From NCBI GenBank assembly GCA_951406725.2, contig OX597816.1:117552001-117616000 (forward strand): 64,000 nt of DNA. Reading direction: 5' to 3'. Position numbers and translations under genes: made by a program. Source of the DNA: Octopus vulgaris. Its lineage: Eukaryota. Positions 1 through 64,000 of the stretch are shown piece after piece. Within the stretch, counting starts at the first letter, position 1; each line of letters begins with the position of its first letter. The notes under the pieces are model-generated. The model was not told where the DNA came from. It saw only the letters and a program-made list of their open reading frames with translations, and did no database searches.

Positions 1-783
1 TGAATTCGTTACTTTAATGCACTGATACTTATGAGTTGTGGTTTCTTTGTTTTGGAGGCACTGTAAAGCGTCTCGAGTAGTAGCCCTTCTTCTTTGACTG
101 AGCTATAAATATGTATATGTGTATAGAGAGTCAGTATAAATTTCTGTAAATCTTGTGAAACCATAGATCTCTAACTGGAAAGATCCTTTTAAGTATAGGC
201 GAGAGTAAGGTTTGTTGGTTGTTGTATCTTGGAGTGGGGGAGGTCATTACACCAATAACAAACAGACACACTGGTTCAATTTGACTTCTTTATTATCAGT
301 CAATTGGTTAGTTATTTAGCTAACTAACTAATCGATTGCTTGCTTAATCACTCGGCTAATCAATCAGTTGTTTGTCAAAGTTCTTTCGTTGCAATTCACG
401 ATTGCGTCAAAGGTATGCCCTTTCTTCTTCAGGTATGCTTCAAATCTAAGACAAATTTGAAGCAGACTTGGAGAAGAGAAAAGAAGTGAAATTGAATCAG
501 TGTGTGTGTTTATTATTGGCGTACTGACCCTCCCCCCAGATATAACAAAATTTGTTTCAACACGAGTTCACATCAAAAATCTTGGAAACAAAATTCAAAA
601 TCTGTTTTTTTTTTATTTATGGAAGTCCTGCAGTTACTCATACATGCACGTCTCACCTCTCTACGTGACACATGTTATCAACCTCTGTCAATTCCGCTAA
701 TCTACCATTCTTGATAAAAACCATAAAAATAAAAATACCGCCCCGCCACAAATAAATAAAATCAAAATAAATAGAAAACGCAT

Positions 784-1421
784 TAGCACAGGCGTGGCTG
801 TGTGGTAAGAAGCCTTGCTTCCCAACCATATGGTTCCAGGTTCAGTCCCACTGCATAGCACCTTGCGCAAATGTTTTTAGCTATAACCTCGGGCCGATTA
901 AATCCTTGTAAATGGATTTGGAAGACGGAAACTGAAAGAAGCCTGTAGTATATAAATATATATATTGTATGATACAAATAAGATGTTTTTCGAGCGCATA
1001 GTTGCCGTTAGAGCAGCAGAAAAACTGGGTAACTTACACTACCAAGGCGGAAAAGTTTGTCAACAAGACATGAGACTCGAAACCATATCCCTCAAAGATT
1101 CCGGCTAAGTGCTTTACCATTAAGCTGAACTGCCCGCTGACAAATTCGTCCGCCGAATTAGACGCTGAATACTTTAGCTTTATAGAACAACCATGCGTGT
1201 GTGTGTGCTTGTGTGTGTGTGTTTGTCCCCAACTCCCGCTTGACGACTGGTATTGGTGTGTTTACGTTTCAGTAACTTAGCGGTTCAGCCAAAAAACGAT
1301 AAAATAAGTACCAGGCTTTAAAATAAAATATAGGTACTGCGGTCGTTTTATTTGACTAAAAATTATTCAAGGCGTTGTCCCAACGCGGCCGCAGTCTAAT
1401 GACTGAAACAAGTAAACGATA
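784..1421 (+). mobile_element. SINE family A with a ~230-bp insertion in its internal microsatellite
   Basis: Head 784-950 and tail 1215-1421 match family A; foreign segment at ~965-1195. Confidence 0.8.
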
Positions 1422-1759
1422 CAAAATAATTCTATAAAAATGCAATTAAATCACCTCTTAACCTCTTTTCCTCAGACAGAATGAACTTACCTTTACTAGG
1501 AGCATGGTAAAAACTATGATTACTAGACTTCACTAAGTGTATTGTGACTTATGATATCTAACCCAAAAGTGGCGTCATTAAAAAAATAATTAGAAAAAAA
1601 GTTTCCATAAGGTATGTAGTAAGTATAAAGACGGTGCCAAATGTAGACGAGCATGTTAAGAAACTGGAAAACTGACAGAAAGCACGCCCCCCTTCATATA
1701 CCATCAAACTGGTAAAGTTCTTAATGCATTAACCGAAATACTTTCACCCCACCCCACTT

Positions 1760-1929
1760 TTCTTTTTTACAATTTTCTGTTTTTTTTTCTTTTTTGTTTC
1801 TTTCCTCTCGTACCCTTCCTTCTTTTCCTCATTTCTTTTCTTTCTCAATTTCTTCTCCCCTCCTTCCTTCCTTCCTTCCTTCCTTCCTGCCTGCCTGCCT
1901 GCTTGCTTTTCTTTCTTTCTTTCTTTTCT

Positions 1930-1986
<57 letters not shown>

Positions 1987-4110
1987 ATTTTTCCTTTCTT
2001 GTATTTCTTTTTCTTTTTCTTACCTTTATAGCCTCCTCCTCCTCCTTTTTTCATTTGATCATTATTATCAACTCCTTTTTCCTCTAGATCGTCAACCCCG
2101 CCATCATCACCACAGCCACACCCACTTTTTCAAAACAACATTAAATCCCAACAATTAAAAACAAACAGAAAAAAAAAAAACAGAAATAAACAAAATAAAC
2201 CCAAAAGCAAAAAAATAAAATAAAAAAGAATTAATAACCCAGAGCCAACCACCCACCCGCCCACCAACCAGCCAACAAGTCAACGCATTCCACCCAGCTT
2301 CCTTGTCTTGCCAGCATCTTCACAGACAGCAACACTATCAGCAGCATCTGTAGCTCCCTTCTTCAACATTTACTAATTCAGATTTGCCATCCTGAATAAG
2401 CCCCTCTACCCTCACTCCGCCCCGATCCCTCCCCTCACCACACTTCACCCACTCCCGTCTACCTTCTTTCATTCTGGCACTTGGGCACTCATTATTCAAC
2501 TTCTGGCTCCTGTTTAGTATCATCATCAGTAAACTTGTCTTCAGAAAACCCCCGCAGCTACCTCCACAGTTCTTTCATCTTTGTTTCGTTTCGCAAACCC
2601 ATCAACATCATCTTCATCATCACCATCACCGCCACTGCCGCCGCCGCCGCTACCACCATCACCACCACCACCACCACTATTTCTCTTCCTCTTCGTCATT
2701 ATCATCGTCACCGTCATCACAGTGACCATCACCTCTTCTCCCTCCTCGTCTTCCTCCTCCTCCTCCTCATTATCATCGTCACCATCTCACAATCAACATC
2801 ACCTCTCCTCTCTCCTCATCTTCCTCCTTCTCCTCCTCCTCCTTCTCCTCCTCCTCCTTCTCCTCCTCACTTTCATCATCATTATCTCTCCATTACCATC
2901 ATCATCGTCATCATCATCATCATTATCATCATCATCGTAGTCGTCATCGACGTCATCCCCCTACCTACAATTAGTGCCAACCTTTAAAAACTCGAGCTAA
3001 CGAGAAAGCCTTTATGTGGTTTTGGCTGCCTACTAAAAATAGCCGTTCAGTATCTTCCTCTCCCGATCCCAAGAAGACCCACCCTACCGCTTGTCTTAAA
3101 AAAATAGATAAAATGAGAATAATAACAATAATTAAAAGGACAAGTCGAATAGTGTAGTCTTAGATATAAAAAAAGAAAGAAAAAAAGGTGGGATGATCAC
3201 GGTAGGAAAGCTTGATCTAGGTTAAACAGCATCAACAACCAATTTATAGAATAAAGTCTCGCTCACAACTCATTCGAATATAGTACGTGTATCCCCTTCC
3301 CGCCATCACTCCCTCATCAGCTGACTCTATCATTAAGAACAATAACAACAGCACTACCATAATCCCCCCCTCCTCTCAGTACTATCAACAACGACGTCGG
3401 TGCCATGGGTCTGTTAGACCAGGGAAAAGGGTGAGGGTGGGGCTGGGGTGGGGGTGGGGGGTTGACCCTGGTTATACAACAACAACGATAACAGTAACAA
3501 CGTCATTGCTCTCAATGTTGCTAACCAATTTGTCTATACTGAAAAAAAAAATGATAAAATAAAATAAAATCACAATAACTAGAATTTTTCAACACCATCG
3601 CCGCTGCTGTCGCCACCACCGCTTCTGCCACCGTCTCTGCCATCGCCTCCTCTGTCTTCAGTTCAGTTCCAACATCGCTACCTCAACTTCACAACTATCA
3701 AAAATATTACTACCACAAAGACAACGACGACGACGACCACCACCACCACTATCACCACCACCACCACCACCACCACCACTCTATCACTACTATCACTACT
3801 ATCACCACCATCACTGCAAATGTACTCTTTCTCTCACCCCCATCGTCGCTTCAAGTTCCAGCATCACCATCGGCATCTCAAATATCTTCATCGTATCGGC
3901 AGCACCCAGCCAACACTATTTATCAGCACTAGTACAAGAGCCACGCCACCATCGCATACTATCCCCACCAGTACCACCACGAGCACCACCAGCATCACCA
4001 CCAGAACCACTACCACCGTTTCTCCTAGCAGCTTTACCCTTACTTCCTCTCATCCACCACCCGGCATATTTTCTACGTCAGCTCCACCATCCATTATAAC
4101 TTAATACCAA
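1760..4110. repeat. Compound low-complexity region: (CTTT)n, (CCT)n, (CAC)n, (CAT)n
   Basis: Directly visible; source of the poly-S/P/T/H/I pseudo-ORFs. Confidence 0.9.
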
Positions 4111-4637
4111 CTTCTCATTTATTCATTCGACATCACACCCTTCTCTTGTGTTTCTCTTTGCATTTCAGCAGCAGCAGGTTATATGCACATACATATTTAC
4201 ACACAAGACATACATATAATTCATATATATATATAAATATATATATATATACCTACTTAACGCACACATATTATCTATATATGTGTGTGTCTGCTGTACA
4301 TGTCTGTATGTATATATGTATGTGTGTCTTCTTATAGTTGATGTCCGACGACGATCCAAGACTGACTTATAATAATTTCCTACTGATGTGGTTGGCGGTG
4401 ATGGTGGTCAGTCAACTTTATCACAGAGAAAAAAAAAGTGCTACCATTAATTTGACGATGGGGTTCGTATGAGGCTTTTGAACGTTTCTTTGCTTACTAA
4501 CCGATCACTAATAACAAGACTTAGGCAGTAAATGCAAAGATAGAACTAACTGCTCCGATATACATGCCTTAATTTGGGATAAGGCAGCCATATTTCAATA
4601 AGTTTATTAGAGTACCCCCCCCAAATCTTTGTCTTAT

Positions 4638-4687
<50 letters not shown>

Positions 4688-5608
4688 CTAGCATAACGTC
4701 AAGAGTTGCTGTGAACTTTTGTTGTTGTTGTTTGATCTTGGTCAGTCCTTGATCGTGTAACTATGAACCTGTGTATGCAGAGTTAGTTCCATCTATAGCG
4801 ATTCTGTTTCGCTCCATGGCTATTATAAATTATCACTAGCTAATGCGTACGTGTTCGTATTTAAACATGGTATGATGATATGATTTTAAGGAAATTTAGG
4901 TGCATTTTTTTGTTCCTCTCAGCAGAACGAAGACCACACGTTTCTTTTCTCTCTTTGTTGTTGTTGTTGCTGCGAACACGATGACGATGATGACAACAGT
5001 GGCACTAATGATGATAGTAATGATGATGATGAGGATGATGATGGATCGCATGCCTAGTAATTTTTTCTCTCTTATTTTCTCAATAATATGTGTCGTCGTT
5101 GTTTAACTCCAGGAGAATCCAGACCGAGCAGAGATCCATTCTCAAAGACATCCCTTTAGTGGTGGCCAGCCCATCTTTTGTTTTCACGTATATAGTATTT
5201 AAAGACTATTTTATCCCGCATGTTTTTATTTATTTTTTTAAAAGACTGCAGCGTGTAATATGAGAGATTTAACACTTAACTTTTAGAAAGCTGAGCACCC
5301 CTGTCGAGATTCCCACGTCTCCGCCGTCATCATCGATATCATTGTAGCCGTTGCTGACATCAATAAAGTTCCAATTCTTAGAGTTTGAAATATTTATATT
5401 AAAAAAAAAAAAAAAAGAAAAAGAAAAGCAAACTGTTTTTTAGTCCGCTTAGAATGAGTTGTGCCCTTCTTATGTCCCCTCCACTCCCGCAATATTGTGG
5501 CTAGATAGATTCTACTTTTATAAATACACGGAAATAGTAATAACTGAACATTTGTATGAATATATTCCAATGAGCGGATGATGATGAAGATAATAATAAT
5601 AATAATAG

Positions 5609-5810
5609 TTTCAAATTTTGGTATAAGACCAATTGTTTCAGAAGAGGGAATCAGTCGATTATATCGGCTTCAGTGCTCAATTTTATCGAACCCGATAGGA
5701 TGAAAGGCAAAGTCGACCATGGCGGAATTTGAACTCCGAAGGTAAAACCGGAGGAAAAATCAGCTAAGCATTTTGTCCGGTGCGGTAACGATTCTGCCAG
5801 TTCGCTGCCT
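5609..5810 (-). mobile_element. SINE family B
   Basis: Reverse-complement match, embedded in (AAT)n. Confidence 0.8.
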
Positions 5811-6343
5811 TAATAATAATGATGATGGTAATAATAATAATTATAATAATAATAATAAAAATAAAATAAAAAAAAAAAAATTATAATGATTAATCTACTT
5901 GTTTAACATAAGGTTAACAAAAATTCGAAACAATATTTCGTGAGGACAAATATTTTGGATTGTATGAACTCTCTCTTTCTTGTCAAAGTTTCAAATATTT
6001 AATAATTTCTGTATTAGACACAAGGGTTCAAGGAAAAGCGATACAAACAATGCAATAATCCATAGGTTCCAATAATAGCGAGAAAAGAGATTTTGAAAAA
6101 TGACTACTCATCCGTACTAACATTCCTGCGCACGCACGCACACGACACACAAATGACATATACTCACAAATATCACATGAAATAATATAAACAAAATAAA
6201 CTCCACCACCACCGCTATCGCCGCCCCTATCATGATATCCCCTCCTCTCCACCACCATCAGCACTACTACAACCATTTCTGCTACTATCATCACAATCAC
6301 CGCAGCCATCTCTACAAACAACATCAATCGATGCTACCACGAC

Positions 6344-6388
<45 letters not shown>

Positions 6389-6389
<1 letters not shown>

Positions 6390-6600
6390 GTTTCAAATTT
6401 TGCCACAAGGGCAGCAATTTTGGGGGCGGAGATGAGTCAATTACATCGACCCCAATGTTCAACTGGTACTTATTTTATCGAGCTTGAAAGGATGTAAAGC
6501 AAAGTCGACCTCGGCGGAATTTGAACTCAAAACATAAAGACGGACGAAATGCCGCTAGGCATTTGTCTGGCGCGCTAACGATTCTACCATCTCTCCACCT
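6389..6600 (-). mobile_element. SINE family B
   Basis: Reverse-complement match, embedded in (AAT)n. Confidence 0.8.
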
Positions 6601-6702
6601 TAATAATAATAATGATGATGATGATGATGATGATGACGATGATGACGTCGATGACGAATACATCAGTATAACACTGATGTACATCAGTATATCTGTGTGT
6701 GT

Positions 6703-6934
6703 GGCGGCGAGCTGGCAGAATCGTTAGCACGCCAGGTGAAATGCTTATCTGTATTTCGTCTGCTGCTACGTTCTGAGTTCAAATTCCACCGAGGTCGACT
6801 TTGCCTTTCATCCTTTCGGGGTCGATTAAATTAGTACCAGTTACGCACTGGGGTCAATGTAATCGACTTAGTCCCTTTGTCTGTCCTTGTTTGTCCCCTC
6901 TATATTTAGTCCCTTGTGGGCAATGAAGAAATAA
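6703..6934 (+). mobile_element. tRNA-derived SINE family B (Meta-domain-like centre)
   Basis: ggcggcgagctggcagaatcgttagc head; gagttcaaattcc B box; aggtcgactttgcctttcatcctttcggggtcgat...agtaccag centre. Confidence 0.85.
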
Positions 6935-6956
6935 GCACATATGTGTGTGTGTGTGT

Positions 6957-7285
6957 GGTGAAGGTGGGTGGCTTAGTAGTTACGGTATTTGGCTCAAGAT
7001 CGTAACGTTGTGAGTTCGATGCATGGCGGTGCATTATGCCCTTCAGTAAGACACTTTATTTCGCGTTGCTCCAGTCTACTCGGCTGGCAAAAATGAGTTG
7101 CACCTGTATTTCAAAGTGCAAGCCTTGTCATATTCTATGCTCCACTGAATCTCCCTAAAAACTATATAAAGGGCACGCATGGCTACGGAGCGCTCAGCCA
7201 CGTGCACGTTAATATCACGAGCAGGCTATTCTGTTGATCAGATCGAATGGAACCTTTATTGTCGTAACCGACAGAGTGCCAGTGT
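6957..7285 (+). mobile_element. Diverged SINE family D copy
   Basis: Shares head (gtggcttagtagttacgg...gagttcgat) and tail (cacgttaatatcacgagcaggct...gtcgtaaccgac) with 15037-15423. A more decayed relative lies at ~32505-32720. Confidence 0.65.
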
Positions 7286-7799
7286 GTGTAGGTGTGCGTG
7301 GGTGAGTATACAAATCCTCCTGCGCACACGGATGGACCCTAAACTCATTAGTGAAGCCTCTTCGATGAATTGCTTTTGTATTTTAAATAAACACGATTAT
7401 ATCAAACTGACATGTTGATTTGTTGCTGTGTAAGCCCACGCCTCTGATTGAGCAAATTCATGATTAAAGGCAATACAACCGAGAACATCTAGTTTCTTTT
7501 TACAGACATAGCATGTCTAAGAATAAGTATAAATATCTTTTTTAGATAGTGGCATATGATATAAAGGAAACTTGGCTGCTGTTTCTCGTAACTCACGTGA
7601 CCACTATAAGTTATTTCATTGGTTTGCCTAATCCTTAAATTAAGAGTACACTATAGCTCATTTAGTAGTTCCGTTTATTTGATAATAAGAATAGTCATCG
7701 TCGAAATCGACGGAGAATTCATTTAGACGATTTTAATAAATTCTGGACTGTGATAATATTCTTAAAATAATGGAGCTTATGTAAGTATATTTGTGTATG

Positions 7800-8335
7800 T
7801 AACAGAAACACCACTAGCCCTTCATTTCCCAATCTGTCACATGCTCCCTAAATAATTTGTACCATATACCGCCTCTAACACCAAGCAAATTTCTCCAACC
7901 ATCCATGCACATTCATCACCCACCCCACTGTTCCTGGGAGGGTTGTAAGAGTCAGATTCTCAGGCACCTCCTTCAGAGGGTCCTGTCTGGAGCAAACGTC
8001 ATTAGACTTTCCTGCCGGATTCCCAAACGTGACCGGCTGAAACACTGGACACTATCAAATCACCTTGTTCTTGGTCTACCCTTAGGTCTCCAGCCGCTAG
8101 GCTCTGTTTGAAGAATCCGTTATGATTCTTTTCTACGACATTCTAATCACATGCCCGTAGTATCGGAGCTGTGACCTCTGAATGCGGAGAATCTCAGTCT
8201 GGAGGGATTTCTTGATTTCCGAGCTTTCCACCCTGTCGAGTAACGTTACTTCGGAGCTCCTTTTCTGGGACTCCATTTGGTCCGCTTGTATTCGCGATTG
8301 TACTCTCTCGGTCATTGACCAACGTTCATGACCAC
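7800..8335 (-). mobile_element. RTE-clade LINE 3' fragment
   Basis: VTLLDRVESSEIKKSLQTEILRIQRSQLRYYGHVIRM followed by RPKGRPRTR(W)-like codons, typical of the RTE ORF C-terminus. Confidence 0.7.
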
Positions 8336-9052
8336 ATTTCTAAAGAAATGGAAGAGAGACGAGAGATGGGGAGAGAGAGAGAGAGAGAGAGAGAGAGTGA
8401 GAGAGAGAGAGAGAGAGAGACAAAGAGAAAGAGGGAGAGAGAGGGAAATAGTTGTTTACCAGCAGATTAGATGTTGCCTGTACTGTACTTTTACTATCTC
8501 CTCCTTGTAAAGAGATATCGATGTTTGTCGGTTGGCCACGGTGTTTTACAAAGGAGCTTCTGCACTGTCGATTGATCTGCTGTAAAGAGCTACCAAATCC
8601 CCCGCAAATAATAGTCAATAATCAAACATACCGGACAATGTAGTTCCGGATATAAAAAAAAACACAAAATAACCAATGGGATAGTCACAAACTGAACACT
8701 TTTTATCATAGGCTTGTTCGATATCAGGACCTGTCTGGAACCAACAACAACAAATTTACACCAGCGGGTGGTGTTTCACCTTGTTTTTAAAATGATCAAG
8801 CAATTATCACTAGAAGAGATCAATTTACTTTATTGATTATTTTACTGGTTTTGAGATATAACCATTTGTTCTGAGGAGTGAGAACTTAAATTAGCTGATA
8901 CCAAAACCTTGCATGTATCAATGGACTCTATTGCTTCTAAATGGACGCATTTTATATACAGTGAGCTTGGTCTGTCTACCTGTACAAACTGAAGTCGCTA
9001 ATCGATAGAATGTTTTCTCTATCTCAGCATGAATACAATTGATTTCAGAACA

Positions 9053-9630
<578 letters not shown>

Positions 9631-9639
9631 AGGTATACA

Positions 9640-9787
9640 TGTGTGGTAAGAAGCTTGCTTCGCAACCACATGGTTCTGGATTCAGCCTCATTGTGTGGCA
9701 CCTTGCGCAAGTGTCTTCTACTATAGCCTTGGGCCAACCAAAGCTTTGTGAGTGATTTGGATGGACGGAAACTGAAAGAAGCTCGTC

Positions 9788-9824
<37 letters not shown>

Positions 9825-10017
9825 TGTGTGTGCGTGTGTTTCTGTGTCTGTGTTTGTCGCCCATCACTGCATGACAACCGGTGTTGGTGTATTTACGTCC
9901 CTTTACATAGCGGTTCGGCAAAAGAGACGGATAGAATAACGGCTAAGCTTAAAAAATAAGTCCTGGGATCGATTTGTTCGACTAAAATACTTCAAGGCGG
10001 TGCTCCAGCATGACTAA
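9640..10017 (+). mobile_element. SINE family A
   Basis: Same head, internal (TA)n and tail as 10358-10800. Confidence 0.8.
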
Positions 10018-10357
10018 TCAATGTATGTATGTATGTATGTATGTATGTATGTATGATTTATATTTGAGTATAATAAAAAAGTATTAGCTGACGCTCTCTG
10101 TGCGACGTAAAGCTCAGTACCTGACGCTAAGTGCTGGATGTGGGGGCTGAACTCCCTGTTCGAATATATAAAGACAGAGATATTGTGTCGTATAGCCAGT
10201 TGGAAACGATGTTTCCTGGGATAATCAGCAGGAACTATCGTCCCTTCCAGGACAGCCATATTATGTTGGCCAACAGTCTTTACTTTAAAGAATTGTTACT
10301 GAATATCTCTCTTTGAGAGATTTAGAAATAATAATGTTTCAATTTAAATGTACGTAT

Positions 10358-10509
10358 TGGCTGTATGGTAAGTAGCTTGCTTACCAACCACATGGTTCCG
10401 GGTTCATTCCCACTGCGTGGCACCATGGGCAAGTGTCTTCTACTATAGCCTTGGGCCGACCAAAACCTTGTGAGTGGATTTGGTAGACGGAAACTGAAAG
10501 AAGCCCGTC

Positions 10510-10593
<84 letters not shown>

Positions 10594-10800
10594 ATATGCT
10601 TGGGTATCTTTGTTTGTTTCCCAACATCGCTTGACAACCGATGCTGGTGTGTTTATGTCCCCGTAACTTAGCAGTTCGGCAAAAGAGACCGATAGAATAA
10701 GTACTAGGCTTCAAAAGAATAAGTCCTGGGGTCGATTTGCTCGACTAAAGGCGGTGTTCCAGCATGGTCGCAGTCAAATGACTGAAACAAGGAAAAGAGT
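10358..10800 (+). mobile_element. tRNA-derived SINE family A (CORE-like centre, internal (TA)n/(TG)n)
   Basis: tggctgtatggtaagtagcttgcttaccaaccacatggttccgggttcattccc head; ggcaccatgggcaagtg; internal microsatellite; tail gcagtcaaatgactgaaacaaggaaaagag. Confidence 0.85.
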
Positions 10801-11018
10801 ATACTTTGTGAAAAGTGATAGTGATGTTAAAGTTTCACCAAATCTAGCTTTTCAGTTAGATTTAATATATAATCATGTTGGAGGAATCAGACGGATGAGT
10901 AAAGTATTACCAGCAAGGAAGAATATAAATAAATACGATGGAATTGGCTGAAGTAAGGTTGTATGAGTTATATGATCAAAGGAGGAGGGAAATACAGAAA
11001 TATGAACATATATGAGAA

Positions 11019-11087
<69 letters not shown>

Positions 11088-11090
<3 letters not shown>

Positions 11091-11490
11091 GGGCTAGGTG
11101 TTTAAGAAGCTTGCTTTGCAACCACGGGGTTTCGGGTTCAGTCCCCTATTGCGTTACATTGGGCAAGTATCGTTTGCTATAGGAGTGAATTGGGAGATGG
11201 AAACTGCGTTGAAACCCATCATGTGTGTGTGTTGTGTATGCGTGTGTATTTATGTGTTTATGTGTGTGTCTTTGTGTTTGTATTAGTTGCCCTTTCACCA
11301 CGTTAACCGGTGTCGCTTTATTTATATCCTAGCAACTTAGCAGCTCCGCAAAAGTAAACGAAAGTGTAAGTATTAATACCAGTTTTTATAACAGAAAAGT
11401 ACCGAGAGGCGATTTGATGGACCAAATCCTTCAAGGTGGTGACCCAGCATGGCCGTAGTCCGATGAGTGAAAGAAGTAAAAGATTAAAGA
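11088..11490 (+). mobile_element. SINE family A, diverged
   Basis: aagaagcttgctttgcaaccac...gggcaagt...ccagcatggccgtagtc...aagtaaaaga. Confidence 0.7.
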
Positions 11491-11510
11491 TAAACCATTA
11501 TATTTATTTA

Positions 11511-11671
11511 TACAGGAGTGACTGTGTGGTATGTAGCTTGCTTACCAACCACATGGTTCTGGGTTTATTCCCACTGTGTGGCACCTTGGGCAAGTGTCTT
11601 CTACTATAACCTCGGGCCGACCAAAACCTTGTGAGTGGATTTGGTAGACGGAAACTGAAAGAATCCCGTCG
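11511..11671 (+). mobile_element. SINE family A 5' half
   Basis: Head to gaaagaatcccgtcg, then (CTAT)n and the 11.8-kb palindrome; 3' half absent. Confidence 0.8.
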
Positions 11672-11762
<91 letters not shown>

Positions 11763-11774
11763 ATATATATATAT

Positions 11775-12124
11775 TTAAAAAAGGAGATGTGGAACACGAG
11801 TTGTGATATATAAAAAAAGGAAATGAAGAAAATGCTGACAAAATAATTTAAGTAAGGGAGAGTGTATTTAATTAGGTGAAAGTTCTTTTTACCGGTTGCG
11901 CATTTGTTATGCTTATCAAAAGATATTTTGAGTGAGATAAAGTTCCTTTCTGATTGATTTTTTTCTCTTATCTAAGAGAAAAAATCAATCAGAAAGGAAC
12001 TTTATCTCTCTTAAAAAAATATCTTTTGATAAGCATAACAATGCGCAACCGGTAAAAAGAACTTTCACCTAATTAAATACACTCTCCCTTACTTAAATTA
12101 TTTTGTCAGCATTTTCTTCATTTC

Positions 12125-12128
<4 letters not shown>
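11775..12128. mobile_element. Palindromic insertion (~155-bp arms, 2-nt spacer) in a microsatellite; probable PLE pseudo-LTR with a degenerate HHR
   Basis: Arms 11816-11970 and 11973-12128, extra outer ~40 bp on the left, flanked by (CTAT)n/(TA)n and (TA)n. Contains tcttttgataa-gcat aaca atgc-gcaa-ccgg-ta-aaaaga. Confidence 0.7.
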
Positions 12129-12213
<85 letters not shown>

Positions 12214-12926
12214 CAATCTATATCTCCATCTTAACGTGGACGTTGTGCTAGAACTGAGAATAGTCCGTTATTTACATTGAAAGGACCTCTTATGTGGACC
12301 CAAAGAAAATATACTTTAGACAATCTGAAGTTATGAATACAAAATGCTTAAATTTGAAAAATACGGTATTTGTTGTTTGTAACAGATATTGTTGGGAACT
12401 GTGTAAAAGTGTGTAAAAATGGTATTGCGAAGTCATAGAAAAGCTACTTTGGTAAAATGGCAGTAATATAAGGTGCATTTATTTTAAAGTGCAAGTGCAT
12501 TAATTTTCGCTATATAGACGTAAAAAAGAGAAAGTATCAAATTGAAGACCGTTGTGCAAAATACGTATTTAAATAAGTATATAATGTAAATCAAATCTAC
12601 TATATAGCCTACATACGTATTGGAAATTTATATCAGTTGTTATTAGGTATACGAAAAATATTTTATATATGAAAACAATGTAGTAAGATAAAGTGCGGTA
12701 AGTATGTTAATAAACAATTTGTTACTCCAGCCTCTTTATTTATGCGGTAATGTTATGAAAAACTTCTACGAACACGTGGTCTCTCTCTCACACACACAAA
12801 CACACACACACGTGTAATTATATATCATACACATACACATATATGTATATATCCATCCATCCATCCATCCATCGATACATACATAGATACATGCATGAGC
12901 ATATATATATATATATATATATATAT

Positions 12927-13520
12927 AACAACAAAGGTGAATAGGGGTATATTATATAATATATAAGATAAATCGTTGATTTACCGAAAGTAGCTATGCT
13001 TCCAGATAGAGCAGACCAACTACTTGGTGTCAGTTGGTACCAGCTCTAAATGAGAAGGTGAGATTTATCATATATGTCATTTAAAAACACCCATATTCGC
13101 TTTTGTTGTTCAAATCAAACTCTACTGGTATTTCTGGATTATATGTGTTAACCCGTTATCGTTTTATTTATGCAAGTTACTTAAACCATAAATGTGTTCT
13201 GCCCTCTTTTTTCTTTTTGTCTGCATTGTCTAAGTATGTCATCTGCTGAAGAATAACGGAGGAAAATTGCGACGCTAATGACGCCTATTGATGTAGAAAG
13301 CTGTCTTTTTTCTTAATGGCATGTCAGTTTTAAAAATTCTTACTTCTTGAGTTCAAAACCTCTTTTCATTAGGATTTGGTACCTCTTTTCATTAAGATTT
13401 AGTATCTCTTTTCATTAAGATTTGATACCACTTTTCATGAGGATTTGGTACAAATTGCTACCAAGTATTTATCTTGTCTCTATTTAATATACCCTTATTC
13501 ATTTTTGTCGGTCAAATATA
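12927..13520. mobile_element. Old PLE-like pseudo-LTR remnant with inverted ends and an internal 23-bp tandem repeat
   Basis: 12930-12975 is an imperfect reverse complement of 13467-13510. Four copies of acctcttttcattaggatttggt at ~13358-13450. Degenerate CTGAAGA...GAAAGCTGTC. Shares cttggtagcaatt and gacatgccattaa words with 47380-47480. Confidence 0.45.
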
Positions 13521-13529
13521 TACTTTATC

Positions 13530-13918
13530 TTTTAGCTTTTACTTGTTTCAGTCAGTAGACGGAGGCCATGCTGGGGCACGGGCTTCAGGAATTTTGAGTC
13601 GAAAGATTTGACCTCAGTACTTATATTTTTTTAAAGAACTTATTCTAACTTTTGCAGAACCGCTAAGTTATAGGGACGTAGACACACCAACAGCGGTTGT
13701 CAAGCGGTGGTAGGGACAAATACAAAGACTCGTGCGCGCATACATACTCGTTCACGCTCAAACATACGATGGGCTTCTTTCAGTTTCCGTCAACCGAATC
13801 CACTCACAAAACTTTGGTCAGCTCTAGGCTATAGTAGAAGACACTTGCCCAAGGTGTCATGCAGTGAGACTGAACTCGGAACCATGTGGTTAGGAAGCAA
13901 GCTTCTTACCGTACAACC
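13530..13918 (-). mobile_element. SINE family A
   Basis: Reverse-complement match: ttttacttgtttcagtca...cttctttcagtttccgtc...aagacacttgcccaaggtg...aaccatgtggtt. Confidence 0.8.
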
Positions 13919-15036
13919 GTATATCTACATATCTAGATAAATACACACGCATGTACACACATACACACATGCGCTCACGATTGTGTGCATGAATGCATGT
14001 GTAAATACGCGCATATTAGACAACGTAGGCTTCAACGAATCTTTTAGAATTAAATCCTTTAATTTTGGTGGAAACAAGCAAGATGGTTGGTTGTATGTGA
14101 AAGAACTTGAAAATATTAACTTGTAACCCTTAAAGTAACATTATGCTATCATGATACTGTGTCAAATTGTCAAATGAATAACGTGTATGTGTGTAAACTA
14201 CAATTTGTTATTGACAACATGTTGGTTAATGTTACTGCAGCAGAAATATAAAGTTAAACAGCATACTCTAGAAAAACACCAGATAACAACCATTTTAAAA
14301 GAGATTGTGTGAAAATGTGTGAATAAAAGCTAGATAATGAAAAGTTATCAAAGATTGAAATCACGCAATCAAAGAAACGAGAATAGAGCAATCTTTTAAG
14401 AATTGACTTCAAGCCAATCAATTCTTTTAAACGAAATAATACGTAAAAACAAACGTAATTCAGATTTAATTTTATCTTATTTATATTGCGGTTCCTTTTG
14501 TTGTCATTTCGAATTCACATATCTGAGTTATAATGCAACTGAGTATCAAGGTTCTTTTTTTTTCTTTTACAACAGAGAATATTCATTTACTGTTTTTCTT
14601 AGTTGGTTAAACATCTTTTATATATATTCAGGATTTTTTGTAAGATTTCTGTAGTTTATAACAGTGTTTATCTCCCTTGATCTTATTTTATTTTCACAAA
14701 CAACTTGAAATAAACTGCATATAACAATTATGATCGATAGAATTTTTTATTTTGAATTTAGGTTGTATATAAAACATAATTAGAATCAAACACACACACA
14801 CACACGCACACACACACACACAAATATATATTTATAGATTTAAAATATTTATAGATAAAAAATACGCATACACACACACGTATGTATGTATGTATGTATG
14901 TATGTATGTATGTATGTATGTATGTATGTATGTATGTATGTATGTATGTATGTATAATGTATGTATGTATGTATGTATGTATGTATGTATGTATATATGT
15001 ATATAGATGCATGTCCATACATATATATGCAGGTAG

Positions 15037-15423
15037 GTGGAGGCGCAATGGTCCAGTGGTTAGGGCAGCGGACTCGCGGTCGTAGGATCGCGGTTTCGAT
15101 CCCAGACCGGGCGTTGTGAGTGTTTATTGAGCGAAAACACCTAAAAAGCTCCACGAGGCTCCGGCAGGGATGGTGGTGATCCCCGCTGTACTCTTTCACC
15201 ACAACTTTCTCTCACTCTTACTTCCTGTTTCTGTTGTACCTGTATTTCAAAGGGCCGGCCTTGTCACTCTCTGTGTCACGCTGAATATCCCCGAGAACTA
15301 CGTTAAGGGTACACGTGTCTGTGGAGTGCTCAGCCACTTACACGTTAATTTCACGAGCAGGCTGTTCCGTTGATCGGATCAACCGGAACCCTCGTCGTCG
15401 TAACCGACGGAGTGCTTCCATCC
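15037..15423 (+). mobile_element. tRNA-derived SINE (family D), intact, with 10-bp TSD
   Basis: A box ggcgcaatggtccagtggttagg; B box ggtttcgatccc; TSD atgcaggtag at 15027-15036 and 15424-15433. Confidence 0.85.
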
Positions 15424-15494
15424 ATGCAGGTAGACACACATACACATATATAGCGATTTACGTATCCTACTTAATGTCAATATATCATTGAAAG

Positions 15495-15709
15495 AAGGCG
15501 GCGAGCTGGCAGAAACGTTAGTACGCCGGGCGAAATGCTTAGCGGTATTTTGTCTGGCTTTACGTTCTGAGTTCAAATTCCGCCGAGTTCGACTTTGCCT
15601 TTCATCCTTTTGTGGTCGTCAAATTAAGTACCAGTTGCATTCTGGGGTCCATCTAATCAACTAACCCCTCTCCCATAAAATTTCGGTCCCTGTGCCTAGA
15701 GTAGAAAAG
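15495..15709 (+). mobile_element. SINE family B with 16-bp TSD
   Basis: TSD aatatatcattgaaag at 15479-15494 and 15710-15725. Confidence 0.88.
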
Positions 15710-15988
15710 AATATATCATTGAAAGGCAAATTTACTGGGGCATTCCTCTTTTGTACATACTGTGTTTAAAATCCTAATATATATAGGAGAGAGAACAAAA
15801 TCGTCCCAGCAACGGCTTGCGAAAACACCTGATGCATTTTGAACTCGTTGGGTATTATCAGTGTGTGTACTCACGACCAGATATATACTTGGACGAGACT
15901 TGTTACCTCTGATGTGTAGGAAACAGGAAATAAAACATACACTGGTATTACCTATAGTCACCCAGCTGAACATAAGACCGTCATATGC

Positions 15989-16253
15989 AATAGCTATTTA
16001 CGTATCATACTTAATATAATTACATCATTGAAAGGCAGTTTACTGCGGTATTTGTCCTGAGATAACATTTCGAGACGTGCTGCGCGGACTATTTCGTCTT
16101 CATACCCCTACCCAAACGCTTATTCATACACATACACACAGACTGTGTTTTTAAACACAGCTCGCTCTTAAGTGGTGTTATCTCTGGACGAATACCGCAG
16201 TAAATTGCCTTTCAACGGTGTATTTACATTAAATATCGTACATAAATAGCTAT
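15989..16253. mobile_element. MITE-like element with ~95-bp TIRs
   Basis: aatagctatttacgta...ttgaaaggcagtttactgcggtatttgtcc mirrors ggacgaataccgcagtaaattgcctttcaa...tacataaatagctatt. A second partial copy at ~15450-15745 is split by a SINE. Confidence 0.65.
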
Positions 16254-16286
16254 TTTAATATAATACTGCTTCTATTGCATATAACA

Positions 16287-16344
<58 letters not shown>

Positions 16345-16567
16345 CTAAAACATTATATGTGTGTGTGGGATATGTATATAAACGCACATATATTTTTGTG
16401 TGTGAGTGTTTCGGTTCACCATGATAAGTAAAAAAATTGAAGATAGTTTTACAACATAGACTTTATCTCATAGGGAGCAACCAAATTGAATTGATCAATG
16501 TTTTTTTTTTCTCTTACCTTTGATTGACTGGCTAAGAACTCCATAAAATTGTTTATGGAAAACATGT

Positions 16568-16662
<95 letters not shown>

Positions 16663-17005
16663 TCAATATTATCTAACAATGTTATGTCGTGTACTATGAA
16701 TCAATGAATTAATCTCTCTCATTCTCTCTCTCTCTCCTTACTGTACTCTGTACCTGTTCATCTATTTATGTATACCATAAATACATGCCTGCCTGCCTAT
16801 CTACCAACCTACGTGCCTACCTCCCCATTATATATATATATATATATATATAAACACGAACACACACCCACACGGACGCCCACGCACGCATGCGCGCGCA
16901 CACCCACCAACACAAACGTTTTTTATTACATGGTTTAGAATCTCGAAAGATAACTATTGTGTTTAAACGAGTTGTTTGAATATTTACATCAGGGTCTATA
17001 TGCAT

Positions 17006-17157
<152 letters not shown>

Positions 17158-17641
17158 GCCTATGTATGTATGTATGTATGTATGTATGTATGTATGTATG
17201 TGTCTTGGTGTCTGTCTGCATGGTAGTATGTCTGTCTACCGTCCTTCCTGCCTATCTTTCTATGTATGTATGTATGTATGTATGTATGTATCTATCTATC
17301 AAGTAAATGCCTGAAAAAAGAAAAAAAAAGAAAGCGTGTATGTCTCTGTACACTTTCTCATACGCAACCTTTCTTTTCCTATCACTCTCTCCACCCCCTC
17401 CACTTCCTCCACCTCTTTCTTCAAAACACGCCACACAAATTCTTCTAAACCGTTCCATCTATTTTAAGAAACACGCATTGAAATTCTCTAAAACGCTTTT
17501 TCGATGTCTGAATGACCTTTTTTCTGGTAATGTGAACATGTGTACCTGTCTATCTCCGATTAGGAGGAGATTTTGTGATGTGTGTGCGGTAGGTGAATGT
17601 GTGTGTATATGTAAGGGATAAAAATTTGTGTATGTGAGTCC

Positions 17642-17696
<55 letters not shown>

Positions 17697-17725
17697 TTAC
17701 ACACACACACACACACACATACACA

Positions 17726-18095
17726 TAATTTTATTTGTTCAATCATTTGACTGCAGCAATGCTTGGGCACTTCCTTGAATAATTTTTTGTCGAACGAATC
17801 GACTCCGGTACTTTAATTTTAAACCCAATACTTATTTTTTCGGCTCCTTTTGCCGAACAGCTGACTTACAGGGACGTAAACAAACCGACAGCAGTTGTCA
17901 AGCGGTGTGGTGGGGGACAAAGACACACACATACACACGATGGGCTTCTTTCAGTTTCTGTCTACCAAATCTACTCACAAGGCTTTAGTCAGCTCGAGAC
18001 AATAGCAGAAAACAGTTGCCCAAAATGCCACGCAGTGGGAATGAACCCCGAACCATGGAGTTGGGAAGTAAACATTTCATCACACAGTTATGCCT
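17726..18095 (-). mobile_element. SINE family A
   Basis: Reverse-complement match; abuts the mariner TIR. Confidence 0.75.
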
Positions 18096-18100
18096 TTATA

Positions 18101-19378
18101 TTGGGTCATTCCATAAATAATGTGGTTTTTTAAATATTTTTTTATTTTTCAAAATTAAGATTAGCAAATTTCTTTTTAAATCTAAAATATACCCTCCTTC
18201 ATTTTCTACAATGCTCTTCCATCTGTCAGGTAGACTTGCAAGGCCCCTCTTCCAAAATTCACTTGTTCGTGACGAAAAATACTCCTCCAGTTCTGTTCTG
18301 ACCTCGTCTACAGATTCCATATTTTTTTCTTCCGAATAATTTTGAAGACTGCGGAATAAATGATAATCAGATGGAGCAATACCCAGCAAATATGGTGGGT
18401 GGGGCATCGTTTCCCATTCAAACTTCTCCAGTCTTTGGAATGTCATTCTCGCTGTATGTAGCCGAGCATTTTCCTGATGGAAGAGCACCTTTCGTCTTGA
18501 AACCAAAAATAGTTGTTTTCCTTCTAGCACTGACTTAAGCCGTTCAAGATGCTCGCAGTAGATCTCCTTTGTTATCGTTTGGTTTGAGTTTCAAAGTTCA
18601 AAGTGAACTAAATCTTTCATATCCCACCAAACAGATAACACCTTACGTGGGTGAAGCCCTTCTTTAGCCTGGGGTGCCGGTGTTTCTCCTTTCCCTACCC
18701 ACTGTCTTCGGCGCTTGATATTTTTAAAGAGAACCCATTTTTCGTCACCAGTCACAGATCCATCCAAAAAAAAAACGTTCATTCGTGAGACGTGACAGCA
18801 AAGAAAAGTACACATTCACTCTCTGTGCGCAATTAGACTCGGAGAGTTTGTGAGGAACCCATTGACCAAATTTGCTGACTGGCACACAGGTGTCAATGAA
18901 TGGTTGAATAACCAATTCCAAGCTTCTCTGCAAGTTTCTCAACAGTTACGATGTGATTTTGTTCCACCAGGGTTTGCAGGACGTCCACGTCGAGCTCTAC
19001 AGATATTCCAGGACGAGGCTCGTCTTCTAGGTCGTAGTTTCTGGCTTGGAATTTCTGGAACCACTGTTGATACTGGCTTACGCTTATTGTCTGATCCCCA
19101 TATACTGCATTAATAGTCTTCGCATTTTCCTTTGCATTGTTGCCTTTATTGAACTCATAAAGCAAAATATGCCGAATATACTCCTTTGTCACTTCTATTA
19201 TAGCTTTGAAAAAATAACTTAAAATCGAACTGCATTCTTCAAAACTTGCTCTATGAATAAGTACAAGGTAAAACAACAACCTGCCTTTATAGCAAGTTGA
19301 TGCAGGTAATTTATCCAATCCCCCTGTAACTTTACATGCAATTGAAAACAAAACTGCATTTTTTATGGAATGAATTAA
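18101..19378 (-). mobile_element. Full-length degenerate mariner (DD34D) transposon
   Basis: TA-flanked TIRs ttgggtcattccataaataatg / cattttttatggaatgaattaa. Transposase motifs HILLYEFNKG, WFQKF, PRPG, WVPHKL, VTGDEKW, FHQENARLH and HPPYLLGIAPSDYHLF; frameshifted. Confidence 0.92.
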
Positions 19379-19397
19379 TATATTCATATAGATATGC

Positions 19398-19482
<85 letters not shown>

Positions 19483-21971
19483 CATGTGTACCAGTTGTAG
19501 GACAGAATTTCGTTCGGAGGTGCACGGAGATTGCGTCTGATGTAGAAGTTACTTTCACTAAAGCAGTCGTGGTTACCTTAGTGGTGCATATAGTTGTGTT
19601 ACTGTTGATTGATTAAGAAATAAACGTAATTTAATAATGACGCTACTGTTTGAACTCAAGCAGTGGTGTTTACAATGTGTTACGATATTATCATTGTTGT
19701 GTATTCCTGTGGTATGTGCGATGTCGGCTGATCAACTAGGCTCAACAAACAAATTGATGGTTCCAAATATACATTCTTTGTCTAATTAAAGGACCATGTT
19801 GTCTTTAGTGAAGTTCACTCAGTTGCGTGCATGCGGACCAAACTCTGTGACAACAACAATATCAATTTCATCATTCTGTGAGGACCTGTAAATGTCATGA
19901 ACACTTTCCTTCTTCACCAGGACAACTTATTAAAGTTACTCTCACATGCAGTGGTAAATCGTACAGAGTGCAATATGCTATGCTTTCTTTATGGTTGTCC
20001 AGTTTAATTCTGTACTCCTGTTGATTCTCATAGTGGCCACTGGAGGTGGTCAAGTTTGTTCCGGTTAGAGCGCGATAGTAATTACTCTACTGTAATTATT
20101 GTCGACGGTGAGCATCACAGCACACTGCTTCTGGCTGATTGCATGCATTTAAAAAAATATTATTTGAACTGACAATAATAAATCTTAGAGCGAGTTATAA
20201 ACAGTAGCTGCAACACATCGTGACGTATATTTGCCATTTAAATATGACCCTTAGGAGTTAGCCATATTTAAATGGCAAATATACGTCACGATATTTGAAC
20301 TGAGTAGTAGAGTTATTGTTTTAGGATGAAATAATGTATCTAGGTGTCTTGGAGATTATTTTTGTAAGTAATGGTAGAGGCTGCGAGGGTTGGAACATGC
20401 TGCCGTAACAAACTGCATGCATCGCATGTACAGATGGGTTTTCATTTTTATTATTTTCGTTTCATTGAATACTTGGTCTATGAGTATGATTTGTACAAGC
20501 CGTGACGGTGCGAAAGGCAGTGTTTGTGTTCTTTGTGGCTAAATGCGATTGGTTGTAGAGAAACATTAAGACCCAAGTACGACTGTCATAGTTCTTGTGT
20601 CTTAATGTATTACTTGTACACTATTGTTTTTTTCTGTTAGCGAAACGTGATATCTGTTTGTTTGTCACTTAGCATTCCTTACTACACCATGTACGCGCGC
20701 TCTGAATATAATGTAAGTGTTGCATATAACTCCTATTATTTTTACCTTCTACGTGTACGGCGTGCTTATTTGAGTTACGGTGTTGTTCTTGGGATGGTTA
20801 CTTGATGGAATCGTTGGTGAGATTCATGGTGGTATGTGTATATTTACTTCACTATTGTGTTTCACATTGTTGGTTTTATTTTGAATGTGTGCGTTTCTTA
20901 TGAGTTTGTCGTCTCCTATTTTATGCTCCGAGTGCCGTTTGTAGTATCTTTGTACTGGATGTACGATTGTTTGTATATTATGAGGTCTCTGTATATCTGA
21001 TCTGGATATTTGCCATCCATTCATCAACTCACACATTCATACATACACATAGTAGAGCAGTTCTACCTCATCGGAATGTAATTTTAGATTCGCGGTGTCC
21101 TTTGCCGAGCTTGTGATATTGTTTACGGTCTTGTAGCAATATGATAATGAACTTTTTGTACTTTCATAAAGGTGTTTGTTGTTTTAGGTCGTTAATGTTA
21201 TATAATATAGCTGTATATTTAGAATAGTTGTACTGTGTTTACGCGGTGTACATTTGCTATTTTTATTATGTGTATTTTATGAGAAGTACTTGGCTTTCGT
21301 ATATTATGTGTGGGGGCTGTAGATTAAGCGAAGGAAATAATGATGTTATTTCCGGTTTTGTTAACTTTGTTTTGACTTGTAGTTTGTTTATGTGAGTGTT
21401 TTGTTCTTTATGTTACCTGTTTACATATTCTACGTTATATATATTGTATTTTTGCTAGATGCGCTTATCTCTTGAAGGATTTTAGTATGTTTCGTATAGT
21501 CGTCGATTTTAAATTCCTTATATTCCTGATAGAAGAACTGACGTTTTTCTATTTCTCCGAGTCAGTTTTAAATATTTTGCTACGTACGTTCAATCATTCC
21601 GTTTATTTTTCATACACATATGCGAACTAAGATAACCTAAAGTGAAGCTTCAGGGAGATTTAGTTGCTATTTCTAACAATTAACCATCCATGAAGTACCT
21701 TCCTTGCTGGGTCAATGTGACGAAAGTTTGTTACGTTAAATGCTGCTTCTACTGTTTTGTTGTTAAACAACTAGACTAGCTGAAGCTTACGATGATAAGT
21801 CAATAGATTAATAATTGGATGGTAAAATAACCCCTCTAAGTAAAATGCAGGTTCGTTGGGTTCACTCTAATATAGTGTGTGCGTTTGTTTGTGCATACAT
21901 ACATACATACATACACACGTATATACATGCATATATGCATACAAACATTTATCTATCTATCTATCTATCTG

Positions 21972-22056
<85 letters not shown>

Positions 22057-22081
22057 GTCCGTCACTGTCTCTCTGTCACTG

Positions 22082-22161
<80 letters not shown>

Positions 22162-22461
22162 ACATAATCTTTATTAATGCACTTCCATATAATCGTTTTG
22201 ATGTTGCATGAGATACAACTTGCGTATGAAATGTCAGAAGTGGGTGTAAGAAAAGTAGAAAGTTCAAAAGTGGCTGGAAGAAAAATATCAAAGTAAAAAG
22301 TGAGTGGAAGTGAGATCACTTTGAGATGTGGTGCTTCCTACGATCTAAACTCTATTTTCTTTTCACATTTTTTTGTAATTTGTTACAGTAAATATAAATT
22401 ATTTGTGTGAATAAGACCTCTGCCTATTAATTGATCACCTTATTGAAGAATAGATAATATT

Positions 22462-22522
<61 letters not shown>

Positions 22523-22526
<4 letters not shown>

Positions 22527-23010
22527 GTAAAATATGAAAAATCAGCGAAAATGCATATTGCAGATAGAAAAAGGCTATTTATGACAGGTAGTGACAAATA
22601 TATACATTTAGATTGACTGAGGTAGTAATACGAGTCATAAAGGTTATTATTATGAGATGATTATAAGAAGTTGATAATAAAGTAATAATAAAGTAAGAGA
22701 CCGAAACGTACCAATTGGTTTGCGCGTGGGCTATTCATCGTGGGCTATTCAAACGATGAATAGCCCACGCGCAAACCAATTGGTTCGTTTCGGTCTCTTA
22801 CTTTATTATTATTATTAACTTCTTATAATCATCTCATAATAATGACCTTTATGACTCGTATTACTACCTCAGTCAATCTAAATGTATATATTTGTCACTA
22901 CCTGTCATAAATAGCTTTTTTCTATCTGCAATATGCATTTTCGCTGATTTTTCAGACTTTACCCTTACATTTCCACGTGTATTTTATATTTTCTTTTCGT
23001 AACATATTTC

Positions 23011-23013
<3 letters not shown>
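22523..23013. mobile_element. Palindromic insertion (~215-bp arms) in (TA)n; probable PLE pseudo-LTR
   Basis: Arms 22523-22740 and 22754-22966 with few mismatches. Right arm extends ~47 bp further; (TA)n on both sides. Confidence 0.75.
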
Positions 23014-23062
<49 letters not shown>

Positions 23063-23084
23063 AAGTAAAATATAAAATATATAG

Positions 23085-23480
23085 AGTAGTACGAGTTGCC
23101 TTGTTTTGGGTTGCTTTCAGAACATCCTTCATCGAGTTGAAGGCTCTCCATCCTACTCTTACTCTTCGTGAGATCTCATTCTCCATCACTCGCCTCATAA
23201 TCACTTCTTGACAGAGATACACATAGCTGATCACTTTGAGAGTGAAGGACGTTGTCGCAGAATACCACCAAGCAAAGCTACGATTAGCCAGTCATGTCGC
23301 AAAATTCACACAATCAGTGGGCCCATGCAGTTGTCGAGTGCTACCCGCGCGCGCGGAAGAGACCAATCAGAAGACCTTCAATCAAGTGAGAAGATTTAAG
23401 AAAAATGTTTAGAGGAAAACGTGGAGGAAAATGATGAGAGCACGAAGGGAATGGAGCGAACGCTGTAGCCAGCGGAGCCG
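23085..23480. mobile_element. RTE-clade LINE fragment with internal inversion
   Basis: Minus strand VYLCQEV...ENEISRRVRVGWRAFNSMKDVL. Plus strand immediately after: AKLRLASHVAKF...RARKRPIRRPSIK. Confidence 0.6.
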
Positions 23481-23599
23481 ACTCAGCACCAGATAGCCTA
23501 GCCAATCCAGATGATTCAGCTGATCTAGGTGATTAAATAGAGTACAATACGACAACCGCGCACTCTATAGCCATGCAAAAAATCAATGCTGTTAATGGG

Positions 23600-25815
23600 A
23601 GCATAATTTGAAAGGGTTCCACTAGGGCAACTGGGATCAAGTTACAGATAACATAGAGCAATTTGGATTTAAGTATAAGTGTCTCCTACGTAACCTGTTA
23701 CTCACGACATTTGAAAACGAATTGTTTCGCGTAATGCGTAGGACTAGTTCAAGAACCACATTAGTCCCTTTTTAAAAAGACCTAGAACATCAAGGATATA
23801 TGTAACATGAGGATCATACAAGTCTATCAGATAAAACTGAGAGTTTGTATCAGGTGGATAAAACTTTTTACAGTAGTTTCATGCACAATGTTATGACAAA
23901 TACCAATAATAATAAGAACCATAGAACTTTGAAGGAGATAAATATTATGGGATAAAACATTGATTCTATGTGTTCGACCGAACTGAACCACTAATTACGG
24001 AAACTCTCCACTACACTCCCATGAACTTGGCAAACATTTACGATTAAAGCTGATGCAGATAAAAAACAAGTAAGCTAATTTTTGATAAATTTACCAATAA
24101 AATTGGATCAATAGTACCATTAAATTTTTTAATCATTCAGCTTCACTCAACTGGTTTAAAAACAAGAAAGTAACAAAATTTGTCAAATTTAGCATCCAAG
24201 ACTATTACTCTTCGATCACTTTACTGTTAATTAACCTCACTATCAAATTTGCCGAGTCCATTCCTACAATTAACAACCAAGAAACCGAAACAACTGTACA
24301 GGTTCGGAAATTCTCGTAGATTCTAAACATGGCCAATAGATGGATAAGACATCTAGAATACTAACTGATGTTAACATAGGAGCGAGTGACTCAGCAGAAG
24401 TCACAGACTTTATTGGATTATATATTCTTTCCAGACACCATATTTTCCCAACATTGAAGGGGATTGTACGCAATGATAGTTTACATATTCTCACTAATTA
24501 CACTCTACAAGCTTAGAAAGATTTTGAATGGATATCAGGAATTTTTTTCAAGAACTGTGGAATTACTATCACTGTTGATGCTAATTCAGTAAAAATCTTA
24601 TCTGAATCAACGACCTCCACAATCATTGTAGATAATCAAAGGAGACACTTAACTACATCCACAGACTGTCAAACCAACCTACTAAATTACAAAATTTTTA
24701 GATATGAACGTTTTTCTGTAACTTTCTATTATTTCAGCTAATGAAAAGATTTTTAATTACAACTCAAACCACTGTCATGAAGATAAAAGTGATTTTAGCC
24801 AAAAGAAAATATAACTAGGAATCTTAGAAACAGAATTGAAAAATCTGCTGATACAATTTCGACTATGGTAAACCGCCAGACTTATATTTATAATAGTCTC
24901 CTTCCTACTCACGAAACATTTCTGCACACAACATGGATATTATTCTATATTTAACATTAATACGATAAAACTAGCTTTCTGAAACACACCCAACTTCCAA
25001 CAAAATATTCCTTTGTTTAATGTATCCAGACTAGAACGAGACATTAGGGAAGATAATAGTAACCACAATTACCCCAATAAAAATCTATCACTATAACAAT
25101 AACAACAACTATGATAATAGTGATGGTAGCATAGTCGCCATCATCACTAACAACAGCAATAGGTATAGTAGTAATAATGATGACGAGGATTCTTTTTATT
25201 TAATAATAACTATTTTTGAAATAGCATAATGGTTTTTTAATAACAATAACAATAATAATTATAGCAGCAGTAATGGTAATCTTAGTAATGACGATGGATG
25301 GCAACAACCACAATAGTAATAATAATAATAGCATTAGCAATGACGGCAATGGATATTATGTCAACGCAATATCCATAGTAGTCATGGCATATAGCAACTA
25401 TAATTACAATTTTAACAATTCAAGTGCCTAACTTGGGGATATCATATTATAAATATATAATCAAAACTTCTAGCTCAATCAATGTATATATTAGAGAAAC
25501 TGTATTTAGTTTTTATGCATAATATTATTCTTACGCGCAGTCGTTTGGAAACCATGTAAGTACAAGTGCTACATCATTATCAAAATGCTTCCGGAAACTC
25601 AAAACCTCAAACACATCTTACCACTTGAATTGGAACATCTTAACTAAATTCAAAACCTTATAAGAGAAATAAGCAAATATGTAACTTCTGCATCACTGAA
25701 GCACCCGTAATCCTTTTCGCTAAAGTTCAGCTCATTAATGGTAATATGGTGAGGGCTTCCTCGTTTGTACATTGTAGGTACTCTACATACTTGCACTTTA
25801 ATCTAAACGAATAGA
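23600..25815 (+). pseudogene. Decayed Penelope-like RT + GIY-YIG polyprotein
   Basis: Fragmented motifs in order: NWINST..NWFK, KFVKFSIQDYYSSIT (24176-24220, RT motif A-like), VNIGASDSAEVTDFIGLYIL (24370-24429, motif B), GLY/RNDSL (frameshifted YRDD-like), NYIHRLSNQP, an Asn/Ser-rich tract, VYIRET, KPYKRNKQICNFCITE and HCRYSTYLHFK (parallels CNLCVSE...HWRRYTYLAFK at 42.7 kb). Ends at (TA)n. Left boundary approximate. Confidence 0.75.
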
Positions 25816-25923
25816 AAGACTATATTTATATATATATATGTGCCGATCGAAGCACATTGAGTACACACACACATACATATATATATGTGTGTGTGTGTGT
25901 GTATATATCTGTGTGTGTGTCTG

Positions 25924-25969
<46 letters not shown>

Positions 25970-25970
<1 letters not shown>

Positions 25971-26514
25971 GAGGGGAAGTTAAAAGTTATCCGCACTTTC
26001 ACCATAACATATCTTTATCGTCACACTGTCTTCTGCGCATGCGTCCATATAGTTGGTACTATCGTGGCCACGTGATTGAAGTTTGAGCCTAATCGCGTCA
26101 TTCATCGGAGAATTTAGCACAATACGGTGTAAAAGTGTGTATGAATGGATTGAGAAGTTTAAAAGTGGCCGGGCAAGCGTGACGCACGAAGAGGGAGCAA
26201 GACGCCTGTCAACCACCACCACTGACGAGAAAATTCAGCAGGTTCGAGAGATGGTAATGGTGAACCGGCAAGTTATCTTCGATTTGGTTGTCGATTTTCT
26301 ACGAATGAAGATGTGAAGGAAGCGGTGCATAAATGGTTACGCGACCAGCCGAAAACCTTCTTCTTGGAGGGAATACGCAAGCTTGCGGACCGCTGGATCA
26401 AGTGCATCGAAAACGAAGGAGAGTATACAGAAAAATGACGTACTTGTTTATCCCCTGCTTTTGTGTAAATACATTGAAAAATTACGAGTGCGTATAACTT
26501 TTGACTCTCCCTCT
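25970..26514 (+). mobile_element. Internally deleted mariner element
   Basis: TIRs cgaggggaagttaaaagttatccgcact / agtgcgtataacttttgactctccctct with TA flanks. Retains VYEWIEKFKSGRASV... and the C-terminal VKEAVHKWLRDQPKTFFLEGIRKLADRWIKCIENEGEY; DDD core deleted. Confidence 0.85.
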
Positions 26515-27569
26515 TATATGCAAGGAAATTTCCCCATGAATCTTTCGGACATTTGCATCTTTCTTACCTTTTGAAGTCTTCTGAGGTAAACAAAAGCGAC
26601 TACTAAATGCATATAGAAACCATTTCTTTAATTATTTGTTCGTTATTTTATTTATTTATTTATTTACTAAAAAATCAAGTTTAACTAAGATTAACATTTT
26701 GAATTCTACTCGGAATTTTTATTCATTGTTTCAGACATTATGAAACAGGAGTTTTAAACCCGAAACACAAATGAGTGAACGAATGAATATATAAATGAAA
26801 CTGACAACAACATGGGCATAGCGATACACTTGTACCGAATATTTGTCTTCTTGATGTCCTATTACAGAATCCTATATCAATATGCATTCCATGATCTAGT
26901 CACCTTCCTGTGATAACCATAATTTAATCAACTTTGCATTTATTAATTGATGAGGGATGAGAAGCCTTCGGACATAATATTCCTAATCAGTTAAGCACAT
27001 GTACTCGTAATGTCAATATTAAACAGCAAAACCGTCGTGGTTTATTAAATACCGAGAGCCGAATAATGATAGCAGAAATTTAGCCCGACATCGGTCAATA
27101 AAGAGATATATGTAGCAGAAATTTAGACATTACACCGGCCACATAGACCCGCTAACCACAACGTGTGTCGGTATAGCACTTTTGATGATGTCCATTGTTT
27201 AATTTAAGCAAGACATTAATACAACTAGATGCCTATTTCTATTTCTATATATAGGATCAACGCCAATAATTAATTATACCGAATATCTAATTAAACGAAA
27301 TACATGATCTCAGGTGTCTCACTACAGATTCATATGTCTTTACACATGAATACATATTATTTCACGTTGGCGTTACCAAATGTAGCTGTCAATTTAATAT
27401 AACTGTTGTCTGTTTATCTTTATGATACTGATATAGTTATTGTCTCCCCCGGTCTTTTTCCTTAAGCACACACATAGATCTCTGTCTGTCTGTCTATGTC
27501 TTCTGTCTGTTTGTCTGCCTGTCTCTCTTTCAGTCTGTCTGTGTGTCTATCTGCCTATCAATCAATCAG

Positions 27570-27672
<103 letters not shown>

Positions 27673-27699
27673 CCTTTGCTGCTATCCTTAATCATATCC

Positions 27700-28410
27700 A
27701 GTTAATTTTGGGATAGAGTGATTTTCTCAGATGAATCCAGATTTGCATTATTTTCAGACAGTGGACATGTCTGGATATGGAGGCTTCTTAATCAAGAATT
27801 TGATTTGAAACGACTCCAACCAACTGTGAAACATGGCGGTATCTCTGTAATGATATGGGGAGCTGTCACCAGCAATGGTCGTTCTGAACTGATCGAATGT
27901 GTTGCAACCATAAACTCTGAAAAATACATCGAAATACTTAAGCAAAGACTGCTTCCGATGTATTCATACGATAACATAATGATAAATGAGATTTTATTCA
28001 TGGAAGATGGGGACTCCATGCCACACAGCGGAAAGGAATCAAGAATGGTTGACTGAAAATGGGATCAAAAAGCTTCATTAGCCGAGCCAATCTCCTGATA
28101 TGAATCCAACTGAAAATCTTTGGAGCATACTAGATAGAGCTGTGCGAAAAACTCGACAGAAATTTAAATCTAATGATGAATTGTTTCGATTGTTGTGTGA
28201 AAAGTAGGCAGAAATTCCGCAAGAGACAATCACAAAGCTCATCAGTTCAATGCCAAAAAGAGTTTCTGAATTAAAAACTGCAAAGGGAATGTCAACTAAA
28301 TACTAAAGTATGTAGTCCTACCTGTCAATTACGTTTCAATTATTCGCTTTGCGTATTAAATAATAGATTTTGAAAATTAATGGTGTCTATTTACTTCCTG
28401 CATGTCTGTG
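27700..28410 (+). mobile_element. Tc1-like (DD34E) transposase 3' half, pseudogenised
   Basis: VIFSDESRF, PTVKHGGISVMIWG, FMEDG, then (stop)PSQSPDMNPTENLW; terminus near 28410. 5' half absent. Confidence 0.85.
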
Positions 28411-28455
28411 TAGGTAAATATTACGTACACACATTTAGACACATAACCATATATG

Positions 28456-28510
<55 letters not shown>

Positions 28511-28706
28511 GCACGCACACACACACAAACACGTGTATGTATGTTTATGTAAATACGGGTGTATATGTGGGTGGATGTGTCTGTGTGTGTAATATATCTG
28601 AAATATTGCAGAGTAACGATTCCATTTTGTATAAATATATGAATGCAATTTAAACCACATTTTCATTACAATTTTCATCTTTCGGTTTTATATATATATA
28701 TATATA

Positions 28707-28778
<72 letters not shown>

Positions 28779-29187
28779 GTGTGTGTGTGTGTGTGTGTGT
28801 GTTTGTGTGTGTATGTGTGTGCGTGTGTGTGTGTATGTGTGTGTGTGCGTGTGTGGTGTAGGTATGTATAAACAGTTGATTTTATAGTTACTCAAACTGA
28901 AAGCCAACCCTTCATTTCATCTGCTATTTGTCATATTAAATTGTTTGTTTCGCTTTCATTCTCTTTCCATAAACGTAGACTAGAAATGATCATATAAGCA
29001 CACACAATCACAGTGACAATGGCACCTACGCATTAGTATCGGTAGGCACATTCATGAGGATGTACACATTCGTATAGCGATTGCAAGTCTTCGACTATTC
29101 TCTTCTGAGGTACGACAACCTTTTAGAAGACCTACAAATGTCGATAACTTGAGGGGTAACCTGTTAGAATTTTATTGATTAATGCAT

Positions 29188-29278
<91 letters not shown>

Positions 29279-29576
29279 GCTTTCTGATATGGATGTGTTG
29301 TTGTTGTTGTTGTTGTTGTTGTGTGTGTGTGTGTGTGTGCATGTGTGCGTGCATGTGTGTGTATGTGTGTATGTGTTTTTTTCCATTTTTGTTTATCACT
29401 CGTAGTTTGTACATATATCAATTCTGTTGTTTCATTTTATAGTGCTTGATGCTTGCTATACGCAGTCAGATACATATACGGATATATCTCTGTGTATATT
29501 ATAAAATCTATGTACACACATACACAGACATTTACACACGCACACACACAAACACTATTTTATTAAAGTCAAAGCA

Positions 29577-29790
29577 ATTCACAAACTGTTTGTTACTCAG
29601 ATTTTTGCATGACCGTTCGTCAGACAGTTGCGATTGCCTGACAAGCGGTCACGTGAAACTGAGTGATAGTTTGTAAATTTTTTCTCAGATTTAATAAAAT
29701 AGTATTTTACTCTGCCTTAGGTATTCAAGTACTATTTTTTCCACTTTGTTTTGCACCTATCTGCTTACTTGTCTGTCTGAGTATATATAT
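29577..29790. mobile_element. Decayed inverted pseudo-LTR pair with HHR remnants in both arms
   Basis: Imperfect arms 29577-29628 and 29633-29678. Minus arm actgtCTGACGAacg..gagTA; plus arm CTGACAAgcg gtca cgtGAAActgag. Right arm continues to a (TA)n. Confidence 0.6.
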
Positions 29791-31539
29791 ATATAACCCC
29801 ATATTTTACAACATAGCGAAGACATGACACGATGTAAGTAAAGAAATTTGAAAAGAAAATACGAAACCGGTTATTTCTCCAAAAACTATGTTACTATACA
29901 CAAAATTTTATAACACTTTTCTAACATAACGACTTAAATATATTCTTTAACCGTATAACACAAGCCTTCTGTAATTTTTTTTTATTTTATATATATATAT
30001 ATATATATATGCACACACCCCTTTTTTCTTCTAAACTTTAAGAAACGTTTTTTGTGTATTCTAGATGAATCTGGTCGGATTTACACACCATACACGACCG
30101 CAAGTCAGTTGTTGTTGCTTAGCACCGATTTATTTCTGATCGAGCAGACCAATGATGAAAGGTATTCCGGCGGTGATCATCCAGTCTTTTTAGGGGTATG
30201 TAAAACTTCATTGTTCAGTATGTCTTCCCATGTTTTTTTTTTCAAAAAGACTCTGAAGTTGAAATTTCTCGCAGGCCAAGTTACTACTCAGACATCCTTT
30301 GTTTGTCAACAAGCTTGTCGTTGAATTGGTTGTCAGCCTATCACCTGAGAAATCAGTGGTTTAGGTCTTGTCACTTGCTACATGTACATAACACTTCTCT
30401 AACACCGTCACTTAATAATCAAGGAACGTGAATCGTTTTATCATAGACTTTTTTAGCGCTGTCTACTTGGTGTTGCAGATTCGACGCTGACCTATTTGAC
30501 GTTGGACGTTTTAAAGTTTCTCTCGTTCTCCCCCAATTGTATATGTGTTCTCTCCCTGTATATGTGTGTGAGCATCTAATTGTATTTATATGTATGTGTA
30601 ATATCTCTCTCTCATTTTTTCTATTACTTTCTCTATATGTGCGTATTTTTGAGTGTGTCAGTGTGTGTTTGCCGTTCAGTCAGCTGTGACAATTCGTCGG
30701 CGTCCAAATTGCTCATTCCGATCACTGAGTGATTTTATTGGAGTCATTCTGTTATAAGCATTCGGACCATAAATTTTCTTTTTTTCCGAAGAATATCTTC
30801 GGAAAAAAAGAAAATTTGCTTTACAGATATTCAGACCAGGCATTGGTACCAGCTATATCCCTAATCTGGGAGAATTTGTAAAGGTGATATCATCAACTCT
30901 ACATCCTTAGTGTATCTCATTATATGAAACAAAAATAAAAGGTATTTTAACTTCGAATTGACAGTTATTGTCGTGTGCGCGCGCGCGCGCGTGAATGTGA
31001 GTATGAGTGTGTATGATTGTTCATGTGTGAGTGTGTGTGTGTTTCATTGGTTTAGACATTGGCAATACTGTATAAGATAGGCATGTCTCAATATGTTGCA
31101 GTTTTGAGTTTGAATCTCACCGAGAAGGATGTTATATAATGCCAACCTCAAGCTAATATAACTATAGTTATTCTATATATTTCCAAATATGTTAGCAACT
31201 AGAGACACACCAACTTAAAGTCTTGTTTATTCTTTTTGGTTATCTCGGATGAAGAAAATGTGGTTTGGGCAGTCTCCACTTAAAACACATTATCAGATGT
31301 AGCATCTAACTTTCTTGAACTACGCAGTTTCAGTAAGTAGGTTAATGAGGGCTACATAGGAGAATTTTGCATTTAACAAATCAAATCTTACTGTCTTAAA
31401 AAAGAAGAGCATATTGGCTATGTTTGATAAAAATATGGGATGATCATAGCTGGTCTGCTTTTGATGATATATTTACTAACTCAGAGCTCAGCGATTAGGT
31501 TAAAGAGGGTAGGACTGGCTTGAATATAATATATGGTCG

Positions 31540-31745
31540 TTGTGTTACTTAGCTTCAGATTAGTCTTGAGCGAGTAAATCTCTCATCAAAGATGTTCCAG
31601 TTATGGCCATCTCGTCTTTTCTTTAGGTATAGAACTATATTATCCAATATGTGCTTCTTTAAAAGAGAGTAGGATGTGATTTGAGGGAGATTTGTCGGTT
31701 ATTTCTAGCAGGTCGATTGATCATAAAGAAGCTCTCTCTCATTGG
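31540..31745 (-). repeat. Old dispersed repeat family C (~200 bp, (CAA)n-tailed); representative copy
   Basis: Recurrent motifs gatcaaag..ttccag..tgaccat / cattatccaat / gatttgagggagatttg..tatttctagcagg. Other decayed copies near 3000-3240, 4720-4910, 5095-5310, 7420-7620, 8520-8750, 30110-30300, 31340-31510, 52490-52680, 52810-52980, 56610-56840, 56930-57050, 58500-58660 and 58940-59150. Confidence 0.6.
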
Positions 31746-31807
31746 CCATCACGTATAAGTTGTGTGTATGCTTGTGTATCTATGAATGAAAGAATGAGAG
31801 AGAGAGT

Positions 31808-31882
<75 letters not shown>

Positions 31883-32811
31883 AGCGAACAAGAGAGAATA
31901 GATGGAAGCAGAAGGAAATTCCACCTTGGCGGTTTAATGCATATGATAGCGGTTGATATTATTTGAGGATCGCTCTTACATAGATACCTTAATGGGCTTT
32001 TTGTTTAGTCTAGAAGAGTAATCACTGGTATTAATTAGAGATTGAGAATTGCCATTGAATATTCACAAAGGGAACATTAACATTTGTGAACTAATGTAGC
32101 GGGTATGAATGCTTTAAATAGATCAGAGGATAACTTGACATAGTTTGTTATGAATAACTTGTCTGGTTTAAACGAGCGAGATTTCAAGGCAACTTTTGCC
32201 TGAAGTCGGGTACGTAAGACTAATAGTTACAACATGCGACATTTCTGGTTTTAGATAGAAACTACGGAAGCACGCACACACGCACGCTCGCTCACTCTCT
32301 CACTCCCTCACTCACTCACTTACTCACTCACTCACAGACACACCCACAAACGCTCACACACACGCATGCGCACACGAGCGTTAAGTACTTGGTAATAATA
32401 TTTTGCTTTGTTTTTATTCAGGGTATGTATATATGTATATATTTCAATGTGTGTATATACATTCTAAGCTTTAATTCCATGGGTGTATATAAATCTGAAT
32501 AGGCATGGGTGTGTATGTGGTTACAATGTTAAACTCATGATAGCGAGATCGGTGGTTTCGATTCCCAGACCGGTTCCCAAAACACTTCCCGATCCCCAAA
32601 ACACTTCCTTTCTTGTCACTCCAGTCTACTGAATTGTAAATGAGTAATCCTGCGACAAACTGGCGTTCAATTCAATGGGGAATGTTGGCTTGCTCCGCTT
32701 AGCCATTGGAGTGACATCATTCGAAAGCTACAATAATGCGCCTTCTTGCATTGTGACTGGTGCTGTGTAATAGCGACCGATAGTTTGGTCGACACAGTGA
32801 TACAGTGATAC

Positions 32812-32903
<92 letters not shown>

Positions 32904-32978
32904 TTGAGGGCGTTGTAATATCGAAGGTAAAAAGAGAGAAAATAGAAAGCTTGTGACAATGCGGGAAGTTTTATAAAA

Positions 32979-33016
32979 CCTTTATATTTCGGGCGCAAAA
33001 GCCCATCTTCAGAAGA
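32979..33016 (-). ncRNA. Minimal hammerhead-like motif
   Basis: tctt CTGAAGA t gggc ttttgc gccc GAAA tat A aagg. 4-bp stem II, palindromic ATAT stem III, short stem I; lies ~80 bp from a (CA)n/TA tract. Confidence 0.5.
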
Positions 33017-33480
33017 AAAAAAAAACAGCCCGGGAAATGTCCAGTTATGTACATTCCGTTAACACATTCAAATTCCCTAGCATTATGTAGCAGCAGCAGT
33101 CACACACACACATACACACACGTACACATTTATGCATATATGTATACATACATGTGACAATTTAGTTAAGTATTATGTCTACTTTATTGCCACTTTTATT
33201 AATAAATTCTTTAGCTATTCTTTTATATAACGTTTTTATGCTAGACTGTTTGAACAGTTCTAATCACATACAATACCTAATGCTCTATTTCCTTTAGCAC
33301 AAGTTTAAAGACGTTTGATTCTTACCTAAGTAATCTCTGAGATACCAAGTATTTCGAAGTCTTCGCTCATATCTACATTCAGCTTCCTTTCTTTTTATTT
33401 CATACCTTTTCTTTCCAATATTTACCTATGCTGCTTTATAACCACGTAGTGTTTACGGTTACTGACGTAAGTTGTTTTAA

Positions 33481-33662
33481 CAGCATACCTACACGACTAT
33501 GCCCCCACCCTGACTTCGCTCATAACTCTCGGAAAATAGATACTTTTTAATGAAATTTTCTACAAATGCTTTTCAGATGGTGTAGATTACGATTATGTCG
33601 GAATTTAATGAGAAAAAAAGAGAAAATAATTGTTGAGCGCACACACATACATATTAACACAC

Positions 33663-33718
<56 letters not shown>

Positions 33719-34091
33719 CACAAAATAAAAGTTGAAATTTTGGAAAACTTGTGATGTGTTTCAGTATGTATATGTGCACGCCCATAATTTTTTTTACATT
33801 AAATTCCGATATACTCGCAAAATTTTGTTGAAAGTTATTTCAACAAAATTTCATTAAAAACTAGTGTTTCTGAAAGCTATGAGGAAACAAAGTCGATGCC
33901 TATGAATTATTCGAAACTCCTCTCTTCCACTCCCCCCCCCCCCCCCCAAAAAAAAATCGCAAGTTTCAATATAATCGGAATCTACGCTATCTGAAAGATA
34001 TTTGTAGAACTTTTCACTAAAAAGTATTCATTTTTCTGAAAGTTATAAGGAAACAAAGTCGGATAGGGGCACACTGTGTAGGGATGCCGTT
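33481..34091. mobile_element. MITE with ~130-bp imperfect TIRs and TTAA flanks (Kolobok- or piggyBac-like target)
   Basis: Left cagcatacctacac...cataactctcggaaaa...ttctacaaat..ttcagatggtgtagatt mirrors right aatctacgctatctgaaa..atttgtagaa...ttttctgaaagttat...gtgtagggatgccg. Internal subrepeats and (CA)n. Confidence 0.6.
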
Positions 34092-34314
34092 TTAACATAG
34101 AAAGACTATAAAACTTTTCCTTGATTTGCTGTTTATAATTTGATTGTATAGTTTTGGTATTAATTTTTCTGTATTTTCAAAATGGAAGGTGAAAAATGCT
34201 TAAAAATTATAAAAACTTAAAAAATTTAAGTCGTGTGATTACTCTGATAATTTTTACCTGCTAGATTTTTTGTTAGGTTCCGAAATCTGATTTTGTCTGT
34301 TGTTTTTTTAATGA

Positions 34315-34411
<97 letters not shown>

Positions 34412-34514
34412 GTCTGTCTGTCTGTCTGTCTGTCTCCCTTCTATGTATTTCCCCCTTCAAATGTACGATATTTCTCTGGTGTCTTTTGTTTTATATATAT
34501 AGGTTGCCTGATCA

Positions 34515-34602
<88 letters not shown>

Positions 34603-34606
<4 letters not shown>

Positions 34607-35371
34607 TTGTCTGATCAATAAGCATCCGGACTGTTGCTATAGTAACGAAGGTAAAGTAAAACCGCTTGGCGCAGGTTGATCCTGAACTCTGCTCTGCATG
34701 CGAACTAAGTTTTAACGTACTAGTTCACTTTCGCTGTTTACAGCAGTGCTTGAAAGGAAGGTGTGCAGCGTTTGACCGTCGCATTAACCATGACAGAAAA
34801 AGTTGAGCTGAGAATCTGCATCAAATTTTGCCAAAAGCTTGGTGATACCTGCTCAGAGGCCTACGCAAAGTTTTCAAAACGTTTTCAACGTTCTAGACAC
34901 AATCATTGAAATCATGGGCAACTGAAACCCGAGTGTCTTTTTGGTCAGCTGAAAGTAGTTTTGGCACAAACTTAGCAGACACGCGTCTCATACTCAAATC
35001 TTCCGTGATAATGGACTGAACTGAACCCTAACTAGTCTTCACATCCTCTAATAACTCACGGACAGTGATTCGACGATTTCCTCTCACAGCTGCACGCACA
35101 TCTGCGATGTTTTTCTCAGTTCTACTGACTGCAGGTCTTCTAGAACGTTTGTCAATATCGACTTTTTTCGGCCATCTTGGAAACCTTTGAACCACTCGTA
35201 CACTTGTGTGCGGCCCATACACTCTTCTTCATACACTTCCTGCAACTTTGCGCAGACCTTTGAGCAGGTATCACCATGACAGAGAAAGCAATGCGAGTAT
35301 CACACGCTACACACCTTCCGTTTAGCGTCGTTACTATGGCAATAGTCTGAATACTTACTGATCAGACCCCC

Positions 35372-35373
<2 letters not shown>
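34603..35373. mobile_element. Non-autonomous mariner derivative built from two left ends
   Basis: TIRs gtctgatcaataagcatccggactgttgctatagtaacga / tcgttactatggcaatagtctgaatacttactgatcagac. Plus strand MTEKVELRICIKFCQKLGDTCSEAYAK; minus strand has the overlapping N-terminal HTH region (VYEWF...DIDKRSRRPAVSRTEKNIADVRAAVRGNRRITVREL). Confidence 0.8.
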
Positions 35374-35446
<73 letters not shown>

Positions 35447-35526
35447 TGTATGTATGTATGTATGTATGTATGTATGTATGTATTTATTTATTTATTTATT
35501 TATTTATTTATATTTATATATATATG

Positions 35527-35569
<43 letters not shown>

Positions 35570-37253
35570 GAGTGTGTGTGTGTAAATAGTAAGAGATTAC
35601 TCCAAACGTTTACTCGTTTGTTCTCAGTTAGGTATTCAAAATATGTTATTCAACAGTTGATATATAATTCCAATAATATTCTCATAAGATAAGAATTTAG
35701 AGATATATAAGAAGAATTAAAGGTAATGTTATGCCACTTCGTAATCATCCTTGTTATTATTATTGTTGATACATACATACACACACGAAAGCGCACGCGC
35801 ACACGCACACACACTCTCTCTCTTACACATATCAGTATGAGCCTCCCTGATTATTTTTGATTAGACAATGCATGAAATACATCACTGTACTATTTCTATA
35901 TGGTCTGTAAGGCCCAGCAGTTTACAAATTCTTGTACACGGCCTAAATATGTCTAAAATCACTATAGCAGTATTTGATTAATCTAAAAGTCTTGTAATTA
36001 ATTTAAGTCATGCTGCCACTTATATTTATCCCATCTTCTATTTCATAATCCAAATAAAGATTTAAAGGTTGCATGTGATGTGTGCTCAGTCCGTGAAAGA
36101 ATATTGCTCAATATCTGAGATTGTAATTTTGTTAAAAGCACTTTTCTTAGAGAAAAAAAGACAAAAAAAAAAAAAAAACCCTACTAACTTGGATGGCGTG
36201 TCTAAGCAAATTTTATTCCGCATAATAATCTGATTTCTCGTACCTTTTTGGATATCTACTTTAATAGACGTCTAATCAGTGATTCTTCTTTCTCTCCTTC
36301 AAAAGATACGGTGAGATTTATGCTTCGCTAATAGATCATACATTCGAAAAACATATTCCGAGCTGTCTGCCATATTTGCTTAAATAACAAAAAAAAAAAA
36401 AAAAAAAAAATATTAGCTATTGCCTAACATTGTTTTTTCCTCATTACATAATTATTTACATTTAACATGTTATGTTCCTTGTATTAAATAGGTTAGCAAT
36501 AACTAAACTATGTAGAGCCGAATAAATGGAAGTGATACGAGTGCAGCGTATTGTAGGTCAGAAGCAAACTTTGCCAAAGTCGGTAGTGTTAAAAATTAAA
36601 AAGTTACAAATTATATTAAAAATATAAATTGCAAATATATTTTAAAATATTATATACCTGAAGTACAATTAAGATATATATTGAAAATGCTCTACCTAAT
36701 GACATTTTAATGATTAAATTAGAAGCATATCAAATCTTACAATATATCTAAATAAATATTATAGAAATTATATTAATTGTAATAATTTAGTGAAAAATAT
36801 ATCCCTGTCAATACTAGTATAATAAAACATATTTCATGTCAAATGTGAGTTAATAGTCTAGAATAAAGATTAATTAGTAAATACAACTTGTTAGTTAGAA
36901 ACTTAGTGAATAAAAGATATAAAAAAGGAAGATTACTTGACGACATAAGATTTAATCCTGCTAGTTCAAGAACAAATGGCCATTTGCTCTTGAACTTGCA
37001 GGATTAAACCTGCATATATATTAAACATGTTTATACATATAGAAATATGTATAAAAAACCCCACACACACTCACACACACAAAATATAAATAATATATAT
37101 AAATAATTTATACATATAAATAATATATATATGTATATAAACATATATAAACATTATATATACATATAAACATTATATAGAAATAAATTTACAAACATAT
37201 ATAAACAATATATGTATATATAAACCTATATAAACATGATATATATATATATA

Positions 37254-37302
<49 letters not shown>

Positions 37303-40300
37303 ATATATAAACATCATATATATATATAAACAAATACTCATACATAAAAACAGAAGCTGAAGTTACTCTTTAGAGTAAAATCGTCATCCTTGTACACACA
37401 CATATATGTATACATATTATATATGTATATATAAACCTATATAAACATGATATATATATATATATATATAAACATATATATATATATAGACGTGAAAGGA
37501 CTCAGGGCAATATCGTTTCTTCTCAGTGTGTCTAATTTAGATAAACTTATAACACATTCGCGTGTTCATACAGACGTTCAGGATAACTAATTCACTGAAC
37601 ACGCTTTTCTCTTTTTCAAAACTGAAATAGTATCATTTTATTCGTTTATTAACATATATTTAAATAACACCTTTTTTTCCCTCTTTAACTCTCTTCTGTT
37701 ACTTTTTATACATCAAACAGTTCACATTTATTTTCTTTCTCTTCTCTTTATTCACTACAGACATTCCTATGTTCACAGCTGCTTCTTAAAATTAAGAAAG
37801 TAATAAACGAAAACATGAAACAAAAAAAAAAAACAAAAAAAACAAAACAAAAGCAAAACGCAAATAAACGAAAAACACGAAAACAAGCAAAGAACTCCTT
37901 TAGTCTATGTAATTATATTTAAAAAAAATCTAACGAATTAATTTATGCAGTCAAGTGATAAACCTCGCCCAAATTCTTTGACTATTCTGTTTTCAATCAT
38001 TTACCTTCTGAACAATTACTTTGTAAAGCAATATAAGAAATAATTTCACAATATTTGATATCTCCAACATTGAGAATGTAGCCTCAGGGTATTATTTCAA
38101 AATAGTTTGAACCAATCCCATTTATTGTACATGTCTGTATATATATATACACTCGCATACACATGTATACACACTCACACAAATGCTTCAACAGAACAAA
38201 CTATTTAAAATTTATTTCAATATTTGATACTATCAATTAATTTTTTTCTTTTGCGATTCGTTTAACCTTCCCACTGTGTGATCTGTGATCTCAGGGTAAG
38301 ACAAGTCAACGAAGTTAATTTAATGATTGTATTAAGCTCTAAGCTTTCAAACACGGGCAATACGTAATTCCTTTCTAAGTAATTAACTGCTGATAAGAGA
38401 TCTATTATATTTGTTGTACCATTATTTTTCTAAGTCGACATTTGTTTTCACAAATATCTTTCAACATGTAATGATTTCTTACATTACATTAAACATATAA
38501 TAAATACGAATAAGACAAATGAAAATAATGTCCAAAGGTCTCTTTTGAAACAGAAAAATCAAAAGAAAGTTTAAAAAGTAAAGGAAAAAAGGCATAGATA
38601 CTTTGAAAAAGCAATTAACTACATTCTTTTATTAATGTTAGGAAACTTCCTAATCTTGTTACTAAAATCACATCTCATTTGAAAAAGTTGTTTATTGAAG
38701 ACAACTGCAGTCTTGAAGATAACTATGGTCGGGTTCACCATGGTCATGAGAAAGTGAGAGAAAAACGTGTTATAGTACAAAATTTGAACAATGACGAATT
38801 AAATTTTGGCCGACTCTTGCTAAAGACAACTTTAGATTGCAGAAAATGAGGCCATTCCTTATAAATAAACATTTTCAACGAAAATGCTTTTAATTCTTAT
38901 GAAGGGTGTAGAAACAGCCACATATTTTATTGCTTAGTAATATTCTTATTTTTGAAAATATTCTTCGAAGAGTAAAACAGAAAAAAACAACTTGACTTTT
39001 GAACAGTTTTAACCTATATCAAATTTTTTGCTTTATCAGATAAACACATGAATATATCATTGATAGACTAGGGAAACCAAATTTTGCATTTGATGCTTTC
39101 AAGCTTTAAGTAGATGTAAAAAAAAAAGAATCAGTTATCAACTATCGATTCAACATATATTACCTATCATCGACTGATCATTGTGTTTTATCTGAAAATA
39201 TCACATTATAAATAATATTATAATTCTATAATAGGTGAAGTCCGACTTGCCTACTCGAAACAATTCTGTCACAAAACAGTGTATCAAGCTGCATATATTG
39301 CACTGTCACTATAAAAGATATATACAACGAAGCCAAAATATCTAAAGATCACCTAGGGGCAGAACTTTACAACCATAGTCTGGCCTAATAAGAACATATC
39401 TTACAATTACATATCTATCAAAAAATAATCTACAGTATAACCATAATACCAAGTCTTTGTTTAACTTATTTCGATGTGCTAAGATGTAAATGCTAAATTC
39501 CGAGAAATGTCACTACTCAACTTTGTTTGCCTCCAGTTTCAAAAATACCCATTGACACAAGACAAGCTTGGGAGGTAAAATAACCCGATTGTCATACTAT
39601 CGCACAAAATAAAACTTAGTTGACACATTAAGTGACACATTTCTAAACTGAAACAGGCTATAAAATACTGAATCTATGGGCTATAGGAAATCATTCCATC
39701 ATTTAATTCCTTGCAATGAATCTACTGACTCAAAACATTGGAAGATAATTCATTGATATATTTACTGCTAGTGCATTTCTTGACTTCGTTGTTATCTAAT
39801 TGGCAGATTCGTTAATTCATATAAGAAGCCATTTTGGAGCAAAAAATATATCAGTTGCTTTAAATCCACTCGATTGATTTGATTCTTTCCCTTTCGTTAC
39901 ATTTATTCTTTTTCATCTGCTATATATTCCGTACTAGATCCCCCTTCATCTCCAGAAAGCATCTCAAAAGGTCCTTATCGTTGTGTTTCAGGTACAAAAA
40001 TTTAAGGAATAGCTAAGATTAATGCGGCTTACTTGAAGTTCGAAAAGGTGTTTCTTCTTCAAGACCGTCCGTAAAAGCTTTGCTAGCTTCTTCAGTAACA
40101 GCAGATACTTTTTATAGATTTCACATGTGGTGCTAGATGGTCCTAGAGCAAATCCCACCTGATCCATTGCAACCATTAGTGTCCTTATTTAATCACGAGT
40201 AAAGCATGCTATGTTGAAAAAAGAGTGTAGCATCAGTGGTGACAATTGGAAGGGCAGTCCGCCAGTGGAAGGTTTCGTGCATATATCAGTATTAGACGCT

Positions 40301-40522
40301 TCATTCTTTGTTATAAAAAATAAGTTTTTATTCTGCAATATCATCGCCCTTCTTAATTTTATTCATTATTTGAGTCCTGTATCTCATATATATATTTCAA
40401 ATGTGACATCCACTGAGGGAACTTTGTCCTTAAGTCTTTTGATTACTATCGTGAAATAATGTTTATAATAACATAACAGGATGGTTGTTATTCACCATCA
40501 GACAAGCTTATTGCATAATGGG

Positions 40523-40583
<61 letters not shown>

Positions 40584-40833
40584 ATATATATATATGTATG
40601 TATTTGTATATATATATATATATAAAATGTGAAATAGAAAGATGAATAATCTTGTTGCAGATTAATCAAAAGTTTAACCGATACCTTGGTAGCAAAAATC
40701 ACAGCAGAAGACAGCACGGTTGGAGGTACAACCATATGGTGTTGCAACCGTGCGTTCGTGCGGATAATTGAATTTTAATATTATTAGTGAATTGAAGAAA
40801 TGGAGTTGAACGAAGATTGAACAGAAATCGTTT

Positions 40834-40926
40834 TATTTCATTCTACACGTGTTTCGAAAGGCACAATTTACCAAATTCCGATTGAATAATGAGACCATAT
40901 TGTGTCTTTCTCTTCAGGAAGAAATA
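40834..40926 (-). ncRNA. Type I hammerhead ribozyme (mirror copy)
   Basis: Reverse complement of 41241-41333. Confidence 0.85.
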
Positions 40927-41240
40927 GGAAATCCGTTGGAAAAAACAAAAACAGAACAGAGGCGGAGCAAAACAAATCGAACTAGGCTCCTAAGAGCCCA
41001 TGGCCAAACTGTTTATCAGTGTATGTTGAAAACGGGTGGTGGGTGCGTTGAAGATTTTAACGGGTCAGGCAGCGGTCATTCCGGTGGGTGACCGCTGCCT
41101 GACCCGTTAAAATCTTCAACGCACCCACCACCCGTTTTCAACATACACTGATAAACAGTTTGGCCATGGGCTCTTAGGAGCCTAGTTCGATTTGTTTTGC
41201 TCCGCCTCTGTTCTGTTTTTGTTTTTTCCAACGGATTTCC

Positions 41241-41333
41241 TATTTCTTCCTGAAGAGAAAGACACAATATGGTCTCATTATTCAATCGGAATTTGGTAAA
41301 TTGTGCCTTTCGAAACACGTGTAGAATGAAATA
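41241..41333 (+). ncRNA. Type I hammerhead ribozyme (PLE-associated)
   Basis: Stem I 5' tatttcttc, core CTGAAGA (41250-41256), stem II gaaagacacaat/attgtgcctttc, GAAA (41312-41315), palindromic stem III ACACGTGT, cleavage triplet GTA (cut after 41323), stem I 3' gaatgaaata. Confidence 0.85.
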
Positions 41334-41376
41334 AAACGATTTCTGTTCAATCTTCGTTCAACTCCATTTCTTCAAT

Positions 41377-41450
<74 letters not shown>

Positions 41451-41891
41451 GTAATATGTATATATTTATATATATACACATTTAAATTATATATATATAT
41501 ATACACATTTATCAATTTGTGTTGCAAAATTCCTGATGTGAAATCGTGTGTTGAAACAGATATTGTTGTATTTCAGGACGGTCATTTTTTTGCCAAATAA
41601 ACACACGCACTATATATTTTTCTTCACTCGTTTATTAGTTTTTATGTTATTATTCTAACTCATGTCCATTGTCCGGAAATCTTTCGTCACACATCTGTGA
41701 CGAAATATATATATATGTGTGTATATATATGTGAGTGTATATATATATATATATATATATGTGTATATATATGTATATATATGTGTATATATATGTATAT
41801 ATATGTGTATATGTATGCATATATATATGTATATATATATAAATATATATATATATATAAGTTTGAATTGTTCTTTTTGAACTTATTTTTC

Positions 41892-41956
<65 letters not shown>

Positions 41957-42003
41957 GTGAATTGAAGAAATGGAGCTGAACGAAGATTGAACAGAAATCG
42001 TTT

Positions 42004-42096
42004 TATTTCATTCTACACGTGTTTCGAAAGGCACAATTTACCAAAATCCGATTGAATAATGAGACCATATTGTGTCTTTCTCTTCAGGAAGAAATA
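42004..42096 (-). ncRNA. Type I hammerhead ribozyme in the 3' pseudo-LTR, sense to the GIY-YIG ORF
   Basis: Same core CTGAAGA...GAAACACGTGTA; one substitution in the stem II loop. Confidence 0.85.
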
Positions 42097-42698
42097 GGAA
42101 ATCCGTTGGAAAAAACAAAAACAGAACAGAGGCGGAGCAAAACAAATCGAACTAGGCTCCTAAGAGCCCATGGCAAAACTGTTTATCAGTGTATGTTGAG
42201 AACCGGTGGCTGAAGATTTTAACGGGTCAGGCAGCGATCAATCATGTGGGTGAGGGTGTGTAGATGTTCTTTGTGACCGAGAATAAAGTTCTGACTATTT
42301 AAGGAATATTGGATGTTTTATAAGGGGCGAGAAAAAATCTACTTAGAGACATGTGTGTGTATACTGTTCTATATATGTGTGTGCTGGCGTAGGGGTAGAA
42401 AACATTTTTTTGTGTACGTGTGTGCGTTTGATCGCTCGGCTGTCAGTGGCTAAGCCGCTCTCCACAATGGCTACTGCAGTAAGAACCGTTGGGTGGCAGA
42501 AAAAAATATATATTATGTTTTATGTGTGTGTGTGTTCGTCTGAGCCTGCCTTGTCAAGGTAACCCCCCGTTGTCAAAAAACCAAGCCCCGTTTATCTTAC
42601 AGGAGTAATTCCCCTTGCAGTGGTTAATCGTAAATATCTTAAAGGCTATTTCAGAATTTGTTACCAAGGGCTATGGGTGCCGGTATTATTTATAAACG

Positions 42699-43139
42699 CT
42701 ATTTAAAAGCCAGATAAGTGTAACGCCGCCAATGGGGGCATCGAAAAGCCGACTGTAAAAGTCCGTTTACCATCCGGCCTCTGGCAAACAAAATATGGAA
42801 GAGTTCGGAGACACAAAGGTTGCACTGCCTTCTGCCCCTATCAAATGGGAGGGCCACCGACAAAATTGACCATTCCAGCCTGTAGCTTGAGTTCGTATCC
42901 TTCAGTCGCCATATTAGCTTGCTGAGTCCCGTGGTCTGGCGCTTGTTCATGTCCCGAAAAGTTGCGTAATGGTTGGAGACTCGCAAAGCCAATCTTGACG
43001 ATGAGGCCCCTACATAAGTGAAGACATCTGAGTCCGTGTAAACCTTGCATTGGTAGACGGCGTTTTTGATCTTGGAGTTCGCCGACGTGAATCTTATTCT
43101 GCTAGGATTAGTTTCTGAAATTAGAACTGCGTTCCTGTC
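42699..43139 (-). CDS. GIY-YIG endonuclease domain (C-terminus of a PLE polyprotein), 5'-truncated
   Basis: The open frame extends upstream of the track ORF: DRNAVLISETNPSRIRFTSANSKIKNAVYQCKVYTDSDVFTYVGASSSRLALRVSNHYATF...LSKLIWRLK...EWSIL...CNLCVSE...CPHWRRYTYLAFK*. Shows AVY/YVG, R..H and CxxC..E motifs. Confidence 0.85.
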   Translation of the reverse strand, partial: DRNAVLISETNPSRIRFTSANSKIKNAVYQCKVYTDSDVFTYVGASSSRLALRVSNHYATFRDMNKRQTTGLSKLIWRLKDTNSSYRLEWSILSVALPFDRGRRQCNLCVSELFHILFARGRMVNGLLQSAFRCPHWRRYTYLAFK

Positions 43140-43140
43140 C

Positions 43141-43233
43141 TATTTCTTCCTGAAGAGAAAGACACATTATGGTCTCATTATTCAATCGGATTTTGGTAAA
43201 TTGTGCCTTTCGAAACACGTGTAGAATGAAATA
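43141..43233 (+). ncRNA. Type I hammerhead ribozyme in the inverted pseudo-LTR
   Basis: tatttcttcCTGAAGAgaaagacacatt...attgtgcctttcGAAACACGTGTAgaatgaaata. Confidence 0.85.
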
Positions 43234-43439
43234 AAACGATTTCTGTTCAATCTTCGTTCAGCTCCATTTCTTCAATTCACCAATAATATTTTAATTTCAA
43301 TTATCCGCACCAACGCACGGTTGCAACACCATATGGTTGTACCTCCATCCGTGCTGTTTTCTGCTGTGATTTTTGCTACCAAGGTATCGGTTAAACTTTT
43401 GATTAATCTGCTACAAGATTATTCATCTTTCTATTTCAC

Positions 43440-43511
<72 letters not shown>

Positions 43512-43540
43512 TCTATATATATATATATATATATATATAT

Positions 43541-43999
43541 GGGAAAAATATAAGTTCAAAAAGAACAATTCAAACTTTTTGAGAGGTCCAAAAAGAGAGA
43601 TTAATGATTTCTAATAAAGATTCATCATATTCATAAAAAGCAGCCAGAGCAAGTAATATCAATATGAGAATAGTAGTTGAAAAATATCGTTATAGTTATA
43701 AATATACTATAAACATGTATAAAAAATGGAGGAGAAAAAGATGTTGAATCAAAATTAGATTTAATGCAAAATTGGATTCAATACATACGCATATTTTAAT
43801 GGACAATACAAATATGTAAGAAAAAAATTATAATCATAGTAATTATAATTTTTTTCTTACATATTTGTATTGTCCTTAGAAACGTGCGTATGTATTGAAT
43901 CCAATTTCGTATTAAATCTAATTTTGATTTAACATTTTTTTCTCCTCCATTTTTTATATTTGTTTATGGTAGATTTATACCTATAACGATATTTTTCAA

Positions 44000-44001
<2 letters not shown>
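43541..44001. mobile_element. Older palindromic insertion (~160-bp arms, ~130-bp one-sided extension) in (TA)n
   Basis: Arms 43675-43834 and 43842-44001 with scattered mismatches; (TA)n flanks. Confidence 0.7.
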
Positions 44002-44077
<76 letters not shown>

Positions 44078-44145
44078 GTATATATATATGTATGTATATA
44101 TATATGTATATATAGTATATATATGTATGTATATATGTATATATG

Positions 44146-44196
<51 letters not shown>

Positions 44197-44462
44197 TTAT
44201 CTCCCTTATACCGAAAAATATCTTATTACCACCCCTGTTTGGAACTCTTCTACATCACATCATAGCGAAGAGAAGACACAATGTCGGTAGCGAAGAGAAG
44301 ACACAATGTCGGTAGCGAAAATACGAAACCGGTTATTTCTCCAAAAACATGACGACGATTTTAATGTTTTTAACCATATAATACAAGCCTTCTGTAGTTT
44401 TTTCATTCTATTTTGCTTTTTATACATCCAACCACGTGCCTTCCCATACCAAATCTCTCACC

Positions 44463-44534
<72 letters not shown>

Positions 44535-44538
<4 letters not shown>

Positions 44539-45406
44539 GAGTCCCAAACGTCAATGATGGGTTTCAATGTTTAATAACGTCCTTAACTTTACAAATAAAT
44601 GCATAAAATTTTAATACAACATAAAGGAAATAATGGAAATTAATATGCAAAAATCAAATTTTGCAAAACCACTATATCGCATATGAAAAATGGCATCGCT
44701 TAAATGACAGCCATTTTCGGCTTTTCACACACGTGCTCTTTCCAAAACTTGTTCTATAACACTTTCAAGAGTTTCAGACCCCACTTCTCTGATTTCTCTA
44801 TTGATGTTCTCCTACAGCTGCATCAGGGTCTCGGGTTTGTTGACGTAAACCCTCTCTTTCAGGTATTCCCACAAGAAAAATCCGGGCTAGTCATATCTGA
44901 GGAAGGTGAAGGTCATTCATTGTAGACCTCACACATGGCTCCAGCAAAATGGGGCGACTGCTCATATCGCAAGAGAAACAATGCAGTTGGAGAGAGAATA
45001 ATCTTCCGCTATTGCAATGTCAACTGCTCTTCACCTTCTCCAGACTTGACTGGCCCGGATTTTTTGTTGTGGAGATACCTGAGAAAGAGGGTTTACGTCA
45101 ACAAACTGGAGACCCTGGTGCAAGTGAAGGAGAACATCAATAGAGAAATCAGATAAGTGAGGTCTGAAACGCTTGAGGGTGTTATGGTGCAAGTTTTTGA
45201 AAGAGCACGGGCGTGCGAAGCCGAAAATGGCTGCCATTTAAGCGATGACATTTTCCATATGTGATGTAGTAGTGTTGCAAAATTTGACTTGTGCATATTA
45301 ATTTCCATCATGTCCTTTATATTGTATCAAAATTTCATGCATTTATTTGTAAAGTTAAGGAAGTAATTAAAAATTGAAACCCATTACTGACGTTTGGGAC
45401 ACCCTG
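44535..45406. mobile_element. Palindromic Tc1/mariner-superfamily derivative built from two right ends (~375-bp arms)
   Basis: Termini cagggagtcccaaacgtca / tgacgtttgggacaccctg. Arms 44535-44908 and 45030-45406 both encode the transposase C-terminus (SPDLTGPDFLLWRYLRKRVYVNK..., maT/DD37D-like). Confidence 0.8.
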
Positions 45407-45494
45407 TATATGTGTGTGTGGTTATATATGTGTATATATATGTGTGTATATATAAATATATATGTGTATATATATGTGTGTATATATATATATA

Positions 45495-45538
<44 letters not shown>

Positions 45539-46947
45539 TATATATATATATATGCTAATCCACTCCCCTCAAAAATTGGTGGCCTTATGCACATGCTAGA
45601 AACATTATTAGTTATTTTAAAAAATTTACTTTGGAGGCAAAATGAGTTCTATACATACAGCAAAATACTTAAATCTAAAATCTAAAACGCACTGTAGAAT
45701 TGCTGGTGTAATAGAATGAAAATGTTTTCTTCGTCGTGATATAGTAATATAGCTGTTACCATAGAATGAGATGTGTTACTGCTGATTACGCAATGCAATT
45801 TTCCAGAATTAACAACCACCCGTTAAACAATTCTTAACCTCAGCATTTTTGCGTCAGACATATCTGAAATATCCATTGACATTGTATTCGGTTTTATTTT
45901 CTCATTCTTGAACAGAAAGAAAGCTATTTACAACGTAATACGTACACTGCCAAGAGTTCAGTACTGTACTTCGCATAGATAAGGAATTTTACTATTTAGA
46001 TGTTGTTTCGTTACTCCGCTTCACGTATGAGTTCAAATCTTGCTAATGAATAGATTTTTGCTTTCCGTCCTTCTTGAGTAGAATACATAAATAAGAGTCA
46101 AGTATTCGATATAACTGATTATATCCTCCACCACCAAATGTGCGGCTTTTCCTAATTCGTTACTGTCAAGTTTATAACTCTGCTTCTAGGAACAAACTTG
46201 ACTATAGCACGGTTTCAAGTCTTGGATGAAACCGTAAAACCCTCGTTACACGTCTACTAGTGTTGATAATAGCATGAATTTCTCAGTTCTCATTTGCTAG
46301 GTGTGAAATATGGTTGTTTGTGTTTTAGTCAAAGAGAAACTTATATTATTTGCTGAAATAGGCTATCAGCAGTGAATTACCTGAAACGAAAGAGCACTAT
46401 ATTCTGTATCTTTATATTATGTGCCTTTTATACTGAACTTTCTGAGTTCAATCCCACCATTGTTAATTGTTTTCCACTCCTATTAAATGGTGGTGAAATG
46501 GCAGACACTGGGGAGCAGTGGACAAAATATCTTGCAGTAGTTAGTTACGCACAAATCTCACAGAAGTCAGGATTTCGGCGTATTTAATTGTCGTTTCTTG
46601 TTGAGGTTGTTTAAAAATGTTTTATTCAAGTACTGGTTCGACTTAATCGTCTTTAACGTTTCCCCACTCCTAATTTGTGTCCTACAAATCAAAGAACATA
46701 ATATTATAAATTTCTAACCTTAGCACAGCGTGGCATATCTTGAGAGAGAGAGAGAGAGGGAGAGAGAAAGAGAGAGAGAGAAAGAGAGAGAGAGAAAGAG
46801 AGAGAGAGAGTGAGTGAGTGAGAGAGATGAAATAAATTAAACAGTGTAATGTATCACCTGATTGCTACATTTTCTAGTTGTTATCGAGATTGGAGGAAAT
46901 GTAATCAACATTCAATTTTTAATACAAATATAGATATTTGCATTTTG

Positions 46948-47012
<65 letters not shown>

Positions 47013-47718
47013 CACACACATACACATATGTATGTGTGCATACATATATGTGTATATATATGCATATATATATGTACACACACATACACACACGCGCACA
47101 CACACATATATTACATATGTATATCACACACACACACACACACACACATAAAACGAGATAAGATAAGAGAAATATCTCTGAGTGGTCAGTGGCATGTATT
47201 TGAGAAATTAATTTAATAATAATTAAATTGAATAAAATATTAATTTAATTTAATTATTAAATTCAATATTTTAATTAAGTTATTGATTATGTTATCTTAT
47301 AATTTGAGCATATTAAATAACTTACAAGACTTTTCGCTATTTATTGAAATTATCTCCGCTTCCAGAGAGGGTAGGCAAATTGCTTGGTAGCAATTGGTGC
47401 TACCATTTTCTAAATGAAAATGGAAGGTAATCACAAGGATAAAAATTCTCCAAAATAGACATGCCATTAAAGAAAATAGTCTGATTGTTGCAAAATAAGA
47501 AGATAACTGTGGACGCAGGTTTCTGAATTAATTGGTGTCATCAGTACAGCAATTGTTTTGCTTTATGTTCAGCAGACGAAACACTTAGGCATGCAGAAAA
47601 AAGAACACAGTAATGGCTTAAGTCACTTGCATAAATTAAACAAAAATGAGCTAAAAATATATAACGCAATGTGGCAGTGCATGTATTTGAACATACACAC
47701 ATACTCACACTCATAGAT

Positions 47719-47778
<60 letters not shown>

Positions 47779-48432
47779 TTATATGATCGAAGGGAGATAA
47801 TTCCGGTGATTCTAATAAGATTGGGGTTATCTCCATTTGCGTGACACGAAATATATAAACATATATCAGTATTTATTAGATGTGTACGTGGTTACGTGTG
47901 TATCGAATGGTGTTCCTTTAAATTAAAAGCTGTCATCCATTTGATAAATAGATGTTGATAAAATAAATATTATCAAGTTGAAATAAGTCGACTACAGCTG
48001 TTGGAACCGGAGCCCTAGCACGGCCGTAGTTTTATAATCGAAGCCAGTAAAGCGATGAAATAATAATAACAATTTTGGGCTTAAAGCATAATGATATCAA
48101 ATAATGGTCACTAATACACTAAGGTCGATGCACCCAACTATATATACTCCCGTAATAATTGGCTTTGTGCCTGTGATAAAGATATCAGTATTACATAGTG
48201 ATTAATATTGATAGCAATTATCTGAAGTATGATATGAATGTTGTCAGGTTTCCAATTCTGCAAATAGCACTGACATTTGTATAATAAATAGGAAAAAGAG
48301 AGTCGAGATTATCTGGGGTTGGTAGGATGTGTAAAAACAAACTACCGTACGAAAGGGTGGTGTCTCCCATGACCAAAATACTTAACCTTGCTGTTTCAGC
48401 AGAGCTTTTAAATGAGTACGAGATAGATAGAC

Positions 48433-48532
<100 letters not shown>

Positions 48533-49090
48533 GGCTAGATAAATATACAGGTGAAAGAGAAACGTACTCCGTACATTTCACAGTGTCTGTATACACATTA
48601 CCTGTGAACGGCCGGGAAGCTATATACTTAGAAAGTGTTGAATATATTAATGTAGTTGGGTTTAGGTACTCAAAAAGGACTGAGAAATAATAAAACATTT
48701 TCCGAGAAATACCGTATTCAATAGAAGTTTCACGTGAACATTTGTAATTCGGTTCTAAGAGCAATTCGGCTACTCGGTGATGTTTAAAATCTATTAGCGA
48801 TGTACTGTAAGCCATATTAGTACACCCCACCATCCACACCCATACAAGCACACACAAACACTCACATACACATACGCACACACACACACATACACGCACA
48901 CACACACACATGCACGCACGCACATGTTGGGCTCGTTCGGATGCCTTCTTATGGGAAGCAAGGATCCAAACGATAAACTTTTTTCTGTGTTCTGTGTCAC
49001 TTGAAGTATTGTGAATCTAAGTTCAATGTTAATAGAAAAAGCAAAATATAGATATACTGTGTACTCTTTGCCTTTGCTTGTCCTGTCTAC

Positions 49091-49162
<72 letters not shown>

Positions 49163-49169
49163 TGATCTA

Positions 49170-49207
<38 letters not shown>

Positions 49208-49296
49208 CGTCCGTCCGTCCGTCTGTCTGTCTGTCTGTCTGTATGTCTGTATGTCTGTATGTCTGTATGTATGTCTGTCCGCCCATCCGCCCATCC

Positions 49297-49362
<66 letters not shown>

Positions 49363-50403
49363 TTACTGGGTCCCCGTGTAGCTTCCGTCTACACACAAGA
49401 AGACACTTATTCGAAATGCCACACAAAGAGATTGAACACAGAACATAAATGTCTCTTGTAAGCCAAATGCAATGCAGAATCATGACAATTGGCACTGTGT
49501 ACGAACACATATTTGGACACAATGTATAAATGCATGCCATTAAATATACATGTTTATCGTATATATCGCTTACCAAGTCTTTCAAGACTGGAAGAAGTTT
49601 TGCACTGAACGGGGACTTTGCACAATTGCTTGCATCTGAACAGATACTGCTTGAGTCACCCAAAGGTAAGGCTGTGATACTTAAGTAGGGAACGAATTAA
49701 GTTTGCCACCCTCCCACAGAATCTGTTCCATCTACGAGCTTCTTGAGAGGTTTTGTCAACCAAATTTCCCTTACAAAGCTTTGGTCATCCAGAGGCTTAG
49801 AAAGACGACAGTTCCACAACTTGCAAATAATTTGTGAAACGGTCTTTTTGTTCTCACAATTATATATATGCTTTAATGTATTATTAATTTATTATTTGCG
49901 TGTATTTGAACTGGTGGCAAGATCATCGTAGCATAACTAGGAATCTATCGATTGGCGCCCACAAAGAAGGCTCAATATATTTTTGTGCAGCTCTTTCGCT
50001 TCCATTTACTGGATTCCAAATATCACTGAATTTTACAGGGCTCATTATCTTTTTGCGAATTCAGATCACGAAAGTTGTAACTGTTGACACAGTTTATCAC
50101 ACAACTAGGATTAATAAATTCCTATTGAATACATAAGGTTGGTTTACAATAGAACTTCTGCCCATCATTTGAATCTAATGGTTGGTGTTTGGCACGCTAA
50201 GAATTTTATGAGTGTGCATATATATATGTGTGTGTGGGTGCGCTTGTGTATACATTTATTTGTAAGGCCAAATTATTTGAAAGACAAAAAATAACAAAAT
50301 ACCATGTAAGTTTCTTTTTGACTTTGAAATACACCCCGAAGAAATAAGACTTTCGTTTGAAAAGTTAGTGGATATTTTGTATGAGCAAATCGTGATGTTG
50401 CCA

Positions 50404-50457
<54 letters not shown>

Positions 50458-50795
50458 CATACACATACGTACTACATACATGAATATATACGTATGTACA
50501 TATATATGTATGTATGTTTGTATGTATGTGTATACACACACATACACATATATGCACCACTGCTGCCAAGTAAAATAAAAAGGTATCCGGTAAAAAAATA
50601 CAGAGAGCTATCAAGTAGTTCATCATACGTCATACGAGTACAGATATGTAGATTATTGATAAAGAAGGGCGTTTTAAGTTTAGATATAATCACCTAAGCT
50701 AGTATAACCACTACAAACACCATCATCAGCAGCACAAGCAGCATCACCAGCACCACCAACACTATCACTAGCTCTAGCACACCACCACCATCACC

Positions 50796-50876
<81 letters not shown>

Positions 50877-52214
50877 AACAATGAAATGTTATTAACCACA
50901 TCTTCATTATTTACTTTCAACTTATATCAAACTCTTTCTGTATGTATTTTTATATCTGTCTCCTTGGATCGATCTAAGGAAAAAATAAATAAATACTTAA
51001 TGACGTTTACTTTACAAACCTAACACAAAACTGGAATTTAGAATTCTTTTCAAAACGAATAATAAAGGTTGAATCGGTTATGTATGGAAATAAACGGCTT
51101 CAGTCATTTAATTAGAATACGGTAGATATTTATTAACGGATGAGACACATCTGACATTCTTTCAATCATATTTGTTAGACGATTCTAAAGCATAACACAA
51201 TACAACAGAACGCAAGATTTTAAATTCTCCTCAGAACTACAGATGAGAAAATACAAAGAGGAAAATACAAACAAAACAATGCAAAACGGTTTATCAAATT
51301 CATCCTTGAACTGATGAATTAATTTGCAAAGAAACCCCATCGCAGTAACATGGCTGCCACGAGTTAAATAAACACGGCGCAACAATTTTTTCGAAACGTT
51401 GCCTAGGGCGTGGGAATGAGTTTTAGAGATTAGTTATCAATTATTCAAACGTTACCGATATTGTATGTTAAAGAATTGCCAACATAAACTGTTCGACCTG
51501 TTGTGACATCGATCAACGACGAAACTAAGTCGTGTGCTGTGCATGCATAATTTACACCTTATGCAAAATATCTGACACACAATATCTTACACAACTTTTT
51601 TTCTTTAAATTTATGCCCATCTGCACTTTCGAGCACACAGAACACACAGAAATACACGCATACGCAACACAGTACAAATATATACCCGTATTCTCATAAA
51701 AAAAAAAACACCTTCAATCATGCACACACGCATACAGACAGACACGAAGTGATTTGCAATTGACTGGACTGATCATATTACCGTTATATTTGATGTATAC
51801 ATAAACACACATATGCAGGTTTGTTCCAAAGAGCTTTACGATCACATTACTGTTTTAAACATGAGCTTTACATAAACAGTCACACACACAAGCACACAGC
51901 ACTGCACAACTGCATATATTTAGACATAGAAACGTCTGTTGCAGTAGAAGAACCATTCATAATGTTACTCGTACACTGATACTAACACCTGCATACATAG
52001 AAGTGCTCTTTCTCCCTCTGAGAAATTGTCGTGATCGTATTCTTTGTGTGTATGTGTGTGTGTGTGTGTGTGTACTCATGAATTCACAAAACACAATAAT
52101 GTGTGTGTGTTTTGCGCGCGCGTGCACACACACACATGCACACACACGCCCTTGCGGTCGCACATTCATACAGATATATAGATATTTGTTGCTACTATTA
52201 TTTATTCCGAGGAA

Positions 52215-52413
52215 AGGCAGCGAGCTGGTAGAATCGTTAGTACGCAGGGAAAAATGCTTAGCGGTATTTCGTCTGTCGCCACGTTCTAAGTTCAAATTCC
52301 GCCGAGGTCGACTTTGCTTCTCATTCTTTCAGGGTTGATTAAATAAGTACCAGGGTCGTTGTAATCGACTTGACCCCCTCCCCCAAGCTGCCCCTGTGGC
52401 AAAATTTGAAATC
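52215..52413 (+). mobile_element. SINE family B with 18-bp TSD
   Basis: TSD attatttattccgaggaa at 52197-52214 and 52414-52431. Confidence 0.88.
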
Positions 52414-53320
52414 ATTATTTATTCCGAGGAAGAGAAGCAAATTCCAATGCATGCCTTGATCTATTTTGCTCCTAACCAAACAACGTGGAAGTCCTTATAA
52501 GAAGGAGGTGGGGTTCGATCTAGAAGAAATAGCAACTAAATCCCCCTTCAACCCACATCTCGCCGTCTTGAACAGTAAAGACACATTACATGTCATATTC
52601 CTAGATCCTATAAAAAGAACACGTGATAGTTGGGTTGATTCTGATGACAGATTTGATCAATTAAGGTTAGACCCGGTAGCAATAATCTATTTCCTGCTCT
52701 TAACTTTAAAATATTTTACTAAATTATTTAGGTTTCCCAGTCTGGAAGAATCTACAGAGGTAATAAGTACATCTCCCATCTCACCCAACTAACAAATAAC
52801 AAAGAAATGGATCGTTGTTGTAGTAAACCTATAATGGAAGCCGGTCCAGTTGCAACAATACAGTCATTTTTTCATAACTACATTATCCAATGTATCTCTT
52901 GTTAAGACGTTAGGATATGATTTGAAAGACATTTTGCTGATATTTCTTGCTGATCGGAGGATCACGTGGAGGCTCTCTACAAGAGAAGTATACTCTTAAA
53001 TCTTAGAAGCGAAAAAACATTGAAGGAATAGCAAGGAAGAGTTAAAAGGAGGATTACAGTTGGAAAACTGGTAGTGCTAATGTTACTATTGTAGTTAAGC
53101 TCCAGGTCGAGGAAATTAATTATGAAAGGCATTCCAGTCGTGACCAACCAGTTTTTTTGAAAGAGACTTTTATGACAGATTGTGATCAGAGGAAGATTTC
53201 AGGGCTAATTTTAGTAGGTGGTGCAACCATTCACAAGCACAGTATTTATAAATGCTGCTATAAAAATGCTTCTAAAACGACGACCAGCTAGCGATCTATG
53301 TTTTCTCGATATTAACAGAG

Positions 53321-53524
53321 AGGAAGGCGGCGAGCTGGCAGAATCGTTAGCACGTCGGGCGAATGCTTAGCGTCATTTCGTCCATCTCCACATTCTGAGT
53401 TCAAATTCCGCTTATTTCGACTTTGCTTTTCATTCTTCCGGGGTCGATAGAATAAGTGCTGGGATTGATTTAAACGATTTGCCCACATACACGAAGATGC
53501 TGGCCTTGTGTTAAAATTTGAAAC
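53321..53524 (+). mobile_element. SINE family B with 14-bp TSD
   Basis: TSD cgatattaacagag at 53307-53320 and 53525-53538. Confidence 0.85.
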
Positions 53525-53576
53525 CGATATTAACAGAGGGGTGAAACAGCTCTCATGTACGAGCAGTTCTCTAGAG

Positions 53577-53870
53577 AAGGGACCCCAACTAACGGGGTTA
53601 TAGGCCAGTATCGGGCCGCACAAAAAGAATAAGTTATAAAATTTTATTTCTATTTTATCATTTCTATTTTACCGTAGTTAACAATGTAATAATAATAGAA
53701 ATAAAGTGCGTAATATGCAATGTGGTAATACATTTGCATTATATATGTAATTATTAAATTATATATTATGCACTTAATTGTATTTTATTATGTGTATGAT
53801 CCTCTGGTTCATGAAAAAATTGTCTTGCATGAAACCAGTCCCTAGTGCAAAAAAGGTTGAGAACTGACTG
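53577..53870 (+). mobile_element. hAT (Charlie-type) MITE resembling MER1
   Basis: 8-bp TSD ctctagag at 53569-53576 and 53871-53878. 3' end gaaaaaattgtcttgcatgaaaccagtccctagtgcaaaaaaggttgagaactgactg resembles the MER1 terminus as I recall it. Confidence 0.7.
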
Positions 53871-54314
53871 CTCTAGAGCATGGCACAATTCTCGCCCAGT
53901 ATAGTTTAAGCATCTCTTCATGGTATCTGTTTATGTTTACAAAGTAATCTTGGCTAAGTGATATAAGAGTGTTAGCCATCATGATAGGTTATTTTATCTA
54001 GCTTTTGATCATAAGATCTAGCATTTGCTGTGATGGATTTAGCTTGCAACCATTTCCTTTAAACTTTAGAGAAGGACTGCTTCTATATATATTGTCCAAT
54101 AATCTTTACAACCTAGTAAAACATTTAAGTTGTCGTACACAGATACTTTGAAATGTTATGTTGGAGTGAAATGGCTAAAATTGCGAGAATGGAAGTAACG
54201 AGACAATATATGTTAGATGTCAACGGAAAATGGCAGACGTCTGCATGCACGTACAACCACTCCATCCCAAACAAAATGGCACACGACGTACGACTATACT
54301 CAGAAACCCCAACC

Positions 54315-54345
<31 letters not shown>

Positions 54346-54723
54346 TGTATGTATGTATGTATGTATGTATGTATGTATGTATGTATGTATGTATGCATTA
54401 TGTATGTATGCATGTATGTATGTCCATGTCTCTGTATGTGTGTGTGAATGTGTGTGCGCGCGCATGCATGTGTTTATGTATAAATTATGTACTTAAATAC
54501 CTATTTTAAGTATATATATCTCGTTCTCTCGCTTTATATATATGTGCACGCACACACACACAGACATACATATATGGATAAACACACACAAACACAAAAA
54601 CTCACGCACACACGTACATATAATCATTCATAAAATGTATATGTATACATGTGTGTTTCTATGTATGTATGTATGTATGTATGTATGTATGTATGTATGT
54701 ATGTATGTATGTATGTATGTATG

Positions 54724-54776
<53 letters not shown>

Positions 54777-55817
54777 ATCTCTTTATCTGTCTGTGTGTCT
54801 GTCTCTCTGTGTATGTATGTATGTATGTATGTATGTATCTATCTATCTATTAAATAGCATAATTTATGATGCTGTAAATTTCATGTGACTGTGTCATACG
54901 CCATGTTTGCTGCTGCTGCCGCTGCTACTGCTGATACCATATCTTCTTAGGCTTCTGCTTTTGTTGGTCTCTCGACCGTTTTGTTCTTTATAAAACACAT
55001 TTCATGTATGTTAATTATAAATGTTTCTAGTTTGTCCTCTGAATCCTTACTTTTAATCTCTATTGCTCTTATGTTTATGTGTCTCGGTCCTACAATAGGT
55101 TGAACATGCTGCATGAAATGTCAATGCTGTTTTTCTTACTCAGTATGTATGTATGTATGTATGTATGTATGTATGTATGTATGTATGTATGTATGTATGT
55201 ATGTATGTATGTATGTATGTATGTGTGTTTGCTCATGTGCGTGGATTATATTGTATACTACGTGTGTGTTTTGTATGGATCGTGTACCAAAGGGAATGAA
55301 ATATGTTTGTAGTTACGTATAGATTGTTATATTGCTTAGTGTTGTATGCTTTAAGGTTAGTAATATACACACTATATGTGATGAATGCCGTGTCAGATTC
55401 CTTGCTTGTTATTCCAATAGATTAACACACATTGAGGCATGCACTGTAGGGATGAGGATCAACTCCATTGAAGAGAGATGGAGGAGGAAGAGACAGAGTG
55501 AGACAGAGAGTGAGTGAGTGAGCTAGTTTTATTTGTAACTCTGCCATCACACTGACACCCCTGTAGTCACATCTATTTTCATTCTGTGCATTCCTAGCGA
55601 ATACTAACCTTTTCACCGACCAATTCATTGTCGTGGTTGTCAATCTCCTCCTGCTGATCCGCCTCTTGTACATACTTACGAACAATCATACCAAACAAAA
55701 TATTGATGATAGCTAAATTAGTGCAAATATATCCAATGCAGAAAGTATCAGAAAATGAACTGGAAATAATTACGCTCTGTGTGTGCATACATGTGATATT
55801 TAGTTAGATAGATAGAT

Positions 55818-55856
<39 letters not shown>

Positions 55857-57721
55857 ATAGAGAGGGGGGGAGACAGAGAGGAAGAAGGAAAGAGAGAAGA
55901 GAAACAGTATTAGGCAAGGACTAATATTATTTTAATTATTCCTGACTCAAATTTTAACTCGTTTATTGTAACTAATTCACAACCCGGAGCCAATTCCGGA
56001 TAATGATTCAGTTTCATTCTGACTTCATCTCCGAAGTATAGACCAGTGTTACTCAAAAGGTGGGTAGGTCCGTGAAGATTGAAAAAGGGCAGACAAATGA
56101 CTATATTTAATAGAATTAAGATGGTTTCCAACCTTTTAACCGTATCTAACTCCCTGGTGAAGGAAAAACAATTACATAGATGAAGATTCTATTTTTTCAT
56201 TCAATTAAGAAAGAAGGGAAAAGGTGTAAACAATTTCACCAATAGTCTTGTGGTTGGTGTACCTGATATTTGCCAGTTTGACAATCATCAGTAGAGCTTC
56301 ACCGTACTTGCAGAAATATTAATAATAAAAAAAAAACTCTCGAAGCGTATGTTGAAGATTATATACACTGGGTGGGATAGAAGAATAGGTTTAGCGAAGG
56401 AATTATCCCGAGACCATATTGATTTTATATTAACTTGCTTGTCTTATAAATTTTATTTTTCATACAATGGGTCTCCTGATCTTTTTAAAAAGAAATTATT
56501 AAAAGATTATGATATTTTCAATCATTTTATAAATATAAAACGGTTGCAAAAAAGTCAACGACAAAGCAACAAGAATTAGATGTGTAAATGTAACAGCTGT
56601 ATAAAAGATGACAGAAAATATATGAACAAGGGAGTAAAGGAGCCTATACATTGTTACACAACCAACTAGAAATAGCAGAAATATCAGCCATATCCCTTCA
56701 TGTCTTCGTGGAAATATAGAAAGGATACAATGTGTAGTGTAGCCATAGATTAAAAAAAAATAGAACGGTCATGTCTGGGACACATTTGATCAAAGGTTCA
56801 ATTAAGGTGACTTGGGTATACCCCACCCCAACAACAACAACATCGAAAAATGCAAGCTTATAAAGAAGTTATTTCGTAGTTGCCATCGGTTAGCAATTTG
56901 TTGGCCTTGATTAATAGTTTATCGTGAAATTTTGTAGTTGAACCTTAGATCAGCCTTGATCAAGCAAACCAATGATCAATGGTGTTCGCAACCATGATCA
57001 AGCCATTATTTTTTCCCAGTGTATTTAGGACTATATTATCTTACGCGTTCTCTCCCGTCTTTTCATCATTTGCTTACCAATGTTAAATATTCTTAACGCT
57101 TCAATTCTTCGCCATCACGGAAAGAAAGCAACTGGTTTCTTCAGTATATTATTATCTAAAGTGCCTACTTCGGCGTTTCTAAAGAATGGAGCCAGAATTT
57201 ATCTAGTGCGCTAAAAGCCATAATTTCTACGAATGTGTTTAAGTATCGCTGATAGCGGAAATGCTAAAAAAACAACAAAAAAAAACCAAAACAAACGTGT
57301 TGGTGAGTGAGGGTGGAGTTGTCCATACCTCATTTCCGTGATATTTCTGTTTTGGCTTTACCAAAAAAAAGTTTTTTAGACTTGCTTCGCATACTTGTAA
57401 AGAATCATAACCTCAGATCTTTAAAACAAATCTGTAAACTTTTTCAAAGCGAGTTAATAAAACAAAAAAAAAAAAAAACAGTAACACGGAAAGAATGTGC
57501 GTCTCGCAAAAATAAAAGACCAAAAAAGAAAATTTTTATTTTCGTTTTGCAGATTTATTGTCTATGATGCTTAAAACACATTTCTAGGAAATTACAGTTT
57601 TTGGCACAGTAGATATTTTCCGACTTTATTATTTAGGAACAGCTATTGCTAGTTTTCTGTTACTTTCCTTCGGGTACTTTTTTTCACAAAATACAATCTT
57701 GTTGGCAATAGCCGAACTTAG

Positions 57722-57816
<95 letters not shown>

Positions 57817-59958
57817 TATAAAGAAAGAGAGAACGAAGAAAGCTGTATGTCACTAGTACTTTATTTGTCACTAGTACTCTATTTACTGATCTTGAAAGGA
57901 TAAAAGGCAAAATTGACTTTACTGGGATTTCAACTCAGAGCGTAGAGAACTGGAAAATCTATGGCATGGCATTTTCTATCTAACAGACTCTGCTAATTCG
58001 CTATATTTCTCCAGGTAAGAGGGGGGAATTTCAATTAATTCAAGTAATGAAGTTCTGTTGTTGTTGTTGTTGTACAGCATTCAGAATATCAGACCTCAAG
58101 TTATTTATCTAACTTAATATCATTGGTTCCTTTGAGTTATTTCCCATAGCTCATTTTTTCTAATTAAATAAATTCGAAAGCTTCGACGAACTCTAAGGTT
58201 TCTTCCCGTAGGGACACAATTGTAAAACACAAGCAATTCACAAACGTCGTTGCAACCCTTTTTCAATAATGCTTTAGGACTTGCCAGTAAATATTTTTTG
58301 CATATTGATGATTTAAACGTTATAATGAAAAGAGTGTTAGGTATGGTTAACATAAAATTTAGCTGCTGATCAAAAGATGATGTAAGAAGCTCTCATTGTG
58401 TAGATCAAAAACATTCAAATTTTGACTTTTTTTTTCTAGCGAAATTTGTGATTTTGGATAGGTTCGTATGCGGTGGGAATTTAGTTACGCAGACCAGTAT
58501 CAGTGCCCTCGGGTTGTTTTAAAATTTCTTTTAGGTATAGTTTATCCGGGACTATCTTATCCTATAATCCCACTCTTAAGACAGTAGGGTCTTATTTTGA
58601 GAGTTTTTCGGTCGCTGTTTCTAGCAGGTTGTGTGACCGCATACAGAGTCCCCTTTGTTTCACATAGGGGTAATTGTTTTTTGTACATATGTATATGCGT
58701 CTCTATATGATATTACTAGTAAAAGTGTGTATAGATATGAGTGTGTGTTTGTGCGTATATGAATTTGCATGTTCTATTCAACTTAATCGTTAGAAGTTAT
58801 GTTTGTTATTAAAGGAGTTTATTGTTAACAGCTTGAGCTTATTAGGTCCTTGTTAACTGTTTGCTGGTAATCTCCAGTAATGGTTTGTTATTAACAACAT
58901 GTTTAACTGCATGTTGAATTCTTGTATATTGTTATACATTGTTGTTGTTGTTCTCGTGCCTCAGATCAGCTCTCATCAAGTAGATCTCTGATCAAAGATG
59001 TTTTCAGCCTTGACCCTCCATTTTTTCCCAAGTACAATGTCCCCGGGACTTTATTAACTCTGCTTGTCCTATTTTTAAGATCGTAGGCTATGCACTGAGG
59101 TTTTGGCTATTTTTTTAAAAGTCGAACGATTATATATAAGGCTCATTGAATCAAATTGATACTCGTCGTTAATTTTTGCTAATACCTTGTTGGAAATAGT
59201 TTCTTAATTTTTATTAACAGTTCATAATATTTTAGACACCGATAATACAAGTACTACTGGTAGTCAATAAAGTAAGTTTCAGTCAAGTACATGTTCGATC
59301 TGATTCATTACACCCTCCATCCACCCACATACACCATATCTTAAATTTCTGGGTTACTTTAAAAACAATATTTTATGCAGCTTTTTTTTTGCTAGTAATT
59401 CTATGGTACTAGTATCTTATTAATAGCCAACTGTTTAACTGAAGCTATAAGATGTTTCACTGTTTATAGTTCGGGCTATCATTGATATGATTAAAATTTC
59501 AAGTGGACACGATTTCTTTGACTTTAACAAAATGTATATCACGATATACTTCTCACCAAGAGCTGATCTCGGCTCTTTAACAACCACGTGGCGAACACTA
59601 CAAGATTTAGAGACTAACTTTTGGCGTTCTTACTCTGTAATTCGGCGTTGATTCCAAATTGTTGCTATTTAATTATATTCCATCAATTAAACCTCTGAAG
59701 AGAAAAACGCCCCACAAATATCCCAATATTCTACTTTTATGTTTCGCATAATTCTTGAGCCTAATCGAAAAGGAATTAATAGTTTTATTGTCCCTACGTT
59801 CCTAGTAAGCCAAGTCCACAGGACATTGTGAAAAGGACAATTAATAGGTAGTTTATTTTCTCATTGAAATATGAAAATTTTTTAATGAATCTTATTTTAT
59901 ATTATGTAATAATCTTTCTTTGATAAAATGTTCTAAATAGTTTTTTCATGTCTTTCAG

Positions 59959-62900
59959 ATATTCACCTCTATGGTCTGTACAAGATGACATCAGTGGTAA
60001 AAAGACATTTGTTCGTTGGCGATTCGCCACTCACAAATGAGTGAAAACACCAACTCAGCTCACATACCCGCTTCACATCGCTTATCACCATCTTGCTTAT
60101 CACCACCTTCATCTTTGGATAATCCAGTCCACACTACCTCTGACCCGCACTCATCTTTATGCAGCATTGCTCACACATCATCAGAAACTGCACTCACTAT
60201 GGGCAATCAACTTAGCGGAGATGGAAGTTTGAAAAGGAAAAGCAAGAAGAAAAATAAAAACAAAAACGACGACAAAAGCAAAAGTGAAACCACTTCAGTA
60301 CTAGATGAAACTGCTGTCGGTGCGTTTGGTGGATCATCTGTCGATGATACCAGTCCCCCCAATAAACGACCGGCCCAGACCAAGTCTCCTCGGCCTGTAA
60401 GGTCGACTTATGATAATGTTAATCAACATGGCTCCAATTCGAACTTATGCTCAAATTCAGGTCTTTACACTAGTGACCTCTATTTGGACACGGTTAGTCG
60501 GCTGGATGTCAGCATGACTACCAGTCAAATGGAAACAACTCCGAGAAATGAAAGATCTTATCGGTTTGATACTCAGTTAGCTGATGATGTATCGTTTAGT
60601 GAAATATCCTTTAATGAATCGGGTTTCATTACACCAGCTTTGAGTACACCTCAAGTGAGACGTAACGAATTACAACAAATAACTACCACGACAGACAGCG
60701 TCAGCGAATTGGGGAAGGAAATAGAAAGGACTATTTTCGAAAGATTATCAGCTGACGGGAAGTCGGATGGTAGCAAAGTAAAATCCGCAGAAACTCCTCC
60801 TCTTCCTAGTAAGCAGGATGTTGAAGAAAATGTTGGTCATGGTGTTGATGAAAAATCAAAACGACTGGAATACATAAATGAAGGAAAGGCACAAACCGAA
60901 GAAAAATGTGCTGTCAGTCAAACTGACATGAAAGCGCCCGAAGAAAACAGTACTGGTCTGTCGACTTGTCAAGAACTTACAACCCCTACTCCTAGTGAAG
61001 AAGAGATTTGGTCAAATGAAAACAGTAAAGACAAGGAGAAATCTTCTGAAATGATCAACAAAGCCGACTGGGAATTGATGGAGAAAGAAAGTAAAATATC
61101 AGTTACCGACAATACAACCACCGACACCGAAGAACTGATTGAAGTATCCCAGAGAGAAGCTCCTGAGAAAGCAGAACATTCAAAAAAGGAGCCGAATCAG
61201 AATTATTCAAGCTCTGATGAAACTCGTCAGAACGATTTCGAGCAGGTGAAATTACACATTAATGAAGACGTTATGGTCTCACTCAAAGACAGCGATCATG
61301 ATGCGCCTGAAAGAGAGGGTGTTAAAACAGAGCAAAATGGGACTGTCGATAAAAATGTTTGCCCAGAGACTCCAGAACAAGAGCAAAAGCTAATACCGCC
61401 TCCCGATGTTGCTGCAAATCAGAAAGTGGATGCAATTTTGATGGAGGAACCAGTGCCAAAAAGCGCTGACGATGAAATTAAACAGGTTAAACAGTCAGAA
61501 AATCAATGTTTAAATGAGAAAGTAGTCGAAACAAAGACGATTACCGATGACAAAGCTCAATTAACTGAAAACTGTGAAGAAAGTATTCTTTCAAATAAAA
61601 CCGAATACGTATGTGAAGCTGAGAAATGTTCTTTGAAGAATATCCAAGAAACCGCTGCTGCTGTAATCGCAACGAAACCTTCGATCCCTGACGAAATCTC
61701 CGAAGCTGTCCCAGTTATAAAAAACACATCAGTTAAAGAACTGGAACCTGTTTGCGAAAAAATCATAGAGTCTTCAAGTGCTTCTCTTGCAGAACGATCA
61801 AAGATTCTAGTTCGTCATCCTGTTTTAAGTAATGACCAAGAAAAGGAAACCGAACAAATCAAGACCAGTTACGATGAGAGCTCGAAAAAGTATATTCATG
61901 AACCAGACGTAGAAGCAAACAGTATCAAAAATGAATCCGATGAACATTCTAAAGACCCGGCTACACAAGAAATAGAAGAAATTCCTCAGGGAGCTATTTT
62001 GGAAACCGAAAGTAGTTTAGAATGTTCCGTCACTCAAACAACTGATACAACTGATGATAAAAAAGAAACCTCAGAAAACGAACAAAATATTTCGAAAACC
62101 AAAACGAAAAAAGGACGCAAAAGAAAAAGAAAGAAAAAATCGAGTTTAGGAAACGAAAGTTCGGCAAATGCTTCTGCGAGTGAGAGCCAAAGTGTTAGCG
62201 AAGTGACAGAAATAGAGGATAACTGTGATCTAGCTATCTCCAGATCCAGAGGCAGTGATCTCACAAAAGAGGATGAAGAGAACGGTAATGATATAAAATC
62301 TGTTGCTAGCACCCCTGATAGTGACAGCCCCGTATTTCTGCACCAATCCTCTGTCATAGAAAATCCTAATTATTTAAAGGACGAAAGCTCAACATCAGAT
62401 AAGTCAAACACTGTATCTAGTAGTGAAATTCAGAAAAAAGAACAAGCAGATCAGGACATCGATTCAAAACCACATCCTTTTGTAGACGTAAGTTGTTCAG
62501 TTGGAGCATTGCATTCAGCCACTGATATTGTGAGTGATGAATCTACTCCCACGAATGAACGTCAGAATGAAATAAGAGCTTTCTATATTCCAAATAAAGA
62601 ACAGAAAATTAAGTCAGATTCTTCACATGGAGAAGGAACCAAAGACGACAATAAACGTTTTAATGACCAAGTAGAAAACGTTCATACTGCCAACGAAAGG
62701 ACAGAAAAGGAAGATCAAGAACTTGAAGATGGAAGTAAAAATATTAATCAACAGAATGTTCAGTGTGAAGATGAAAATGAAACACATCAATGTGAAGATG
62801 AAAACGAAAACGTGTTCGATAAAGATGAAGATGCTACTGTTGCTATTCCACATTGTCGAAATGGGACCAAAAACATTGTTGAAGAAACTGTTAACCCAAG

Positions 62901-63891
62901 ACTATCAACTGCCTCTGAAGAACTCAACGAAATTATGGAAAATTCAAATAAAATTGAAAAGAGAAGTGATCAAAATCGGCCACATAGTTACCCTAAAGAA
63001 GGTGAAGATCTGCGGGACAGAAATGAAAACCACCCAGCGAATTCTCAGGTAAGTTTAGAATCAAATAACTCCAGTAAAAAGAATTCCAAATCTGGTCATA
63101 AGTCTCTAACTGACATCGACCACAACTTACCGGAAACATTACCTGAACTTGCAGATCTAAAGAACTTTCTCGATTACATCAAACTAGGGGAAGATCAAAA
63201 ATTATCAGAATCACATTTTCCTTATAAGTGTGAAACTAATCGCTCATCTCCATCAGAAAACGCGAGTAGTCGGCGTCTTTCACGTATTTCGCCAGCAGTG
63301 ACCGATAGATCCGTGACCGAATCCGATATTGATATTTCAGAACAACGCGATGATATCAGTACAGACAGCAACATATTCGCCGATGATGAAGATGAATCAG
63401 CCTCTGAATTACTTTTCACTAAAACTTACACAGAACCAGACAAAGGGGGAGAAGTGCTGGTCAGTTGTACAGTTGTTAATACAGCTGCTGATGATGACAG
63501 TGATGACTTTTGGGCAGAGCATTCGGCGAGTGAAGAAGTTTACAGACAAATACAAAGTTCTACCAAGGTCGTAACTACAGTTTTTGACAATGCTCGCCTA
63601 CAAATGCAGGACATTCATACACATTTACAAAATCTCCGTTTACAAATGGAGAACCTTCAAGAATCATTGGACAATGCCTCTATTTTTAGCCATGAGTACT
63701 ACCCTGTCGACGATACTCCCGAGTCGTCCCAAGATTTCTATCCTTTAGACAAAGGATTCATTGTTTCACAAGAATATTTCCCGAAGCACATTGCATCGGT
63801 GACAACCGAAGAATATTCTCCTGTGGAGATAGGGCCCGTATTAACTGAAGAATATTATTCATCACATTTTGGTAAACCACCATTTTTGTAA
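59959..63891 (+). CDS. Giant exon of a host gene encoding a large acidic, low-complexity protein (~1230-1285 aa in this exon) with a C-terminal coiled-coil
   Basis: Uninterrupted frame 60001-63891. Polypyrimidine tract plus AG acceptor (ttttttcatgtctttcag) ends at 59958. An in-frame TAA at 59998-60000 means the start lies inside this exon: ATG 60037 (MSENT) or ATG 60199 (MGNQLSGDGSLKRKSKKKNKNK). E/S/K/D/N/T-rich; heptad-like QMQDIHTHLQNLRLQMENLQESL. Possible donor TTTG|GTAAAC after 63871, so the stop at 63891 may be intronic. Confidence 0.85.
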
Positions 63892-64000
63892 TATATATGT
63901 ATGTACACACATATATGTAATATATATGTATGTATGTATACACATACATGCAAACATGCACACACGCATCGTTTTGAAAGAGGTATCGAAGCTTTCATGC

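Follow-up and report, generated by a model that had tools for sequence, protein, structure and literature searches.

The hammerhead-bearing locus described here lies in the window, that is, the whole stretch of 64,000 nucleotides of Octopus vulgaris DNA that was analysed, and probably consists of two separate 5′-truncated insertions of a young Hydra-related Penelope-like element (PLE), each likely dual-primed at two fixed start sites. A more specific version is put forward only tentatively, in which each cut strand has its own start site, both copies derive from one RNA (plausibly a hammerhead-processed circle), the end motif marks the starts, and no linker zinc finger is involved. In the proposed mechanism, the reverse transcriptase (RT)-endonuclease (EN) would act as a dimer nicking both strands of the (TA)n target, and one priming event would proceed from each cut strand, using two fixed start sites that lie about 159 nt from each other in the element RNA. 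Both cDNAs would be copied from the same RNA or donor and then joined at short microhomology, and tandem arrays would arise by running round a circular monomer or by template jumping. The hammerheads would be carried along with the pseudo-LTRs as passengers; any activity of theirs would take the form of a palindrome-linked dimer in head-to-tail tandem transcripts of full-length copies. The locus itself is most likely inert debris.

The features of the locus are listed in Table 1. (TA)n adjoins all four element ends, and the two neighbouring insertions inside (TA)n reported by the earlier note were recovered with TA flanks where it had placed them. Its 294-bp perfect palindrome holds for the arms (40785-41078 and 41089-41382), which are perfect inverted repeats, but not as a spacer-free whole insertion, since a 10-nt spacer separates the arms and they form only part of insertion 1. 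The arms of this insertion meet over about 3 nt of microhomology (TGA, by eye). The 5′-truncated GIY-YIG ORF of insertion 2 was likewise found, as an RT-less frame carrying the motifs YQC..YVG, CxxC, E, N, and CxH, with an upstream linker lacking the CxCX5C cysteines. The arms in the window, with 10-39 differences each, are those of a slightly older subfamily. Part of the stretch is held by 20 of the 24 public runs listed, with five organism codes at a share of at least 0.40.

Table 1. Features of the hammerhead-bearing locus (positions in the window).
Feature	Position	Strand	Detail
(TA)n-rich target flank left of insertion 1	40520..40626	.	sequence
Insertion 1 long arm, 5′-truncated pseudo-LTR, long (L) end	40627..41091	-	element positions 3117-3584
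Tail of ~158 bp within insertion 1 long arm	about 40627-40784		
Hammerhead 1	40835..40926	-	CTGA at 40917, predicted cut after 40844
Insertion 1 short arm, inverted pseudo-LTR, short (S) end	41089..41380	+	
Hammerhead 2	41241..41332	+	CTGA at 41250, predicted cut after 41323
TA-rich host spacer separating insertions 1 and 2	41381..41953	.	sequence
Insertion 2 main body, 5′-truncated, short (S) end	41954..43143	-	element positions 2243-3417
Hammerhead 3	42005..42096	-	CTGA at 42087, predicted cut after 42014
C-terminal GIY-YIG endonuclease fragment, 146 aa, without RT	42699..43139	-	
Insertion 2 inverted pseudo-LTR, long (L) end, with tail	43138..43445	+	
Hammerhead 4	43141..43232	+	CTGA at 43150, predicted cut after 43223
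(TA)n target flank right of insertion 2	43446..43540	.	sequence

A descriptor scan for type I hammerheads on both strands of the whole window returned four matches and no others, exactly the cores named previously, and predicted the same cut after 41323. Stem III is ACACGTGT in all four hammerheads; stem II comprises 12 positions forming 11 pairs with one A-C mismatch, so that the reported 12-bp stem II stands in length and not in full pairing, and loop II comprises 31 nt. The hammerhead at 43150 has a second stem II mismatch. Same-sense cut-to-cut distances are 1,900 and 1,170 nt, in agreement with the two same-sense cores per strand that had been placed ~1.9 and ~1.2 kb apart. A search of Rfam, the check that had been suggested, returned 41 matches at E ≤ 5 with no hammerhead family among them, and the hammerhead call therefore relies on the descriptor scan and on the usual core numbering. 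The numbering and the layout of type I were compared with PMC4209133. Elsewhere in the window, two exact 25-nt tandem copies (44263-44312) have a middle part resembling the start of hammerhead stem II; the repeat at 44263 was rejected as a ribozyme given its unsupportive context and is probably due to chance or to another family.

The core stretch is widespread in the genome: its 26 nt have 1,823 exact matches and the reversed control has none, and thus the core is not a chance occurrence. All 150 scored matches of the EN fragment, taken from 17,267 first-look candidates that include other families, are stop-free and 97-100% identical, in accordance with the young Penelope-like family with hammerhead-bearing pseudo-LTRs that had been claimed, and the anticipated RT-containing master copy was found in 17 of these best 150 matches as open RT-endonuclease frames of 899 or 905 aa. 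The unit is 3,624 bp long and encodes an 895-aa protein with RT and C-terminal GIY-YIG domains, and in tandems the ATG lies 341 nt after the hammerhead core. A 35-nt junction reading out of the tail in the direction of the ORF start has 26 exact matches in the genome, so that at least this number of copies has a complete 5′ end. Partial tandems forming pseudo-LTRs, inverted 5′-truncated copies, and an optional tail are all present in the family. Because the arms derive from a 3.6-kb coding unit, of which they are truncated ends, a non-LTR retrozyme with a small non-coding tandem unit was rejected. The positional sample referred to below was drawn from contig C1: the first 100 of the 1,823 core matches fall within its first 145 Mb, and every one of the 70 loci that they represent was included. 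L002, L021, and L104 were left out of end counts for overlaps, and one 73%-identical arm in L048 was dropped. In this sample, arm divergence from the column majority has a median of 1.6%, and 62/109 arms lie within 2%. The family may be uncatalogued, as had been suggested, but this holds against Craig et al. (2021) alone; a 2026 octopus repeat annotation gives 190 Penelope-like families, 31 of them recently active. Four loci on contig C16 at 20.5-20.8 Mb (L005, L006, L012, and L013) have a common 5′ truncation at element position 868 and are probably local duplications of one insertion.

Signs of expression come from three sequencing runs guessed to be RNA. Contigs of 1,555 and 1,358 nt cross the 5′ half of the ORF and the whole unit is covered by contigs in two of the three runs, which weakly suggests that the family is expressed but gives no such indication for this locus. 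No splice-like joint was seen in the low-complexity linker or the 5′ UTR in the contigs of these runs, which are presence-only data. An ADAR-type A-to-G skew was not seen in the fetched copies, three arms passing a loose filter with small and mixed counts.

The 895-aa protein has 104 homologues at 29-42% identity, the only species-named one being from Argonauta. Its predicted structure (pLDDT 75.8) has telomerase RTs as the top five PDB fold matches (E 5e-9 to 4e-8), the RT catalytic motif YRDD is present, and an alignment with the homologues alone, inspected for an insertion-in-fingers domain (lacking in the Hydra clade), shows no extra segment between RT motifs A and B. The putative GIY-YIG endonuclease domain (residues ~775-890), assigned at motif level only, has the pattern YQC..YVG..R..H..E..N, which aligns with the EN of 15/16 homologues in the layout of the Fig. 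S7 text. Searches by profile and structure were negative: apart from two chance-level matches, Pfam gave none for the EN fragment, the full ORF, or alignment A1, the PDB sequence search gave 0 matches, the viral fold library returned generic polymerase palm matches only, and a single-sequence model of the EN fragment was unusable (pLDDT 37). Comparisons with published elements, here and below, refer to the available text of the papers cited. With the Hydra clade (Craig et al., 2021; PMC8557442), which includes Hydra-1_Obim, the element shares a single ORF with RT and C-terminal GIY-YIG, the DKT variant of the DKG motif (residue 122), RxRW (RIRW at residue 35, followed by L rather than the K of the RWK motif), absence of the internal CCHH, CxxC and CxH around E and N (CNLC at 855, CPH at 883), a type I hammerhead that lies about 100-200 nt from the 3′ end and has a short palindromic stem III, and (TA)n insertion. 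By contrast, the CxCX5C linker retains only one cysteine, the ORF is brought to 895 aa and the unit to 3.6 kb (Hydra elements being generally <3 kb) by two inserts predicted to be disordered (residues 486-559 and 632-762), and stem II and its loop measure 11 bp and 31 nt against 3-7 bp and 3-10 nt in File S2 of that paper. By eye, the element is unlike Hydra-1_Obim in sequence and differs from it in the hammerhead and the N-terminus; its best database homologues are 29-42% identical. Going by motif layout, the element is an EN+ PLE with Hydra-like workings and a probable origin in that clade. The C-terminal position of EN led to the rejection of Naiad/Chlamys, in which an N-terminal EN is joined to RT by a CxC linker. 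A second young Hydra-like family (L105-L124, e.g., L114, G000:C2:201956561-201959953) has 41% RT identity to the present one, retains a CxC..C linker, and has a microsatellite-like 3′ UTR over 1.4 kb that is common to its copies.

The association with (TA)n is strict. At least four TA repeats occur within 22 nt of 117/119 3′ ends in the positional sample, the remaining two beginning with three, against a background of 4.7% in the window and 6.9% in distal flanks, and the (TA)n targeting that had been asserted is thus upheld. In the EN-ranked set, in which one locus is counted twice and the four C16 loci look like one duplicated insertion, TA is found at 48/49 3′ ends. Because TA also adjoins the 5′ side of 9/18 single-piece insertions, the repeat is for the most part a target that was already present. 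The linker zinc finger has been proposed to mediate the microsatellite insertion bias (Craig et al., 2021). The CxCX5C linker is present in 73/75 EN-bearing homologues and absent in 62/62 EN frames of this family (a few truncated or fetched twice), and strict TA insertion without the linker cysteines argues that the linker zinc finger is dispensable for TA targeting. Nothing further was found in the literature on microsatellite targeting versus the linker zinc finger.

It is possible, if on the unlikely side, that the hammerheads are non-functional hitch-hikers that look intact only through the youth of the family. With a median arm divergence of 1.6%, intact cores are expected, and core conservation is largely explained by youth alone; the family is too young to show ribozyme covariation. 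Moreover, 5′ ends do not pile up at the predicted cut, and the cut was rejected as a template 5′ boundary, only 1/20 ends in element positions 3300-3420 lying within 3 nt of it. In the anole element, ribozyme mutants were without effect on insertion (Frangieh et al., 2024; PMC11167929), and in the second Hydra-like family no CTGANGA occurs within 1,100 nt after the stop in 20/20 loci, a span that does not reach the 3′ end. On the other side, core bases, the conservation of which across genomic copies had been set beforehand as a test, are retained in 142-145 of 145 complete copies, the 3′ half being the selection pattern for most loci, and in 59/59 copies from loci chosen without a ribozyme pattern. 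None of the common subfamily variants touches the core; those of stem II are confined to its outermost pair, and the others lie in loop II or distal stem I; canonical cores also persist in Hydra families of several phyla (PMC8557442 File S2). The dropped arm (L048:238-536) is a 73%-identical pseudo-LTR relative that still ends at the L position before TA, and as an older subfamily it might show covariation.

Dual priming is suggested by the 3′ ends, which fall into two classes, S about 135 nt and L about 293 nt past the hammerhead core; S ends scatter over ~12 nt, and the two sites lie ~159 nt apart. The positional sample holds 61 L and 58 S ends, and its inverted pairs consist of one L and one S in 46/47 cases (p = 3e-13 against 0.5). 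The exception (L075, S+S) is a three-piece insertion that also has an L end. In a second set, including both insertions in the window, 16/16 pairs are L + S. Both ends, 159 nt apart around a hairpin, carry the motif TTCWATT(T)CAC..ATAAT, which is absent from the rest of the unit; since these two ends supplied the pattern, it is a description, not a test. The tail folds into a hairpin with z -2.4, against +0.7 for an upstream control. Two insertions counted as unpaired (L040 and L073) have in the 5′ flank, by eye, a short inverted remnant of the opposite end type, giving one S and one L.

The 5′ ends of the arms bear on a self-priming alternative, in which copying of a single folded-back cDNA gives an intermediate that the endonuclease then cuts at S, leaving the tail one-sided. 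Self-priming is the mechanism put forward for the Penelope elements of Adineta (Arkhipova et al., 2013; PMC3846280), and the tail has been attributed to EN-mediated resolution (Craig et al., 2021). Among 47 simple pairs (L019, L018, and L032 were dropped because an arm enters a further unit), 11 have 5′ ends within 25 nt of each other, compared with 3.0 by permutation (p = 5e-5); these, insertion 1 included, fit fold-back, as do the perfect arms of insertion 1 and the microhomology of about 3 nt at its joint. However, the S arm extends >25 nt further 5′ than the L arm in 26/47 pairs, and in eight of these 26, which are the only such cases in the 47, the L arm consists of tail only; the L arm is longer in 10/47. 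In such pairs neither arm could by fold-back have served as template for the other, barring the later deletion of a longer intermediate, and insertions that are unpaired likewise end at S (11) or at L (15). Self-priming is therefore considered rather improbable, and dual priming is likely because many pairs cannot arise by fold-back of one cDNA. A shared template is suggested by the excess of coincident 5′ ends (11 against 3.0) and by the closeness of paired arms, which differ by a median of 0.6% within a pair and of 2.0% across loci, the value within the pair being lower in 41/46 rows; the similarity of the arms could stem from gene conversion or from an already homogeneous donor.

Dual priming has precedents in Poseidon of Anolis carolinensis (PAc), the protein of which cuts and extends both strands, is a predicted dimer, and starts reverse transcription at two internal sites bounding the tail (Frangieh et al., 2024). 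The in vitro RT start site is the same whether the strand is top or bottom in that study, and thus no strand-to-site assignment is made here. A one-sided tail of 30-40 bp has already been described as "often" present or "optional" (PMC8557442 fig. 2 legend; PMC3846280). A literature search on twin priming in Penelope-like elements found nothing beyond the papers cited here. PAc and the octopus element both have two fixed 3′ ends with an optional tail between them, AT-rich targets, a hammerhead in the pseudo-LTR, and no sign of a ribozyme cut setting the template ends. Here the tail is ~159 nt long instead of 30-40 and is located upstream of the ATG, not within the ORF, and the one-long-one-short rule is quantified in genomic copies. 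The Adineta vaga Penelope elements (Arkhipova et al., 2013) have head-to-head inverted pseudo-LTRs with a tail on one and long low-complexity in-frame inserts between RT and EN, as does the octopus family; low copy number and self-priming are described there, whereas about 1,800 core copies exist here and most arm geometries are unfit for self-priming.

Excision of RNA at this locus by a hammerhead dimer was evaluated by equilibrium minimum-free-energy folding, which is without kinetics or proteins. In the predicted fold of a locus transcript from either strand, 92-93 of 93 nt per ribozyme pair with an antisense copy, and whichever the strand, transcription reaches an antisense copy ahead of every ribozyme; forcing a same-sense dimer costs 249 kcal/mol (+) and 244 kcal/mol (-). 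The hammerheads at the locus are thus predicted to be buried in long double-stranded RNA, which is the likelier product of a locus transcript in view of this antisense pairing and dimer cost. For two ribozyme RNAs in isolation, association through the palindrome is predicted (-44.5 versus 2 × -15.2 kcal/mol), the active fold lying 2.3 kcal/mol above the minimum for the isolated ribozyme and 3.6 kcal/mol above it for the dimer. The cores are intact, the same-sense pairs lie at the distances stated, the isolated RNAs are predicted to associate, and dimeric cleavage, low in vitro, has been described for PLE hammerheads (Cervera and de la Pena, 2014; PMC4209133), but given the predicted pairing of all four ribozymes with antisense copies transcribed ahead of them and the energy of the forced dimer, the read-through model of the earlier note, with a 1.9-kb (+) or 1.2-kb (-) RNA released by a same-sense dimer, is very improbable and was rejected on folding energy.

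The hammerheads resemble the minimal PLE hammerheads of Cervera and de la Pena (2014) in being type I with a long helix II and a palindromic helix III, in their expected dimer action, and in the circular-monomer model for tandems; helix II and loop II are longer here. The hammerhead copies are near-invariant in this family, which the available text of that paper reports only for the actively invading Penelope of D. virilis. The tandem arrays of the family comprise closely related units. In 8/8 overlaps of ≥500 nt (6 arrays), units differ less within the array than from the closest other locus, for example, by 1 of 3,557 positions against a median of 33; seven overlaps under 500 nt are mixed, three being lower within the array and four equal or higher. 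Near-identical tandem units fit a circular monomer, as in PMC4209133, or template jumping, and the similarity could also come from gene conversion or a homogeneous donor. One array (L020, L021, and L104; G000:C1:119.514-119.527 Mb) has ~3.5 head-to-tail units that are 99.9-100% identical and all carry a private amino-acid variant, KNPAF for KTNAF. Dimeric PLE hammerheads were reportedly also treated by Lunse and coworkers in 2017.

Both how PLEs build tandem and inverted insertions and what directs their choice of microsatellites are named as open by Craig et al. (2021). The same paper reports hammerheads and TA targeting from nearly the whole Hydra clade, and these headline features are therefore already expected for the group; the additions made here are the long tail, TA targeting by a family that lacks the linker cysteines, and the two-end rule in quantified form. 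The family is young and numerous and has intact full-length copies, so that its footprints can be counted, and the one-long-one-short rule together with the tail-only arms favors dual priming over self-priming. At 159 nt apart, compared with the usual 30-40, the S and L start sites should be easy to separate in vitro. If start sites are indeed specific to each strand, the family would offer a ready system for the study of inverted-copy and tail formation and of microsatellite choice.

Other features of the window lie outside the two insertions. A further inverted repeat of ~179 bp (88%), unrelated in sequence, lies between TA runs to the right of insertion 2 (43656-44020). An acidic, low-complexity open frame of 1,296 codons (60001-63891, +) is likely a large host exon. 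Decayed frames at 18096-19612 (-) and about 44740-45260 appear from their motifs to resemble Tc1/mariner transposases.
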